From contig OZ271918.1 in the NCBI GenBank assembly GCA_965602015.1, positions 3,648,001-3,712,000 of the forward strand: a DNA stretch of 64,000 nucleotides. Reading direction: 5' to 3'. This document shows positions 1 through 64,000 of this stretch, one piece after another (the stretch's first letter is position 1; each line of letters begins with the position of its first letter). The notes beneath the pieces are model-generated. The model did no database searches. It saw only the letters and a list, made by a program, of their open reading frames with translations, and was not told the origin of the DNA. The DNA comes from Salinispira sp. Lineage in GTDB: Bacteria; Spirochaetota; Spirochaetia; DSM-27196; Salinispiraceae. The position numbers and the translations under genes were made by a program.

Positions 1-158
1 GGTTTGGCATAGAGAGTGCTCTTATTCACCCCCTTCAGCCTGCAAGCCTGTTCCAAGTCATACCATTCCTGGTCAAGACGAACAGAGTCGGAAATCAACT
101 CCTTCAATTCTTGTATCTGTTGCTTCAATTCCGTTATTTCTGGGATGGATAGTTCCAT
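1..158 (-). CDS. Excisionase-like helix-turn-helix DNA-binding protein (runs off window start)
   Basis: Not in ORF track. GAGGAGG RBS then ATG at 158. Reads MELSIPEITELKQQIQELKELISDSVRLDQEWYDLEQACRLKGVNKSTLYAK..., an Xis/HTH_17-like pattern. Directly downstream of the integrase. Confidence 0.75.
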   Translation of the reverse strand, partial: MELSIPEITELKQQIQELKELISDSVRLDQEWYDLEQACRLKGVNKSTLYAK

Positions 159-190
159 GTGCACCTCCTCAGGCGCACATAACTATGCTT

Positions 191-1333
191 TTACTTCCCC
201 CAGATTGAATCAATCTTCTCCTGAAACTGCTCTGTTGCCTTCAGTTCCTGGCGAAGAAGGGGGTGGTAATAATGCTTGCTCATCTGTTCAGTGCTGTGAC
301 CTGTGAATTTGCGTACTAATTCCGAGGGTAGAACCGAGAGCATGTAGGAATTGAAGGTGTGACGGAGAGAGTGGGGGACATGATTTTTCCCACCCTTAAT
401 CTTTGCTCGCTCTAAACCCTTTTTGAAATTATCGAGGATGGTGCCGCGGTCAATGGATCGTTTGGTGTCTTTGCCATAGAAGATGACATCATCTTCTTCT
501 GTAGCCAGAGATTCAGTCCTCCATGCCCTCAACAGTTCGATTGTACGACCGGGTATGCGGACAAACTTTTCCTTATTTTCTTTGACCGTACCAACAGCCC
601 CAGAGTTTTTAACAGCCTTGGTAATCAGGAGTCCGGAGTCCTCCCAGAGTACATCACTCCATCTCAAGGCTCTGACTTCACCGGAACGCATACCAGAGGA
701 AACGAGCAAAAACATGAGGGTGTGATATTTCTGAGTCTTCCAAATCTTCAACGCCCTCTGGTTATCCAATGGGAAGAGCTTCTTCATATCTTCGACAGAC
801 AGTGAATCTCGAGGTTTGTCTGCAATCTTTGCCAGAGTCTCAACCTGCTGGAGGGGATTGAGATTGATTTTCTTATCCCGGACAGCTTCATTCAGAATCT
901 GCTTCATAACAATTGTTATGCCGTTCTTTGTGCTGTTGGCCAGATTAAGAGTAAGCCTCCAGTCCTCGAACATGACTGGAGTAATCTCATCCAGAGGTAC
1001 ATCTTTAAACTTCGGGAGCAGATAATTGCTGAGCTGACCCCTTTTCACTTTCAGCATGTCGTCTGAGAAGGTCTTGTTGGAGCTCTTCTTTCGCAGAGTC
1101 AGCTTACATATCGATGTGAAGAAGCCAGCTGCATAATTGCCGAAGGTGGTGACTGTTGCCATCTCCTCCAGAGCTAGCTTGTATGCTTCTTTGGCAATTC
1201 GCTCAGCTTCATATTTCACTCTCGTTCTTGTTGAGATTTCAGACCTCTTTGAATCAGTCGAAAGTACATACCTCCAGTATTTATGGTGGCTGTTTGGTTT
1301 CTTTAATTTATAGGGGAGTTTGTGTCTGCCCAT
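191..1333 (-). CDS. Tyrosine recombinase / phage-type integrase
   Basis: Catalytic motifs SGMRSGE (R), HSLRH (H-x-x-R), TGH and HYY (Tyr), with a SAM-like N-terminal region (LANSTKN). AAGGAG RBS before ATG at 1333; the ORF track extends to 1366. Confidence 0.93.
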   Translation of the reverse strand: MGRHKLPYKLKKPNSHHKYWRYVLSTDSKRSEISTRTRVKYEAERIAKEAYKLALEEMATVTTFGNYAAGFFTSICKLTLRKKSSNKTFSDDMLKVKRGQLSNYLLPKFKDVPLDEITPVMFEDWRLTLNLANSTKNGITIVMKQILNEAVRDKKINLNPLQQVETLAKIADKPRDSLSVEDMKKLFPLDNQRALKIWKTQKYHTLMFLLVSSGMRSGEVRALRWSDVLWEDSGLLITKAVKNSGAVGTVKENKEKFVRIPGRTIELLRAWRTESLATEEDDVIFYGKDTKRSIDRGTILDNFKKGLERAKIKGGKNHVPHSLRHTFNSYMLSVLPSELVRKFTGHSTEQMSKHYYHPLLRQELKATEQFQEKIDSIWGK

Positions 1334-1336
1334 ACT

Positions 1337-1462
1337 CCGCTCCTTTTTTGGCATCAGATTATGCAACTAACTATGCTTTTCGGGAGCTGGGATTTTGTAA
1401 ATGTTTCTACATACCAGGACAGGCCGGTATTGGGATCGGGGATTATCGTTGTGAATGTTGTG
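1337..1462. repeat. Imperfect direct repeat copy 1 (integrase upstream module including RBS)
   Basis: Shares ccgctcctttt, the identical core gcatcagattatgcaactaactatgcttttcgggagc, aaatgtttcta and gtgaatgYtgtg with copy 2. Confidence 0.9.
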
Positions 1463-1628
1463 GGGGAGCTGCCAATGGCGTTCTGATGTCTCCAGTTAAA
1501 ACAATCCATGATAGGGTACTTGAGTACCCCATACAAGTGTTTCATAAATATCAGTTATTTGCGCCCGGGAGAAATAATTCCATTAAATGCCTTCATAACC
1601 TGCTTCGATGAACTTTCCGACGGCAGCA

Positions 1629-1745
1629 CCGCTCCTTTTATTAGCATCAGATTATGCAACTAACTATGCTTTTCGGGAGCGGGGAATGTGGAAATGTTTC
1701 TATAAACTGAGACGATCCGGGGAGATTGCAGTGGTGAATGCTGTG
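1629..1745. repeat. Imperfect direct repeat copy 2
   Basis: Starts 292 bp after copy 1 and has the same identical core and flanking blocks. Confidence 0.9.
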
Positions 1746-1785
1746 CTCCAGTTAGTTGTGCTTTTGTGGGTGATGCCCTCGGGGC

Positions 1786-2244
1786 CTACTGGTATTCAAA
1801 GTGGCCAGCATCCCTGTGGATTTGTAGGATTTCACGAATGGATTTCTCGAAATCCGATCGAGCATGTGGCCGTTCGCGCATTATATAGTTGATGATTCCT
1901 TGGTGCGTCTCATGGAATATGCCGCTCAGGTTTTTTGCCACCGTAGCCTTGTATCTATCCCTATCGAATGCCCGGCTGTGTTCCGTCGGGATGAAATCTC
2001 TGTACACTCTTTCTGTGACAATCCTCAAGTCGATTTTTCGCGAACGCCTCCATTTCTTGAGCTGCTTGATGCTTGCTAACGAGAAGAAGTGATTGTAATG
2101 AATGTACAGTACGATGAACTTTGCTTGCGTATTGTAGCTGATGATCTTATCGATAGTTTCCAGATAAACGTCTTCCGGAAACTCATCGAGAAAGGATATG
2201 CACAGTATTCCGGGATCTGTCTCTATGGTTCTAATGACGTACAT
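1786..2244 (-). CDS. Hypothetical protein (island cargo)
   Basis: 152-aa ORF starting 2 nt after the stop of the SUKH gene. No family recognised. Confidence 0.6.
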   Translation of the reverse strand: MYVIRTIETDPGILCISFLDEFPEDVYLETIDKIISYNTQAKFIVLYIHYNHFFSLASIKQLKKWRRSRKIDLRIVTERVYRDFIPTEHSRAFDRDRYKATVAKNLSGIFHETHQGIINYIMRERPHARSDFEKSIREILQIHRDAGHFEYQ

Positions 2245-2246
2245 TC

Positions 2247-2906
2247 CTACCCACTCAGTTGCTGGCCAAAGAGGAAGTCAGACCATTCTTTGTGAACACT
2301 CTGATCCATTTTTAATCGACTGCTGTCTTCGTTGTAGAATATGTGCCATCCGCTTCCGGGACAGCCTACTTCGGTCCATGAAGTTATAAACTCAGTGAAG
2401 CTCCGTGCTATCGTTTTGCCGCTCAGCGAGTTGACACTATATGCGTAGTGGCTATTTTCGACTAGATTGACGGAACCATTCTCCACACTAAAGCAGCAGT
2501 AGTATTTGTCGAAATATCCAAATGGAAATTCGATATCAAGCTTTGGCATGATGTCATCATTATGTCGATAGCCCAAGTGCAATTTTGAGAGACTAGCTGT
2601 AGACCATATTGGACGGGATCCTCCGTAGCTGATTTCCGAAAACTGGCCCGGAGGGTCCTCTCCGTCTATGACGTAGGAGAAGATGACTTCTGATGCATAC
2701 TCGGTAACTATTGTCCGGTAGTCATCTGGCAAATGAATGTTGAGTTCCTCTTCAATGGATGTCAACTCAGCAGGGGTGATCGGAGGCCTGATTTGCAACT
2801 CGTTGTAATCCCAGTCTCGCTCAGCTGCAATTTCAACGATTAAGTTCCATGAATCGATCCATGTCTCCCAAATTCTGTCTGTCATCATGTGCCAATTGTC
2901 CCCCAC
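2247..2906 (-). CDS. SMI1/KNR4 (SUKH) family protein
   Basis: PPITPAELTSIEEELNIHLPDDYR N-terminal signature and IARSFTEFI C-terminal motif. The true start may be ATG at 2888. Confidence 0.8.
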   Translation of the reverse strand: MGDNWHMMTDRIWETWIDSWNLIVEIAAERDWDYNELQIRPPITPAELTSIEEELNIHLPDDYRTIVTEYASEVIFSYVIDGEDPPGQFSEISYGGSRPIWSTASLSKLHLGYRHNDDIMPKLDIEFPFGYFDKYYCCFSVENGSVNLVENSHYAYSVNSLSGKTIARSFTEFITSWTEVGCPGSGWHIFYNEDSSRLKMDQSVHKEWSDFLFGQQLSG

Positions 2907-3130
2907 TGCATACCACCAAATGCGTTGGCTATTGAGTCTAAACTCTTTGATGCTATCAAGCAGTCACTGTGTATTCCACAACAGAGAGACTGTCTACTTT
3001 TAACCGAGCAGGCACTTCGGATTAAACAATATCATGTACCCTTCTCAGCAACCATCGAGTTTTTCGGTCAGTCCTTCAGACTTCCAGACCTTTGAAGATC
3101 CACATTCAAAAGCATAATTATAAACCAAAA

Positions 3131-3165
3131 GGCGTCAATACTGGCGTCAGTCATCCTTTGACGCC
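3131..3165. repeat. Three GGCGTCA motifs (two direct, one inverted), candidate integrase arm-type sites
   Basis: ggcgtca at 3131-3137 and 3143-3149, tgacgcc at 3159-3165, just inside the element next to the tRNA. Confidence 0.5.
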
Positions 3166-3168
3166 AAT

Positions 3169-3202
3169 AAAAAAGGAGCTTGGCCATTTGACCAAGCTCC
3201 TT
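3169..3202 (-). terminator. Rho-independent terminator after tRNA-Leu
   Basis: aaggagcttgg/ccaagctcctt stem followed by a T-run on the minus strand. Confidence 0.8.
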
Positions 3203-3229
3203 ATCTCTTCCCCATTAATGGTTTACTGA

Positions 3230-3313
3230 TGCCCAGAAGAGGACTTGAACCTCCACGGGGTTGCCCCCACTAGAACCTGAATCTAGCGCGTCTACCAATT
3301 CCGCCACCTGGGC
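3230..3313 (-). tRNA. tRNA-Leu (anticodon CAG)
   Basis: GCCCAGG acceptor, GGAATTGGTAGAC D-loop, CTAGA-TTCAGGT-TCTAG anticodon arm, long variable arm, GGTTCAAGTCC T-arm. CCA not encoded. Confidence 0.97.
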
Positions 3314-3327
3314 TGGTGTGGTGTCAG

Positions 3328-3356
3328 AATATATCCGGTCGCATTTGATGTGTCAA
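3328..3356 (-). promoter_or_regulatory. Sigma70-type promoter of tRNA-Leu
   Basis: TTGACA-N17-TATATT on the minus strand. Confidence 0.7.
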
Positions 3357-3359
3357 GTA

Positions 3360-3908
3360 TCATTGATAATCCACCGTGTAGTGAGATTTTACCAGACCTG
3401 ATTTATATTCAACGCTTTGTCGAAGAGACAGCTGTGCTCCGGTGCGCAGCTTGCCGAACAGGGGGATTCCACTGCCGAGCAAGACGGGAACGGTGGAGAT
3501 TATCATTTCATTGAGCAGAGCCGCATCGATAAATCGGCAGATTGTCTGACCGCCGTCAATGTACACTGACGAATGGACGCGGTTTTGCAGCTGCTCCAGT
3601 ATTTCCTTCGGGCTTCCGCTCAGGAATGAGGCGGCACCGGGGTTCTTGTCCTCGGGCGGCTCTGCCCGATAGGCTGTGTGGGAACTGAGTACATAGACGG
3701 GCAGGGCATAGGGCCATTCGCCGAAGCTGAGAACTTTTTCATAGCTGTGCCTGCCCATCGCAATGCAATCTACCGTCGAAATGAAGTCAGCCCATCCGTA
3801 ATCGCCGTCCTGGTCATGATGGTCGATTTCATCGAGCCAGGCGATATCACCATCGGGTCGGGCGATGTAGCCGTCAAGGCTTTGGGCTATATAGGCGATG
3901 CATTTCAT
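3360..3908 (-). CDS. Dihydrofolate reductase / RibD C-terminal domain protein
   Basis: AQSLDGYIA, MGRHSYE, IDGG and PVLLGSGIPLF motifs. Confidence 0.9.
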   Translation of the reverse strand: MKCIAYIAQSLDGYIARPDGDIAWLDEIDHHDQDGDYGWADFISTVDCIAMGRHSYEKVLSFGEWPYALPVYVLSSHTAYRAEPPEDKNPGAASFLSGSPKEILEQLQNRVHSSVYIDGGQTICRFIDAALLNEMIISTVPVLLGSGIPLFGKLRTGAQLSLRQSVEYKSGLVKSHYTVDYQ

Positions 3909-3926
3909 AGTTTGATTATGCCCCGC

Positions 3927-4646
3927 TCACCGGACATCGGCAAGAATTATCATGAACCCATAGTACAACAACAGAATTCCCAGCAGAAAAACGAACAGGA
4001 TCCTGCGTTGAGATGGATCCGATTTCTTCCATCGGGATCCCATGCGGATCAGCACCAGGGTATCGGATATGCTTAATGTTGCTGCGGCATACCCCGCCGG
4101 GCTTCCGCCGCTTAGTATATTTACTAACGCTCCGCTTAATAACACCCACACGCTGACCGCATACAACCTAATCTGAGCGGCTTTCCCGGCATCCGGTCGT
4201 CCGTTATGCAGGAGCAGTGAGACGACAGTATAAATAATGACAAGGGCTGCGGCGGCTGAAGCTGGAAGCTTCCACATTTCCCCTTCGAAAAAGGCGTGAG
4301 AACGAAAAACCAACAATCCGCCGAGGAAGATGTTCACCAGGAGGAATATGCCGCCGGCGATGTTCACAGCCAATATACTCAGTTTGCCGGGCTGAGCTTT
4401 CCGTTCCTCCACAACCGTTGAACCTTCGATTCCGATTTCGCCCATGCCCATTGCAAGGAATATTGCGCCGGGTACCAGCGTCAAGCCGCCCTGCTCAGCC
4501 ATGCTGAATATCAGCCCCCAAAAAAGCAATAGGGGAGTGCTGACCCGCTTTGCAGTATAGAAGATGCTGCTGCTGTCGTGAAAAAAATAGGCAATTTGAA
4601 TCATCAGGTTGGCCGCCATTAACGTTATCCAAACTATCATTATCAT
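3927..4646 (-). CDS. Multi-pass membrane protein, possibly YhhN-like
   Basis: Several hydrophobic helices. ISDTL and YY motifs are only reminiscent of YhhN. Confidence 0.6.
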   Translation of the reverse strand: MIMIVWITLMAANLMIQIAYFFHDSSSIFYTAKRVSTPLLLFWGLIFSMAEQGGLTLVPGAIFLAMGMGEIGIEGSTVVEERKAQPGKLSILAVNIAGGIFLLVNIFLGGLLVFRSHAFFEGEMWKLPASAAAALVIIYTVVSLLLHNGRPDAGKAAQIRLYAVSVWVLLSGALVNILSGGSPAGYAAATLSISDTLVLIRMGSRWKKSDPSQRRILFVFLLGILLLYYGFMIILADVR

Positions 4647-4699
4647 GCGGTCCTCTCTCAGCCATGGAGCTTCGAATTATCCCTGGTCAATCAAAGTAT

Positions 4700-4737
4700 A
4701 AAAAAAGCGCGGCCGGTAATTCTACCGGACCGCGCTT
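4700..4737 (-). terminator. Rho-independent terminator
   Basis: gcgcggtccggta/taccggccgcgc stem plus T-run on the minus strand, after the 4760-5305 gene. Confidence 0.7.
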
Positions 4738-4759
4738 CATGCTTCTGTAAAATGACTGC

Positions 4760-5305
4760 TTAGAAAATGAAGGAGAGATTTACCGAAGCGAACAATTTGA
4801 TGTTTGCGATGAGTCCGGCGAGCATGCCGAAAGCGTCACCTATATCATCACCGGTGGACTCGGAGACATAATTGGTGTACAGCAGTTCGCCGTTGGCTCC
4901 GAGAATCATTGATTCACTGAAAGGAATGAGATCAATATTCAATCCCAGACCAAAGGTATTGAAAAAACCGGCCGGGTTTGCAGCCACCTGGGTCAGCGGA
5001 TTAGAGGCTTCGCTCAGGTCCACGGTGGTTCCAGCCATTAGGTAGAAATCCTTTCCGAGGGTAAGGGTAACCGGCAGGGATGCGTTCTGGTACCAGGTGT
5101 CATAGTTGACAGCAGTCCATGCGCCGAGGTGGATACCGATGCCGAGCAGGTTGTACTGAATGTGCGCTCCGATTGCTCCGCCCCTCAGGGCATTTTCGCT
5201 GCCCAGGGTCAGACCGGCAAAGGGCTTTATCCGAAGGTCGCCTTCGGCGCTTACCGCTGATACGGTAATTAATGCGATGATAATAAGTATCACAATCTTT
5301 TTCAT
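4760..5305 (-). CDS. Secreted protein, probable small outer-membrane beta-barrel
   Basis: AGGAG RBS, signal peptide MKKIVILIIIALITVSAVSA, amphipathic beta-strands, C-terminal Phe. Confidence 0.65.
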   Translation of the reverse strand: MKKIVILIIIALITVSAVSAEGDLRIKPFAGLTLGSENALRGGAIGAHIQYNLLGIGIHLGAWTAVNYDTWYQNASLPVTLTLGKDFYLMAGTTVDLSEASNPLTQVAANPAGFFNTFGLGLNIDLIPFSESMILGANGELLYTNYVSESTGDDIGDAFGMLAGLIANIKLFASVNLSFIF

Positions 5306-5376
5306 CGTGACTCCTAATGGTTTTGGTTCCCGGATGGTATGTCGAAAAATGTGCTTTGTCAATTACATCCAATGAT

Positions 5377-5411
5377 AAAAAAACGCCGCCCGGAACCCGG
5401 ACGGCGCAAAA
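5377..5411 (-). terminator. Rho-independent terminator after first hsp20
   Basis: cgccgcccg/cggacggcg hairpin with an upstream A-run on the plus strand (T-tail on minus). Confidence 0.6.
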
Positions 5412-5448
5412 ATACTCGGCGGTTGTACCAGAACTCGCCAAAACACAC

Positions 5449-5868
5449 TTAGTTGATTTTGATGCTCCGGGGTTTTGCTTCTTCGGATTTGTGAAGGTTC
5501 AGGGTCAGAAGGCCGTTGGTAAAGTTGGCTTCAATCCTGTCCTGGTCGACATCCCGGGGCAGACCGAAACTTCGGCTGTACTGAACATTTCTCCGCTCAC
5601 GAAGCAGATAGCGGCTTCCTTCTTTCTCGGCTTCGGCTTCGCTTTTAGCATCGATCTTGAGCCGACCATCTTCCAGGGTGACGTTGATGTCATTTTCAGC
5701 AACGCCGGGCATTTCCGCCTGAAGCACGTAGCGGTCTTCCTCTTCACGCACGTCCACCGAGGGGCGACGCACTCCGGTCATTTCCATACCTTCGAGCATA
5801 CTGTCGAAGATGCTGTCAACCTGATTCATCAGGTTCCGTCCATTGCGGTATCGCATTACTGTATTCAT
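5449..5868 (-). CDS. Hsp20/alpha-crystallin small heat shock protein
   Basis: PSVDVRE, AEMPGV, YSRSFGLP and ANFTNGLLTL motifs, C-terminal IKI. GGAGG RBS. Confidence 0.95.
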   Translation of the reverse strand: MNTVMRYRNGRNLMNQVDSIFDSMLEGMEMTGVRRPSVDVREEEDRYVLQAEMPGVAENDINVTLEDGRLKIDAKSEAEAEKEGSRYLLRERRNVQYSRSFGLPRDVDQDRIEANFTNGLLTLNLHKSEEAKPRSIKIN

Positions 5869-5907
5869 TTTCTACCTCCAAGGTATTTTGTTACTTGTCA
5901 TCTAATA

Positions 5908-5924
5908 AGCATTTTTCGTGCCAA
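5908..5924 (-). promoter_or_regulatory. Sigma54 (-24/-12) promoter of hsp20
   Basis: Minus strand TTGGCACG-AAAA-ATGCT versus consensus YTGGCACG-N4-TTGCW, about 40 bp upstream of the ATG. Confidence 0.75.
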
Positions 5925-6160
5925 GTCAGATTTTTTTTCGCGTTCGCGATTAAGATATTTGTAAGTCGTTGCTGCGTATGGAATTAAAATGCTTATTGAG
6001 GGTTTCTATATTGTGCTGCCGATTAGGATTTTGTAAATATGCTGCGGTTGTTTGCTGATACTGCGCATTTTTGCTCCCCTCGAAGTATATACAAGAAAAA
6101 TAGGGTCAAAATTACTCAGTGGGTCAAAATACCACTATAAATCCTGGGTCGGAGGGAAAC

Positions 6161-6191
6161 AAAAAAACCGTCCGAAATCATCCGGACGGTT
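6161..6191 (-). terminator. Rho-independent terminator
   Basis: aaccgtccg/cggacggtt stem followed by a T-run on the minus strand. Confidence 0.7.
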
Positions 6192-6234
6192 CCCGTGCTG
6201 GCATAATGCGGGCTATGACGCCCGCCGGTTGGCT

Positions 6235-6360
6235 TTAGTACTCGTCGTGGTGACGATTCTTCCGGTCTTTTAGATAGTTTGCAACCTTGTGAAGGCCGTC
6301 CTCAATCTGAGGCTTGAAGAAAAAACCCACGCCGATTCCGATAATTACTCCAAACAACAT
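6235..6360 (-). CDS. 41-aa small membrane-anchored protein (YtxH N-terminus-like)
   Basis: Below ORF-track cutoff. AGGAGG RBS. MLFGVIIGIGVGFFFKPQIEDGLHKVANYLKDRKNRHHDEY. Starts 13 nt after the hsp20 stop. Confidence 0.75.
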   Translation of the reverse strand: MLFGVIIGIGVGFFFKPQIEDGLHKVANYLKDRKNRHHDEY

Positions 6361-6373
6361 ATGATCCTCCTGG

Positions 6374-6916
6374 TTATGCGTCTTTTATCTTGGACTTGGA
6401 CTCGGAGGCCTTCGTTTTCTCAGCCTTGATATCCACTTTCACACCCTCTTCTTCCTGTACATCATCCCTCGGGGGGATGGTCACAGTAAGGATGGAATTT
6501 CGCAGAACGGCCTCTACCTTGTCCTGATGGTACTTGTCGGCCGGCACAAAATAGCGCTGGTCTTTCACGCTTTTGAGCTTAAGCCGGCGCTTGAAGTACC
6601 GAACGGTTTCCTCCGGCTCGAAGTCAGTAGGTGCTTCCGCAGAAAAAATCAGGTAGTCGCCCTTGAATTCAAGGTTGACGTCTGCTTCTGAAAATCCCGC
6701 CAGGGCGAACTGTAGAACCATGGTTTTGTTTTCCATCATGTAGACATTTACCGGTGGATAGGAATATGAGGGGTAATAATCCCTTTGGTCGGACCAGACA
6801 AAACTCCGCTTGCCGAAGTCATGGAATTCGCTGGTGAAGGCGTTCTTGAAATCCTCGGCGGCGCCGAAAATTTCATCCAGGAGTTCCCGGATGTCGGGAA
6901 AATCGTGTTTCTTCAT
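6374..6916 (-). CDS. Hsp20/alpha-crystallin family protein (second, divergent)
   Basis: YPPVNVY, FALAGFS and AVLRNSILTVTIP motifs, VDI tail. AAGGAG RBS. Confidence 0.88.
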   Translation of the reverse strand: MKKHDFPDIRELLDEIFGAAEDFKNAFTSEFHDFGKRSFVWSDQRDYYPSYSYPPVNVYMMENKTMVLQFALAGFSEADVNLEFKGDYLIFSAEAPTDFEPEETVRYFKRRLKLKSVKDQRYFVPADKYHQDKVEAVLRNSILTVTIPPRDDVQEEEGVKVDIKAEKTKASESKSKIKDA

Positions 6917-7141
6917 AGCTTTTCTCCTTCGAGAGCCTCTCTGCGCTCTCGGGTGCCCGCGTAGTGCGCGGCATTAGGTTCTGTCGCCGGCTTTCGCCCT
7001 GCGACACGTTTGGCGCTGTGCACCAATCTCTTGCGTACCAGCACAGTCTGTCCCCGGTCAGCAACCGCGGGACCTGTATAATCTATTAAATAAAACACGG
7101 CACGGGTAGCAAAATGTCACCTGCTGATATAAGGTTTTTCC

Positions 7142-7981
7142 ATGGGAAAAACCGTCATTTACTTCGCTGAAATCGTGACTAAAACCGGAATTTACTGTGT
7201 CAAAACCCAGTTAAAGTCCTTGGTAAAGGAGTTCGGTGCCGACATGATCATCGCCAACGGCGACGGGGCAACCGGCGGATTCGGCATCGGCAAAACCCAT
7301 TCAATCTACCTCCGAAAACTGGGGGTGGATGTCATTACCTCCGGAGATCAGGTGTTCTACAAGAAAGATATCCAGGAACATCTGCCCAAGGCTTATCACT
7401 TACTCAGGCCCGCCAACTTTCCCCAGGGCAATCCGGGTCGAGGCTGGCGGACCTACACCTTCGGCGGAAAGAGTGATGATAAACCGGCCCGCAGCGACCA
7501 GGCGGTGGTGATCAGCCTGCTCGGACAGTCGGGGCTGAACCGAATTCATCCGACGAATCCATACAGTTTTCTTCCCAGCATTGTTGAGAGAGCCAAAAAA
7601 GACGCCGACATTATTATCCTCGATTTTCATGCGCCGATTACCGCCGAAAAAGCCGCGATGAACCTCTATGCCGACGGTATGGTATCAGCTGTAATCGGAT
7701 CCGGAATGCGAACCCAGACCTCCGACGCTCAAATTCTACCCAAAGGCACGGCAATTATTTCAGACGCGGGAAGAACCGGCAGCATCCAGTCCGTGGGCGG
7801 TTTCGAGCCCGAGATCGAGATACAGCAGAAAATCCTCGGGGTTCCGAATCGAAGCAACGAACACTGGGAGGGGCTGGAAATCCAGGGAGTTGTAATTCGC
7901 TTTGAGGATGACGGCAAGGCCAGCGAAATTATTCCCTTCCGCCGACCGGTGGAGACCCCCGAGCAGGGTCGGGGCGAGTAA
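7142..7981 (+). CDS. YmdB-family metallophosphoesterase-like protein with degenerate metal ligands
   Basis: LRPANFP, PGRGW, DFHA, TAEK and DAGRTG match the YmdB layout, but several ligand motifs are altered. Confidence 0.85.
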   Translation: MGKTVIYFAEIVTKTGIYCVKTQLKSLVKEFGADMIIANGDGATGGFGIGKTHSIYLRKLGVDVITSGDQVFYKKDIQEHLPKAYHLLRPANFPQGNPGRGWRTYTFGGKSDDKPARSDQAVVISLLGQSGLNRIHPTNPYSFLPSIVERAKKDADIIILDFHAPITAEKAAMNLYADGMVSAVIGSGMRTQTSDAQILPKGTAIISDAGRTGSIQSVGGFEPEIEIQQKILGVPNRSNEHWEGLEIQGVVIRFEDDGKASEIIPFRRPVETPEQGRGE

Positions 7982-7988
7982 CAAGCCC

Positions 7989-8714
7989 TCAGTGCACCCT
8001 GGTCAGTCGCAGGCGTGAATAGCCGTAGGTTTCCTGAAATAACCGGGAAATACCTTCCATTTCCCTGCCCAAGTCGACGGATTTGCCGTTTATGACAGTT
8101 TGCAGGGCTTCAAGACCTAAAAGGGATTCCACCGAGCACACTCCCCGGTCCCGAATTCCGCAGGGCACTATGGCATCGAACTCGCTCAGATCGGTGTGTA
8201 TATTCAGGGCGAAACCGTGCATTGTCGTTTTCTCATGGATGGAGATGCCCAGGGCGGCAATTTTTTTTTCTCCCACCCAGACTCCCGGGTGCTTGGGATC
8301 TCTGGCAGAATCGATGGAAAATCTGGAAGATAAGTAGTCTATAACTACCTGCTCGAGAAGATGGACGAATTTCCTGATTGATCTCGCCCGGTCTCCCAGG
8401 TTGCTTATTATATAGAGAACAATCTGCCCCGGACCGTGATAGGTAATCTGACCGCCCCGGTCTATTTCCGCTACTTCCGCGCCCCTCTCCATAAGCAGGT
8501 CCCGGGAAATGAGAAAATCTCCCTCTTCGCCACGCTTGCCCAGGGTATACACCGGGGTATGCTCCAGGAGAATCAACTGATCCGGAATTTCTGAGGCTGC
8601 GACTTCCCGATGAAGTTCCCTTTGAAGAGCATACCCGTCCGCATAGGCGACGGGGTTTTCGAAGAGCGAAGCCTCTATGATTCTCTCTTCGGTAAAAAAA
8701 GCGGAACTGTGCAT
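7989..8714 (-). CDS. lipB: Lipoyl(octanoyl) transferase
   Basis: EHTPVYTLG, RGGQITYHGPGQ, KIAALG, HGFALN and IVPCG motifs. Confidence 0.95.
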   Translation of the reverse strand: MHSSAFFTEERIIEASLFENPVAYADGYALQRELHREVAASEIPDQLILLEHTPVYTLGKRGEEGDFLISRDLLMERGAEVAEIDRGGQITYHGPGQIVLYIISNLGDRARSIRKFVHLLEQVVIDYLSSRFSIDSARDPKHPGVWVGEKKIAALGISIHEKTTMHGFALNIHTDLSEFDAIVPCGIRDRGVCSVESLLGLEALQTVINGKSVDLGREMEGISRLFQETYGYSRLRLTRVH

Positions 8715-9884
8715 CTACCTGAGTTTCCGGGCGATTTCGGATATTTCTGTGGCCATGCGTTCCAGATTCACCTGGTGGCTGATGTGTCCGTATTCCCAGG
8801 CAACCCGGGGCATTCCGTAGACCACGGAGCTGTCGGAGTCCTGACCGAGTGTTACACCCCCGGCTATGAAAATGTCGCCGATGTGGTGGGCTCCATCCTT
8901 GCCCATACCTGTCATGATGACCCCCATGGCCCGATTGCCGAAATTCTCCGCGACGGATTTGAAAAGCACGTCTGCCGAAGGGCGGTGACCGTTCATTGGA
9001 GGATCCTGGTTGAGCCGGAGAATGGTTGCGAGTTTGCGCTTTTCAACGGTGATGTGATGGTCTCCCGGTGCGATGAGTACTCTGCCGGGCTTTATGAGGT
9101 CCCCGTCGGCGGCTTCCTTCACTTCGAGGGGGCAGATCCGGTCCAGGCTTCGGGCGAACTCCATGGTGAATCCCGCCGGCATGTGTTGAACCACAAGGAC
9201 GGGAACCGGAAGCTCGGGATCGATTTCCGCCAGCATCTGACGGAGGGCATTGGGCCCCCCGGTTGAGATGCCGATGGCGATAATCTCCAGGGTGCCCGGA
9301 GCTGATTTTGGCACGGGTTTTTCCGCCGGCGCTCCCGGCGCTTTTGTGCCCGCGGCCGGGGGGGGGTGCAGGGCGGCGCTTTCAATGCTTCTGCTGGTCC
9401 GGCGGTCTTCGCGGATTTCTTCCTGTTCCTGCTGTTCTTTCGGAATAGCCGCAGGAAGGCCTTTCCGGTGCCGGTATTTATTCCCGTACAGGCGAATGAG
9501 GCTTATGAGCTGTTCGGCTATGGTTTTTACTTCGTCGGGAGCCGAGCCCTGGGGCTTCATAATAAAGTCCACGGCGCCGTGGGCAAGGGCGTCCATAGTG
9601 ATTTTTGCCCCTTTTTTTGCCACAGCGGACAGCACGATTACCGGCATTTCAAGGAGCTGGTGCTGATATTCCTGAAGGAACTCCACCCCGTTCATCTCGG
9701 GCATTTCGAGATCCAGAACAATGACGTCGGGATTCAGATTGGGAATTTTTGATAAAGCGAATTTGCCGTTCATGGCCTTGCCGGCCAGGGTGAGGTCTTC
9801 GGCGCTTTCCACAATGCGGCCGACGAGATTTCTCATAAGCGCCGAATCATCGACAACCAGTACTGATATCTGCTGAGAACTCAT
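8715..9884 (-). CDS. cheB: Chemotaxis response regulator protein-glutamate methylesterase
   Basis: N-terminal REC domain (VVDDS, LDLEMP). GISTGG, QHMP and TGMGKDG catalytic motifs. Confidence 0.96.
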   Translation of the reverse strand: MSSQQISVLVVDDSALMRNLVGRIVESAEDLTLAGKAMNGKFALSKIPNLNPDVIVLDLEMPEMNGVEFLQEYQHQLLEMPVIVLSAVAKKGAKITMDALAHGAVDFIMKPQGSAPDEVKTIAEQLISLIRLYGNKYRHRKGLPAAIPKEQQEQEEIREDRRTSRSIESAALHPPPAAGTKAPGAPAEKPVPKSAPGTLEIIAIGISTGGPNALRQMLAEIDPELPVPVLVVQHMPAGFTMEFARSLDRICPLEVKEAADGDLIKPGRVLIAPGDHHITVEKRKLATILRLNQDPPMNGHRPSADVLFKSVAENFGNRAMGVIMTGMGKDGAHHIGDIFIAGGVTLGQDSDSSVVYGMPRVAWEYGHISHQVNLERMATEISEIARKLR

Positions 9885-9897
9885 GACGACCCTCTGT

Positions 9898-10713
9898 TTA
9901 GGTGTTCTTTGAATAAATGCATGCCCAGTCTGTTTTCAAGAACTTGAACTGGGTATCCATGCCGAACAATGATTCGGAATGACCGATGAACAGGAATGAC
10001 TGTGGCGCGAGGCTTTCCCAGAACCGGTCGACGACGGTTTTCTGTGCCGCGGCATCGAAATAAATAAGGACGTTTCGGCAGAACACCACGTCCAGATTAC
10101 GCTGTCCGCTGTCGTTCTGAAGATTGTGATAATCGAATTTTATCAGCTGTTTTATGTCGTCCTTTATGGCGTAGCCGCCCTCCCGGGCGTTGAAGTACTT
10201 CGCCAGATATTTCTCGGGAATGCCGTTGACTCTGTGCTCGGCGTAAAAACCCTCTTTCCCGATCATCAAAGACTTTAGGCTGATATCCGACGCGGTGACG
10301 GCGATACTAAAATCCGGTGGCAGCGTCTCTTTTAACACCATTGCGAGAGTGTAGGGTTCTTCGCCGGTCGAACAGCCTGCGGACCAAACCCGCACTTCCT
10401 TTTGACCCTTTTCCCGTTTCATTTTTATAAGCTCGGGGATGACATAGTACTCGAAGGTTTCGATGTGAGCCTGGTTCCTGAAAAACCTGGTGAGGTTCGT
10501 GGTGACCGAATCCAGGAGTCCCTTGAGTTCGCCTTCGTCGCGAATGATGACTTGATAGTAGCCGTCTACATCATCGGCGCTGGAATTGCGGACCCGTTCC
10601 CGGAGCCGGCTTTCGAGGATGGAGCGATTAGAGCTGGAAAAGGTGATTCCGCTTTCGTCGTAGATGAGTTTCTTATATTTTTCGAACTGAACATCAGTTA
10701 AAAATCCAGACAT
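9898..10713 (-). CDS. cheR: Chemotaxis protein methyltransferase
   Basis: TTNLTRFFR, WSAGCSTGEEPY, FCRNVLIYFD and GHSESL motifs. Confidence 0.96.
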   Translation of the reverse strand: MSGFLTDVQFEKYKKLIYDESGITFSSSNRSILESRLRERVRNSSADDVDGYYQVIIRDEGELKGLLDSVTTNLTRFFRNQAHIETFEYYVIPELIKMKREKGQKEVRVWSAGCSTGEEPYTLAMVLKETLPPDFSIAVTASDISLKSLMIGKEGFYAEHRVNGIPEKYLAKYFNAREGGYAIKDDIKQLIKFDYHNLQNDSGQRNLDVVFCRNVLIYFDAAAQKTVVDRFWESLAPQSFLFIGHSESLFGMDTQFKFLKTDWACIYSKNT

Positions 10714-10750
10714 GAGGCCTGCTTTCCCGCGTATTTTTTAGGGTAATTAA

Positions 10751-10779
10751 AGTCTATGACCTGGGGTATGCGGTGTCAA
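10751..10779 (-). promoter_or_regulatory. Sigma70-type promoter of cheR-cheB-lipB
   Basis: TTGACA-N17-TAGACT on the minus strand. Confidence 0.65.
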
Positions 10780-10821
10780 GTTAATTGCACAATCACCGGG
10801 CTTGCGGATGAGTGCCGTTGA

Positions 10822-10850
10822 TTGACAAGGGGAGCCGGGCCGGGAATAAT
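10822..10850 (+). promoter_or_regulatory. Sigma70-type promoter of pyrG operon
   Basis: TTGACA-N17-AATAAT, ending 8 nt before the ATG. Confidence 0.6.
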
Positions 10851-10858
10851 GAAATTCC

Positions 10859-12460
10859 ATGAGGAAATACATATTTGTCACTGGGGGCGTGTGCTCAAGC
10901 CTTGGGAAAGGTATAGCCGCCTCGAGTTTAGGAACCCTCCTGGAATCCCGGGGACTTGTCGTTCGGATGGTAAAAATAGATCCATACATCAATGTGGATG
11001 CCGGTACCATGAGCCCCTATCAGCATGGCGAGGTATACGTTACCGACGACGGTGCGGAGACCGACCTCGATCTGGGTAATTACGCCCGGTTTACAAAATC
11101 AACCCTTTCAAAATTGAACTCCATCACTACCGGGCAAATTTATCAGGAAGTGATACAGCGCGAACGCGAAGGCCGCTACCTCGGCCGAACCGTTCAGGTA
11201 ATTCCTCATATCACCGACCGCATCAAACAGCGCATCGTCGCATTCGGCGAGGAGAGCGGCGTCGACGTGACAATCGTGGAAATAGGCGGAACCGTCGGCG
11301 ACATCGAATCCATCCCCTTTCTCGAAGCCGCGCGGCAAATGATTCACGAACACGGCAGGGAAAACGTTATTTCCGTCCATGTGACCCTTATTCCCGAAGT
11401 CGCCGGCGGCGAGCAAAAAACCAAACCCACCCAGCATGCGGTGAACAAAATGCGGGAAATCGGGGTGCAGCCCGACGTGCTGCTCTGCCGCTCGCCCAAC
11501 GAGGTGGATGAGGATATGCGCCGCAAGATCGCCCTGTTCACCAACGTCCCGGTCAAAGCGGTCATTTCTGCACACGACGTTGTTTCGAGCATCTATGAAA
11601 TCCCCTTGATGTATCAGGCTCAAGGACTGGACGCCAGGGTTCTCGAGCGGCTGGAAATTGATGCCGCCGAGTCAGATATGAGCCGCTGGCAGGCCATCGT
11701 CGATGTCATTCTCGGCAGCAAAAAAACCGTAAAAATCGGAATGGTCGGCAAGTACATCGAACTCGGCGACGCCTATAAATCCGTTGACGAAGCCTTGTTT
11801 CACGGAGGCATCGCCAACGCGGTGAATGTGGATATTGTAAAAATCGACAGCGAAAAACTCGAAAAAATGGAGCATCCCGAAGATGCCTTACAAGAACTCG
11901 ACGGCATTCTCGTACCCGGCGGATTCGGGAGCCGGGGGGTAAACGGCATGGTTTTGGCCGCCCGCTACGCCCGGGAGAACAAGCTTCCGTATTTCGGAAT
12001 TTGCCTGGGTATGCAGGTTCTGGTGATAGAGTACGCCCGGAGCGTATTGGGTTTTGAGGACGCGAACAGTACGGAATTCGCCCCGGAAAGCGATCATCCG
12101 GTAATCAGCCTCTTGGAAGAACAGGTCGACGTAAAAAACTACGGCGGAACCATGAGGCTCGGCTTGAGCGAATCGCGGCTGGTCGAGGGTAGCCGGATCA
12201 GGGAAATATACAAAAACGAGAGCATCAAAGAGCGCCATCGTCACCGATATGAGGTTAATAACCGTTACCGTCCGGAGCTGCAGGAGGCCGGTTTGCGCTT
12301 CGGCGGAACCACTCCCGACGGTGAGCTGGTGGAGTCCAGCGAGTGGAACGACCACCCCTGGGGACTTGGAGTTCAGTATCATCCTGAGTTCCTTTCCAAC
12401 CCGCTGGACGCCCATCCCCTTTTTGCCAGCTTCATCGCTGCCGCGGCTCGACGGACCTAG
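10859..12460 (+). CDS. pyrG: CTP synthase
   Basis: GGVCSSLGKG, KTKPTQH, GICLGMQ, ERHRHRYE and QYHPEF motifs. Confidence 0.98.
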   Translation: MRKYIFVTGGVCSSLGKGIAASSLGTLLESRGLVVRMVKIDPYINVDAGTMSPYQHGEVYVTDDGAETDLDLGNYARFTKSTLSKLNSITTGQIYQEVIQREREGRYLGRTVQVIPHITDRIKQRIVAFGEESGVDVTIVEIGGTVGDIESIPFLEAARQMIHEHGRENVISVHVTLIPEVAGGEQKTKPTQHAVNKMREIGVQPDVLLCRSPNEVDEDMRRKIALFTNVPVKAVISAHDVVSSIYEIPLMYQAQGLDARVLERLEIDAAESDMSRWQAIVDVILGSKKTVKIGMVGKYIELGDAYKSVDEALFHGGIANAVNVDIVKIDSEKLEKMEHPEDALQELDGILVPGGFGSRGVNGMVLAARYARENKLPYFGICLGMQVLVIEYARSVLGFEDANSTEFAPESDHPVISLLEEQVDVKNYGGTMRLGLSESRLVEGSRIREIYKNESIKERHRHRYEVNNRYRPELQEAGLRFGGTTPDGELVESSEWNDHPWGLGVQYHPEFLSNPLDAHPLFASFIAAAARRT

Positions 12461-12466
12461 CGCCCG

Positions 12467-13030
12467 GTGCGTCCTCTCACCGTCCTCCTGTGGACCATGC
12501 TGCTCTGCATCGTCTTTGTTTCCTGCAGCTTCGAGTACGACGACATGGTGCTCAGTGAAGAGGAGAAACAGCTGATCCCCGATGTGCTACTGCGCAACCT
12601 TTCCGAGCGGGTGTATCAGGATGGCGACCGGATTCTTGAGCTCAGGTCCCGGGAACTTATGACTTTCGAAGGCCGCAACCTCCAGGAGATTCGCGGTTTG
12701 GATTTCAGTCAGTATGACGACGAAGGGGAGCTGTATGTCAGCGGCCGTGCGGAGTTCGCATCCCGGGACATTGTCAGCGACGACATTCTCCTTCAAGGGG
12801 ACATCCAAATCCGGCTGGAAGAATCCGGCGCCCTTATCGGAGGCGAGGAGTTTCTCTTCAGTCCCGATCAGGATCTCATCTGGGCGCCGGCGGACATTGT
12901 CGTCGATGTTATTCAGGAGGATGGCAGCGTCATAAGCGGCCGGGGCTTCGTCATCGACCTCGTGGTTCAGGAACTGCGCTTTGACAGGGGAGCCACCGGT
13001 AGATTTATGGAGAGCGAAAGTGACGAGTAA
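12467..13030 (+). CDS. lptC: LptC-like LPS export protein
   Basis: N-terminal anchor/lipobox, beta-jellyroll-like sequence, position before lptA/lptB. Confidence 0.7.
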   Translation: MRPLTVLLWTMLLCIVFVSCSFEYDDMVLSEEEKQLIPDVLLRNLSERVYQDGDRILELRSRELMTFEGRNLQEIRGLDFSQYDDEGELYVSGRAEFASRDIVSDDILLQGDIQIRLEESGALIGGEEFLFSPDQDLIWAPADIVVDVIQEDGSVISGRGFVIDLVVQELRFDRGATGRFMESESDE

Positions 13031-13826
13031 ATATAGAGAAACCTGGCCGCTGCGGCGCGTATTTCCCCGAATTGCAGCGCTGGTGTTCCTGCTGATCCAG
13101 ACAGGCTTAATGGCCGAAACCCTCGATTTCTCCGCCGGAAGGGTGCGGAGCGTATTTGCCGAGGGCCGGGAGCAGACCGTTCTCGAGGATGGGGCACGGG
13201 TTGAAAGTGAAAGCCTGTTCATCACCGGAGAAACCATCCGGTTCAGCGGTGAAGATAACCGATACATCGACAGCCGGGGAGATGTGTACCTTCTCGACAA
13301 GGACAATGGCGTCGAACTTCGGGCCGAGTTCATGAGCTATGATTCGGAGACCGAAAACCTGGTTCTTGAGGGCGATGCGGAATTCCTCGACCAGGAGGGC
13401 GATATCCGCGTGAGCGCCGCCTTCATTGAGCGTCAACAGGATCTTGTTGTTTTCCAAATAGACGTGCAAATTCTCCGGGAAGATATGGTTGCCCGGGCGG
13501 AATACGTCCGGTATTTTGAAGACAGCGACAAGCTCGAGCTCAGCGGGTTTCCCGTGGTGTTTTACCGGGGCGATGAGTACTCGGCTGATCTTATCTCGAT
13601 TTTCACCGAGACCGATGAGATTATTCTCCAGGGGCAGGTCGAGGGACAGATCTCTGAAGATGAGGACGCTGGAGCCGACGGGTCCGGCGAGGAAAATACT
13701 GCGGCGCCTGTGCAAAGCGAATCGGTAACTGATAGCCCAACACCGGTGAACGGACCGGCGGACGGAGAAACAGAACCCGGTCAACCGGCTGAAACCGGGC
13801 CGGGAAATACGGAGGACGGGCAGTGA
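13020..13826 (+). CDS. lptA: LptA/OstA-like periplasmic protein
   Basis: Signal peptide, repeated beta-jellyroll strands, acidic tail, synteny. GTG start at 13020 preferred (ORF track 12981). Confidence 0.7.
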   Translation: MTSKYRETWPLRRVFPRIAALVFLLIQTGLMAETLDFSAGRVRSVFAEGREQTVLEDGARVESESLFITGETIRFSGEDNRYIDSRGDVYLLDKDNGVELRAEFMSYDSETENLVLEGDAEFLDQEGDIRVSAAFIERQQDLVVFQIDVQILREDMVARAEYVRYFEDSDKLELSGFPVVFYRGDEYSADLISIFTETDEIILQGQVEGQISEDEDAGADGSGEENTAAPVQSESVTDSPTPVNGPADGETEPGQPAETGPGNTEDGQ

Positions 13827-14548
13827 GCACCCTGCAGGTGTCGAATCTCCAAAAACGATACGGGAAGAAACAGGTTCTCCGCGGCATCGATTTTTCGATG
13901 CACGAGGGAGAAGTGGTCGGGCTCCTGGGCCCCAACGGCGCGGGCAAGACCACCTGTTTTTACAGCATTGTCGGCTTTATCCAGCCCAGCGCCGGGGAAA
14001 TCCTGCTTAACGACCACGACATCACTTCCCTTCCTATGTATCGACGAGCCCGCCTGGGAATCAGCTATTTGGCCCAGGAGGCGTCGGTGTTCCGCAAGCT
14101 CAGCGTTGAAAACAATATTTGGGCTATTTTGGAGAACCGCCGGGATTTGAGCAAAGATGAGCGGCGGCGCAAGCTGGAGGGCCTGTTGGCGGATCTCGGC
14201 CTTGAGGATAAGCGCAGGCAGCCCGCCTATACCCTCAGCGGCGGAGAGCGGCGGCGGACGGAAATCGCCCGGAGCCTGGCAATCGATCCGCATTTTCTTC
14301 TGCTTGATGAGCCCTTTGCCGGCATCGACCCCATTGCAGTACATGAGATAAAAAGCATCATTGCCGATCTCAGCAAAAAAAATATTGGAATCCTTATAAC
14401 CGATCACAATGTGAGGGACACCCTCGAGATTACCCACCGGTCCTTCATACTCAAAGACGGTGAGATTGTCGCCCAGGGCAGCAGGGAGGAGATTATCGAA
14501 AACCAGCTTGCCCGGCAGGTGTATCTCGGCGAGTCTTTTCGGGCCTAA
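13823..14548 (+). CDS. lptB: LPS export ABC transporter ATP-binding protein
   Basis: GPNGAGKTT, LSGGERRR, LLDEPFAGIDP and ITDHNVRDTL motifs. Confidence 0.96.
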   Translation: MSTLQVSNLQKRYGKKQVLRGIDFSMHEGEVVGLLGPNGAGKTTCFYSIVGFIQPSAGEILLNDHDITSLPMYRRARLGISYLAQEASVFRKLSVENNIWAILENRRDLSKDERRRKLEGLLADLGLEDKRRQPAYTLSGGERRRTEIARSLAIDPHFLLLDEPFAGIDPIAVHEIKSIIADLSKKNIGILITDHNVRDTLEITHRSFILKDGEIVAQGSREEIIENQLARQVYLGESFRA

Positions 14549-14563
14549 GCCGTCGCCCGTTCG

Positions 14564-14592
14564 TTGACAAACGGCTTCGGCTAACCCACAAT
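14564..14592 (+). promoter_or_regulatory. Possible internal sigma70 promoter of rpoN
   Basis: TTGACA-N17-CACAAT in the lptB-rpoN gap. Confidence 0.5.
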
Positions 14593-14617
14593 TAATTACA
14601 CGGAATCCCATTCGGAG

Positions 14618-16015
14618 GTGCGGGTGCAGTATCAGAGACCGGCTCTGGTCCAGACGCAAAAACTCAAACTCAGTCCTCAAATGCTGCAGAGCATTCAGAT
14701 TATGGCTCTGCCCTTGCAGGATCTCAAACTGCGCATCGAAAAAGAGCTGGACGAAAACCCCGCCCTCGAGGTCCTGGAAGACCGGGAAACCGTTTCCCTG
14801 GATTCGGTTCCGGAAAAGGCAACCGATCAGGAAACCGAGTCTTATTTTGAAAACTCCTCCGATCCCGGCTTCATTCGCAGCTCGTCATACGATCAGGAAG
14901 GCAGCGATGCCAAGCAGCAGTTCATGGAAAACGCCCTCTCGCGCCCTGAGAGCCTGAGAGAGCACCTTATTTGGCAGCTGCGTTTGCAGCCCATTCCCGA
15001 AGACTATTTTCAGGTCGGCGAGCTGCTCATCCGCAATCTCGACGAGAACGGGTTTTTTATCGAAGAACCGGAAGTCGTGGTTCCCTCCAGCCATCACGGC
15101 GCCATGAAGGAGCTCATCGCGCGGATTCAGCAATTCGAACCGGTCGGCTGCTGTACCCGGGATTATCTGGAAAGCCTGCAGGTTCAGGCAGCCCAGGTTG
15201 AAGGGGTGCCTGAGGCGATCTTTCCCATAATTGCCGGTCACCTTCCGGCCCTGAACAAGGGTAAATTCCGCGAGGTCGCCAAGGCCTTGGATATTTCTGT
15301 TGAGGAAGTGGAACATTGCCTGGAGATTATCAGGAAGCTGACGCCCTTCCCGGGGCGTGAGTACTCAAGCGCCGAACCCACCTATGTTATTCCCGACGTG
15401 GCGGTGACCCGGGAGAACGGCGAGTTTCGAATCGTCGTGAATGAGGAAGAAATTCCCGTGCTGGGCCTGAACAGTTTTTTCGACCAGATGATGCATGATT
15501 CCCGGGGCAAGCTCGAGGGAGAGGAGGCCGAGACCCGTAAGTTCGTGACCTCCAAGATCCGCGACGCCCGCTGGTTTATCAACAGCATTCAGCAGCGGCA
15601 CGACACCCTGAAGAAAGTAACCCTGGCCATTGTTGAGTATCAGCGCGAGTTTTTTCTCCACGGGCCAAAGAGTATCGTGCCCCTTACATTAAAAAATGTG
15701 GCGGACGATATCGGCGTGCATGAGGCCACCGTCAGCCGCCTCACCCGCGGGAAATACATGCAGACGGATTTTGGAATTTTGGAATTAAAATATTTCTTTA
15801 CCAACGCTGTGGCCGGAACCCGAAAGGGCGGCGGCAGCTACGGCAAGGAAGCGGTCAAGGCAATAATGCAGGAAATATTGGAGGCGGAAAAGGAAAAACA
15901 TCTTTCGGATCAGAAAATTTCAGATCTCCTCGAAAAACGGGGAATCAAAATCGCCCGGCGAACGGTGGCGAAATACCGCAAGGAACTGGATATTTCCTCT
16001 TCCTACAACCGTTAA
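14618..16015 (+). CDS. rpoN: RNA polymerase sigma-54 factor
   Basis: Gln/Leu-rich region I, HEATVSR HTH, RpoN box ARRTVAKYR. Confidence 0.98.
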   Translation: MRVQYQRPALVQTQKLKLSPQMLQSIQIMALPLQDLKLRIEKELDENPALEVLEDRETVSLDSVPEKATDQETESYFENSSDPGFIRSSSYDQEGSDAKQQFMENALSRPESLREHLIWQLRLQPIPEDYFQVGELLIRNLDENGFFIEEPEVVVPSSHHGAMKELIARIQQFEPVGCCTRDYLESLQVQAAQVEGVPEAIFPIIAGHLPALNKGKFREVAKALDISVEEVEHCLEIIRKLTPFPGREYSSAEPTYVIPDVAVTRENGEFRIVVNEEEIPVLGLNSFFDQMMHDSRGKLEGEEAETRKFVTSKIRDARWFINSIQQRHDTLKKVTLAIVEYQREFFLHGPKSIVPLTLKNVADDIGVHEATVSRLTRGKYMQTDFGILELKYFFTNAVAGTRKGGGSYGKEAVKAIMQEILEAEKEKHLSDQKISDLLEKRGIKIARRTVAKYRKELDISSSYNR

Positions 16016-16080
16016 AACGCAACGCCGGTCGAAGCAATTCACGGGGGCTTGGCACCCGGACAAACACATGGAGGATATGT

Positions 16081-16377
16081 ATGCGCGTAGACATCAAAGG
16101 TGTTCATTATCAGATTACCGATGTAACCCGAGAATTTCTCAACAGCAAGCTGGAAAAAATAGAATATGCCGATGATTACATTGTCGATCTGCTTTTTACT
16201 CTCACCAAGGACAACAACGACTGGGTCGCCGAAGTGAATGCGAATTTCCGTTGGGGAGTATCTGCACACCTGAAAGAAGCTACGTTTAATCTGCACGAAT
16301 CCATTGAGAAACTGATCGACCGCCTCGATCAAAAGATCCGGAAGGAAAAGGACAAGAAGCGGGATAACCACCGCTGA
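16081..16377 (+). CDS. hpf: Ribosome hibernation promoting factor (short HPF/RaiA)
   Basis: S30AE-like pattern, position after rpoN, GGAGG RBS. Confidence 0.85.
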   Translation: MRVDIKGVHYQITDVTREFLNSKLEKIEYADDYIVDLLFTLTKDNNDWVAEVNANFRWGVSAHLKEATFNLHESIEKLIDRLDQKIRKEKDKKRDNHR

Positions 16378-16393
16378 TACAGGTGACGGCCGG

Positions 16394-17431
16394 ATGAAGT
16401 CCTTCAGCGTATTAGATCTTCTCAATCTCAATCATCAGGAACAGGATTCCCTGCAGCTCCGCTGTATTGCCGGTCGGCAGGGCCTGACCAGGGAGATTAA
16501 AATACCGGATCTCAACCGGCCCGGCCTTGCCCTGAGCGGTTTTTTTGACAACTTCGCCTTCGAGCGGATACAGATTTTCGGCCGCGGAGAGCACGCATAT
16601 CTTCAAAAAATACACGATGAGGAAAACAACAGCGAGCTCATTGCCAACATCAGGACCCTGTTTAGGTCGGATATTCCCTGCGCGGTGTTTACCCATGATC
16701 TTGACCCGAGCCCCGAGCTGACGATGATCGCGAAAGACACCGGGACGCCGGTGCTCCAGACCGAGCTGGCCACATCCGAGTTCAGCACCCGGGTCATGAG
16801 GGCCTTAAGCAATATTTTCGCAAAGACCATTACCACCCACGGCGTTCTGGTGGAAGTGTTCGGAATCGGCATTTTTATCACCGGAGACTCGGGGGTCGGC
16901 AAGAGCGAAACCGCCCTCGAGCTCATTCACCGGGGCCACCGCATCGTCGCCGATGATTCCGTGGAAATTAAAAATGTCGCGGGCAATATTCTCATGGGTG
17001 GGGGAGCCAATCGGGCCCTTGGACACCATATGGAAATCCGCGGCTTGGGCATCATCAATATCAGCCATTTGTTCGGCGTCGGCGCCATCAGGGAAACCAA
17101 GCAGATTCAGCTGGTTGTAGAGCTGGAGCCCTGGGATTCGGAGAAAGAGTACGACCGCATCGGTGCGGAGGAGAAGAAACGGGAAATTCTGGGCATTAAG
17201 GTGCCGTATCACATCATACCGGTGAAACCCGGCAGGAATATCCCGATCATCATAGAAACCGCCGCTATGAATGAGCGCCTCAAGAAAATGGGGTATTATT
17301 CCGCAAAAGAGTTCAATCAGTCAGTCATGAAATGGCTGGAGAGCGAGAACGCCCGGAAACTCTACATGCATAAGAAAGAGATGTTGGACAAGCTTCAGGA
17401 ACCGAATCTCGAAGTCGACGACCGTCGGTAA
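16394..17431 (+). CDS. hprK: HPr kinase/phosphorylase
   Basis: NRPGLAL, GDSGVGKSE, VADD, EIRGLGII and PGRN motifs. Confidence 0.97.
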   Translation: MKSFSVLDLLNLNHQEQDSLQLRCIAGRQGLTREIKIPDLNRPGLALSGFFDNFAFERIQIFGRGEHAYLQKIHDEENNSELIANIRTLFRSDIPCAVFTHDLDPSPELTMIAKDTGTPVLQTELATSEFSTRVMRALSNIFAKTITTHGVLVEVFGIGIFITGDSGVGKSETALELIHRGHRIVADDSVEIKNVAGNILMGGGANRALGHHMEIRGLGIINISHLFGVGAIRETKQIQLVVELEPWDSEKEYDRIGAEEKKREILGIKVPYHIIPVKPGRNIPIIIETAAMNERLKKMGYYSAKEFNQSVMKWLESENARKLYMHKKEMLDKLQEPNLEVDDRR

Positions 17432-17496
17432 TATTGCGGCGCCTCTGAGGTGAGAAATTACTTTATCTCCAATACAATAAAGGATAAAATATCTAC

Positions 17497-17763
17497 ATGA
17501 CAGAAAAGCTGATTACGGTAAAAAACCGCGCGGGAATACATGCCAGGCCGGCCGCCATGATTGTACAGACCGCCGGGCAGTTCGATTCCCGAATATACTT
17601 TAAAAAAGATAATGAAGAGATCAATGCGAAATCCATTATGGGGGTCATCACCCTCGGCGCAGCGTACAATACTGAAATAATAATTTCCGCGGACGGTGAT
17701 GATGAGCAGGATGCGGTGGAGGCCATTACCCGGCTATTCGAGAGCCGTTTTGAAGAGGAGTGA
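17497..17763 (+). CDS. ptsH: Phosphocarrier protein HPr
   Basis: GIHARPA (His15) and NAKSIMGV (Ser46). Confidence 0.96.
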   Translation: MTEKLITVKNRAGIHARPAAMIVQTAGQFDSRIYFKKDNEEINAKSIMGVITLGAAYNTEIIISADGDDEQDAVEAITRLFESRFEEE

Positions 17764-18376
17764 CACCATCTTCTTTTTACGTTCCGGACGCCGCCGAGGA
17801 GCCATTTGCCCGGCGGTTTTTTTATGCCTGATCCCCGCCCTCATTGCTCTGGGGTCCTGTGTTCCGGCTCCGGAAACCGCCCCGCTGAATATTATGGTCA
17901 CGCCCATGCCCGGGAGAGGGGGCGTTGAGCTCCTGGCTCTCTGGGAGGGGCTTGGGGAACTGGCCGGAGAAGTCGGCCCCGAAGGACTCTTGAATTATCA
18001 GCTCGAATACCAGATCATTCTCCGAAACCGTGAGATTTTTGCCGGGCGGAAGAGCATGGGATATAGCGCGGAAATCGGCTATGATCCATTTAATAAGGTG
18101 TATTATCTGCTGGGGCCTGGCGAACAGCGTATAGTAAGCGAGGACCCTGAGCGCTTTGCCCGGGCACTTGCCCAACCGATGGTATTGACGGTTCCCGCAG
18201 CCGAGCTGACAGAATTGGGATGGGGGACCTTTGAGATCACCCTTGAGATCCGCAGTCATCATCGGGCATCCGACCCGGCTTTCGGACGTTGGCTGGTGCT
18301 GTTCAGCAACTATCGCCGGCGGGCATCCGGGGAGACCGAGTTTCCCTGGCTTCCCGCGGAGGGGAATGAATTGTGA
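17750..18376 (+). CDS. Putative lipoprotein upstream of NtrY-like kinase (possibly NtrZ/DUF4390-like)
   Basis: Hydrophobic stretch with LGSC lipobox. Overlaps kinase start. Start uncertain (TTG 17750; ORF track 17696). Confidence 0.55.
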   Translation: MKRSDTIFFLRSGRRRGAICPAVFLCLIPALIALGSCVPAPETAPLNIMVTPMPGRGGVELLALWEGLGELAGEVGPEGLLNYQLEYQIILRNREIFAGRKSMGYSAEIGYDPFNKVYYLLGPGEQRIVSEDPERFARALAQPMVLTVPAAELTELGWGTFEITLEIRSHHRASDPAFGRWLVLFSNYRRRASGETEFPWLPAEGNEL

Positions 18377-20133
18377 TCCAGAAATCGGCGAACAGCAGCC
18401 TGAGCAGTCTTATCAGTATCATATTTTTCTACTTTTTCCTGATCATACTTCTGGTTTTGTTTGCATCTCAGGTGCTTAATCGGGAGGCCGGGGAAGACAG
18501 CATATACGTGGTGATCCTCTGGTTCACCGCACTGATGGTGCCCATTGTCCTGCTTTTTAGCATCGTTTCCAATATTCTCCGGCTTCTGCGGGAGCGCCAC
18601 CGACGTACCCCGGGGGTGATGCTCAAGTCCAGGCTGGTTCTGTACTTCCTGTTGATAGTCCTTCTCTCTGCAGTTCCCCAGGGAATACTCAGCCTGAGCT
18701 TCATCCGGGTTATCGGCGATACCTGGTTTAATGACGAGATCGGCCAGGGTTTGCAGAACAGCCTGGATATTTCTGTCAGTGTCCAGCAGACTATGGTGGA
18801 CGATTTGAGGGATTTTATTTTTAATCCCCTTTTCGACAGCATCAGCCAGCGAGCGGCGGAAAATCCCGGTCGGTTTTTTACCCAACTGCAGCAAATACGG
18901 CCGTCGGTAGATGCGGTGCAGCTTTTTACCCGGGAAGGAGATGAGCTGTTTTTCGGGGGGGATGGATCCGCCCGGGTGGATTACGCCGATATTCTTCAAA
19001 GCCCCGACGGCCTGGTAATCCGGGATATCCGCGGTGACCGAAGCTATATCCGCATCAGAAGAAGCGTGAGCAGCGGCGGACAGGATGTCATTGCGGTACT
19101 CATGGAACAGCTGCCGGAGGGTTTCGGGCAGAAGACCCTGGAAATAGTGGCCGCCCTTAATCTCTTTACCCAGTACCGGGATATAAAAAACCTTTTGTAT
19201 ACCGGTATTCTGGTTTTTTACGGCGTGTTTTCACTTCCCCTGGTGTTCCTGGCAATTCTCACGGCATTTTATCTGAGCGATCTCCTCATTCAGCCCATTG
19301 CCAATCTTGAAGACGCAACCCGGCGGGTGGCCGAGGGGGATTTCGGCTTTCGGATACTTACCAGGTCGCGGGAGGAGCTGGGGCATCTTGTGGAATCCTT
19401 CAACAGCATGATTGCCGAACTTGAACGGTCCCGGAGCCAACTCCTGCAGAGCGAACGGGTATCGGCCTGGAAGGATATTGCCCAGCGTCTCGCCCATGAG
19501 ATAAAGAACCCCCTGACTCCCATCAAGCTTTCCGCTGAACGGCTCATCCGCAAGTACGAGCGGGAGAGCACCGATTTTCCCTCGGTTCTGGAAGGCAGCG
19601 TGCGGACAATTACCCGGGAGGTGGATCACCTCGCCGGGCTTCTCACCGAGTTCCGGGATTTCGCCAGACTTCCCTTTCCCCAGCCTCGTCAGGTGTCATT
19701 GGGTCTGATCATTGAGGACGCCCTGGAAATCCATCGTCGGCCGAATGTTGAAATAACCATGGAAAACATTGATGAGAACACCATGGTATTTGTCGATCCC
19801 GCGCAGTTCCGCCAGGTCCTGGGGAATCTCGTCAAAAATTCCGTGGAAGCCATCGGCGATAATCCCGGGGATATCCATTTCGAGAGCCGGGTGCTCAGTT
19901 CAGCCGGAAAGAAATTTCAGCGGATCAGCATCCAGGACAACGGGGTGGGGATGTCGGCGGAAAGGGCGAAGGAAATTTTTAATCCGTATTTCACCACAAA
20001 GGACAACGGTACTGGTCTGGGGCTTGCCATAGTGCAAAGAATTATTCAGGATCATAGCGGAGAAATATGGGTTGAAAGCGAGCCCGGGCAGGGCTGCCGC
20101 TTTTACATCGATCTGCCCCTCATGGAGGCTTGA
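18373..20133 (+). CDS. NtrY-like membrane sensor histidine kinase
   Basis: Multiple TM helices, HAMP domain, AWKDIAQRLAHEIKNPLTPI H-box, N/G1/F/G2 boxes. Confidence 0.9.
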   Translation: MIQKSANSSLSSLISIIFFYFFLIILLVLFASQVLNREAGEDSIYVVILWFTALMVPIVLLFSIVSNILRLLRERHRRTPGVMLKSRLVLYFLLIVLLSAVPQGILSLSFIRVIGDTWFNDEIGQGLQNSLDISVSVQQTMVDDLRDFIFNPLFDSISQRAAENPGRFFTQLQQIRPSVDAVQLFTREGDELFFGGDGSARVDYADILQSPDGLVIRDIRGDRSYIRIRRSVSSGGQDVIAVLMEQLPEGFGQKTLEIVAALNLFTQYRDIKNLLYTGILVFYGVFSLPLVFLAILTAFYLSDLLIQPIANLEDATRRVAEGDFGFRILTRSREELGHLVESFNSMIAELERSRSQLLQSERVSAWKDIAQRLAHEIKNPLTPIKLSAERLIRKYERESTDFPSVLEGSVRTITREVDHLAGLLTEFRDFARLPFPQPRQVSLGLIIEDALEIHRRPNVEITMENIDENTMVFVDPAQFRQVLGNLVKNSVEAIGDNPGDIHFESRVLSSAGKKFQRISIQDNGVGMSAERAKEIFNPYFTTKDNGTGLGLAIVQRIIQDHSGEIWVESEPGQGCRFYIDLPLMEA

Positions 20134-21494
20134 TGCAGAGCATTCTGGTCATTGACGACGAGCAGGGCATCCGCGAAGTTCTCAGCGACATTCTCGTGGA
20201 TGAGGGATACCGGGTTCTGAGTGCAGCGGACGGGTATCAGGGTCTTGAAATGCTGAAGACCGAGCCCGTTGATCTTGTATTTCTCGATATCTGGCTGCCG
20301 GGGATCGGCGGCATTGAGGTGCTTCAAAAGATCAAGGATGAGTTTCCCGGCATCGAAGTCGTCGTAATAAGCGGCCATGCCAATATCGAAATGGCGGTGC
20401 GGGCTGTGAAACTCGGGGCCTACGACCTCCTTGAGAAACCCCTCAGCATGGATCGAATACTCCTCCAATGTCGCAACATTTTTGAGCTCGAGAAGCTGCG
20501 CCGGGAAAACAAGGTTCTCAAGGCTCAGCTCGGCGGGGAATGGGAGATGATCGGCGAAAGCCCGGGCCTCCAGGCGGTTCGCACCCGCATAGAACAGGCG
20601 GCGGGAAGCGATGCAACGGTTCTGATAACCGGGGAAAACGGAACAGGCAAGGAGCTTGCAGCCCGGGCTGTTCATCAGGGCAGCTCACGGAGGGGCAAGC
20701 CCTTCGTGGCGGTAAATTGCGCCGCCATACCCGACAACCTCATCGAAAGCGAGCTTTTTGGTCATGAAAAAGGCGCCTTCACCGGGGCCGTCGGCCGAAG
20801 GAAGGGAAAATTCGAGCTGGCTCACGGCGGAACCATCTTCCTGGACGAAATTGCCGATCTCTCCCTGCCGGCTCAGGCCAAAATCCTCCGCACAATACAG
20901 GAGCGGGTTATCGAGCGGCTCGGCGGTGAGGACAGCATTGCCGTTGACGTTCGCATTATTTCGGCGACAAATAAGGATATGAAGGCCATGATCGCCGACG
21001 GCAGCTTCAGGGAAGACCTGTATTACCGACTGCATGTCGTTCCGCTGGAAATGCCCCCGCTGCGCGAGCGCGGAAATGATCTCATTCTTCTCGCGAAACA
21101 CTTCCTGGTATTATTCGGCGCTGAGGATCGGGAGTTCGACGACGGGGCGATTAAAGCCCTGATCTCCTATCCCTGGCCGGGCAACATCAGGCAATTCCGG
21201 AATGTTATACAGCGCATTACCGTAATGGGAGACGACGGGATAATCGGGGCCGAGGCGGTGGAAGTGGCGCTTCGGGGAGAAATGCGGCTTTCGCCGGAAA
21301 CCGGAAATCCCTTGCTGGAGGACTTCGCACAAATGTCCCTCAGCGAGGCAAAAGATTCCTTTGAACGCCAGCTGATCCTTCAAAAACTTGAAGAGTCCGG
21401 TTATAATATCACCAAGGCCGCACAACTGCTGGGCATCTATCCGTCTAACCTCCATAATAAAATACGAAAGTTCGGCATAGATATGAAAAAATGA
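20130..21494 (+). CDS. NtrX-like sigma54-interacting response regulator
   Basis: REC (LDIWLP), GENGTGKE, intact GAFTGA, C-terminal HTH. Confidence 0.93.
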   Translation: MMQSILVIDDEQGIREVLSDILVDEGYRVLSAADGYQGLEMLKTEPVDLVFLDIWLPGIGGIEVLQKIKDEFPGIEVVVISGHANIEMAVRAVKLGAYDLLEKPLSMDRILLQCRNIFELEKLRRENKVLKAQLGGEWEMIGESPGLQAVRTRIEQAAGSDATVLITGENGTGKELAARAVHQGSSRRGKPFVAVNCAAIPDNLIESELFGHEKGAFTGAVGRRKGKFELAHGGTIFLDEIADLSLPAQAKILRTIQERVIERLGGEDSIAVDVRIISATNKDMKAMIADGSFREDLYYRLHVVPLEMPPLRERGNDLILLAKHFLVLFGAEDREFDDGAIKALISYPWPGNIRQFRNVIQRITVMGDDGIIGAEAVEVALRGEMRLSPETGNPLLEDFAQMSLSEAKDSFERQLILQKLEESGYNITKAAQLLGIYPSNLHNKIRKFGIDMKK

Positions 21495-22093
21495 AAGGCT
21501 TAACAAAGCGACAGACCGAGGTTCTCAGTTTCATCAAGGGATATATCAAGGAGCATAAATTCCCGCCCACCGTGCGGGAGATTTCCGAAAATTTCTCAAT
21601 CTCAGTTCGCGGTGCCTATGATCACATCAAGGCCCTCGAGAAAAAACAGGTCCTTCGATGCGACAACATGCGCAGCCGGGCTATGGAAGTTATTGACGGA
21701 GCCCAGGACGATGAGGAGCTTTTGAGCAAGATTCCGATTCTGGGAACCGTTGCGGCGGGGAAGCCCATCAGTTCCGAAGAAAACTACGAAGGCTTTGTGA
21801 CCATGCCCCGCGATCTCATAAAGGGCAGCCGACACTTTGCGGTTCATGTCCGAGGAGACAGCATGATCGACGCCGGCATTATGGAGGGGGATCTTGCCAT
21901 CGTCCAGGAACAGAGCACCGCGGAAAACGGTGAAATCGTCGTGGCCATGATGGACGAGGCTGTCACGCTCAAGCGGTTTTACCGGGAGGCCAACCGGATA
22001 CGGCTTCAGTCGGAAAACCGGAAATACCCCCCGATTTATACCCGTGATCTGAGAATTCTCGGAACCCTTGCTCATATTATCCGCAGCTATTAA
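21491..22093 (+). CDS. lexA: SOS repressor LexA
   Basis: PPTVREI wHTH, VAAG cleavage site, GDSM (Ser) and TLKR (Lys). Confidence 0.95.
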   Translation: MKGLTKRQTEVLSFIKGYIKEHKFPPTVREISENFSISVRGAYDHIKALEKKQVLRCDNMRSRAMEVIDGAQDDEELLSKIPILGTVAAGKPISSEENYEGFVTMPRDLIKGSRHFAVHVRGDSMIDAGIMEGDLAIVQEQSTAENGEIVVAMMDEAVTLKRFYREANRIRLQSENRKYPPIYTRDLRILGTLAHIIRSY

Positions 22094-22105
22094 GATTCCC
22101 CAACT

Positions 22106-23140
22106 ATGAATCCAGTCTATGTGCTATACGGCCCGGAGTCCGGCGAGCGAATAAAAGCCATTGCCGCAATCCGCGACCAGCTCGCCTCAATCCACGGCGA
22201 CGGCCTCGAGGAAGTAAAATACTACGGAGGGGAAGATAGCCCGGGGAAAATCATTTCCGCCCTCAGCAACGGCGCCCTCTTCGCAAGCCACAGCCTGGCC
22301 GTGGTGGTCAATGCCGAGGCCATCACCAAAAAATCGGACATCAAACAGTTCGCCGACTACCTCGCCCGCAGGAATCCCGCTGTAACCCTGGTATTCACCA
22401 GCGAGGAAAGCCGGCTCGAAAAATCCCTCGTCAATCTCGCCGAGGAAAAAGCCCGGAAGATTTTCTGGGAGCTGTTCGAAAACCAGAAGGAAGGCTGGGT
22501 AGTCAGCTACCTCCGCAAGCGCGATGCGATCATCACCCCCGAAGCCCTGGAGCTCTTTCTTTCTCTGGTCGAGAACAACACCCAGGAAATGGGGCAGGAG
22601 CTGGAAAAGATTCTTCTGTTGGCCCCCGAGGGGCAGGAGCGCTTTACAATCGGGGAAGACCTGGTGGAAAACTATATCTACCACTCCAAGGAAGAAACGG
22701 TATACAGCCTTTTTGCGGCCTATGCCCGTCGGGACTTCACCGCAGCCCTCGAAATTCTTCAGAAGCTCAGGGGAGCAAAATCCGGCGAAGAAACGGGAAT
22801 CCTCATACGCATGGGTTTTCAGCTGCGGCAGCTCGCCAGCCTCAGCGCCATTCGCGATCAGCGCCCGGTGCAAAACAGCGATTATGTAAAATTAAAAATC
22901 TTCGGCAAAATCAACCAACGTCGATATGCCGAACTGCTTCCCGTGCTGGACAGCGCGGCTATCCGCGGGCACCTGGCGTCCTGCGGGGAGTTCGAGATGG
23001 AGCTTCGCCGGCAAAAATCCGCTATGCACTCCCACATTATTCAGCTTTGGCTGTATTCCCTGTTTTATCCGGTGAGAGGACGTCTTTCGGGGAAAACGGA
23101 CCGGCGACTATTCACCGTCAATTCCGACCGCTTTGTATAG
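22106..23140 (+). CDS. holA: DNA polymerase III delta subunit
   Basis: PVYVLYGPE start, QELEKI motif, size and position after lexA. Confidence 0.85.
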   Translation: MNPVYVLYGPESGERIKAIAAIRDQLASIHGDGLEEVKYYGGEDSPGKIISALSNGALFASHSLAVVVNAEAITKKSDIKQFADYLARRNPAVTLVFTSEESRLEKSLVNLAEEKARKIFWELFENQKEGWVVSYLRKRDAIITPEALELFLSLVENNTQEMGQELEKILLLAPEGQERFTIGEDLVENYIYHSKEETVYSLFAAYARRDFTAALEILQKLRGAKSGEETGILIRMGFQLRQLASLSAIRDQRPVQNSDYVKLKIFGKINQRRYAELLPVLDSAAIRGHLASCGEFEMELRRQKSAMHSHIIQLWLYSLFYPVRGRLSGKTDRRLFTVNSDRFV

Positions 23141-23284
23141 CCCGCAGGCGGCGGGCTTTTCCGGCCTTCCGGGGATATTTGGTGCCCCCAAAACAGCTGA
23201 TTTCGGAACACTAATCCCGCGCGTGTACCGGCGTCTTCCCCGGTCCTGCGGGTTTTGCGCTCCCTTTTTGTGATCTGCGAAGTC

Positions 23285-25186
23285 CTATGGTGCCGAGTCC
23301 TGGTCCGCCGAGGGCTGCCCTGCCGAGTCCTGGTCCGCCGAGGGCTGCCCTGCCGAGTCCTGGTCCGCCGAGCCTTGATCCGTAAAATACTCCACAAATG
23401 CCTCGGCGAGTTGGAGGGGTATTCCCGTGCGCTGCTGAATTTCCTTTGGACCAGCTTCCAAGGCCTTATCATAGCTGCTGAACTCCGCAAGAAGCTGCTG
23501 GCTCCTGCGGGGGCCGAATCCCGGTATCTCCAGGATTTGGAGATCCAGGTCGCGGTTGCGCTGTTTTTGATTGAGGGTGGTGCCGAAGCGGTGGGCTTCA
23601 TCTCTGACGGCCTGAAGAACCCGAAGTGCCGGAGTGCCCGGAGGCAGTAACAGACCCTGGCTTTGTCCGGGCAGGAAAATCTCCTCTTCGCGCTTGGCAA
23701 GTCCGAGGATGGGCTGGCCGCGCAGACCGAGGGATTCCAGGATTGCGCAAGCCGCATTGAGCTGCCCTTTTCCGCCGTCTATCAGTATCAGATCCGGCAT
23801 ATCTTTTTTCTCATTGACGATCCTGCTGTATCGTCGTGCCATGGCTTCCCGCATCGCCTCGTAATCGTCTATTTTCCCCTTGAGGCTTTTGATATTGAAA
23901 TAGCGATATTCCTGTTTGTCCGGAACCCCGTTGCGGAAGCTTACCAGGGCTGCGACGGTGAATTTTCCCTGCAGCTGGGCAATGTCGAAGCCCTCAATCC
24001 GACGGGGAAGCTTCGGAAGTCGCAGCACCTTTTTCAGCTCCGCTATGCCCTCTTCATCGCCGATTTCCCTGGCCCGCTTGAAGCTGTCCTGACGGGCGTT
24101 TTCCTCGGCCATGGTCAGAAGGCTGGCGTCACGGGAGGATTCGGGCTTGACGATGGCAATTTCCCTCGGCTTTTCGTTTTCATCCTTCCGATCAAGTTCT
24201 TCCGTCAGGAAGCGTTCCAGGGACTGCCGGTCGACGGACCCGGGTTTGAGGAATATTTTGGCGGGGAGCTTCCGGTATTCCTGATAGTAACGGATGATAA
24301 ACTGCTCGAGATTATCCGCCGGCTCGCTGCTGGAAAAGCTCCTGCTCCGGAATATATCGGTTCCGACCAGTCGGCCCTGCCGCATCTGGAAGACTACAAA
24401 TGAAATCAGACCTTCATGCTCGTGGCTGGCAATGTAATCCCGGCTTTCAGGGTCGAAGTCATTAACCAGCTGATTGTTTTCTATGGTTTCAACGGCGTAC
24501 AAATTGTCTCTCAGACCGGCTGCTTTTTCGTATTCCTGCTTTTGGGACGCTTCGAGCATTCTCGATTGAATGTCTTTTTTAAGTTCCTCTGGGGGTTCGC
24601 TGAGCAGCTTTGATATTTCCTCCGCCCGTTTTGCATAGTCGGATTGGGAAATCAGGCCGGCGCAGGGCCCAGGGCATTTTCCTATGTGATAATAGAGGCA
24701 GGGGTGCTCCCGCTTTTTTAATGTGCCCTTGCACTTGCGAAGGGGAAACAGGTTGTCTACGAGTTCGAGATAGGTGTCTATTGCTTTGACGTCGGCGTAG
24801 GGGCCGAAATAACGGGAACCGTCCTGAATTATTCGCCTCGTTCGGAAGATCCGGGGGTATTCATCGTTGGTGATCCTGATAACCGGGTAAGTCTTCCCGT
24901 CCTTAAGATTGATGTTATATCGCGGGTTATGCTCTTTGATCAGGTTGTTTTCCAGGATCAGGGCCTCGTACTCATTGTCCGTCACGACGAAGTCGATGCT
25001 CCTGATTTTTGTCACCAGGGTGCTGGTCTTAACATCCCTGCCGGAGAGGAAATAGGACCGCACCCTGTTGCGAAGGCGTTTGGCTTTGCCGACGTATATT
25101 ATTTCTCCGTCGGCATTCTTCATGAGATAGACACCTGGTGCATCGGGAAAATCCGAAATGCTGTTTTTGATCTCCTGGAGATTCAA
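23285..25186 (-). CDS. uvrC: Excinuclease ABC subunit C
   Basis: GIY-YIG (PGVYLM...IYVGKAK), Cys-rich region, RIEGFDI, LIDGGKGQL, RDEAHRF, HhH. Confidence 0.97.
   Translation of the reverse strand: MNLQEIKNSISDFPDAPGVYLMKNADGEIIYVGKAKRLRNRVRSYFLSGRDVKTSTLVTKIRSIDFVVTDNEYEALILENNLIKEHNPRYNINLKDGKTYPVIRITNDEYPRIFRTRRIIQDGSRYFGPYADVKAIDTYLELVDNLFPLRKCKGTLKKREHPCLYYHIGKCPGPCAGLISQSDYAKRAEEISKLLSEPPEELKKDIQSRMLEASQKQEYEKAAGLRDNLYAVETIENNQLVNDFDPESRDYIASHEHEGLISFVVFQMRQGRLVGTDIFRSRSFSSSEPADNLEQFIIRYYQEYRKLPAKIFLKPGSVDRQSLERFLTEELDRKDENEKPREIAIVKPESSRDASLLTMAEENARQDSFKRAREIGDEEGIAELKKVLRLPKLPRRIEGFDIAQLQGKFTVAALVSFRNGVPDKQEYRYFNIKSLKGKIDDYEAMREAMARRYSRIVNEKKDMPDLILIDGGKGQLNAACAILESLGLRGQPILGLAKREEEIFLPGQSQGLLLPPGTPALRVLQAVRDEAHRFGTTLNQKQRNRDLDLQILEIPGFGPRRSQQLLAEFSSYDKALEAGPKEIQQRTGIPLQLAEAFVEYFTDQGSADQDSAGQPSADQDSAGQPSADQDSAP
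23291..23372. repeat. 30-bp tandem repeat (~2.7 copies) in uvrC 3' end
   Basis: Unit tgccgagtcctggtccgccgagggctgccc, encoding SADQDSAGQP. Confidence 0.92.
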
Positions 25187-25247
25187 TTTTACTTATGACT
25201 CCTTCTGCCGATATATAAGGTACAGAACTATGCCCGGAAAAAAAAGC

Positions 25248-26804
25248 ATGCGATACAGACTCATCACTATCTTATTTGCCTTCATTGCCGTCAGCTCGGA
25301 CGTCTATGCCCTGGATTACCAGGCAATCGTTGCGCCGGCGGAACAGCTGCTCGAGGAATTTTCTTCCGGCGTCCAGATCGTGCCGGGACTTTGGGAGCAA
25401 AATGCCCTCGCCCTCGCGGACAGCGAATATCTGCCCGATGAACACACCGAATTGCTGCTTAATTTTAATGGAAATACCGTCGGCGAACTCATGGAAAGCG
25501 GCGCTCTGTACGGGGTGGCAGCCTCCGGTGCGCGGATACAGCAGATGGAGCGCTACCGGGGATCCGGCTCGGCAATGGTTTTGCCGGGAAGGGGTATCGA
25601 CCTGATTGCCGGACAGGGGAGTATGTTTTATCCGGGCACAGCGTGGAATGATTTTTCCATGGAATTCTGGATATATCCCGCAGGCTTCCGCGACGGTGAA
25701 ACAGTTTTTTCCTGGAATGGTACCAGCTGGCTGGGCGAAGAGCCCGTCCTGCAGGAAATCAGGGTATCTGCCCGACGGGGAAGATTGACCTGGGAGTTTG
25801 ATGACTTTTTTATCCGGCTCGGTCTTGTTCCGGAGCAGGGGGTTTCAGTGTTAAGCAGCACTGTGAGCCTCGAGAGCCGTAGAGAAATATTGCCGAGAAC
25901 CTGGAGTCATCATTTGGTGCGCTATGACAGCTCCAGCGGAGCCCTGGAATATCTCATCGACGGGATCAGTGAGGCGATCACCTACGTCAGCGACACTGGC
26001 CGAGAGGGTGGGGAGCCGCTGTTACCCTATGTGGGGGATGAGTCGGAAAATCGAATTCGAATAGCCCCTAATTTCCACGGGTTTGTCGATGAGTTTCGAA
26101 TTCAACGGGAGTGGGTCAGCGAGCCGACCCTCGAAATTGCAGAGGATAGTCCGGGGATAGCCCTTGTGGGACCGGTAGACCTGGGAGATGACAGTGTGCG
26201 GATAACCGGGTTTTCAGCGGAGTTCCGGACTCCCGGAAACACAGACTTGAGGTTTTCGATTATGCAACGGGATGCCTATTCCCCAATCAGCGCCGATCAG
26301 ATTACTGATGACCGTTTTTGGTCCTTCGTCGAGCCTGGGTCGATTGACCCTCAGCTTTCAGGCAATGCATCCGGCAGGTACGTATATATGAGGGTGGAAT
26401 TCCTCCCCGACGGCAGTGATGCGAACATTCCGCTGCTTCAAACTGTCAGGCTCAGCTACCGTCGTCAGCCTGCGCCGCCGGCCCCGGCGGCTATTCGCAG
26501 CGTCGCGGGTAACAGTTCGGTATTTCTCAGTTGGAGCGATATTCCCAGTGCTCCCGTAGAGGGCTATCTCCTGTACTACGGCGACAGTCCGGGCCAGTAC
26601 TTCGGTACTGATTCGGACCTCGGCCCTAGTCCCGTTGATTTGGGTAATGTGAGATTTGCTGACGTGACCGGCCTCGAAAACGGCAAAATGTATTATTTTC
26701 GTATAGCAAGCTATAATAACTACAACAGTCCGCAAAGCGGTCTGTATAAAGAGCGAAATATCAGCAGGGAGGTTTTCGCGCGACCGTCGCGAACTCTGGA
26801 ATGA
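25248..26804 (+). CDS. Secreted protein with LamG/ConA-like and fibronectin type III domains
   Basis: Signal peptide MRYRLITIL. LamG pattern FSMEFWIYP, WSHHLVRY, FHGFVDEFRI. FN3 pattern LSW...GY...GLENGKMYYFRIASYN. Confidence 0.75.
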   Translation: MRYRLITILFAFIAVSSDVYALDYQAIVAPAEQLLEEFSSGVQIVPGLWEQNALALADSEYLPDEHTELLLNFNGNTVGELMESGALYGVAASGARIQQMERYRGSGSAMVLPGRGIDLIAGQGSMFYPGTAWNDFSMEFWIYPAGFRDGETVFSWNGTSWLGEEPVLQEIRVSARRGRLTWEFDDFFIRLGLVPEQGVSVLSSTVSLESRREILPRTWSHHLVRYDSSSGALEYLIDGISEAITYVSDTGREGGEPLLPYVGDESENRIRIAPNFHGFVDEFRIQREWVSEPTLEIAEDSPGIALVGPVDLGDDSVRITGFSAEFRTPGNTDLRFSIMQRDAYSPISADQITDDRFWSFVEPGSIDPQLSGNASGRYVYMRVEFLPDGSDANIPLLQTVRLSYRRQPAPPAPAAIRSVAGNSSVFLSWSDIPSAPVEGYLLYYGDSPGQYFGTDSDLGPSPVDLGNVRFADVTGLENGKMYYFRIASYNNYNSPQSGLYKERNISREVFARPSRTLE

Positions 26805-29800
26805 AACGTAGCGCACTCGAAGAAATGATCGGTCGGGCGAGACACGCCTATACCCTTCATGATTATGAAACTGCTGAAAATCTCGCCCTGGAAGTGGTAA
26901 AGGCCGCGCCGAAATCCGCCGCCCCGCGAATATTGCTCGGCACGATTTATGGAAGCCAAAAAAGATACGACGAAGCCGAACGGTTTTTCCTGGAAGCCCT
27001 GGATATCCGGGGGGACATCCCCGAAGGCTACAATAACCTGGGGGTTATTTACCGGATACAGGGTCGGTACGAGGAAGCTGAGTTTGCCCTGAAAAAAGCC
27101 CTGGAACTCAGTCCCGATAGGGGCGATATCTTCTACAACCTGGGAAATATCTATAAGGAACAGCAGCGGAGCATCGACGCCGTCGATGCGTATGAGAACA
27201 GCATACGTATTAATCCAGATTTTATTTTAGCGTACAATAATCTGGGAACCCTGTACGAGAAGTCCGGTGATTATGAGAAGGCTCTGGAAGTCTACGGCAG
27301 GGCTCTGGAACGGGATTCAAATCACCCGACCATACTCTATAACCGGGGCATAAGCCTTCAGGCTCTCGAACGCCTGGAAGACGCTGAGAAGAGCTTTCGC
27401 TCAGCGCTCAACAGCCGCCCCGGCTGGACCGATGCCCTCAACAATCTGGGTATCTCCCTCCAAAAACAGAACCGCCTCGATGAATCCGGTGAAGCGTTCA
27501 AGGAAATACTCAGGCTCGACCCGAATAATTTTACCGCGCAGAACAATCTCGCCACGACCTATCTTCATCAAGGCTGGACGGAAGACGCCCAACAGCTCTA
27601 CCGAAAGGCTCTCAAAAAGAATCCCCAGTATTCGAAGGCAGCGGTCAATCTCAGCCATATGATCAGTAGGCGGGAAAGTGATGAGTCCGGTCTGGATGAA
27701 CTCGCCGGGCTGCTGGAAGCTAATCCTGATAACAGCGAACTGAAATTCCGTTACGCTCAAAGCCTGTACAAGGCAAAGAAGTACCGGGAATCCGAAGGCC
27801 TCATTTTGGAACTTATCGGGGAATCACCTGACAATCCGGATTACCTGCGCCATGCCGGGCTTCTGTACTCGGCGATGGGCCAGCCGGATCAAAGCAGCAA
27901 ATACTTCGATAAGCTGCTTGCGGTCAAGCCCGATGCCCAGGACTATCTGATAGAGCTGGCTGAACAGCAGTTTGCAAGCGGAAAGCACAGCGAAGCGATG
28001 GGTCTGCTGAGGGACTACATCCAGATCTACCCCCGGGATTACCGATCGCGTAAAACCTTGGCGGAATATGCCATGAGGCGAGGAGATTATAACACCGCGC
28101 TCCAGGTTTTACAGGAAATCAAAACCGACTATCCGGAAGACGGGGCAGTGCTTGCCCTCCTGGCCCAGGTATATCAGCACCTGAACCAAAAAAATGAGGC
28201 GATTGAAACGGCGGTCGAGCTTATTAATTTGCAGGGCAGCCGGGCGAACTCCGATGACCTGAGTGCCTTGAACGAAAGTCTTGCGCTGTACGAGCAGGCT
28301 GCGGGGGCATTCGACGAGGATTTTGGCGACGCCTGGGCTGAGAATCTCGAGCGTCTGGGCGCCATAGGCAGCGATGCCGATGTGGAAGACGACGGCGAAG
28401 CCTATGACATGGAGGTAACCGACGGCTACGAGGAAGATCTGGTTCCGATTCTCGATTTCGGCGGTGATAATTTCTTTCTTGAAGAGATGGACTTCGAGGA
28501 TGACGATGACATGCTCGAGGAAGAGGTCGAGGAAGTTGAGGAAGAGCTCGATGAACTCGCGCCGAATCTCATGAGTCTGGTTGACGGCGGTTCGGGAAAC
28601 GAAAGCGCTTTTGCACCGTACGATACCCCGGCGTCGCCGCCGGCCGCGCCCAGCCTCCAGCCCCAACAGCCCCAACAGTCGCCGCCGGCCGCGCCCAGCC
28701 TCCAGCCCCAACAGCCCCAACAGCCGCCGCCGGCCGCGCCGAGCCCCCAGCCCCAACAGCCGCCGCCGGCCGCGCCGAGCCCCCAACCCCAACAGCCGCC
28801 GCCGGCCGCGCCGAGCCCCCAGCCCCAACAGCCGCCGCCGGCCGCGCCGAGCCCCCAGCCCCAACAGCCGCCGCCGGCCGCGCCGAGCCCCCAGCCCCAA
28901 CAGCCGCCGCCGGCCGCGCCGAGCCCCCAGCCCCAACAGCCGCCGCAAGCCGCACCGAGCCCCCAACCCCAACAGCCGCCGCCGGCCGCCCCAAGCCCCC
29001 AACCCCAACAGCCGCCGCCGGCCGCCCCAAGCCCCCAACCCCCGGCATCACCGGAGCCCAGGGCGCGTGACGGACATCCCCCGGAATCTGCAGCCGAGGA
29101 AGAGTTTGCCGAACCCTCTGTCGACCTGCTACCCGATGAAAACGAGGCTTCTGAAGATATTCCGCAGAGTGGTAATGCTGACGACCCTTCCTCCGAAGAT
29201 GAGACATCCCAAGAGGATGAAGAGACCGCCGACTTTGACGGGTATTTTGATGAGCCCGGCGATGAAGGTCCTCACATCCCCGACGATCAGATTCTCCCCG
29301 AGGATGAACCTGTCGAGCTGGCGGATGACATGTTCGACCATGACGTGTTTTCCGACGATGATGATCCGGATGATATGGTCGATGAACTCGACCCGGATCC
29401 GGAGCAGCCGATTGCTGATTCCTTGGAGGATTCCGATAATGAGCTGCCGGTTTTCGAGGATGAGGCTGTTGAGGATGAGGGTATTGAAGATGGAGAGGCC
29501 GAAGAGCCCGAGTCTGATTATCTTCCCGAGGCGGGGTCGCATTCGGATTTTGATGATGACATAGACGAGTCCCGGGACGAGGTCCCCGAAGAGGACACGG
29601 TTATCGATTACGGTCTTGGTGAAGAAGATGCTCCGGATGATGAACTTGGCGAACTTGAGGAGCTGGAGGAACTCGATGAGCTTGACGAGCCCCTTCCCGA
29701 GGAAGATAACGCGCCCGAATCGGCGGAGCAGGAACCTAAAGGGCCTCCCCTCGGTTCCTCGGTTTCTTCTGAACCGGAACCCCGGGCTGTTGCCGGCGTC

Positions 29801-30268
29801 AGCAATGAGGCCTCGGCGAAAATGTTCGATTACCTGTTGAGTCTCGCTGGCAATCTTCCGGAGGGCAAGCAAAAGGCCATGGAGCTTCAGGAGTTGGGTG
29901 ACCGGGTGACCCGATTGAAGGAAAAACTGATGGCAGGGGGTGTTCCGACGGTGAGGGATATTCCTGATGATCAGCCTCCGGTCAGCGCCACATCGACGGC
30001 ACATGCCGGCGAAGGGCCTTCACCCGAATCCTCGGCCCCGGGGAAAACCCTGACAAATGAATCGGCCCCCCGGCGTTCAGCGGCCCCCGCGGATTCCGGT
30101 AAATCCGAGGAAGTCTCGAAGGGTAACCCCCTTGCAAGCCTGTTCGAAACTCTTCGCTTCGCCAAAGACCTCTCGGAGGCGGTGCCCGACGCGGATGCTG
30201 AACGGCTCAGGGGTAAGATGCGGAATATCCGGGATAAGCTGCGTAAGATCAATGAACGGCTGAATTAG
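26801..30268 (+). CDS. Large TPR protein with Pro/Gln repeat and acidic disordered region
   Basis: Many YNNLG/YNLG TPR units in the N-terminal half, low-complexity C-terminal half, 4-bp overlap with the upstream gene. Confidence 0.85.
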   Translation: MKRSALEEMIGRARHAYTLHDYETAENLALEVVKAAPKSAAPRILLGTIYGSQKRYDEAERFFLEALDIRGDIPEGYNNLGVIYRIQGRYEEAEFALKKALELSPDRGDIFYNLGNIYKEQQRSIDAVDAYENSIRINPDFILAYNNLGTLYEKSGDYEKALEVYGRALERDSNHPTILYNRGISLQALERLEDAEKSFRSALNSRPGWTDALNNLGISLQKQNRLDESGEAFKEILRLDPNNFTAQNNLATTYLHQGWTEDAQQLYRKALKKNPQYSKAAVNLSHMISRRESDESGLDELAGLLEANPDNSELKFRYAQSLYKAKKYRESEGLILELIGESPDNPDYLRHAGLLYSAMGQPDQSSKYFDKLLAVKPDAQDYLIELAEQQFASGKHSEAMGLLRDYIQIYPRDYRSRKTLAEYAMRRGDYNTALQVLQEIKTDYPEDGAVLALLAQVYQHLNQKNEAIETAVELINLQGSRANSDDLSALNESLALYEQAAGAFDEDFGDAWAENLERLGAIGSDADVEDDGEAYDMEVTDGYEEDLVPILDFGGDNFFLEEMDFEDDDDMLEEEVEEVEEELDELAPNLMSLVDGGSGNESAFAPYDTPASPPAAPSLQPQQPQQSPPAAPSLQPQQPQQPPPAAPSPQPQQPPPAAPSPQPQQPPPAAPSPQPQQPPPAAPSPQPQQPPPAAPSPQPQQPPPAAPSPQPQQPPQAAPSPQPQQPPPAAPSPQPQQPPPAAPSPQPPASPEPRARDGHPPESAAEEEFAEPSVDLLPDENEASEDIPQSGNADDPSSEDETSQEDEETADFDGYFDEPGDEGPHIPDDQILPEDEPVELADDMFDHDVFSDDDDPDDMVDELDPDPEQPIADSLEDSDNELPVFEDEAVEDEGIEDGEAEEPESDYLPEAGSHSDFDDDIDESRDEVPEEDTVIDYGLGEEDAPDDELGELEELEELDELDEPLPEEDNAPESAEQEPKGPPLGSSVSSEPEPRAVAGVSNEASAKMFDYLLSLAGNLPEGKQKAMELQELGDRVTRLKEKLMAGGVPTVRDIPDDQPPVSATSTAHAGEGPSPESSAPGKTLTNESAPRRSAAPADSGKSEEVSKGNPLASLFETLRFAKDLSEAVPDADAERLRGKMRNIRDKLRKINERLN
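28634..29041. repeat. Coding tandem repeat: two 45-bp units plus about nine 36-bp units
   Basis: Encodes (SPPAAPSLQPQQPQQ)x2 then (PPPAAPSPQPQQ)x~9. Contiguous, no spacers. Confidence 0.95.
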
Positions 30269-30275
30269 CGGAATA

Positions 30276-30303
30276 TTGACAGCCCGGCGGGAAACGCTAT
30301 AAT
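30276..30303 (+). promoter_or_regulatory. Sigma70 promoter of the phe leader/pheST
   Basis: TTGACA-N16-TATAAT with both hexamers perfect. Confidence 0.85.
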
Positions 30304-30315
30304 ACTGATACGATA

Positions 30316-30399
30316 ATGAAAACCCGAATACCTCGAGACAGTTTTTTCTTCTTTTTTAGCGTTAGCGGATGCGAGGAATCCGGGATTCTCCATAGATAA
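30316..30399 (+). CDS. Phe-rich attenuator leader peptide (pheM-like)
   Basis: MKTRIPRDSFFFFFSVSGCEESGILHR with five consecutive Phe codons at 30343-30357, between the promoter and a terminator upstream of pheS. Confidence 0.85.
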   Translation: MKTRIPRDSFFFFFSVSGCEESGILHR

Positions 30400-30419
30400 T
30401 AAATCTACGGGAGCAAAAC

Positions 30420-30452
30420 GGATTCCTCTGGAAAGGGGAATCCTTTTTTTTT
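30420..30452 (+). terminator. Attenuator terminator hairpin upstream of pheS
   Basis: ggattcctct-ggaa-aggggaatcc then T9. The left arm is also complementary to gaggaatccg (30373-30382). Confidence 0.9.
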
Positions 30453-30523
30453 AGTCGCTGCTTCCGGTCTTATCCCGGGGGGCCGGATGCCGGCGCTTAC
30501 AGCGATATAAATAGGAGCGATGT

Positions 30524-31567
30524 ATGGATCAGAAGCTTCAACAGATGATGGCGGATTTCCACAAGGGGATTCCATCGGTCTCTTCACTTCCCGAGATGGC
30601 TCAGTTCAAAGCCGAGTATCTCGGAAAAAAGGGCCGACTCAAGGCACTCATGTCCGGCATGAGGGATATGTCCCCCGAAGAGCGGAGCAGTTTCGGCGCT
30701 ATGGCAAACCGGTCAAAGGAAGAGATGGAGACTGCCATCGCCGAGGCCGGCACCCGCATTGAAATGGAAGAAATTAATAAAAAACTCGAGGCTGACTGGC
30801 AGGATATCAGCTTGACTGACCGAATCAAGGATCTCGGTCAGCAGGCCGCGGGCTTTCATCCTGTCAGCGGCGTCATGCGGGAGCTTGAAGACATCTTTCT
30901 TTCCATGGGCTTTGATATCCTTGACGGTCCCCACATTGAAGATGAGTATCATAATTTCACCGCGCTTAATATTCCGGCCAATCATCCCGCCAGGGACATG
31001 CAGGATACGTTTTGGTTTACCGATAAAAAGCATCTGCTCCGAACTCACACCTCACCCATACAGATTCGGGGTATGGAACAGCACAAACCTCCTTTCAAAT
31101 TCGTCGGTCCCGGCAAGGTCTTCCGCTGCGAAGCCCTGGATGCCAGCCATGAGGCCGCTTTTCATCAGCTTGAAGGCATGATGGTCGGAAAAGATATTTC
31201 CGTATCGCATATGATCCACTTCCTGCGCACCCTGCTTGCGGAAATATTCCGTAGGGAGATAAAGGTCAGGCTCCGTCCGGGGTTTTTCCCCTTTGTTGAG
31301 CCGGGCTTCGAACTGGATTACGAATGCATGATCTGCAAGGGCAAGGGCTGTTCGGTCTGCAAACAGGTCGGCTGGGTCGAGGCCCTGGGCTGCGGAATGG
31401 TTCACCCCAACGTCCTGAAGGCCGGGGGTATAAATCCCGAAGAATGGAACGGTTTTGCATTCGGTCTGGGGGTCGACCGTCTCACCATGATGCGCTACCA
31501 GATAGACGACATCCGCCACCTTCACGGCGGAAACCTGCTCTTTTCCGAGCAGTTCAAGGCGTACTAA
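30524..31567 (+). CDS. pheS: Phenylalanine--tRNA ligase alpha subunit
   Basis: HPARDMQDTF, LRTHTSP, FHQLEG, FPFVEP, GCGMVHP and GFAFGLGVDR motifs. Confidence 0.98.
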   Translation: MDQKLQQMMADFHKGIPSVSSLPEMAQFKAEYLGKKGRLKALMSGMRDMSPEERSSFGAMANRSKEEMETAIAEAGTRIEMEEINKKLEADWQDISLTDRIKDLGQQAAGFHPVSGVMRELEDIFLSMGFDILDGPHIEDEYHNFTALNIPANHPARDMQDTFWFTDKKHLLRTHTSPIQIRGMEQHKPPFKFVGPGKVFRCEALDASHEAAFHQLEGMMVGKDISVSHMIHFLRTLLAEIFRREIKVRLRPGFFPFVEPGFELDYECMICKGKGCSVCKQVGWVEALGCGMVHPNVLKAGGINPEEWNGFAFGLGVDRLTMMRYQIDDIRHLHGGNLLFSEQFKAY

Positions 31568-31586
31568 GGAAACGGGGGAAGACGAT

Positions 31587-34010
31587 ATGAAAATTAGTCT
31601 GGATTGGATACAGGACTTCACTGAGCTTCCGTCGGATCTCAGTCCGCAGGAAATCGGCGCCCGGTTTACCCTGTCGACCTGCGAGGTCGAGGGAGTGGAG
31701 GTGAGCAATGCACATCTGGAGGAGGTTACGGTAGCCGAAGTGACTGCCGTCGAGCCCCATCCCGAGGCCGATAAGCTTCAGTTGGTGAGATTCTCCACCG
31801 GCGACGGCGAGCGACAGGTGGTCTGCGGCGCGCCGAATGTGGCGGTAGGCCAGAAAGTCCCCTTCGCCCCGGTTGGAACAACCCTTCCCATAGGCTTCAC
31901 CCTGGAGCCGAAAAAAATCCGCGGCGTTCTAAGCGAGGGCATGCTCTGCGCCGAGGATGAGCTCGGTCTTGGAGAGGGCCATGAAGGGCTGCTGATTCTC
32001 GATCCCGGAGCCCCTGTCGGACAGACCCTTGGAGAATACCTGGGGATCAAGCGCGACGTTCTCCTGGATATTGATAACAAATCGATTACCCACCGTCCGG
32101 ATCTCTGGGGCCACTACGGCATGGCCAGGGAATTTGCCGCGGCATTTGGAAAGACCCTTGCCAGGCCTTTTGACCAGGCATGGGAGAAGTCCCTCAAGGA
32201 GCGCTTCGACGGCGGTGAATCACCGGTCAGCGTCGAAGTGCAGGAGGGAAGCGCCTGCCTGGGATACCTGGGGCTCAGCGTTGACGGCATAACTGTCCAG
32301 CCAAGTCCCCAATGGATGCAGCAACGGCTTATTTCATGCGGGCTTCGTCCTATTAATAACATCGTCGATATATCCAACTACGTGATGCTTGAGCTCGGTC
32401 ATCCGAACCACATTTTTGACCGGGACACCATCCACGGGGGCAGGATTATCGTGAAGGATATGGACGGGGAGATCACCTTCGTGACCCTCGACGAGATGGA
32501 GCGGACCATCGTTCCCGGCGACACCATGGTCTGCGATGCCGAAGGTCCCTCGGTAATCGGCGGCATCATGGGGGGGCTGGACAGCTCGGTCAAGGACGGC
32601 ACCAGCCGGGTGTTTATTGAAGTTGCCAATTGGGTCGATGCCCGGATTCGTCACACATCCACCCGTCTCGGTCTCCGCACTGATTCGAGCCAACGATATG
32701 AAAAATCCCTCGATTCGAACGGCATGGAGCGGGTGGTGCTGCGCATTCTCGAACTTATCGTGGAAAGCTGCCCCAAGGCAAAGGTCCGGGGAAAGATCGA
32801 AGCCGATGGAGTAAAGTACACCCCCGAGTTGAACATCGAGCTGACTCCCCGACGGGTCAACTCGATTTTGGGAACCACCCTGGATGCCGAACAGATCAGT
32901 TCCTACCTTCGGGCCCTGGACTTTTCCGTACAGAGCGGCGAGGGCGACGCCCTCACAGTGGGCGTCCCCAGTTTCCGGGCGACCAAGGACGTTGAAGTTG
33001 ATGCGGACCTGATCGAAGAGGTCGGGCGGATCCACGGCTATGACAAGCTGGAACCACTGGCGCCGCACAATGAAATTACCGCCGTGAGACTCTCTCCAGG
33101 AAAACGCCTGGAGCGAAAAATCGCAGATTTTCTGGTGTACCGGGGTCGGGCCCTGGAAGTGTACAGTTACCCGATGGTCGGCGAGAAGCTCCTCGATCAG
33201 GCTGCATGGCATGTGAAAAACCCCACATTAGTTCTGGCAAACGCAATCAGTCCGGAGACCGACAGGATGCGCCCGTCGCTGGTTCCCTCTCTTCTGGAAA
33301 AAACCGCGCTGAACCAGAAAAACTATACCCGCAGCCGGTTCTTTGAGATGGGGCGAAGCTATGTGGAAGACGATAAAAACTTCAGCGAGGACCGTCATCA
33401 GCTGGGAATCGTGTATTACGATAGAAGTTCTTCTCCATTCGTGGAGCTGCTCAATCTGCTGCAGGACTTGTTTGCCAATGTGAGCATCAACGCCCGATTC
33501 ACCGAGCCCTCGGAAAAACACCCAAATCCCTTTCATCCCCAAAACTGGCTAGGATGTCATCCCCGGGAAATGCTCGAGGTCCGGGTGATGGGAAAGACCG
33601 CGGGATTTGTCACCAGCATTCACCCCCTCATGAACCGAAATTTCAAGATTAAGGGCAATGTGGCAATGGCCCTCATCGACATGACCGATTTCATGGAACG
33701 GGAGATTCCCGATAAAACTACATACCTCCCGCTGCCCAAATACCCGGGTTCCACCTTCGATTGCACTGTGACAACAGATCACCGAACTCCGGTAGCGGAA
33801 ATCGTCGCTGCGGCTTCCAAGGCGGGCATTAATGAAATGGTGGATCTCCGCATTGTAGACGTCTATGCTCCGTCGGGTCAGCCCAAAGCCGTAACCCTCA
33901 GGGTGTGGTTTCTGGACAGGAAGAAAACCCTGAGCCCTGAGTTTATTGCTTCGGCGGAGCAGAAGCTTATCGAAACCCTGGAGAGCCGCGGTTTTCCGTT
34001 GAAGCAGTGA
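31587..34010 (+). CDS. pheT: Phenylalanine--tRNA ligase beta subunit
   Basis: HPEADKL, VCGAPNV, SEGMLC, INNIVDISNYV and DLIEEVGRIHGY motifs, C-terminal FDX-ACB domain. Confidence 0.98.
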   Translation: MKISLDWIQDFTELPSDLSPQEIGARFTLSTCEVEGVEVSNAHLEEVTVAEVTAVEPHPEADKLQLVRFSTGDGERQVVCGAPNVAVGQKVPFAPVGTTLPIGFTLEPKKIRGVLSEGMLCAEDELGLGEGHEGLLILDPGAPVGQTLGEYLGIKRDVLLDIDNKSITHRPDLWGHYGMAREFAAAFGKTLARPFDQAWEKSLKERFDGGESPVSVEVQEGSACLGYLGLSVDGITVQPSPQWMQQRLISCGLRPINNIVDISNYVMLELGHPNHIFDRDTIHGGRIIVKDMDGEITFVTLDEMERTIVPGDTMVCDAEGPSVIGGIMGGLDSSVKDGTSRVFIEVANWVDARIRHTSTRLGLRTDSSQRYEKSLDSNGMERVVLRILELIVESCPKAKVRGKIEADGVKYTPELNIELTPRRVNSILGTTLDAEQISSYLRALDFSVQSGEGDALTVGVPSFRATKDVEVDADLIEEVGRIHGYDKLEPLAPHNEITAVRLSPGKRLERKIADFLVYRGRALEVYSYPMVGEKLLDQAAWHVKNPTLVLANAISPETDRMRPSLVPSLLEKTALNQKNYTRSRFFEMGRSYVEDDKNFSEDRHQLGIVYYDRSSSPFVELLNLLQDLFANVSINARFTEPSEKHPNPFHPQNWLGCHPREMLEVRVMGKTAGFVTSIHPLMNRNFKIKGNVAMALIDMTDFMEREIPDKTTYLPLPKYPGSTFDCTVTTDHRTPVAEIVAAASKAGINEMVDLRIVDVYAPSGQPKAVTLRVWFLDRKKTLSPEFIASAEQKLIETLESRGFPLKQ

Positions 34011-34011
34011 G

Positions 34012-35271
34012 ATGGCAGTGGTGAAAAACCGCTTTACTCCCTTCTCCATATATCGCCAGCTCGGCCGCCCGGTGTACGTCATCGTGGCGGCCACCATTAT
34101 CAATCGCTTCGGCGATTTCGTCTTTCCCTTCCTGGCTCTCTATCTTACAACCCGCCTGGGTTACCAGGAATCCGCGGCGGGATTCACCGTCATGCTGGTG
34201 GGAAGCGGCAGTTTCATCGGAGCCCTGGCCGGCGGAAGGATTGCCGACAAATACGGGCGCCGGCGGCTTTTGACCGGTGCATACGCATTGTCGGGGCTTG
34301 TTATTTTCATGGCGGGTTTTCTCGTCGAGGACCCGTCCATGCAGGCGGTTCTGTTGCCCATACTGGTGGTTAACGGGATGACAAAAGGCGCGGTGCGGCC
34401 TGCGCTCCGGTCAATCCTTACTGACCTTAGCCGTCCCGAGCGGCGAAAGGACGCGTTTTCACTTAACTATCTGGGAATTAATATCGGCGTTGCCCTCGGG
34501 CCTCTTGTAGCGGGCTTCCTGTTTGAGAATTTTCTTTCCTGGCTGTTTTGGGGCGATGCATTGACCTCGACTGTTGCAGCTATTCTCATCCTGAGCTTTG
34601 TCCCGGAATCCAGACCGGAAAATGATCATGAACTGACGGGTGACGAAGCGTTCGAGAACGATCCACCTATCCGGGCGTTTTTGCGCCGCCCCCTCGTCCT
34701 GCTCTTCACCATCGCCATGGCTTTTCAGGGACTGGTTTATGCCCAGTTCGGATTCTCCCTGCCGCTGCACATCAACACCCTGTTTGAAAACGGTCCCCGG
34801 CGATTCGCCCAGGTCATCAGCTTTAATGCGGTTTTGGTCCTGGCTTTGACGCCCCTGTTTACCCGCCTGACGGCAAAGTACCACGCGCTGGTCATGAGTG
34901 CCGTGGCGTCGGCCCTTTATGTCGTGGGATTCGGCGTCCTTGCCTTCGAACCTGTGTGGGGGATTTTCTTCGGGGTGACGGCGGTGTGGACTTCCGGGGA
35001 AATTATTGCAGTGATACACCAAATGGGGTATTTCTCGCGGCTGATCCCCGGCAATTACCGGGGTCAGTTTAACTCTTATTCTTCAATCATGATGCAGGCC
35101 GCCCATGTGGGATCTCCCGCCATCGGCGGCCTGGTCATCGCCGCGGCGGGCATTTCCGGGTTGTGGGCGGCAGTTTCATCCCTCGCGGCGCTTTCCATTG
35201 CGGGCTTCCTGCTGATGTGGCGCTATGAGGAGCGCTTGCGCTACAAACCGCCGGTGAGCAGCGCTCGGTAA
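34012..35271 (+). CDS. MFS transporter
   Basis: About 12 TM helices, motif A GRIADKYGRR. Confidence 0.9.
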   Translation: MAVVKNRFTPFSIYRQLGRPVYVIVAATIINRFGDFVFPFLALYLTTRLGYQESAAGFTVMLVGSGSFIGALAGGRIADKYGRRRLLTGAYALSGLVIFMAGFLVEDPSMQAVLLPILVVNGMTKGAVRPALRSILTDLSRPERRKDAFSLNYLGINIGVALGPLVAGFLFENFLSWLFWGDALTSTVAAILILSFVPESRPENDHELTGDEAFENDPPIRAFLRRPLVLLFTIAMAFQGLVYAQFGFSLPLHINTLFENGPRRFAQVISFNAVLVLALTPLFTRLTAKYHALVMSAVASALYVVGFGVLAFEPVWGIFFGVTAVWTSGEIIAVIHQMGYFSRLIPGNYRGQFNSYSSIMMQAAHVGSPAIGGLVIAAAGISGLWAAVSSLAALSIAGFLLMWRYEERLRYKPPVSSAR

Positions 35272-37065
35272 TCAGCGCCCGGTGATCACGGCGATATCGA
35301 AGGCTCCCGGGCCGCCATGGGCTCCCAGCACCGGGGTTATTTCGTCGATGTAATCCGGGGTCACGCCGATTTCGGCGGTGATCCTCTCCGCAATTGCCTC
35401 GGCGCGCTCCGGATCGTGGCCGTGAACGATTGCCAGATTTGTTATGGTTTTCTCCCTGTGAAGATCGGTCAGCATAGTGAGAATTTTGTCTTCGCACTGC
35501 TGCTGGCTGAATGCCTTGTCGCGGAAAAAGGCCTTGCCGTCGTCGGTGACGCCGATGATGGGTTTGATGTTTAATATGCGCCCGATGAGTCCCTTGAGAG
35601 GACTGACCCGTCCGCCCCTGACAAAATTCTTCAGGTTCCGGGCGAATACAAAGCTGTGGGTGCGCTTCCGGTTTTTATGAATGTTCTCCACCACCTCGTC
35701 ATGGCTGAGCCCGGCTTCGATATCCAGGGCGGCCCGTCGAACCAGAAGGCCCATGCCCGCCGCGGTTTCAAGGGTGTCGACGGTGGAAATCTTCGCCCCT
35801 TCGAAGGTATCCGCCGCCTGGCGGGAACTGTTGTAGGTTCCCGACAGCGCCGATGAAAGACTGACGGAAATAACCGAGGTGTAGTGGCTCGTCAAATGAT
35901 CGTACAGCTTGCTGTAGGTTTTCACATTCGGTTGACTGGTGCGGGGGAAGTCCTTCTCGCTTTCCATCATCGAATAAAACTTTTCCGGCTTGATGGTCAG
36001 CCCGTCGAGGTACTGAACATCGCCGAAGTTCAGCATTAGGGGCACCTCGTATATCTGATGTTCATCGAGGAACTCCTCGGGAAGGTCGCATGTCGAATCG
36101 ACCACCAATGCGATTTCGGATTTTCTCGCGTGTACCATCTGGTACTGGCGATGCATGTCATCGGCCTTCTGTTCCTTTATCTCCCCGAAATTTCTGAGAG
36201 TGTGGAAAACTTTATCGGGACGGTCGCTGTGAATGTGAACTCTCGCAAGTTTAGAGCTGCCGGCTACAATAAGACTGTCTCCGAACTGCTCCATGGCGCT
36301 TCGAACCGATTCGAGATCGATTTGTTCTCCGGTAATGTATCCCTCGGTGCAGTAGCGGTACGTAAGATCTTCGTCGGCCTCAATCTCTTCGTGATGCTCT
36401 GCGCTGGCGGTGAAATGAATCTCAGGTCTGACATTGTCCTGGAGATGGTCAACCTTGGCCCCCTGCTCGAGGAAATCCTGAAAACCCTCGAGGAAGGCAA
36501 CAAAACCTTTGGCGCCCGCGTCGATTACGTTGGCTTTTCTCAGGGCTTCGAGCTTGTCCTTGGTGGTGCTCAGACTGGCTCGGGCGCTTTTCATGGCCTG
36601 GCGCATCAGGGCTTTGAAATCCTCTGCGCTAATATGCTTTTCCCGGATGGTTTCGGCGAAATCCCGCATAACCGTGAGCATTGTGCCTTCCACGGGATTG
36701 CTGATTGCGCTGTATGCCGACCGGGCGGCGTGGTGGACCGCATTGGAAAACCGTTCAATGGTGATGCTCGACGCATCGCCGATTTTTTCCGCCATACCGT
36801 TCACGAATTGGGCGAACAGTATGCCCGAGTTGCCCCGGGCTCCGCTGAGCGCCGATTCCGCCAGGCTCTGCATGGTCTGGCCGGCATGGGGGAATACCGA
36901 ACTCTGTTCGATAATGCTCTTCACGGTGAACGACAGGTTTGACCCCGTATCGCCGTCCGGCACGGGGAACACGTTCATCTTATTCAGATCTTCCCGCTGG
37001 GAGATGACCGCCTGTCCCCCGGCAGCGAATGCGTAATACAGTTGTTTTCCGGAAATTTCTGTCAT
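35272..37065 (-). CDS. DAK2 (FakA-like) - DegV (FakB-like) fusion, putative fatty acid kinase
   Basis: NVFPVPDGDTGSN, GARGNSG, EGTMLTV, DAGAKG, YCTE, then DegV motifs DSTCDLP, TSQP, LSSALSGTY, GGRV, HGGPG. GGAGGG RBS before ATG 37065. Confidence 0.92.
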   Translation of the reverse strand: MTEISGKQLYYAFAAGGQAVISQREDLNKMNVFPVPDGDTGSNLSFTVKSIIEQSSVFPHAGQTMQSLAESALSGARGNSGILFAQFVNGMAEKIGDASSITIERFSNAVHHAARSAYSAISNPVEGTMLTVMRDFAETIREKHISAEDFKALMRQAMKSARASLSTTKDKLEALRKANVIDAGAKGFVAFLEGFQDFLEQGAKVDHLQDNVRPEIHFTASAEHHEEIEADEDLTYRYCTEGYITGEQIDLESVRSAMEQFGDSLIVAGSSKLARVHIHSDRPDKVFHTLRNFGEIKEQKADDMHRQYQMVHARKSEIALVVDSTCDLPEEFLDEHQIYEVPLMLNFGDVQYLDGLTIKPEKFYSMMESEKDFPRTSQPNVKTYSKLYDHLTSHYTSVISVSLSSALSGTYNSSRQAADTFEGAKISTVDTLETAAGMGLLVRRAALDIEAGLSHDEVVENIHKNRKRTHSFVFARNLKNFVRGGRVSPLKGLIGRILNIKPIIGVTDDGKAFFRDKAFSQQQCEDKILTMLTDLHREKTITNLAIVHGHDPERAEAIAERITAEIGVTPDYIDEITPVLGAHGGPGAFDIAVITGR

Positions 37066-37260
37066 AATTCCCTCCATTGTTCTTACATAAGGTACCATGG
37101 TACCTGTGAGATGGCAATTTTGCCCCGGTTGCGCGCTGTTTCGATACACGCCGCGCAAAGTGTATAAATGAATGCGATTCAGGATTATAGGGTGACAGAA
37201 CCCTTTTCGCAAGGGTATTCTGCATGGGTCCGGCGGCAGAACGGCCGGTGAGGAGGTCGT

Positions 37261-37938
37261 ATGAACTGGCTATTGATGGCGGGGCTGACAGCCCTCGGGT
37301 ACCTGCTCGGTTCGTTTCCCACGAGCATCATTGCCGGAAGACTCGCCAAGGGCATAGATATTCGGGAGCACGGAAGCGGCAATGCCGGCGCGACCAACAC
37401 GGTCAGGGTTCTCGGCGGCCGCTGGGGCATTGCCGTCGGCCTGGTGGATCTGGCCAAAGGCTGGCTCGCGGCATTTCTTCCCATGGCATTCGGCGCCCCC
37501 CTGTTTATTCAGGTGCTTGCCGGGGTGGCCGCAGTGGCGGGCCACGCGTTTCCGCTTTTCGCCGGATTCCGCGGGGGTAAGGGTGTAGCCACCGGGGCCG
37601 GCATGCTCCTGAGCCTGTATCCCCTGGCCTTTGTCATCTGCCTGTCGGTCTTTACGGTTTTGCTGTTCCTCACCGGGATGGTCTCCGTCGGGAGCATTGC
37701 CGCGGCGCTGACCCTTCCGACGGCGGTGCTGTTCACCGGCGGGGCGTTTTCGTCTATGAGGAACGGCTCCTGGGCATTGGTCAGCCGGGGAGATCTCAGC
37801 GAGATAGGGTTCTGGCTGTTCAGTCTTCTTCTCGGACTATTCGTGATCTTCCTGCACCGCAAAAATATCGGAAGGATATTTCGGGGCGAGGAGCGCCGTT
37901 TCGAAAAGATTTGGCTTCTAAAACCGCGGAGCAAGTAA
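37261..37938 (+). CDS. plsY: Glycerol-3-phosphate acyltransferase PlsY
   Basis: GYLLGS, GSGNAGATN, DLAKG, GHAFP, GGKGVAT and HRKNI motifs. Confidence 0.96.
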   Translation: MNWLLMAGLTALGYLLGSFPTSIIAGRLAKGIDIREHGSGNAGATNTVRVLGGRWGIAVGLVDLAKGWLAAFLPMAFGAPLFIQVLAGVAAVAGHAFPLFAGFRGGKGVATGAGMLLSLYPLAFVICLSVFTVLLFLTGMVSVGSIAAALTLPTAVLFTGGAFSSMRNGSWALVSRGDLSEIGFWLFSLLLGLFVIFLHRKNIGRIFRGEERRFEKIWLLKPRSK

Positions 37939-37999
37939 GGGCCGCAGCCAGAACCGAACTTTACTGGCAATCCTCCCGGGCTGAGAGTACAATGGTGAT

Positions 38000-38983
38000 A
38001 TGACACCGGATCAGCTCGGGCTCCCCACGATCATCATTCCTTACCCCGGGCCGTCTGAAGCATGGGGAGAGCAGGACATCTTTGTATATCTCCGCCCGGA
38101 AACAAACGGCGTGCTCGTTGAGAGCACCATGCTCAAGGTTATCAAATCAGCCGAAGAATACTCCTCAGCCATGAAGCTGGTATACATGGCGAATTTCCCC
38201 GGGGAATTCATCGTAAAAAATAACATTATAGAGCAGTACTATGCCCTCAAGCTGCATTTCGCCGTCATGGGGGCCAGGGCATTTACGGCGCCGATGAAGC
38301 GGCGTTTTAGCAGGTATTTTCACCGGGATTTTGAGTCAGCGGAAATAATCGGCGCATTTCAGGCTCTGCAGCGCTTTGACATGAAGCCCGAAGAGCTTTT
38401 CGGGCTTTGGGTCTCCGACGAAGACGTGGCCACCATAGCGGGTCAGTCCGTTAAGCGGGTGCGAGGAGCCTTCGTGGTCAATTACGACATCCCCGCGCTG
38501 CTCGATAAAAACAATAAAGGCACCGACATTGCCATCATGGTCTTCCGCACCAAACTGGGGTATTCCCATGTGCGGGGTCTGGTTCGGTCCATGCATTCCG
38601 CCCTGGTGAACGGAGGCATCATCAATCCGAAGTTCGATCCTTCCCGGGCTTTTCATTACTCGAAGGGTCCCTTCGAACAGATTATGGACGGTATCGGGTA
38701 CCTCTATACTCAAAACCGTCAGAAAATACACATGAAGGACTTTACCTTCGCCCACTATCTTATGGAACAGGGCATAGACGACCGGATTATCTGCGGCTGC
38801 CTCATGAATCCCATTGTCGGCATCGAGGATGATGACGGCGGTGTCGATGAAATCAACCTTTTTCAGCACACCTCCGGAATGAACTACAGCGAAGCCTTTT
38901 CCACCCTCCAACGGGTGCGGCATCAGACCATACTCATCCACCATGGGCCGCTTCTGCAGACCATCTGTCCCTGCTTTAACTGA
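38000..38983 (+). CDS. Conserved hypothetical protein, possibly divergent NDK-like
   Basis: IFVYLRPE near the N-terminus and AFHYSKGPFE later resemble the NDK KP and H-x-S motifs. Recognised by eye only. Confidence 0.55.
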   Translation: MTPDQLGLPTIIIPYPGPSEAWGEQDIFVYLRPETNGVLVESTMLKVIKSAEEYSSAMKLVYMANFPGEFIVKNNIIEQYYALKLHFAVMGARAFTAPMKRRFSRYFHRDFESAEIIGAFQALQRFDMKPEELFGLWVSDEDVATIAGQSVKRVRGAFVVNYDIPALLDKNNKGTDIAIMVFRTKLGYSHVRGLVRSMHSALVNGGIINPKFDPSRAFHYSKGPFEQIMDGIGYLYTQNRQKIHMKDFTFAHYLMEQGIDDRIICGCLMNPIVGIEDDDGGVDEINLFQHTSGMNYSEAFSTLQRVRHQTILIHHGPLLQTICPCFN

Positions 38984-39542
38984 CGATTTTTACTTCCGAC
39001 ATAATTGCAAGACCGCCGATCTCTATTACCGGCGCCCCCGGAAGGGATTCGGGGTTTCTGTCCTTCCGTTTGATTTCAGCGAGAATAGGCGAGACATTGC
39101 TGATGAGGGCTACCCCTTCAGGCACCCGTATTTCCACTTCCGCCATAAGGCTGTAAATCTGGATTTTTGTCTCAGGGTATAGCCGCACGTCCCGGAGGTC
39201 GCAGCTCACCGAACCCATGAGCGCCTGGATGAGCACGCTGTCTTTGCGCAGCCAGTTTCCCGTGAGATCCTGTTCGCCCATAATTGCCAGAACCCGCTGC
39301 CGGTCTCGCCCTTCGGTTATGTCGCCGCTGGGCCGGCGCTGGGGATAATTGCCCGGGGAAGGCGCCCGGGGGGACTTCTTCAAATCGGCGATGACGAGCT
39401 CCAGATCTGTACTGTTTTCCGCGGCATTCGCCCGTTCCACCCGGTGCTCGTATTCCTCGGTGGTGAGGATGTCCGACGCAAAGCATTCGGTCAGATATTG
39501 AATGATCTGTTCCCTGTGCTGTTCCATTGAATAGTCGGCCAT
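38976..39542 (-). CDS. DUF1707 (SHOCT-like) protein with LiaF-like C-terminal beta domain
   Basis: REQIIQYLTECFASDILTTEEYEHRVERA...LELVIADL, then MGSVSCDLR and VEIRVP. AAGGAG RBS before ATG 39542. Confidence 0.8.
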   Translation of the reverse strand: MADYSMEQHREQIIQYLTECFASDILTTEEYEHRVERANAAENSTDLELVIADLKKSPRAPSPGNYPQRRPSGDITEGRDRQRVLAIMGEQDLTGNWLRKDSVLIQALMGSVSCDLRDVRLYPETKIQIYSLMAEVEIRVPEGVALISNVSPILAEIKRKDRNPESLPGAPVIEIGGLAIMSEVKIVS

Positions 39543-39602
39543 GTCCCGCTCCTTTTTTCCGGAAAACCGCGTAGCGGCGGTATTTCCATTTATACTGATA
39601 AT

Positions 39603-41693
39603 ATGGCATCCGAAGAGTACAGTGTACATGATTTTCTCCGGGAAGTGATTCCCTTTCGCTTCCTTTCCCCTGCACAGGCAAGGCGGCTTTCCGATGCCGC
39701 AGCGGTGAAAGACTATGCGCCCGACGCAGAGCTGGCCGGTCCGCAGAGCAATCAGCATCAGGTCTGCCTGGTTCTCGCCGGCAGGCTGACCATGGAAACC
39801 GGTGCTGCCCCGGGGCAAACGGCTCATCTCGGACCGGGACAGTTCTTTGGGGAGCGGGAAACCGTGCTCGAGGGATGTCCCGTACCGTCGGTGAGGAGTA
39901 TCTCATCATGCCGGGTCGCTCATGTTCCCGGTGAATCATTTCTTTCCCTTCTCGATGGAAACTCTTCCTTCGCCCAGTCCCTCGCTGCGGGCTTTCGAGA
40001 TCGACAGGGGCTGTTTCACGCCTTCGACCGGTTCCGTGCGGAATTAATGCGCGGCGTTGCAATGGGACATTTTGAAATCGGGGACATACTCGAGCACTAT
40101 CAACATCTGGAACCCGCCCTTCACCCCCATGCCCATGATGGCGAAACGATCGATTTCGGCGGACTACTCTATGCGGTTCGCCGGTTGCCGGCAAATATCA
40201 GCCGCACCTTTGCCCTCTTGCTGAGGGATGAGCTCCCGGAAGTTTTCGACGAACCTGGCGAATACCTCCGGGACATCCCCACAATGGCCCGCCGGCGCTC
40301 GGTCTGGGAGGTCCTCCCCGGGAAGGACATGGTGCTGCTGCGAAGCGGACTCAGCGATTTGACGGACCTGATAAGCTGCCTCTGCCTGTACGCCGTCGAG
40401 GCGAGAAAGCTCAGGCGTCGGATATACGCAGGCAGGAGCTTTACCGTAATGAAAAACTGGCTTGCGGATGGCGGGAACTACGTTTCGCCGGGAGTCGAAA
40501 GTCTCCAGGTAGCGAAGACACTCTTGGACTCAATGGGATTCAGCGCCGGCGAAACCGATGAACTAGCCGCCATTTGGCCCGGTAAGACGATACAGCGTCT
40601 TCAGGAAATCGGTCTCCACCGTGAGATGTTTAGCATCGACGTGCGGCGGCATCGCAACCGTCACAACAGCAGGACGGCTGAGCTCTGGACGAGTCAGATA
40701 GCCGATGCTGTGCGCGCCCTCATCGGCGCGGATCCGGCGGATTTTGATCCGGATTTCCAGGTTCACATAGTGAGCAGCAACACCCATTCGGTACCCAATT
40801 GCCTGAACCCCTGGTATGGAGAAAACCGGGAAGTCCTGCTCACATGGGCACAGGACAGGGGCCACTCGGCCTGCCAGTTTCATTGGAATAATTCAATGGA
40901 TATGGTGTACGCCGTAGCTCGCGATTATTTTGCGGCGAATCCCTCAGCCATATCTGAGGTGAAATCCAGGGAGGCCGACCGAGGCATAGTCGCCGTCCCA
41001 AAAACCCTTGCTACGGGAATCGAAGTTCAGATCATCGATATGAAAAAGGCCTTTGCCGAAGGCATAGATGAACGAATAGACGAACGCATAAGCGCCGAAA
41101 GAAGCCCTGCCCGGGGTATCATTGTCAACATCGATTATGCATTCGGACAGCAGGCCGAAACGGTATTGCGAAGTCTTTTGCTGCTTTTTCACCGTAATGT
41201 GAAATCGGTCAATTTCCTCGGGAAGGCTGGAGCCCTTCGGGGAAGCCGCGGGGATGTGCTGGCCCCCACCTGCTTTATTCAGCAGCTTGGAGATGAGGTG
41301 CAGGAGATTATTCCGGTTCATACCGGCTCGCTTGAACGCATGCGTGTGCTTATGGGAAGCGGGCGTGTCCATAGCGGCCCCATGGTCACCGTAGAGGGAA
41401 CCCTGCTGCAGAACCGGATTATGCTGCATTATTACCGCCGGCTCTGGGGCGCCGTGGGCATCGAGATGGAGGGGGCCTATTATCATCATCAACTCTGCGA
41501 GGGAAAAAGGACGGGGATTATCCCGGAACATATCGAGCAGCGGTACTTCTATTATGTCTCTGATCTGCCGTTGGGGAACGCTCACAATCTCTCGGTGCCC
41601 ATGGCCGCCGCAGAAGGCGTGCCGCCGCTGTACGCCATAACCGCCGAGGTTTTACGGGGTATTGCCGGAGGATCAGCCGAGGATATCGGATAG
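39603..41693 (+). CDS. cNMP-binding domain fused to AMP-nucleosidase/PNP-like (DUF6909-like) domain
   Basis: N-terminal CNBD (PFRFLS, VLAGRL, LGPGQFFGE). C-terminal HIVSSNTHS, IDYAFGQQA, GKAGAL..GDVLAP, GTLLQN, IEMEGA and VSDLPL. Confidence 0.75.
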   Translation: MASEEYSVHDFLREVIPFRFLSPAQARRLSDAAAVKDYAPDAELAGPQSNQHQVCLVLAGRLTMETGAAPGQTAHLGPGQFFGERETVLEGCPVPSVRSISSCRVAHVPGESFLSLLDGNSSFAQSLAAGFRDRQGLFHAFDRFRAELMRGVAMGHFEIGDILEHYQHLEPALHPHAHDGETIDFGGLLYAVRRLPANISRTFALLLRDELPEVFDEPGEYLRDIPTMARRRSVWEVLPGKDMVLLRSGLSDLTDLISCLCLYAVEARKLRRRIYAGRSFTVMKNWLADGGNYVSPGVESLQVAKTLLDSMGFSAGETDELAAIWPGKTIQRLQEIGLHREMFSIDVRRHRNRHNSRTAELWTSQIADAVRALIGADPADFDPDFQVHIVSSNTHSVPNCLNPWYGENREVLLTWAQDRGHSACQFHWNNSMDMVYAVARDYFAANPSAISEVKSREADRGIVAVPKTLATGIEVQIIDMKKAFAEGIDERIDERISAERSPARGIIVNIDYAFGQQAETVLRSLLLLFHRNVKSVNFLGKAGALRGSRGDVLAPTCFIQQLGDEVQEIIPVHTGSLERMRVLMGSGRVHSGPMVTVEGTLLQNRIMLHYYRRLWGAVGIEMEGAYYHHQLCEGKRTGIIPEHIEQRYFYYVSDLPLGNAHNLSVPMAAAEGVPPLYAITAEVLRGIAGGSAEDIG

Positions 41694-43202
41694 AAGATAC
41701 AACAGGGTGGATGCTTCGACGGGACGTTCGACCAGTTCGTCGAAGGGAAGGGTGCCGGGATTCTCAGGTCCGACGAGGCTGATCTGTTCGGTTATTGCAA
41801 TAATCGCGCCCCCGTCGCCTTGAGCCCTGCGATCGCCGATTGACCGCTGTTTCATTTGCCGCACAAGTTCAGCGCCTCCCAGGTTTTCATCATCAATATC
41901 AATGATCATGGCGTCGAATACGGCGAATTCCAGGCTGCTGGCCAAATCCTCGGGGTTGTCGCTGCTAACGACGATGTGCCCCTGGTCTCCCAGGTCGTTG
42001 ATGAGCGCGCTGATATCCTCAGTGTTCGCAGCGGCCACCAGAATTCTGAGCTTCGCCAGCAGTGGGGATTCGGGCATGGGAGATATTGCCAGGGCAGCCT
42101 CGCTGCTGCGGGGCAGTGCGACGGTCAGGAAGAAACTCGTTCCCATGTTTTTCGCGGTTTCGAAATACAGCTGGGCATTTATCAGTCCGGCGAGCCTCCT
42201 GGCAATGGGCAGTCCCATGCCAAACCGCCCGAGGATATTGTCGCCGCCGAGATTCCACAGGCGCCGCTGCAGTTCGGCATCGATTCCCGGACCGGTATCG
42301 CGAACTTCGACGGTAATTTCCGCCAGGTAGTCCGACAGCAAATCTTCCCGGACGATCATATCGACCTGACCCTCTGTGGTAAACTCAATGGCGTTGGTGA
42401 GCATGGTTTCAAGAATCTGCTTGAGAACCCGCTGGTCGCCGCTGTACAATCCCGGTCTGTCCATGGTGTTCCGCAGGAAAAACCCCAAATTTTTATCGGC
42501 GGCCAGCGGCGAGTAGCGGTCGGATAGATCTTCCAGCATGGCGGGAAAGGAAAAAATGACGTTCTCTGCCGCCTTACCCCCGTTTTCAAGGGCGCTGTAT
42601 TTGCCGAGATTCTCCAGCAAGCGGCGGATTTCCGCAGCGCTTTTGCTGAGGGTTGCCGACAGATTGAGGGCCGTATCGTATTTTGATAATTCTAAAGCCT
42701 CCCGGAGCAATGTGCTCAGCTTGTACATGCTGTTTGCCGGGTTTCTCAATTCTCCAGCCAATTGGGCGATAATCCGCGACTGGCGCTCCCGTTCCCGCTG
42801 AGCTTCTTCCTGCAGCATGAGGATTTCATCCCGCTCTCTCCTCCGGCCGTCGCTCAGCGAAGCGGATATCATAAAAAAATCTTCGCCGTTCGACTCGACC
42901 CTCTGCGAAAAGAGTCTGGCAAAGTGCTCCTGGCCGTCCCGGCTCCTGACCTGGATTTCCTCAGCCTCGCCCCGGCCGCTTTGCCGAACCCGGCGAAACA
43001 GTGCATCGAGGGTCTCCCTGTGGGCTTGGGAGATGAACTCCGCGAAATCCCGAAGCTTGAGCTGTTCGCCGCTGTGAAGGCCGAGGAGCGACCGGCCGGC
43101 AGCGTTGCACTCGACGAGTCTGCCGAGATTGTCCAGGAGCATGCTGGGCAGGGGGATATCTTCTATTGATATTCTGTGCGGTTCCGAGGGTTCTGTTCCC
43201 AT
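41673..43202 (-). CDS. PAS hybrid histidine kinase-like protein with degenerate phosphorelay residues
   Basis: PAS, HisKA-like region (LAGELRNP), HATPase (TNAIEFT, DTGPGI, GMGL), REC-like C-terminus. Confidence 0.8.
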   Translation of the reverse strand: MGTEPSEPHRISIEDIPLPSMLLDNLGRLVECNAAGRSLLGLHSGEQLKLRDFAEFISQAHRETLDALFRRVRQSGRGEAEEIQVRSRDGQEHFARLFSQRVESNGEDFFMISASLSDGRRRERDEILMLQEEAQRERERQSRIIAQLAGELRNPANSMYKLSTLLREALELSKYDTALNLSATLSKSAAEIRRLLENLGKYSALENGGKAAENVIFSFPAMLEDLSDRYSPLAADKNLGFFLRNTMDRPGLYSGDQRVLKQILETMLTNAIEFTTEGQVDMIVREDLLSDYLAEITVEVRDTGPGIDAELQRRLWNLGGDNILGRFGMGLPIARRLAGLINAQLYFETAKNMGTSFFLTVALPRSSEAALAISPMPESPLLAKLRILVAAANTEDISALINDLGDQGHIVVSSDNPEDLASSLEFAVFDAMIIDIDDENLGGAELVRQMKQRSIGDRRAQGDGGAIIAITEQISLVGPENPGTLPFDELVERPVEASTLLYLLSDILG

Positions 43203-43232
43203 GGTATCACCAAGTATAGCGTATAGCCGGTA

Positions 43233-43835
43233 TCAGCGTGAAACCTCCCGGATATATTCGAGAAAGGCGGGGTATTCTGTAAATACCGGATAATCCGGTT
43301 CTTCACGGGTAATCGACTCGGGGGGGCGGAAAAACGCTCCCCTGTCTGCGGTTTTTATCATGGAGAGATCGTTGTAGGAATCGCCGGCTGCCAGAACTCT
43401 GAGGTTCATTGCTTGAAAACCAATAACTGCCCGCCGCTTGCCGTCCTCCTGCCGGAGGGTGAAATCAACAATACTGCCGTCAGCGTCTATAATGAGGTCA
43501 TTGCAGAACAGGGTGGGCCAGTTGAGCTGCTTCATAAGCGGGGCTGCGAATGGTTTGAAGGTATCCGAGAGAATTACCACCTGCCGCTCGCTACGAAGAG
43601 TGTCGAGGAACTCAACGGCGCCTTCCATCGGCGACATGCCACCGATGACGCTCTGAATGTCCGATATTCCGAGCCGGTTCCGTTTGAGGATTTCTAACCG
43701 ACCGGTCATCAGCTTCCGGTAATCCGGCTCATCCCTGGTAGTGCGGCGAAGTTCTTCGATGCCCGTGCGTTCGGCGAGATTGATCCAAATTTCCGGTACC
43801 AGGACCCCTTCCAGGTCGAGACAAATCAGATCCAT
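43233..43835 (-). CDS. thrH: Phosphoserine phosphatase / homoserine phosphotransferase (HAD)
   Basis: CLDLEGVLVPEIW, TTRDEPDY, ILSDTF and GDSYND motifs. Confidence 0.93.
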   Translation of the reverse strand: MDLICLDLEGVLVPEIWINLAERTGIEELRRTTRDEPDYRKLMTGRLEILKRNRLGISDIQSVIGGMSPMEGAVEFLDTLRSERQVVILSDTFKPFAAPLMKQLNWPTLFCNDLIIDADGSIVDFTLRQEDGKRRAVIGFQAMNLRVLAAGDSYNDLSMIKTADRGAFFRPPESITREEPDYPVFTEYPAFLEYIREVSR

Positions 43836-43839
43836 TAAT

Positions 43840-44742
43840 TCACTCTCCAATACTGGCTGCGTTTTCGTGGTGAATCATAATCATAAAGATGGTGCCCGCG
43901 GCTATCAATCCCATTGAGGGGTAAAAAATCGGGGTGGGAAGCTCGCCGTACAAAAGCCAGGCCAGAATTCCCGCCCACAGGAATTGGCTGAGCTGACCGA
44001 CCCCGACGATTTGGCTGGGAATCTGCCGCATCGCCCTATTGATTAGATTATGGCCGATGATTGTGGAAACCAGAGTGAGTCCGATAACGGGAAAAACATC
44101 AACGATTCCCCTATCGCTCCACAGCTCGGCGCCCAGGGCAAGATCCGCCGTAAACGAGGTAACTCCGCCAATGAGGTATACGCCCCAGATGTAATACCAG
44201 AACGGCAGGTCTTTATTCCGGCGGGACAGTGCGAGGTAGAAGGTGAGAAACAGCATTGAAATAAACGCGAACAGATTGCCCCGGAGGTGATCGCTTCCCA
44301 GGGAGAGGTCTCCCAGGCTCAGCAGGACCGCACCGGAAATCGCCAGCGCCGTCGCCAATGCTTCCTTGGCGCCGGGTTTTTCCCCGGTGAGGAAAAATAC
44401 CGCAAGGGGCATGACCACCGGCGTCATATTGACGAACAGGGTGGCGTTGGCGGCGATGGTCAGACGAGCTCCGGTATTCCAAAAAATGAAGTGAAGGCCC
44501 AGGAGCAAACCGGGGGCAAGACTGTGCCGAATCAGATGCACAAGCATACCGGCGCCGGTAATCCCCAAGCGCCGCGACAGTTCTGTGCTTTCCCGGTAAA
44601 AAAGGGGAAACATCAATATCGATGCGAGAAAAAGCCGGTATGCCGCCAGCATTCCCGGCGCCAACTGGGACTCCACGATAAAAAATATGGAAATCGCCGC
44701 GGCAATTTGGCCGGCGAACATAAGTACAATTTCTGCAAACAC
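43840..44742 (-). CDS. DMT/EamA family transporter
   Basis: About 10 TM helices in two EamA repeats (AAYRL, GLHF, TIIGH, GELP). Confidence 0.85.
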   Translation of the reverse strand: MFAEIVLMFAGQIAAAISIFFIVESQLAPGMLAAYRLFLASILMFPLFYRESTELSRRLGITGAGMLVHLIRHSLAPGLLLGLHFIFWNTGARLTIAANATLFVNMTPVVMPLAVFFLTGEKPGAKEALATALAISGAVLLSLGDLSLGSDHLRGNLFAFISMLFLTFYLALSRRNKDLPFWYYIWGVYLIGGVTSFTADLALGAELWSDRGIVDVFPVIGLTLVSTIIGHNLINRAMRQIPSQIVGVGQLSQFLWAGILAWLLYGELPTPIFYPSMGLIAAGTIFMIMIHHENAASIGE

Positions 44743-44782
44743 GGCAAACTATCTCATCGCTATGGGGTCGCGGTCAATGAGC

Positions 44783-45886
44783 TTATGTATTGTCTGCACC
44801 GCTCCCGTCCAAAAGCAGCTGGAGGCTGCGGGCATTCTGAACGGCTTGGCCGCGATGATGGTTGTTGAAAGCGATAAGCAGGGTCGATGAAGAGGCGGCA
44901 AGGGGCCTTAGCTCATCGGCGAATTCTTCCAACTCCTGAGGAGCATAGAGATAGTCGTAGCGGCTGACATTGGTTCCGGTCCACCAGTTCTCCCGGTTTC
45001 TTCCGTGAAAACGGATGTATACCGGGCCTGGGTCCCGGTCTCCCTCAGCGCCTCGCTTTTGTGCACGTCTGTCCCGGTCTCCCTCGGCGCCGACGGAGGC
45101 AGGCGCATGCGCAGGGCCTCGCTTTTGTGGGCGCCTGTCCTGGTCGTCGGCTTGCCGGCCGTCGGCATCCCGGTCGGTGGCTTGCCGATCGGTGCCTTGC
45201 CGGTCGCTGCCTTGCATTTCGTCGGCCTCCCGCCCGCCTTGGGTATGCCCTGTGCTCCGACGGATCATGTCGGACAGGTGACCGGGCAGGCCCGGAAGAT
45301 CGGGGCAGTCCTGGTAGACCGGGAAGAGGGAATACTCGGCCATGGCGGAGAAGACCGAGGGGCGGATCCAGTCGCCGTTTCGGAATTCCACAAAGAGGGG
45401 GCACCCGCCCGCTATTCCGAAGTCCGAACCCGGGGACCCAAGGGTTCCCCCGGGCAGGATGTCCGAGGCGATTTTGTGAAACAGCGCGGCTGCCGATGCC
45501 AGGTAGCGGCGGTTCTCCGTTTCGTAGCGGAAGCTCCAGGGAAACTGCGCGAGGATGCCCGTGAGCTTTCCCGCCGCTGCCAGGGGCGAAATGCCCGTTA
45601 GGTATGCCTTGACCTGCTGTCCGAGCGAGGGCCCTGACGGATTGGACCGCTCATGGGTTAGGCTTTGGTGGGTTTTTATGCTGAATCGAAAGTCGTCGTG
45701 GCTGCGCTTGGCCATGGAGGCGCAGAGCCCGGGCTTGGGAAGACGGTAGTAGCTGCTATTGATTTCGGTAAATGAGAAGTGCTTTTGAAATTCCCCGAGG
45801 AAGTCCCGGCTCGGGGTGCCCGGGGGATACACGGGGCCGACCCAGTCGCCGTAGGAATAGCCGGATGTGCCGATAAGGATTCCCAT
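44783..45886 (-). CDS. DUF72 domain protein with low-complexity insertion
   Basis: IGTSGYSY, EINSSYY, LAQFP, VEFR, YIRFHGR, YDYLY and FNNH motifs. Confidence 0.9.
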   Translation of the reverse strand: MGILIGTSGYSYGDWVGPVYPPGTPSRDFLGEFQKHFSFTEINSSYYRLPKPGLCASMAKRSHDDFRFSIKTHQSLTHERSNPSGPSLGQQVKAYLTGISPLAAAGKLTGILAQFPWSFRYETENRRYLASAAALFHKIASDILPGGTLGSPGSDFGIAGGCPLFVEFRNGDWIRPSVFSAMAEYSLFPVYQDCPDLPGLPGHLSDMIRRSTGHTQGGREADEMQGSDRQGTDRQATDRDADGRQADDQDRRPQKRGPAHAPASVGAEGDRDRRAQKRGAEGDRDPGPVYIRFHGRNRENWWTGTNVSRYDYLYAPQELEEFADELRPLAASSSTLLIAFNNHHRGQAVQNARSLQLLLDGSGADNT

Positions 45887-45963
45887 ACTAGCGTTCTCTT
45901 CTCTTTGATATTGTATGCAATTGCCCCATGGAATAATTATAATTAGGCAGAGAGGAGAATGTA

Positions 45964-48300
45964 ATGGCCAGAAAGGTAATGAGCATCCGCACCCGTACAA
46001 TCGTTTTTTCCGTCCTGCTCCCCGTTGTTTTGGTTTTTCTGCTGGCCGCAGTGATATTTACCCTTCAATTTAACGAATCCCTCGAGTTGGAAAAGCAAGT
46101 ACTCCTCTGGGAAGCCCGTACAGTGGCCCGGGAAGTGCAGCTTGAAGTCGCTGAAAGCTTCGAACTGCTCCGCAATATTGCGGTCAATCCCCTGGCTGTG
46201 CGGGTAGTCGGGAGAATGGCGGAGGTTCCCAACGGTCTAGATAATGACGATTACCAGGTGCTGGAAGAGTTCGAGGAATTCCGGGAACTTATGAATCTTT
46301 CGGCAATCGGTACCAATGCCCAGCTTGTATTCGCCGCAAGCACCGGGTCAACCGGGGTCATCCTTGGCCGCGATGTACAGATCGGCGAAGGCTTCGATGT
46401 GCGCGGTCGGGATTATTTTACCGGCGCCCTGGAGCAGCAGGGCACGGCATTCATCAGCCAGCCGCGGGTTTCCGCCGAACAGTCTGCCACCCCCATTATT
46501 GTGGTGACTGCCGCCCGGGCTGTAATCGGCAGCGACTTTCGGGCCAACGGCCTCATCGCTCTGAACTATCAGTTCGATCCGATATTGGCTATTTTGCGGA
46601 ACTACATGGAGACTACTGCTCTGGAGCTCTCTCTATATGACACTGTGGGCAGGAATTTTCTCTGGTTCAGATCGCCGGACGGCGAAGTATTTTTCGACCC
46701 GGCCAACCCGGTTCCCCTGAGCCGGGTTGCCGAGGAGGCGGGCGTTGTAGAAAGCGATGTTCCCGCTTTTGTAAATAATCTGGTAGTGGAAAACGAGTTC
46801 TATTTTGATGGCGTTGATCAGCGGGGTGAAACCCTGGCCCAGACTGCCCGGGTTCCCGGGACCCGCTGGTCGATTATTGCGGCTTTGCCCCGTTCCCTAG
46901 TGGCCGGCCGGGTCATTGCTTCAGTGCTGCCGCCAATAGCTATTTTTGTCGCGGCGCTGTTGCTTATGCAATTTACGGTTTTTGTGATTTATACCCGCGG
47001 CATCGTCAAGCCCCTCACTATTATCGGCGGGAATCTCGAGGCGTTAGCCCAGGCTGATGCGGATTTGACGGTGCGGGTCGATGCGAAAAACGACGATGAA
47101 ATCGGCAAGGTTGCCATGTCGTTCAACGCGTTTATAGGAAAACTCAGGGGGCTGATGATTGAGGTGAAGGACGCCATCGAGAAGACCGATTCGGTGAAGC
47201 TCAGCGTGGCATCCTCCGCGGAAGAGACGTCCACTGCTATCGAGGAGATTTCCGCCAACCTGGATTCCATCGGCAGCCAGATTGATATTCTCGACCAGAA
47301 TATCAACGAGAACGTCTCCTCAATCGAACAGGTGACCCAGAACATCGCCTCGGTGGACGAGCAGATCATCAACCAGTCGGCCATGGTCGAGGAATCGACG
47401 GCCGCAATCACTGAAATGATCGCATCCCTGGGAAGCGTAAACAAAATCGCCCAGAATAAACGGGAAACAACCATGGCCTTGGGTGAGGTGGCGAGCGAGG
47501 GGCGGGAGCGCCTCGAGGAAACCGCAAACGCCTTCAAGACCGTTGTTTCATACATCAACCAAATTCAGGAAATGGCCCTTACCATCAGCAATATTGCTTC
47601 CCAGACCAATCTGCTTTCCATGAACGCCGCCATCGAAGCGGCCCATGCAGGGGATGCAGGGCGGGGCTTCGCCGTGGTGGCTGAAGAAATTCGCAAGCTG
47701 GCGGAAACCGCCGGCTCGTCGTCCCAGACCATCACTACGCTGATAAAGGATATCACCGACTCGGTACACCAGACCGATCAGAATGTCATGCAGACCTCCG
47801 AGGCCTTCGGGCGAATCACCAAGGAAGTGCAGGATACCATTAATGCATTTTCTGAGATCGAAAGTTCGGTTTCCGAACTTAACGTAGGGGGGCAGCAAAT
47901 CCTCGATTCGTCGAATCAGATCAACGAAGTGACGGTCAATATCCGCAACGGATCCGCTGAAATCAAGCAGGGAACCGAGAGCATGCTCCAGTCTTCGACC
48001 CGCATAAAGGAAGTCTCGGACAGGGTAACGACGGGCATGGCCGAGTCGACCACCGGAACCCGGGAAATCGTCCGTTCGATGCAGCTGCTGGTTCAGACTT
48101 CCGCCGAGCTTACCCAGATAGTCAATGACCTCAAGGACAGCTTCGGGCAGTTCAAGACCGACGACGGGGATGACGCAGAATCCGGCGGATTTTCCCGGCC
48201 GGCAGAGCGTTTGGCCGGGCAGGCAATAGACGAACTCCCATCGGCGGATTCGGTATCCGACGGGTCGGAGGATTCCGCCGGGGAAGACGTGCAGAGCTAG
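45964..48300 (+). CDS. Methyl-accepting chemotaxis protein (Cache-type sensor)
   Basis: Two TM helices, [38 protein letters not shown]. Confidence 0.96.
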
Positions 48301-48526
48301 TAAATCGTAACAATGCAATAGGATAGATGCTCGGACTTGCCCTTGCCAAAACCTTTTTGAATCTATAAGATGGGCCTCCAAGTCGCTGTTCCCCTGAATT
48401 GCGGCTTGATAACATCCTTCTAACCATCCAGCGTTATTCTGCATACATCCACTGCTTTTCCGTAATTTGAAGCGAGTGAGCGGAATGTGCGGTTAACAGT
48501 TCAGGACCAGAGAGGTATTTGTCAGA

Positions 48527-50614
48527 ATGAGTAATGATATCAAGAGCATGCGCAATATCGGAATCAGCGCGCACATCGACTCCGGTAAAACCACCCTTAC
48601 AGAGCGGATTCTCTTTTACTGCGACCGTATCCATGCCATCCACGAAGTGCGGGGCAAGGACGGAGTAGGAGCCACCATGGACTCCATGGAGCTTGAAAAG
48701 GAGCGGGGAATCACCATCGCCTCTGCGGCGACCCACGTGCAGTGGAAGGATACGCCGATTAATATAATCGATACCCCGGGTCACGTTGACTTCACCATCG
48801 AAGTTGAACGCTCGCTGCGGGTCCTCGACGGAGCCATTCTGGTTCTGTCCGGTGTGGAAGGGGTTCAGTCCCAGTCAATCACCGTAGACCGCCAGATGAA
48901 GCGCTACAACGTTCCTCGCATCGCGTTCATCAACAAACTCGACCGGACCGGTGCAAATCCCTATAAGGTAAAAGATCAGCTTATCGAAAAACTGAGCCAC
49001 AATGCGGTTCTCCTGCAGATCCCCATCGGTCTTGAAGATAAGCACGTGGGCGTGGTCGACCTCATCGAAATGAAGGCGATTTACTTCGAAGGTCCCTCGG
49101 GCAACGAATTGAAGTACACCGACATCCCAGAAGAGCTTCAGGCTGAAGCCGAATCCCGGCGGGAAGAGCTTATCGATGCCGCATCGCTTTTCGACGACGA
49201 GCTGGCTGAAGCCTTCCTGGAAGGAGAAGTCTCCAACGACATGATCCGCCGGGCGGTCCGCTCGGGAACTCTGAGCATGGACATGACTCCGGTGTTTATG
49301 GGTTCTGCTTACAAGAACAAAGGCGTCCAGCCCCTTCTCGATGCAGTTACTGCTTATCTTCCCAGCCCCCTTGATATCGAGAACAAAGCTCTGGACCTGG
49401 ACAACGACGAATCGGAAGTTGTCCTCGAGTCAGATCCGGAAAAGCCCACGGTAGCCCTGGCATTCAAACTCGAAGACGGCCAGTACGGCCAGCTCACCTA
49501 TATCCGGGTGTATCAGGGAAGCGTGCGCAAGGGCTCCGAACTCTTTAACATCAGAAACAAGAAAAAATTCAAAGTCGGCCGCCTTATCAAGATGCACTCC
49601 AATCATATGGAAGACATCGAAGAAGCCAGCTCCGGGGAAATTGCGGCGCTGTTTGGCGTTGACTGCGCATCGGGAGACACCTTCTGCCAGACTGGTATGA
49701 ACTTTTCCATGACCTCAATGTTCGTTCCGGAACCGGTAATTTCCCTGGCTGTGGAGCCCGTCGATAAAAAGGCCGCAGACAATATGGCCAAGGCTCTCAA
49801 CCGCTTCACCAAGGAAGACCCCACCTTCCGAACCTTCGTCGATCCCGAGTCAAACCAGACCATCATTCAGGGTATGGGCGAACTTCACCTCGAGGTATAC
49901 ATCGAGCGAATGAAGAGGGAGTACAAGGCAGAGGTCACTACCGGCATGCCGCAGGTTGCCTATCGAGAGGCGATTTCAGCGGCAGCGGACTTTAATTACA
50001 CCCACAAGAAGCAGACCGGTGGATCAGGTCAGTTCGGCCGTGTCGCCGGAACCATCGAACCCCTTGAAGAAGGGGATTTCGAGTTTGACAACAAAATCAA
50101 GGGTGGCGTTATTCCCAATGAATACATCCCCTCCTGTGAAAAGGGCTTCAAGAAGGGTCTCGAGAAGGGAACCCAGCTTGGATTCCCCATCGTGGGGGTA
50201 AAGGTCACCATCAACGACGGCTCCACCCACCCGGTCGACTCGTCGGACAACGCCTTCCAGGCTGCGGCCCTCGGAGCATTCCGGGAAACCTTTCCCAAAC
50301 TCAAGCCCATCATCCTGGAACCGATCATGAAAGTCGTGGTCGAAGGCCCCACTGAATTCCAGGGTAATATTTTCGGAACTATCAACCAGCGCCGGGGCGT
50401 AATTGTCGCCTCAAACGAAGACGGCGCATTCACCAGCGTGGAGGCCGAAGTGCCTCTGAGCGAAATGTTCGGTTATTCGACGGTCCTCCGCTCCTCTACC
50501 CAGGGCAAGGCGGAATTTTCCATGGAATTCCTCAAGTACGGCCGGGTGCCCCAGGGCGTGGCCGAAGAATTGAAGAAAGCCTACGAAGAAAAGAAGAAAG
50601 CCGAACAGAAGTAA
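48527..50614 (+). CDS. fusA: Elongation factor G (stand-alone copy)
   Basis: [34 protein letters not shown] and [10 protein letters not shown] motifs. Confidence 0.98.
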
Positions 50615-50741
50615 TTCAATTTGTGGTACACTTGAAGTGTATCGACTGAACCGCAGCGCCGGGGACGGCGCTGCGCTTTCCGCCCCGGCCCCGGCACATC
50701 CACGGGTATCCCGGGCGTGATAAACACAGGGAGCTGAACCA

Positions 50742-51437
50742 ATGGTGAAAACAGAGTTGATAAAGCGGAGTCCTCTCCGGATTTTGGAGAAATCCATCCA
50801 CGGCGGCGTCGGAGAGGGGAATATCGGCATCATAGCCTCGGATCGGGGCGTGGGAAAAACCGCCTGCCTGGTGCACATTGCCACCGACAAGTTGTTTCAG
50901 GACAAGCACGTCATCCACCTGTCCTTTTCTGCAAAGACCGACCATATAATCGACTGGTACGAAATTATTTTTAGTGAAATCGCCGAGAAGCGCGAACTCG
51001 AAGGCGTTCAGGAAGTCCATGACAGTCTGATCAAAAACCGGGTAATCATGAACTTCAGCCAGCACGGGGTAAACGCCGATCAGGTAATCAGAAGTCTCAA
51101 AGCGCTTATCGCCGACGGTCACTTCGATGCTCAGGTAATTGTGGTTGACGGGTATAACTTTGAAGAAGGCGACCCGTCCACCCTCGTCGCTCTTCGGGCT
51201 TTTGCAAAAGAGCACAAGATTTCAATCTGGGCCACCGCTGATATCGATAACAATGTGGACGAGCGCGGAATCCCCGCGGTCTTGAAGCCCTACATGGATG
51301 AGGTGAACGTCCTCATCGATCTTCAGGCCAAGGAAGATCATATCGAACTGAATTTGGTGAAAGATCACGACCGCTATGTCGATGAAGATCTCCACCTGAA
51401 ACTTGAGCCCAAGACCCTGCTTATCGTCGAAGAATAA
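50742..51437 (+). CDS. RecA/KaiC-superfamily P-loop ATPase-like protein
   Basis: Walker A-like ASDRGVGKT and Walker B-like VIVVDG. Confidence 0.7.
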   Translation: MVKTELIKRSPLRILEKSIHGGVGEGNIGIIASDRGVGKTACLVHIATDKLFQDKHVIHLSFSAKTDHIIDWYEIIFSEIAEKRELEGVQEVHDSLIKNRVIMNFSQHGVNADQVIRSLKALIADGHFDAQVIVVDGYNFEEGDPSTLVALRAFAKEHKISIWATADIDNNVDERGIPAVLKPYMDEVNVLIDLQAKEDHIELNLVKDHDRYVDEDLHLKLEPKTLLIVEE

Positions 51438-51461
51438 GCGCAAAAATAGCGAATTGCACAT

Positions 51462-51492
51462 AAGGCTGTCTCGATGTGAGACAGCCTTTTTT
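51462..51492 (+). terminator. Rho-independent terminator
   Basis: aaggctgtctc/gagacagcctt stem plus T-run. Confidence 0.85.
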
Positions 51493-51504
51493 ATATCCTC
51501 AGGT

Positions 51505-52182
51505 TTACCCGGCAGTGCTTTCAAAATACAGGCCCTTGAGGAATACCTCCAACATGGCTTCGTACGCGGGAGCAAACTCCAGGGCAAAATGCCGCAGACG
51601 GGGGTCTTCCAAAACCTTGTTGTGGACAGCGCTGCGGCTCGCCATGGGGATGAGACCGGTGACCAGGGCAAGCTGCAGGGTGGGAAAATCCCCAAGGCGG
51701 GATTCCGGGTACCAGGAAAGCCGGTTTTTTACCACTGCGGCGATTCTATTGCTAAGTTCAGCCAGGTTGAGTTTAAACGATCGCAGCAATTCCTCGCCGG
51801 CATTGTCGTCGAGGGAAAAGGACATCAGCGGAAGCAGTCTGGGCAGCCGGGGCTGAGCGCTAAAAATCCCAACCCACCAGCGGGAGAAGTTCCGAACATC
51901 TTCCTCGGGCTCGCCGTTCGTTTCTGAAGACGATGGGTGCCCATGGGTCTCAAGAGCGCTCACCCATTCTTCCAGGTCCCCTTCGAGCAGGGCGAGGAAG
52001 ATTTCCTCCTTGCTGCGGTAATAGCGGTAGAGGTTCGGCCGTGTGAACCCGGCTTTTTGGGCTATGTGCCCCATGCCGATGCTGTGATACTCCTCGCTGA
52101 GAAAGAGCTCCCCTGCGGCTTCCTGAATTGCCCGGATTCGCTCTGCTTTCTGATCGTCGCTCCGCGCCCGCTCCCAACTCAT
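51505..52182 (-). CDS. TetR/AcrR family transcriptional regulator
   Basis: IAQKAGFTRPNLYRYYRSKEEIF HTH. Confidence 0.92.
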   Translation of the reverse strand: MSWERARSDDQKAERIRAIQEAAGELFLSEEYHSIGMGHIAQKAGFTRPNLYRYYRSKEEIFLALLEGDLEEWVSALETHGHPSSSETNGEPEEDVRNFSRWWVGIFSAQPRLPRLLPLMSFSLDDNAGEELLRSFKLNLAELSNRIAAVVKNRLSWYPESRLGDFPTLQLALVTGLIPMASRSAVHNKVLEDPRLRHFALEFAPAYEAMLEVFLKGLYFESTAG

Positions 52183-53018
52183 ATACCGTATGCTCCTCTC
52201 ACGATTGCGTCGAAGACCCTGTCAGATACCAGCCAGCGAAGGGCAAGCAGTAATCGGGCATTTCTCCCCGGGGCATAGCGGGTTTTCGGCCGGCGGCTCA
52301 GGGCGGCCAGGGCGATGGAGCGGGCAACCACCTCAGGAGCCGACGGTCTTCCCTTGGTATAGGCGTTGCGCATCGTCCGTACGGTAGCGGCGGTGTACCT
52401 CTCATAGGGGCCCTTACCTGATGTTTTTGCAGCGGAATCCGCGGCAATACCCTCCCACTCACTTTTAATCGCACCGGGCTGAATGACCGAGACATGGATG
52501 CCGAACTGTCGCGTTTCAAGGCGTAGGCAGTCCGAAAATCCTTCCACCGCATGTTTTGTGGCATGATACCAGGCACCCAGCGGCGTGTAAATTCTTCCGC
52601 CCATGCTGCTGACGTTGATAATCCTGCCGTAGCCCGTTCTTCTCATGTGCGGCAACACGAGCTGGGTTAATCGGGCGAGGCCGAAGACGTTCACATCGAA
52701 CTGCCTGCGGGCCTCCTGCGGTTGCACTTCTTCTACGGCTCCGTATGCCCCGTACCCCGCATTGTTCACCAAAATATGAAGCGATCCGGCTTCCTCGAGA
52801 ATCTGCGAAATTGCTTGCTCCATGGATTCGTTGACGGTCACATCGAGCTTGAGAAGCCTTGCGCCTTTGGATTCAATATCCGCCATTTTTTCTATTCGCC
52901 GGGCGCCCGCATATACGGTAACGCCCTTTGATAGAAGTTCCCGTACTGCGGCCTTACCGATCCCCGACGAGGCTCCGGTTACCAGGGCAACGAGTTGCTC
53001 AGGTTTTCTTTCTGACAT
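52179..53018 (-). CDS. Short-chain dehydrogenase/reductase
   Basis: TGASSGIG, NNAG and YHATK (YxxxK) motifs. Confidence 0.95.
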   Translation of the reverse strand: MSERKPEQLVALVTGASSGIGKAAVRELLSKGVTVYAGARRIEKMADIESKGARLLKLDVTVNESMEQAISQILEEAGSLHILVNNAGYGAYGAVEEVQPQEARRQFDVNVFGLARLTQLVLPHMRRTGYGRIINVSSMGGRIYTPLGAWYHATKHAVEGFSDCLRLETRQFGIHVSVIQPGAIKSEWEGIAADSAAKTSGKGPYERYTAATVRTMRNAYTKGRPSAPEVVARSIALAALSRRPKTRYAPGRNARLLLALRWLVSDRVFDAIVRGAYGI

Positions 53019-53048
53019 GATTTGCTCCTTAAGTTACGTGCTGTCACT

Positions 53049-53077
53049 AAAATAAGTTACAATATGTAACTTGTCAA
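53049..53077 (-). promoter_or_regulatory. Sigma70 promoter containing a palindromic operator (probable TetR site)
   Basis: TTGACA-N17-TATTTT, with aagttaca-ata-tgtaactt (53054-53072) in the spacer. Confidence 0.7.
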
Positions 53078-53094
53078 GGGTATTCATCCGGATA

Positions 53095-53130
53095 TAAAAA
53101 AAGCTGTCAGGGATTGCTCCCGGACAGCCT
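53095..53130 (-). terminator. Rho-independent terminator after carD
   Basis: gctgtc-ggga/tccc-gacagc stem followed by a T-run on the minus strand. Confidence 0.65.
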
Positions 53131-53151
53131 TATTTACGGTTTGAAGATGTA

Positions 53152-53742
53152 TCAACCGTCGGTGTTGACTTCCATATCGTCTTCATCCATCCCGGCATCG
53201 AAATCATCCTCTTCTTCCTTCGCCGGCTTTTCTTCTTCTTCCTCAACCTCTGTTTCCGCTTCGAGGCGTTCGAAGATCATTTCTTCAATCGCTTCCTTGC
53301 CTTTGCCGAGGGAGATGCTGAGTTCATCGACAAGCAGTTTAATCGCCGAATCATAGAGTTTTCGCTCGAGTATGGGAAGTTCCTTGATTTTGCTGCGGTG
53401 ATACAGGGTCTGAACCACCTGGGCGATATCGGTGACGCTGCCTTTTAACAGCAATTGGCGGTTCATTTCATAGCGCATTTTCCAATCAGCAGGAGCCACC
53501 TCGTATTCGCCTTCGATAAGCTTTAGCGCTTCATTCGCCTGTTTTTTGGGCACAATCGGACGTATGCCCCGTTCATCGGCCTTGTCGACGGGAATCATAA
53601 TGGTCATATCGCTGGCTTCAATGTAGATAATGTAATACTGGGTCGGCTCGCCGTTGAACATCCGTTCGGTGATTTCCGTAACCTCGCCGACTCCATGAGT
53701 CGGGTAAACCACTTTTTGAGAAACCTTATAGGTTGTGGACAT
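53152..53742 (-). CDS. carD: CarD-family transcriptional regulator with acidic tail
   Basis: VVYPTHGVG, MIPV, GIRPI and DWKMRY motifs. Confidence 0.9.
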   Translation of the reverse strand: MSTTYKVSQKVVYPTHGVGEVTEITERMFNGEPTQYYIIYIEASDMTIMIPVDKADERGIRPIVPKKQANEALKLIEGEYEVAPADWKMRYEMNRQLLLKGSVTDIAQVVQTLYHRSKIKELPILERKLYDSAIKLLVDELSISLGKGKEAIEEMIFERLEAETEVEEEEEKPAKEEEDDFDAGMDEDDMEVNTDG

Positions 53743-53786
53743 GCTTATAAAACTCCTGGGGTTCTGATAATTATTTGGAATTCCTT

Positions 53787-53815
53787 ATTGTACATAAATT
53801 TAGCCTGAAGGTCAA
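53787..53815 (-). promoter_or_regulatory. Sigma70-type promoter of carD
   Basis: TTGACC-N17-TACAAT on the minus strand. Confidence 0.6.
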
Positions 53816-53848
53816 AGGACCGGCCCTCCCAAACCCGCAGGAAAGGAT

Positions 53849-55456
53849 CTATTGCAAGACCGCCACATTTGAAGGAGCCGTCAATGTGCGCCGGAAAAGA
53901 TATTTGAACGGATGGATATCAAGGGGGTTCGGATGCCAGCCGCCGACCGCCTCCAGGTCTATCACGTTCCAGGCCGGGCTATGGCTCACGGGGATCAGGG
54001 CGGCAGACTGCAGCAAATACTCTTCTGCTTCGGCCAGGAGCTGAAAGCGCTCGGTGCCCGCCGTGAGGTAGGATTGGTCGATGAGTTCATCGAACCGGCT
54101 GTCCGAGAAGCCCGCATTGTTCACATTGCTGCCGGTGGTCCACATCTGCAGGAAACTGAGCGGGTCGGCATAATCGGCGATCCAGGAAATGGTACCGATG
54201 GTAAAATCACCCCGGCGCATTCTGTCCTGATGGGCGTTGTATTCCAGGAACTCGGTTTCCACCCGGAGATCCAACTCGCGGGACCAGGCATTGCTCATCA
54301 GGTCGGCAATCCTCCGGGATTCGTCGCTGTCGGTGAGCACTATACGCACCACCGGAAGACCGACGCCGTTCTCATACCCCGCATCCCGCAGCAGGGCGAA
54401 GGCCTCCTCCCGGTTGCCCTCGGAAATTCCCTGAACGTCTGGGTACCCGGGAATTTGGGGGATAAGGTTCGCCGTAGGCACAAAGTAGGTATCTTCGCTG
54501 CGGATTTCACTCAACGGCAGTAACAGGGTCAGGGCCCTGCGGATGCGCTGATCGTCAAAGGGGGTCTGCTCTGCGGAAAAAAGGTAATAGCTGGTGGCGA
54601 ACTGCGGGGTAATTTGCAGGCTGTTGGGGATACGCAGTTCCGACAGTAAAAAGCCGCTGTACAGCCATTGAATGTCCCCGGCATTGAACCGGGCGGTGGC
54701 TGCCCGATTATCGTCATTGAACTCAATGATTATTCTGTCATACCGGGAGTTTTCCCTGTCCCAGTAATGAGGATTCCGCTCCATGACGATGCGGTCGTTT
54801 CGCTTCTCGGAAATCCGGTACGGGCCGTTGCCCATTGGCTGCTCAAGGGAGTTCCAGTTTCGTGTTTCGAGCTGATCCGGATGGATGGCAACAAGGCTCT
54901 GATGAGCGAGGATTGAAAGAAAATGGGCGGCGGGGTTGTACAGCTCGACCTCCAGAATTCCGTCCTCCGGGGCATTAATGCCCACGCTTGCCGGATCGGA
55001 AGTTTCACCTCTCCGGAAGGCTTCGGCCCCCCGAATCGGATCCAGAAGGAACCCGAATGGGGCGTCGTCTCCCAGGGAGAGCATTTTGAGCCATGCCTCT
55101 CTGATATCTGCAGATTTTACCGGCTGGCCGTTCCAGTAGCGAGCATCGGAGTTCAGAAAAAAGCGGTACAGCCTGCCTTCTTCCAATACCTCCCAGCGCT
55201 GGGCCACCGCCGGGAGAGGCCGCAGGTTTACCGGGTCATAACTGACCAGTCCCTCATAAATGGCTGTATACACCTGGGCCTCAAGAGATGAAATAGTATA
55301 CAGGGGATTGAGTTCCAGCCTGGACGGCCGCATGCTCATGATAAAATCCAGGGGAGGATCCGCTGGCGAACTCTGTGCGCTCAGCGGTAATACGATGAAA
55401 ATTGATAATATCAGGCCGATCATAAGACCGGCGGGAACAAATGACCGTAATTTCAA
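53849..55456 (-). CDS. Peptide ABC transporter substrate-binding protein (OppA-like)
   Basis: IYEGLV, PAVAQRW, GNGPY, RNPHYWD, RIRRAL and WIADYADP motifs, N-terminal signal. Confidence 0.92.
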   Translation of the reverse strand: MKLRSFVPAGLMIGLILSIFIVLPLSAQSSPADPPLDFIMSMRPSRLELNPLYTISSLEAQVYTAIYEGLVSYDPVNLRPLPAVAQRWEVLEEGRLYRFFLNSDARYWNGQPVKSADIREAWLKMLSLGDDAPFGFLLDPIRGAEAFRRGETSDPASVGINAPEDGILEVELYNPAAHFLSILAHQSLVAIHPDQLETRNWNSLEQPMGNGPYRISEKRNDRIVMERNPHYWDRENSRYDRIIIEFNDDNRAATARFNAGDIQWLYSGFLLSELRIPNSLQITPQFATSYYLFSAEQTPFDDQRIRRALTLLLPLSEIRSEDTYFVPTANLIPQIPGYPDVQGISEGNREEAFALLRDAGYENGVGLPVVRIVLTDSDESRRIADLMSNAWSRELDLRVETEFLEYNAHQDRMRRGDFTIGTISWIADYADPLSFLQMWTTGSNVNNAGFSDSRFDELIDQSYLTAGTERFQLLAEAEEYLLQSAALIPVSHSPAWNVIDLEAVGGWHPNPLDIHPFKYLFRRTLTAPSNVAVLQ

Positions 55457-55474
55457 AATAACTCCGCGTGTGGT

Positions 55475-55828
55475 TCAGGTTTTGAGATACCGTATTATTG
55501 TATCAATATATTCTTTGCCACGCAGGGGTTTAATAAAAACTTCGGAGAAGCCTGCGGCTTTTAGCATGGAAACTTCCGTATCGTCGCTGGTAATGGCGAT
55601 AAGCGGTATGTCGGGCTTGGTTTCCCTGATTTTTCTGGCGAGCTCATCACCGTTCATCCCGGGCATGTATTGATCGAGAATTATCAGCCGATAGTCATTT
55701 TTCGAGATCATTTCCCAGGCCTCGGTACCGTCAGCCGCAAGATCGCAGTGTATGTTTGCCTTGCCCAGGTGGATTTCTATGAGTCGGCGGTTGGTAAATT
55801 CATCTTCTGCGTATAAAATTTCGGCCAT
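55475..55828 (-). CDS. Single-domain response regulator
   Basis: AEDE, ILDQYMPGMNG and IKP motifs. Confidence 0.92.
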   Translation of the reverse strand: MAEILYAEDEFTNRRLIEIHLGKANIHCDLAADGTEAWEMISKNDYRLIILDQYMPGMNGDELARKIRETKPDIPLIAITSDDTEVSMLKAAGFSEVFIKPLRGKEYIDTIIRYLKT

Positions 55829-55831
55829 ATC

Positions 55832-56623
55832 CTAATCCTGTTCCGTTGCGAGATACTCCCGCAGACTGTTTTTTACTTCGGCCATTTCGCGTTCTATCGC
55901 TGAATAGAGCTTCTTCGCATCTTCAGTATGATTGATTTTTAATTGCAATTCCAGCCGCCGGGCCATATGAGCCAAGCGGTGGGCCGAAACGTTCAGCGCG
56001 CTCCCTTTCAGGCTGTGAATAAGCCGATGACATTCGGTTATTTCTCCTTGATCGAATTTGGCTCTCCAATCATCAAGACGATGATCCGCCTGCTCGAGAA
56101 ACAGTTCCACCAGGGTTATCCGCATTTCCCGGTCCGGTATCTTCGCCTCAAGCTCATCCTGCTGAACCGGGGGAGCCTGCTCGTGGACCTCCACATCGGT
56201 TACGGGGATATCCATATGGAGATTGAGCATTTCCGATGTAAGTTCATGGGAAAAACCGATCTGATGCAGATACTGATCATTCAGGGTCTCCAGTGCGGCC
56301 TCCACGGCAGCGTCATCCCTTTTCTCATCAACCTGGTCAAACCGGCATGTGCGGTCACGGATAGCCGAAACGTGATAGATCAGGCGGCCAAATACCTTAT
56401 CTTCTTCCGGCAGGCGGTAATCGATCATAACCATCATCTTCGCCATTCCCAGAGAGAACAGTTGCTCTAATACCTGCTCGGTTTGCTGCGGGAGCTCGCT
56501 GAAAACCGGCAGAACGCTGATTGCCTGTTTCGAGAAATCCCAGTTGATGGCGGAGGGCCCGCAGATCGCCCGGGATTTTAAGCGTTTTTGAGCGTCGAGC
56601 AATATGTTTTCCGCGGGAAACAT
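55832..56623 (-). CDS. Hpt domain-containing protein
   Basis: C-terminal RLIHSLKGSALNV Hpt motif. N-terminal domain not recognised. Confidence 0.82.
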   Translation of the reverse strand: MFPAENILLDAQKRLKSRAICGPSAINWDFSKQAISVLPVFSELPQQTEQVLEQLFSLGMAKMMVMIDYRLPEEDKVFGRLIYHVSAIRDRTCRFDQVDEKRDDAAVEAALETLNDQYLHQIGFSHELTSEMLNLHMDIPVTDVEVHEQAPPVQQDELEAKIPDREMRITLVELFLEQADHRLDDWRAKFDQGEITECHRLIHSLKGSALNVSAHRLAHMARRLELQLKINHTEDAKKLYSAIEREMAEVKNSLREYLATEQD

Positions 56624-56772
56624 AAGCCTCCCATAATCAATGGTTTTGGCGTGCTCTTCTACTATAGTCCATGGGCAGGCTCCTGTGGGTTTTTACCGAT
56701 GAACATTAAGTGGACGGGGAAAAGCGCCGAAAAACAAAGGAGATATCCAGCTTTTTCTGAAGCACGGGGGAA

Positions 56773-58530
56773 ATGATGAAACTCAATAGAACTTTATCGA
56801 TATTCGCAATTCTGATGGCGTTGCTCGCTGGGACAGCGTTGACGGGTCAGGAAAGCATCGTAGATTTGCGAGAGCTCGATCTGGAATCTGTCGATTTTTC
56901 CCAGGCGCGCATCAGCATTGCCGGTCCCGGATCATTTTTGATTCGTTCGGTACAGCTGGACGGGCAAAGTTACTCGGTAATATTCGAGGAAGCAGAGGGT
57001 AACTGGATCGTTTCACAGCTCATCCCCGAAGAAAGCGCTCCGGTCTTGCCTGCAAATGTTGTGCTGGATTTTGCAACCATCTCTATAACCGAGGAAGGAT
57101 TGCTCATCGACGGCATTATTATTGACGGAAAGAGCTACAGTACGACTCTCGTTCTCGGCGGCTCAGGTCTTACCCCCCCAAGCACGTTGAGCGCGGCGAA
57201 GCTGGTCGGCGCATCGCTGACCCGGGTTACCCGGGATGCGGGTCTTTTTACCGCCGATGAGGTCAACAGCCAAAGCGCACAGATTGCCAGCCTCACCGAG
57301 CGCAATACCGAACTGGTATCTCAGGTTGGAGATCTCAGCGACCAGCTGTTTAATCTGCGGGATGAAAACCAGCGGCTGAATGATCAAATGCTCCGCCTTC
57401 GCGAGGAAAAGGCGCAACTTGATACCGAGGTCGCCAGTCTCGAAGAGCAGGTTAGAATGCTCGAAGCGGCGGCCTCGGAGATTCGCGCTGCGGAAGCCGA
57501 CGAAGACAGCGCAGCAATCGAGGCCGCCGCGGTGGCCGAAGCCGGTGCAGAGAGCGGCGCCGCGGCGCAAGAACGCGTATCCGAGGTCGAGGATGGGGCA
57601 AATGAGCTGCTCCGGCAGCGAATAACCGTACTTCTGGAACGCATTGCGATTCTTGAAGACCGCATTGTCGATCTTGAGACTGAGCTGGACGGGGTGCGTC
57701 TGGCCAATGCTGAAGAAGAAGCCGCATCGGTGTTCCCGACCGCCGCGGACGGAAGCGATTCAGCGGGGGAGCCCGCCGGTGACGAATCTGCCATCGACGA
57801 GTCCGCCGCCGATGAGTATTTGCAGCGCATCAGCCGTCTTGAGGCGATTATTGAAGACCTCCGGGTTGAAAATGCCCGGCTGTCGGCGGACCGCAGCAGT
57901 ATTGAGCAGGAGGTCAGACGGAGGCTTCTCAGCGAGGGATTTATAGCCGCAATGCTGCCCGATCTGAACCGACGGCTGTACAGCGGATTCGAGGGAAGTC
58001 AGGCCCAATTAGGCAGCTGGTCAATGAACGACGGGGTAATGGCGCAGAATGACGCAAATCAGTTTTTCGCCAAACTCGCCCTGCCCCTGCCCCAGGAGAC
58101 CCGGCCGACCCTGTACCGCTTCGACGGGCGGAGTCCGGGAGCCGGATGGGTGGGTTTTGGAATACACATTTTCGCCTCCCGCTCGGAGCGCCGGGGGTAC
58201 GGTTTCGGAGAGAGCCTCCTGCTATGGTTTACCCGGGATGCCGGCGAATACGGAAATTACCGGACATATCTTGAGATCTATCGCTCCAGCGACGATATCA
58301 ACATGGCACGGGTGATGAGCGCGGCGGTGGCCGAGGATATTGGCGAATGGATGGACATCGAGCTCCTCTATGAGCCCCAAGAGGAATATATCACTGTCGC
58401 CATTGGCGGCGAGGAGAAGGTCCGTTACAAGACTTGGTTCGGCATCGAAAGCGGCGTTGATATCGCACTGCGCACCCTGGATCGGGGGGAATTCCGAAAC
58501 CTCGAAATACTGACCACCGACGGGGATTAA
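56773..58530 (+). CDS. Secreted coiled-coil protein with beta-rich terminal domains
   Basis: Signal peptide, long heptad-rich central part, beta-rich C-terminus. Confidence 0.7.
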   Translation: MMKLNRTLSIFAILMALLAGTALTGQESIVDLRELDLESVDFSQARISIAGPGSFLIRSVQLDGQSYSVIFEEAEGNWIVSQLIPEESAPVLPANVVLDFATISITEEGLLIDGIIIDGKSYSTTLVLGGSGLTPPSTLSAAKLVGASLTRVTRDAGLFTADEVNSQSAQIASLTERNTELVSQVGDLSDQLFNLRDENQRLNDQMLRLREEKAQLDTEVASLEEQVRMLEAAASEIRAAEADEDSAAIEAAAVAEAGAESGAAAQERVSEVEDGANELLRQRITVLLERIAILEDRIVDLETELDGVRLANAEEEAASVFPTAADGSDSAGEPAGDESAIDESAADEYLQRISRLEAIIEDLRVENARLSADRSSIEQEVRRRLLSEGFIAAMLPDLNRRLYSGFEGSQAQLGSWSMNDGVMAQNDANQFFAKLALPLPQETRPTLYRFDGRSPGAGWVGFGIHIFASRSERRGYGFGESLLLWFTRDAGEYGNYRTYLEIYRSSDDINMARVMSAAVAEDIGEWMDIELLYEPQEEYITVAIGGEEKVRYKTWFGIESGVDIALRTLDRGEFRNLEILTTDGD

Positions 58531-59783
58531 CCCTTCCAGCGCAGCATGAGGAAGGTGATGTCGTCGTGAAGGGGAGTGTGCTGCCGGAACCGGTGAAAAT
58601 CCTCCAGCAGCCGCACCCGAACGGTTTTGAGATCATTGTCCCGGTTGGCCACGAGAAAATCCTTTAAGCGCTTAAGCCCAAACTCTTCTCCGTCCTTATT
58701 TTCCTGTTCAATAATTCCGTCGCTGATAAGCAGTAGAAGATCGCCGGGCTCGAGGCTGTAGTGGAAGACCTCGGGATTAACTTCCTCCATGACGCCGATG
58801 GGATAGTTGGAGTCATGGCTTTTGATTTTGAGCAGCTTGCCGTCCCGGAAAATAAAGGCGAGACCGTGACCCATGTCGGCGATGTTTATGCTTCCTTTCT
58901 CGGTGTTCAGATCGAAAAACACGCCGGTGACGTATTTCTCCAGTTCGAATGTGGTAATAAAGAAATCGTTGAGAGTTGTGATGAGAGAACCCACGCCTTT
59001 GTGGTTATCGAATACTTTGATTGTCCCCCACAAAGCCGAGGTGACCAGCGAGGCTGAGACCCCTTTGCCCGAGACATCGCAGAGAGTCATAAACCAGCGG
59101 CCTTTTGCGAAGTTCTTTATGTTGTAGAAGTCGCCCCCAACACCCTTTGCCATGGTTGACGAGGCTGCCAGTTCGAAGTGGTCGCGGTTGAGATAGGAAA
59201 ATTCTTTCACGACCCGATTCTGGATGGCTCGTGCCAATGCAATATCTTGCTGGGTCATTTCCGAAAGATAGATTAGCAAGTCCTGGGAGGAAAACAGCCC
59301 GGCGAACTCGCCGCTGCCGGATTTGAGTGGAAAGTAGTGAACCTCTCCCCGGTGATCGAATTGACTCATGCGTTCCGAGACGGTGAAGATGTTGGTATCG
59401 AGGTAGATGGGTTCTTCGCTGATGGCCACCCGTTCCACCAGTTCTCTTCTCATGACGTCCCGGCCGAAGGGCCTGCTGAGAAGGTCGAATAGATCCCGTC
59501 GGTTTATGAGGCCGATGCACAGGCCCTTGCCGTCGACAACCCCCACTGCCTGGATGTCCGGATCTTCGGTGAGGTCATCCGCCAGATCGAGCAAATTGGC
59601 GTCGTAGGCGACATACCACCGGCTCGATGCCAGTTTGATAATGGTTTCACCCTGGTCTTTGAATTCCCGCGCCAGCTTGAGGACCTTGCGCCCTTCGCTG
59701 CTGAGCTTCGGCTGGGTTTCGTTCAGGTCCTCCTGAAGCTCGTTAAGCAATGCGTCAAAATCATTGTCGTGCTCGGCTACCAT
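58527..59783 (-). CDS. CBS-like plus SpoIIE/PP2C phosphatase
   Basis: VGGDFY, CDVSGKG, SDGIIE and DDITF motifs. N-terminal VVD...GLI CBS-like region. Confidence 0.9.
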   Translation of the reverse strand: MVAEHDNDFDALLNELQEDLNETQPKLSSEGRKVLKLAREFKDQGETIIKLASSRWYVAYDANLLDLADDLTEDPDIQAVGVVDGKGLCIGLINRRDLFDLLSRPFGRDVMRRELVERVAISEEPIYLDTNIFTVSERMSQFDHRGEVHYFPLKSGSGEFAGLFSSQDLLIYLSEMTQQDIALARAIQNRVVKEFSYLNRDHFELAASSTMAKGVGGDFYNIKNFAKGRWFMTLCDVSGKGVSASLVTSALWGTIKVFDNHKGVGSLITTLNDFFITTFELEKYVTGVFFDLNTEKGSINIADMGHGLAFIFRDGKLLKIKSHDSNYPIGVMEEVNPEVFHYSLEPGDLLLLISDGIIEQENKDGEEFGLKRLKDFLVANRDNDLKTVRVRLLEDFHRFRQHTPLHDDITFLMLRWKG

Positions 59784-59829
59784 ATCGCGTTCCTCAAAAC
59801 TAAGTTCGCATTCTATTCTACCATATTTC

Positions 59830-60378
59830 TCAACTGTCCATCAGGTCGTGGTGTTTCTTGGGAAAAATTTTCTGCGCAGCAACGCAGTTCCGGGCTTCGG
59901 TAAAGACATAGCCGCCGTTCCAGTACTCGACTGCCGCGAAAAGCGCATTGCCCCCGTCGCTTTCGTCGCTGTGTTCAGTCCGGTATGAAACATACTGGGC
60001 AAGTTCAAGATAATCGTCGGCCAACACGCATTCCATCCGGTGGCGGTTGAAATCATTCCATTCCTCAATGCCGGAAAAGCCGGGCCCCTCGTCTTCAACG
60101 ATGATTCTCGCTTCCTCAGGAGTGAATTTGTACCACACCTTGACCCTCTTGGCCGGATCGCATTTATTGCCGTGCTTTACTGCATTTTTTATGACTTCGC
60201 TTATCTGCTGCTCGAGCAGGTTGAGTTCCTTGATTTCCACCGGCGCTTTTTGCACAATCAGGAGGGTGAAGTACCGGATTTGACGAAAATCGCTGGGAAA
60301 TTCCTTGTAAAACATATCGCTGGTGTCGAACAGCGGACTGTCCCCGTCTACTTGAATAAGCTTGAGTTCGTTATCCAT
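59830..60378 (-). CDS. RsbW/SpoIIAB-like ATP-binding protein (anti-sigma kinase fold)
   Basis: EVIKNAVKHGN N-box and VEDEGPGF G1 box. Confidence 0.82.
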   Translation of the reverse strand: MDNELKLIQVDGDSPLFDTSDMFYKEFPSDFRQIRYFTLLIVQKAPVEIKELNLLEQQISEVIKNAVKHGNKCDPAKRVKVWYKFTPEEARIIVEDEGPGFSGIEEWNDFNRHRMECVLADDYLELAQYVSYRTEHSDESDGGNALFAAVEYWNGGYVFTEARNCVAAQKIFPKKHHDLMDS

Positions 60379-60388
60379 ACAGGACCTC

Positions 60389-60727
60389 TTATGAGTTTAT
60401 AAAGGCGACAGCGTCATCGATGGTTTCCTCGATGGGAAAAAAACCCGTGAGGCGGGTCAGATCCATAACTTTTTTTGCGGTGCTGTGCACGTTTGCAAGG
60501 CAAAACTTGATATTTTTTTGCTGAACGACGGCGTACATATTAATCAGGGTGCCGATTCCGCTGGAATCAAGATAATGAACGCCATCGAGATTTATGATTA
60601 TGCTGGCGACGCTTTTGTCCACCATCTTTGAGAATAAATCCTTGAGCTTCGATGTGTTATACAGGTCCAGCTCGCCGATGACATCGATGATGTATATGTC
60701 CTGAACCTTGCGCAATCGTAATTCCAT
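60389..60727 (-). CDS. STAS domain anti-sigma factor antagonist
   Basis: GELDLY and YLDSSGIG phospho-Ser motif. Confidence 0.93.
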   Translation of the reverse strand: MELRLRKVQDIYIIDVIGELDLYNTSKLKDLFSKMVDKSVASIIINLDGVHYLDSSGIGTLINMYAVVQQKNIKFCLANVHSTAKKVMDLTRLTGFFPIEETIDDAVAFINS

Positions 60728-60745
60728 GTAACCCTCCGCCCTTTT

Positions 60746-62656
60746 TTAGGCGATTTTTACTACCACAAGAGAGCGGTCGTCGAATTGTTCTGCATCCTGC
60801 TGAAAACCTGAAACCTCTTCGAGAAGATAATTCCGTATTGATTCCGCATCAAGACTGTGGTGGCTGATGAGACATCTTACCAGATTTTTATATCCAAATT
60901 GAATACCCTGGCTGTTCCGGGTTTCAATAAGTCCGTCGGTGTACAGCAGTATGATATCTCCCGATTCGACGGGGACCTTTTTGCTCTCGTAGGCGCTTCG
61001 CGGGTCGATGCCGATGGGCGGGGCTTCGCTCCGTAGAGTCTGAATGATGCCCTCTTCCATTCTGTATATCACGACGGTCTGATGAGCCGCCCCTGCGTAG
61101 TCCAGCTCGCGTTTTTCTGCGTCAAAACCCAGGTAGATCAGATTGGCAAAGCGGTCGAGGCGGATTCTTCGGGTCACCGCCCGGTTAATCCAGTTGAGCA
61201 CGCTGCCGGCGTCCCGGTCGGAGCCGGCGATCAGCTGAAATGTCGCCCGAATCATGGACATTACCAGTACCGAGGGCATTCCCCGGCCGGCGACGTCGCA
61301 TAGAATAACCGCAGAGGTTCCCGCGGCACCGTTCACCGCATCGTAGTAATCGCTGTGAATCCCCTCGACTGCCTGGGTCGATGCGGAAATCTGCAGCCCT
61401 TCGGCGGACGGGATTTTTTTCGGCATCAGAAGCCGCTGCATCTCCCCCGCAAGCTCCGCTTCGCTGAGCGCCTTCCGGGTTTCGTGACTTTCGAGGAACA
61501 ACTGAATGTTTTGAATCGAGATGCTGGCAAAATCCATGAATGAACGTATCGCCTTGTAGTCCTTCGGGGAAAAGCGCCGCAGTTGACGGCTGCGGGCGAG
61601 CAGGAATATTCCGTAGACCTTTCCCGAGACCAGGATCGGACAGAGCATAAGCGAGTTGATAAGTGGATGTCCGGTAAAATCTCCGTCATGAGATCCTCCA
61701 TGACCGTCCTTTTGAACGGTCTGGCCCGAGAGAAATACATCCTTCAAGGGACCGTCGGCGATGCGGTATATATCATCAGCTTCATATACTTCCGAATTCC
61801 GCTGGCTCTTCCCTGCGACAGTAAATTCGGTTATAACCGGGAACTCCCCCCTGACGGCTTCCACCCTCATGATGAACTGCCTGGCGTCTTCAACGAGCAT
61901 AAGGGCCGAGGCGTCGGCTCCGGCGTTAATGGCTGCCGCATCGAGAATTTCCTTGTTTATCTGCCGCGCCTGGTCTCCGTCGAGGACAAGCTGTCCCAGT
62001 TTCGAGATTATTCCCTGTATGGTTTCCAAATCGAAGTTGAGCTGACTGATGTGTTCCGTATCTTCATCGCGGCGATGCTGATCGTATAGCCGCAGAAGTA
62101 AAACGGGAATCAGGACAAACAGCTGAGGAAGAAAGACTGGGGTTCGCCCAAGCCTCAAAGCGGTGAAGGCTATCAGCCCATGGATGATTAACGCGCTTAT
62201 CGTCATTGCCGCGGCGGCTTTACGGCTGATATCCTCGGCGGACGGATCGGCGGGGGAGGCGAGCCTGCTCAGGAGGCCAAAAACCGTCCAGGCTGCCGCC
62301 GGAAGCACAAGTTTGACCATAGGGGCTGTACCCGGCAATAAAAGCAGGACCAGTGATGCCCCGCCCAGACCCAGCAATGCAAAACCGCGCAGCACCGAGG
62401 ACCTCGCCTGCTTGAAATTGCCGAGCCAGTGAACAGACAGCAGGGCCATGGCACTGGGAAATACCCAGCTTATAACCGCGTTGTGATCAAAAAATGCAAT
62501 TGTCACAGATTGGGCGAAAAGGACCGCTAAGAGGGCATAGCCCGTCCTGATTCCGGGCAACCGGGAATCCCGGGAAACTGTCGAGGCATACAGGCCCAGG
62601 AGGGAGAGTAAGAGCATGTTACCGAGGAACACCGGATTCTGAAGAATTTCTCGCAT
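60746..62656 (-). CDS. Membrane-bound GAF plus SpoIIE/PP2C phosphatase
   Basis: N-terminal TM bundle, GAF domain, SDYYD, CDVAGRG, YTDGLIE and FDDRS motifs. Confidence 0.9.
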   Translation of the reverse strand: MREILQNPVFLGNMLLLSLLGLYASTVSRDSRLPGIRTGYALLAVLFAQSVTIAFFDHNAVISWVFPSAMALLSVHWLGNFKQARSSVLRGFALLGLGGASLVLLLLPGTAPMVKLVLPAAAWTVFGLLSRLASPADPSAEDISRKAAAAMTISALIIHGLIAFTALRLGRTPVFLPQLFVLIPVLLLRLYDQHRRDEDTEHISQLNFDLETIQGIISKLGQLVLDGDQARQINKEILDAAAINAGADASALMLVEDARQFIMRVEAVRGEFPVITEFTVAGKSQRNSEVYEADDIYRIADGPLKDVFLSGQTVQKDGHGGSHDGDFTGHPLINSLMLCPILVSGKVYGIFLLARSRQLRRFSPKDYKAIRSFMDFASISIQNIQLFLESHETRKALSEAELAGEMQRLLMPKKIPSAEGLQISASTQAVEGIHSDYYDAVNGAAGTSAVILCDVAGRGMPSVLVMSMIRATFQLIAGSDRDAGSVLNWINRAVTRRIRLDRFANLIYLGFDAEKRELDYAGAAHQTVVIYRMEEGIIQTLRSEAPPIGIDPRSAYESKKVPVESGDIILLYTDGLIETRNSQGIQFGYKNLVRCLISHHSLDAESIRNYLLEEVSGFQQDAEQFDDRSLVVVKIA

Positions 62657-62848
62657 AGTCACCACATCGTTTTTTTCCGATACTACCGGGCTGGTGTTAG
62701 GAATCAATGAATTCGGCGTTGTTTTTCCATGGCAGCCTGGGGCCCCGTGACTGGTCAAAACCGCCCTAACATGGTAGCTTCCTCAACCGCCGCAGGCAGC
62801 TTTGTCTGCGGCGTCGTATAATGTAAAAAGATATTTCAGGAGGACGGT

Positions 62849-63592
62849 ATCAACCGCATTGCATATATCGTCATCAGCGCCCTGCTGTTTGCCGGCAGCG
62901 GCATCCATTTCACCGCCAACGCGCCCCGGGGCGACCGGTACTATCAAGAGCACCGAATGAACCGGAAAAGTCAGTCCGTGGCGTTTTTTATTCCGGAGAA
63001 AGAGGATTTCAAGCGGGTCGAGGCTCCGCCGATTCTCCCTTCTTTGGATGTGTTCTTGTACTCCGATGCTCCCGCGCTTCATTTTTACCGCAATGAGCGG
63101 ACCAGGGAGGCGGTAATTGATTTTTTCGTCAGCCTCACGGGATCCGAGCAGGTTGCTCTGTCCACCATGTATTATTCCAATAAGCACGATATCCCATTCC
63201 TGCTCAGTTTTTCGCTGATGCACACCGAAAGCAGGTTTTTGCCCGACGCCGTAAACTTCAACGATCGCTCAATTGACCGGGGTATTTTCCAGCTAAACAA
63301 TTTGGCATTTCCCCATCTGAATGAAGAGGACTTTTTTAACCCCGACCTCAATGCCAGTTACGGCGTGGCCCACATCGAATGGTGCCTGGGGGTCTCCTCC
63401 AATCTCGACCAGGCCCTGGCGATTTACAATGCGGGCTACGGGAAGGTGGTGCATAACGGGATCATCCCCTTAAGTACCCTGGATTACATCCAAAAAATCC
63501 ATCGTTACCGCGAAGCGCTCAACGACGAATTCTACCGGTACCTGGTGGCGGAAATTCCCGAACGGGTGCTGAACCTGGCCGCGCTTCCCTGA
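62849..63592 (+). CDS. SLT-domain lytic transglycosylase
   Basis: TESRF (catalytic Glu), DRGIFQLN and ALAIYNAG motifs. ORF track starts at ATG 62957, but RBS and signal peptide point to ATC at 62849. Confidence 0.85.
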   Translation: MNRIAYIVISALLFAGSGIHFTANAPRGDRYYQEHRMNRKSQSVAFFIPEKEDFKRVEAPPILPSLDVFLYSDAPALHFYRNERTREAVIDFFVSLTGSEQVALSTMYYSNKHDIPFLLSFSLMHTESRFLPDAVNFNDRSIDRGIFQLNNLAFPHLNEEDFFNPDLNASYGVAHIEWCLGVSSNLDQALAIYNAGYGKVVHNGIIPLSTLDYIQKIHRYREALNDEFYRYLVAEIPERVLNLAALP

Positions 63593-63620
63593 GCCTGGCG
63601 GCGCGTGCTATGCTCGTGCC

Positions 63621-64000
63621 ATGGTCATCATTCTCAACCAGCACATCCGCGAGGACGAAAAAGAGCATATCCGCCGCATGCTCAGCGGTCACGGCTACAT
63701 TCTGCGGGAGATTGTCGGAAGCGAGGAGACGGTTCTTGGGGCAGTGGGTCCGGCCCGGCTCGATATCCGGGAGGTGGAAGTGCTGCCCGGCGTGGCCCGG
63801 GTCATACCCATTAGCCAACCCTTCAAACTGGCGTCCAGGGAGCTACAGGCGCGGGACAGCATTGTCCGGGTCGGGGAGGTGCCCGTTGGAAGCGGCCGGG
63901 TGGTGGTAATCGCCGGGCCCGGCGTCGTTGAGAGCCGGGAACAGATTATGGAGACCGCTGCCCAGGTACGGGAAGCAGGCGCAGTAATTCTCCGTGGCGG
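63621..64000 (+). CDS. aroF: Type I-beta DAHP synthase with N-terminal regulatory domain (runs off window end)
   Basis: Not in ORF track. MVIILNQ...LPGVARVIPISQPFKLASRE...VIAGPGVVESREQI...AGAVILRGG. Confidence 0.85.
   Translation, partial: MVIILNQHIREDEKEHIRRMLSGHGYILREIVGSEETVLGAVGPARLDIREVEVLPGVARVIPISQPFKLASRELQARDSIVRVGEVPVGSGRVVVIAGPGVVESREQIMETAAQVREAGAVILRG

Follow-up and report, generated by a model that had tools for sequence, protein, structure and literature searches.

The locus described here raises the question of whether a short, phenylalanine-rich open reading frame (ORF), placed between a promoter and an intrinsic terminator, serves a spirochaete as an attenuator of its phenylalanyl-tRNA synthetase (PheRS) operon, and how such an arrangement came to stand in this genome. 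The window, by which we mean the whole 64,000-nucleotide stretch of Salinispira sp. DNA that was analyzed, carries on its plus strand pheS (30524..31567), coding for a bacterial-type PheRS alpha subunit of 347 amino acids (TIGR00468, 296 bits; cut-off 237), and pheT (31587..34010), coding for a bacterial-type beta subunit of 807 amino acids (TIGR00472, 619 bits; cut-off 403). The archaeal-type model PRK04172 remains under its cut-off on this pheS. The closest named relatives of the PheS protein are titled Salinispira sp., Spirochaetaceae, and Thalassospirochaeta, in agreement with the spirochaete host that had been guessed from the letters alone. Our answer to the first question is that the pheST leader is a real and conserved element and, judging from the models and comparisons presented below, very probably a functional attenuator of the classical kind.

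The leader region is compact. A −35 box TTGACA (30276..30281) and a −10 box TATAAT (30298..30303) with a 16-nt spacer match the consensus at 12 of 12 positions, and the promoter thus deserves the word perfect that the original prediction gave it. Usual sigma-70 spacing would place the start of transcription near 30309-30311. The ATG of the leader ORF (30316..30399, 27 codons, MKTRIPRDSFFFFFSVSGCEESGILHR) follows 12 nt past the −10 box and has no Shine-Dalgarno (SD) sequence. Its codons 10-14 (30343..30357) read TTT TTC TTC TTT TTT, so both the ORF and its run of five Phe control codons are present as first described. Segment 1, the protector strand (30323..30335), can pair with segment 2 (30372..30384), the 5′ strand of the antiterminator, which lies within the leader ORF; this helix can be drawn as proposed, albeit with two mismatches (11 of 13 pairs). 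The core of segment 2 (30373-30382) is complementary, without a mismatch, to 30419-30428 within segment 3 (30419..30429), and the 10 base pairs claimed as perfect are indeed so. An inner hairpin of the antiterminator is predicted by folding to span the leader stop codon (30388..30413). Segment 3 is common to the antiterminator (2:3) and the terminator (3:4), the latter formed with segment 4 (30434..30443) as a stem of 10 base pairs with a 4-nt loop (30420-30443), followed by the expected tract of nine U residues (30444..30452). Computed energies are −26.4 kcal/mol for the whole 2:3 domain, −15.0 for 3:4, and −16.7 for 1:2.

Generic scans do not single out this region: a loose local search gave chance levels of promoters (one versus 0.8 expected) and terminators (three versus 2.0), and the minimum free energy z-score is only −2.0. 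The combination of features is nevertheless rare. There are only four perfect TTGACA-16..18-TATAAT promoters in the 3.87-Mb genome and only two short ATG-initiated ORFs with FFFFF, and the sole Phe site genome-wide that combines promoter, run, and terminator precedes pheS. The pheS SD sequence AGGAG (30513..30517) is unpaired in both folds tried. Between the terminator and this SD, which it does not cover, lies a stable branched hairpin (30454-30506, plus strand); its length is not conserved, and the corresponding spacers vary widely among homologs.

Based on this anatomy, we propose that the near-leaderless ORF and the alternative 1:2, 2:3, and 3:4 helices very likely constitute a transcription attenuator of the ribosome-mediated kind, by which PheRS production would rise when charged tRNA-Phe is scarce. 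Polymerase would start approximately 5-7 nt before the leader AUG, and a ribosome would load without an SD. If Phe-tRNA is ample, the ribosome is expected to clear the Phe run and, from about codon 16-18, to cover segment 2, whereupon 3:4 would fold and transcription would end at the U tract. If Phe-tRNA is scarce, the ribosome would stall at codons 10-14, over segment 1, with segment 2 free; 2:3 could then form before segment 4 emerges, permitting read-through into pheST. A weaker step completes the scheme: without translation, 1:2 is predicted to favor termination, and the same helix would also bury the leader AUG in many homologs.

The switch was modeled by equilibrium folding in which the bases covered by the ribosome were forced to be single-stranded, using footprints of 6-15 nt and two assumed start sites. 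The computed probability of the terminator is at most 0.01 with A-site codons 9-14 at all footprints and both starts, as anticipated by the original claim that a stall on the Phe codons frees segment 2. It reaches at least 0.99 by codon 16-19, depending on footprint, and is 1.0 at the stop, again with the same result for both starts. The view that a ribosome at the stop masks segment 2 holds in this model, except that masking starts already at about codon 16-18. Without a ribosome, the full-length RNA gives probabilities of 0.70 for 1:2 and 0.91 for 3:4. When the RNA is cut before segment 4, however, 2:3 outcompetes 1:2 (probabilities of 1.0 and 0), and the role of 1:2 as a protector would thus need kinetic trapping.

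A search for ORFs with at least four Phe in seven codons shows that the leader is widespread before related pheS genes. Among the best 80 PheS relatives and two further loci, it is found, with no terminator required for selection, in 28 of 32 spirochaete loci, in 27 of these with a terminator no more than 90 nt from the stop, and in one of two Desulfobulbales loci. The single call among 48 other loci, mostly of Bacteriovoracia, has no terminator nearby and is a chance match. Even sampling of Spirochaetia gave 401 genomes, and a short bacterial-type PheS was found in 72 of them (E ≤ 1e-60). Two truncated genes were dropped from these, and one of the 70 analyzed loci, with 52 nt upstream, was not counted; of the remaining 69, 36 from seven families have the element (f1, 2/2; f12, 7/7; f31, 1/1; f42, 16/26; f17, 2/2; f20, 6/6; f22, 2/2), whereas 33 lack such a leader. 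Families f13, f18, f27, f35, f44, and f49 have no element. Phe-run ORFs upstream of related pheS genes, which the original prediction had suggested looking for, are therefore common in both surveys. Controls gave one promoter-less, spurious call among the 22 archaeal-type pheS loci with enough upstream DNA (of 27) and no leader in 29 native Desulfocapsaceae pheS loci. With metagenome loci included, 70 elements collapse to 47 distinct ones; because these homologs are kin, the counts show spread rather than statistical weight.

A covariance model, R1, built from 14 members of one subfamily, recovered 8 of the 24 loci searched, these 8 from other subfamilies, at E values of about 0.001 or better. 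It matched the Desulfogranum locus weakly (E = 0.29) and missed both the Desulfopila leader and the E. coli pheM locus. When searched for away from pheS among 61 relatives, the element was detected only in the three genomes of the genus, all at pheS; these matches are in or near the training set, and so the search did not find the origin of the leader.

Some script calls were set aside as spurious, including a single one in family f41 and those at L075, L013, L256, L158, and L184/L186, which have no promoter or no nearby terminator. Genus g81 and its kin (L228, L231, L237, L222/L084, L172) carry degenerate leaders that hold only approximately three to four Phe and open alike with SVYS(P/L)F; a terminator accompanies some of them, and the leaders are possibly weaker or Phe/Tyr variants. 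Genus g94 and its kin (L043, L047, L050, L208, L211) have a short PheS from the same clade, with neither a leader nor a terminator, and in L043, L047, and L050 a common conserved A/T-rich stretch, TATAAAAGGTATRAATTTA, directly precedes pheS. Intact, degenerate, and lost leaders offer a natural series on how regulation survives gene transfer.

Even if translation of the leader does operate the terminator, the signal might be something other than the charging of tRNA-Phe. The ribosome could respond to the rate at which UUU and UUC are decoded, as set by tRNA-Phe modification or slippage on U runs, or it could be stalled by a poly-Phe nascent peptide. The Phe blocks contain 277 TTT versus 105 TTC codons, which creates long U runs able to slip, and the leaders hold 5-10 Phe, often interspersed with Ser, Asn, or Tyr. 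However, the genes under control, pheST, encode the very enzyme that makes Phe-tRNA, and the peptide is not conserved outside the Phe run. In addition, other leaders in the same genome match the amino acid of their own pathway. We therefore judge this alternative improbable, and sensing of charged tRNA-Phe remains our preferred reading.

These other leaders came from a genome scan that yielded 20 promoter-terminator leaders. A leader with WWW, MLHKYSGQTFVENSSWWWLGN, and a terminator precede trpE (TIGR00564) at approximately 3104180-3104270 (L259, G000:C1, minus strand); its start lies 7 nt past the −10 box, and it is likely a near-leaderless Trp attenuator. An Ile-rich leader, MNTNIFASASRSISTIIAIALIIIDRSS, and a terminator precede the citramalate synthase gene cimA (TIGR00977) at approximately 1844050-1844190 (L260, G000:C1, plus strand), likely an Ile attenuator on the citramalate route. 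A leader with LLL, MHMYVAGRSFTAHDSLLLSQEVFSAVGVCVRRP, and a terminator precede leuA (TIGR00970) at approximately 692030-692195 (L261, G000:C1, minus strand), and a weaker LL candidate is located before leuS (~3717840-3717980, minus strand). Given these Trp, Ile, and Leu leaders, attenuation by leader peptides looks like a general habit of the organism.

The pairing logic was also examined across the 47 distinct elements. Equilibrium folding of full-length RNAs with a ribosome on a Phe codon lowered the terminator probability below 0.5 in only 13 of 47, and thus most homologs would need kinetic, co-transcriptional control. After this largely negative result we added a test in which the RNA is cut at the terminator loop, because attenuation is decided while segment 4 is untranscribed. 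Under this regime, upstream RNA binds the 5′ arm of the terminator with a mean of −10.2 kcal/mol for the Phe-stalled ribosome, −5.0 without a ribosome, and −1.2 with the ribosome at the stop; in the stalled state, binding is below −5 kcal/mol in 45 of 47. The antiterminator beats at least 95 of 100 dinucleotide shuffles in 31 of 47 elements and falls short in 16. At L052, L115, and L206, the arm pairs equally well with a ribosome at the stop. The 1:2 duplex beats shuffles in 30 elements and does not in 17; it often sequesters the AUG of the leader, and in two subfamilies it is weak.

The pairing words vary by subfamily (GAGGAATCCG/CGGATTCCTC in the window, GGAAGAAGCCC/GAGAGTTTCTTC in Oceanispirochaeta, GGGAGTC/GACTCCC at L044), and an element's own strands pair better with each other than with the median foreign one in 40 of 47 cases for 2:3 and in 39 of 47 for 1:2. 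In a 14-row subfamily alignment, 79.9% of cells pair, versus 41-63% at slid registers. Covarying stems had been another expectation of the original prediction, and here the outcome is mixed: complementarity is kept across subfamilies, but formal covariation is thin, with one pair changed on both sides in five rows of the 14-row alignment, probably by one event, and with none of 15 pairs in the RNAalifold consensus doubly changed. For the terminator, the register set by the window row is one column off, with 66% pairing as it stands and 97.6% after a slide of −1, and for this reason the terminator was not used as evidence of covariation.

It is also conceivable that translation plays no part. 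The U tract could be a polymerase pause or slippage site, or simply a pairing strand, the terminator a constitutive, leaky damper, and the ORF incidental. Such a view would fit the absence of an SD and the dominance of the terminator in the equilibrium folds of most homologs. Moreover, in the subfamily alignment RNAalifold pairs the U tract with segment 2 (C87-G124 in 14 of 14). What makes it very unlikely is the evidence that the leader is read in codons. We located the promoter without regard to ORFs and set the start at the first ATG that follows the −10 box by 5 nt or more. Of 77 distinct regions upstream of short-PheS genes in spirochaetes, 46 contain a promoter match, and in 41 of these 46 an ATG fixed 8-12 nt past the −10 box opens a Phe-rich ORF. 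With the start so chosen, single non-T interruptions of the T tract fall at codon positions 1, 2, and 3 in 1, 7, and 77 cases (77 of 85 at the third; 40 tracts), and Phe counts in the three frames of the same tracts are 339, 180, and 195. Furthermore, gaps inside the ORF in the 14-row alignment have lengths divisible by three, and the stop lies 16-40 nt ahead of the terminator in 47 of 47 elements, a terminator being a selection criterion for this set.

Our preferred reading is thus that the Phe run is translated. Only 1 of 46 regions contains an SD-like word in the stretch from the −10 box to the ATG, and at usual promoter spacing the family would have a 5′ untranslated region of approximately 1-7 nt; the sequences therefore predict that the leader is translated from an almost leaderless RNA. 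The original description of the leader as SD-less stands, but near-leaderless is the better term, and such a start is already known for other attenuators. The Sinorhizobium meliloti trpL/rnTrpL element is likewise a ribosome-mediated transcription attenuator whose RNA is called leaderless (PMC6614838), although it concerns Trp and a biosynthetic operon in an alphaproteobacterium and is likened here by mechanism only. Mycobacterial polycysteine ORFs, described in a preprint (bioRxiv 10.1101/834739), are leaderless short ORFs in which a homopolymeric codon run senses its amino acid. There, a stalled ribosome frees a ribosome binding site, whereas here the output is a terminator and the pheS SD is unpaired.

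The best-known counterpart is in E. coli, where pheST is attenuated (PMC4082710); gamma-proteobacterial pheST attenuators are also mentioned in PMC1262725. The E. coli leader gene pheM (b1715, “pheST-ihfA operon leader peptide”) resembles ours in that a short Phe-rich ORF, with five Phe codons in both, is followed by an intrinsic terminator and then pheS-pheT. In contrast, pheM has 14 codons, whereas the spirochaete leaders have 20-29 and run through the antiterminator strand. The latter also have their own promoter 8-12 nt before the AUG rather than following rplT. The E. coli gene order is infC-rpmI-rplT-pheM-pheST, whereas the gene upstream in the window encodes a TPR protein of 1155 amino acids. 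A blastn comparison of the window leader with the E. coli pheM region gave a best E value of 0.05 over 21 nt lying outside pheM, and the window pheS has no blastn match in E. coli genomes. Likewise, the leader peptide has no NCBIfam or Pfam match at E values up to 1. The pheM-like logic that the original prediction put forward thus draws support from ribosome-position folding, from conservation in the 47 distinct elements, from selection at the codon level, and from antiterminator complementarity kept across divergent subfamilies; its companion claim, that the leader is unrelated to pheM, is in keeping with negative results from blastn, R1, Rfam, peptide searches, and gene context.

Within Rfam, the nearest family is RF01859 (Phe_leader), which we take to be of the pheL-pheA type. 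It too combines a Phe codon run with a terminator, and a weak match spans 30327-30449; the window leader, which reaches 15.7 bits where the gathering score is 55 (E = 4.9), is not a member. RF01859 precedes pheA, whereas the window leader precedes a synthetase operon.

In E. coli, thrS is autoregulated by its synthetase, which binds the mRNA, and a ligand other than the ribosome might similarly control antitermination here, either PheRS binding its own leader or an uncharged tRNA acting as in a T-box. T-boxes regulate most synthetase genes in Firmicutes (PMC1262725). Either mode is very improbable for the present element, which has no T-box match in Rfam at gathering or E-value thresholds and no T-box consensus words, offers only approximately 140 nt from the −10 box to the U tract, and has a conserved in-frame Phe run that neither mode explains.

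A classical attenuator thus remains the reading we favor, and its mechanism is textbook rather than new. What is new is the attenuator family, in a lineage for which we found no report. Attenuators of pheST were reportedly predicted in several phyla by Lopatovskaya et al. in 2010, with none in spirochaetes. Our literature search, which is weak on subscription papers, found no spirochaete pheST attenuator. The main text of Naville and Gautheret 2010 (PMC2965389) contains neither “spiroch” nor “pheS,” and its supplements, like those of PMC8632094, could list candidates. With this element, the attenuation of tRNA synthetase operons by leader peptides reaches into Spirochaetota, and an RNA family is described for which Rfam, Pfam, and NCBIfam have no entry. 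The element would also imply coupled transcription and translation and almost leaderless initiation in free-living spirochaetes, with which the Trp, Ile, and Leu leaders concur.

The second question, how the operon came to be here, has a more surprising answer. An archaeal-type PheRS has been put forward as a derived trait common to Spirochaeta, Borrelia, and Treponema (Andam and Gogarten, PMC3191353). For the same genes and in the same group, the present genus has the short bacterial type instead. Among 60 relatives, the two that belong to the same genus have a PheS at 83-84% identity. Of the 58 relatives outside the genus, 53 have only a long archaeal-type PheS (~30% identity, with frames mostly of 516-620 amino acids), and five yielded no match. 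Of 18 genomes tested with the archaeal-type pheT model, four score above its cut-off, three from the family and one from the order, whereas none of the 14 with a short PheS does so; the two forms of PheRS are thus mutually exclusive in this sample.

In two family members (G003 and G005), the TPR gene that stands upstream of the leader in the window is followed by an archaeal-type pheS. The gap between the TPR gene and pheS is approximately 96 and 133 nt in these genomes versus 255 nt here, and flanking genes are held in common. The arrangement in both genomes examined with long flanks points to displacement of archaeal-type pheST in place. In another genome of the genus (G002), promoter, leader, and pheST are found together in a different neighborhood. 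Furthermore, quick trees, midpoint-rooted and without Leptospira and Brachyspira as named rows, place PheS of the genus together with that of families f12 and f31, which belong to other orders (SH-aLRT 100). The original prediction had missed that pheST of the window itself appears to be a transferred replacement, which in this genus would undo the archaeal-PheRS character used to define the group.

A comparable pattern occurs in another phylum. Desulfopila sp. IMCC35008 belongs to a family in which 116 other matches share 39-47% identity with the window PheS and in which native pheS genes follow rplT in nearly all of 29 cases examined. Desulfopila sp. IMCC35008 alone in its family has a 66%-identical PheS copy with a Phe leader. 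At its thrS-infC-rplT locus the native pheS is gone, and a C-terminal pheT-like remnant of 327 amino acids is located behind rplT (G421, L267:4782-5765, minus strand), approximately 1.5 Mb from the spirochaete-type pheST and leader. In an 18-row quick tree, constraining the Desulfopila PheS to group with three native PheS of the family is rejected (p-AU 3e-7). This PheS joins the L044/L048/L051 group, and the Desulfopila leader aligns with the corresponding subfamily of leaders, although its −10 box is not recognizable. In Desulfogranum marinum, the start codon of the leader reads ATA and segment 2 is lost, and this leader looks like one in decay.

Synteny and tree placement suggest a joint transfer of promoter, leader, and pheST between lineages, apparently as one self-regulating unit, so that an essential synthetase operon would have traveled with its regulator. 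We speculate, with considerable reservation, that this unit is a plug-in, self-tuning synthetase cassette that has repeatedly displaced resident PheRS, in place for the archaeal type and across phyla in Desulfobulbales, and that built-in feedback enables a foreign, essential two-subunit enzyme to take over. This broader proposal is possible but doubtful, and clearly less secure than the attenuator itself.

Several features of the flanking genes and of more distant relatives were observed in addition. The TPR gene upstream of the leader (26801-30268, plus strand) encodes a long Pro/Gln/Ala tandem repeat and an acidic linker. A gene for an MFS transporter (34012-35271, plus strand) begins 1 nt past the pheT stop and is therefore probably co-transcribed under the attenuator; it had no match in the fetched homologous loci, most of which end before that position. 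The PheS proteins of Bacteriovoracia (L058-L110) are 61-65% identical to that of the window, lie among the spirochaete short PheS in quick trees, and are far from those of E. coli and Desulfocapsaceae, which hints at another cross-phylum transfer, here with no leader. In Halobacteriovorax (L098, L102, L103, and L106), a conserved structured region that ends in a terminator-like hairpin is situated before pheS.
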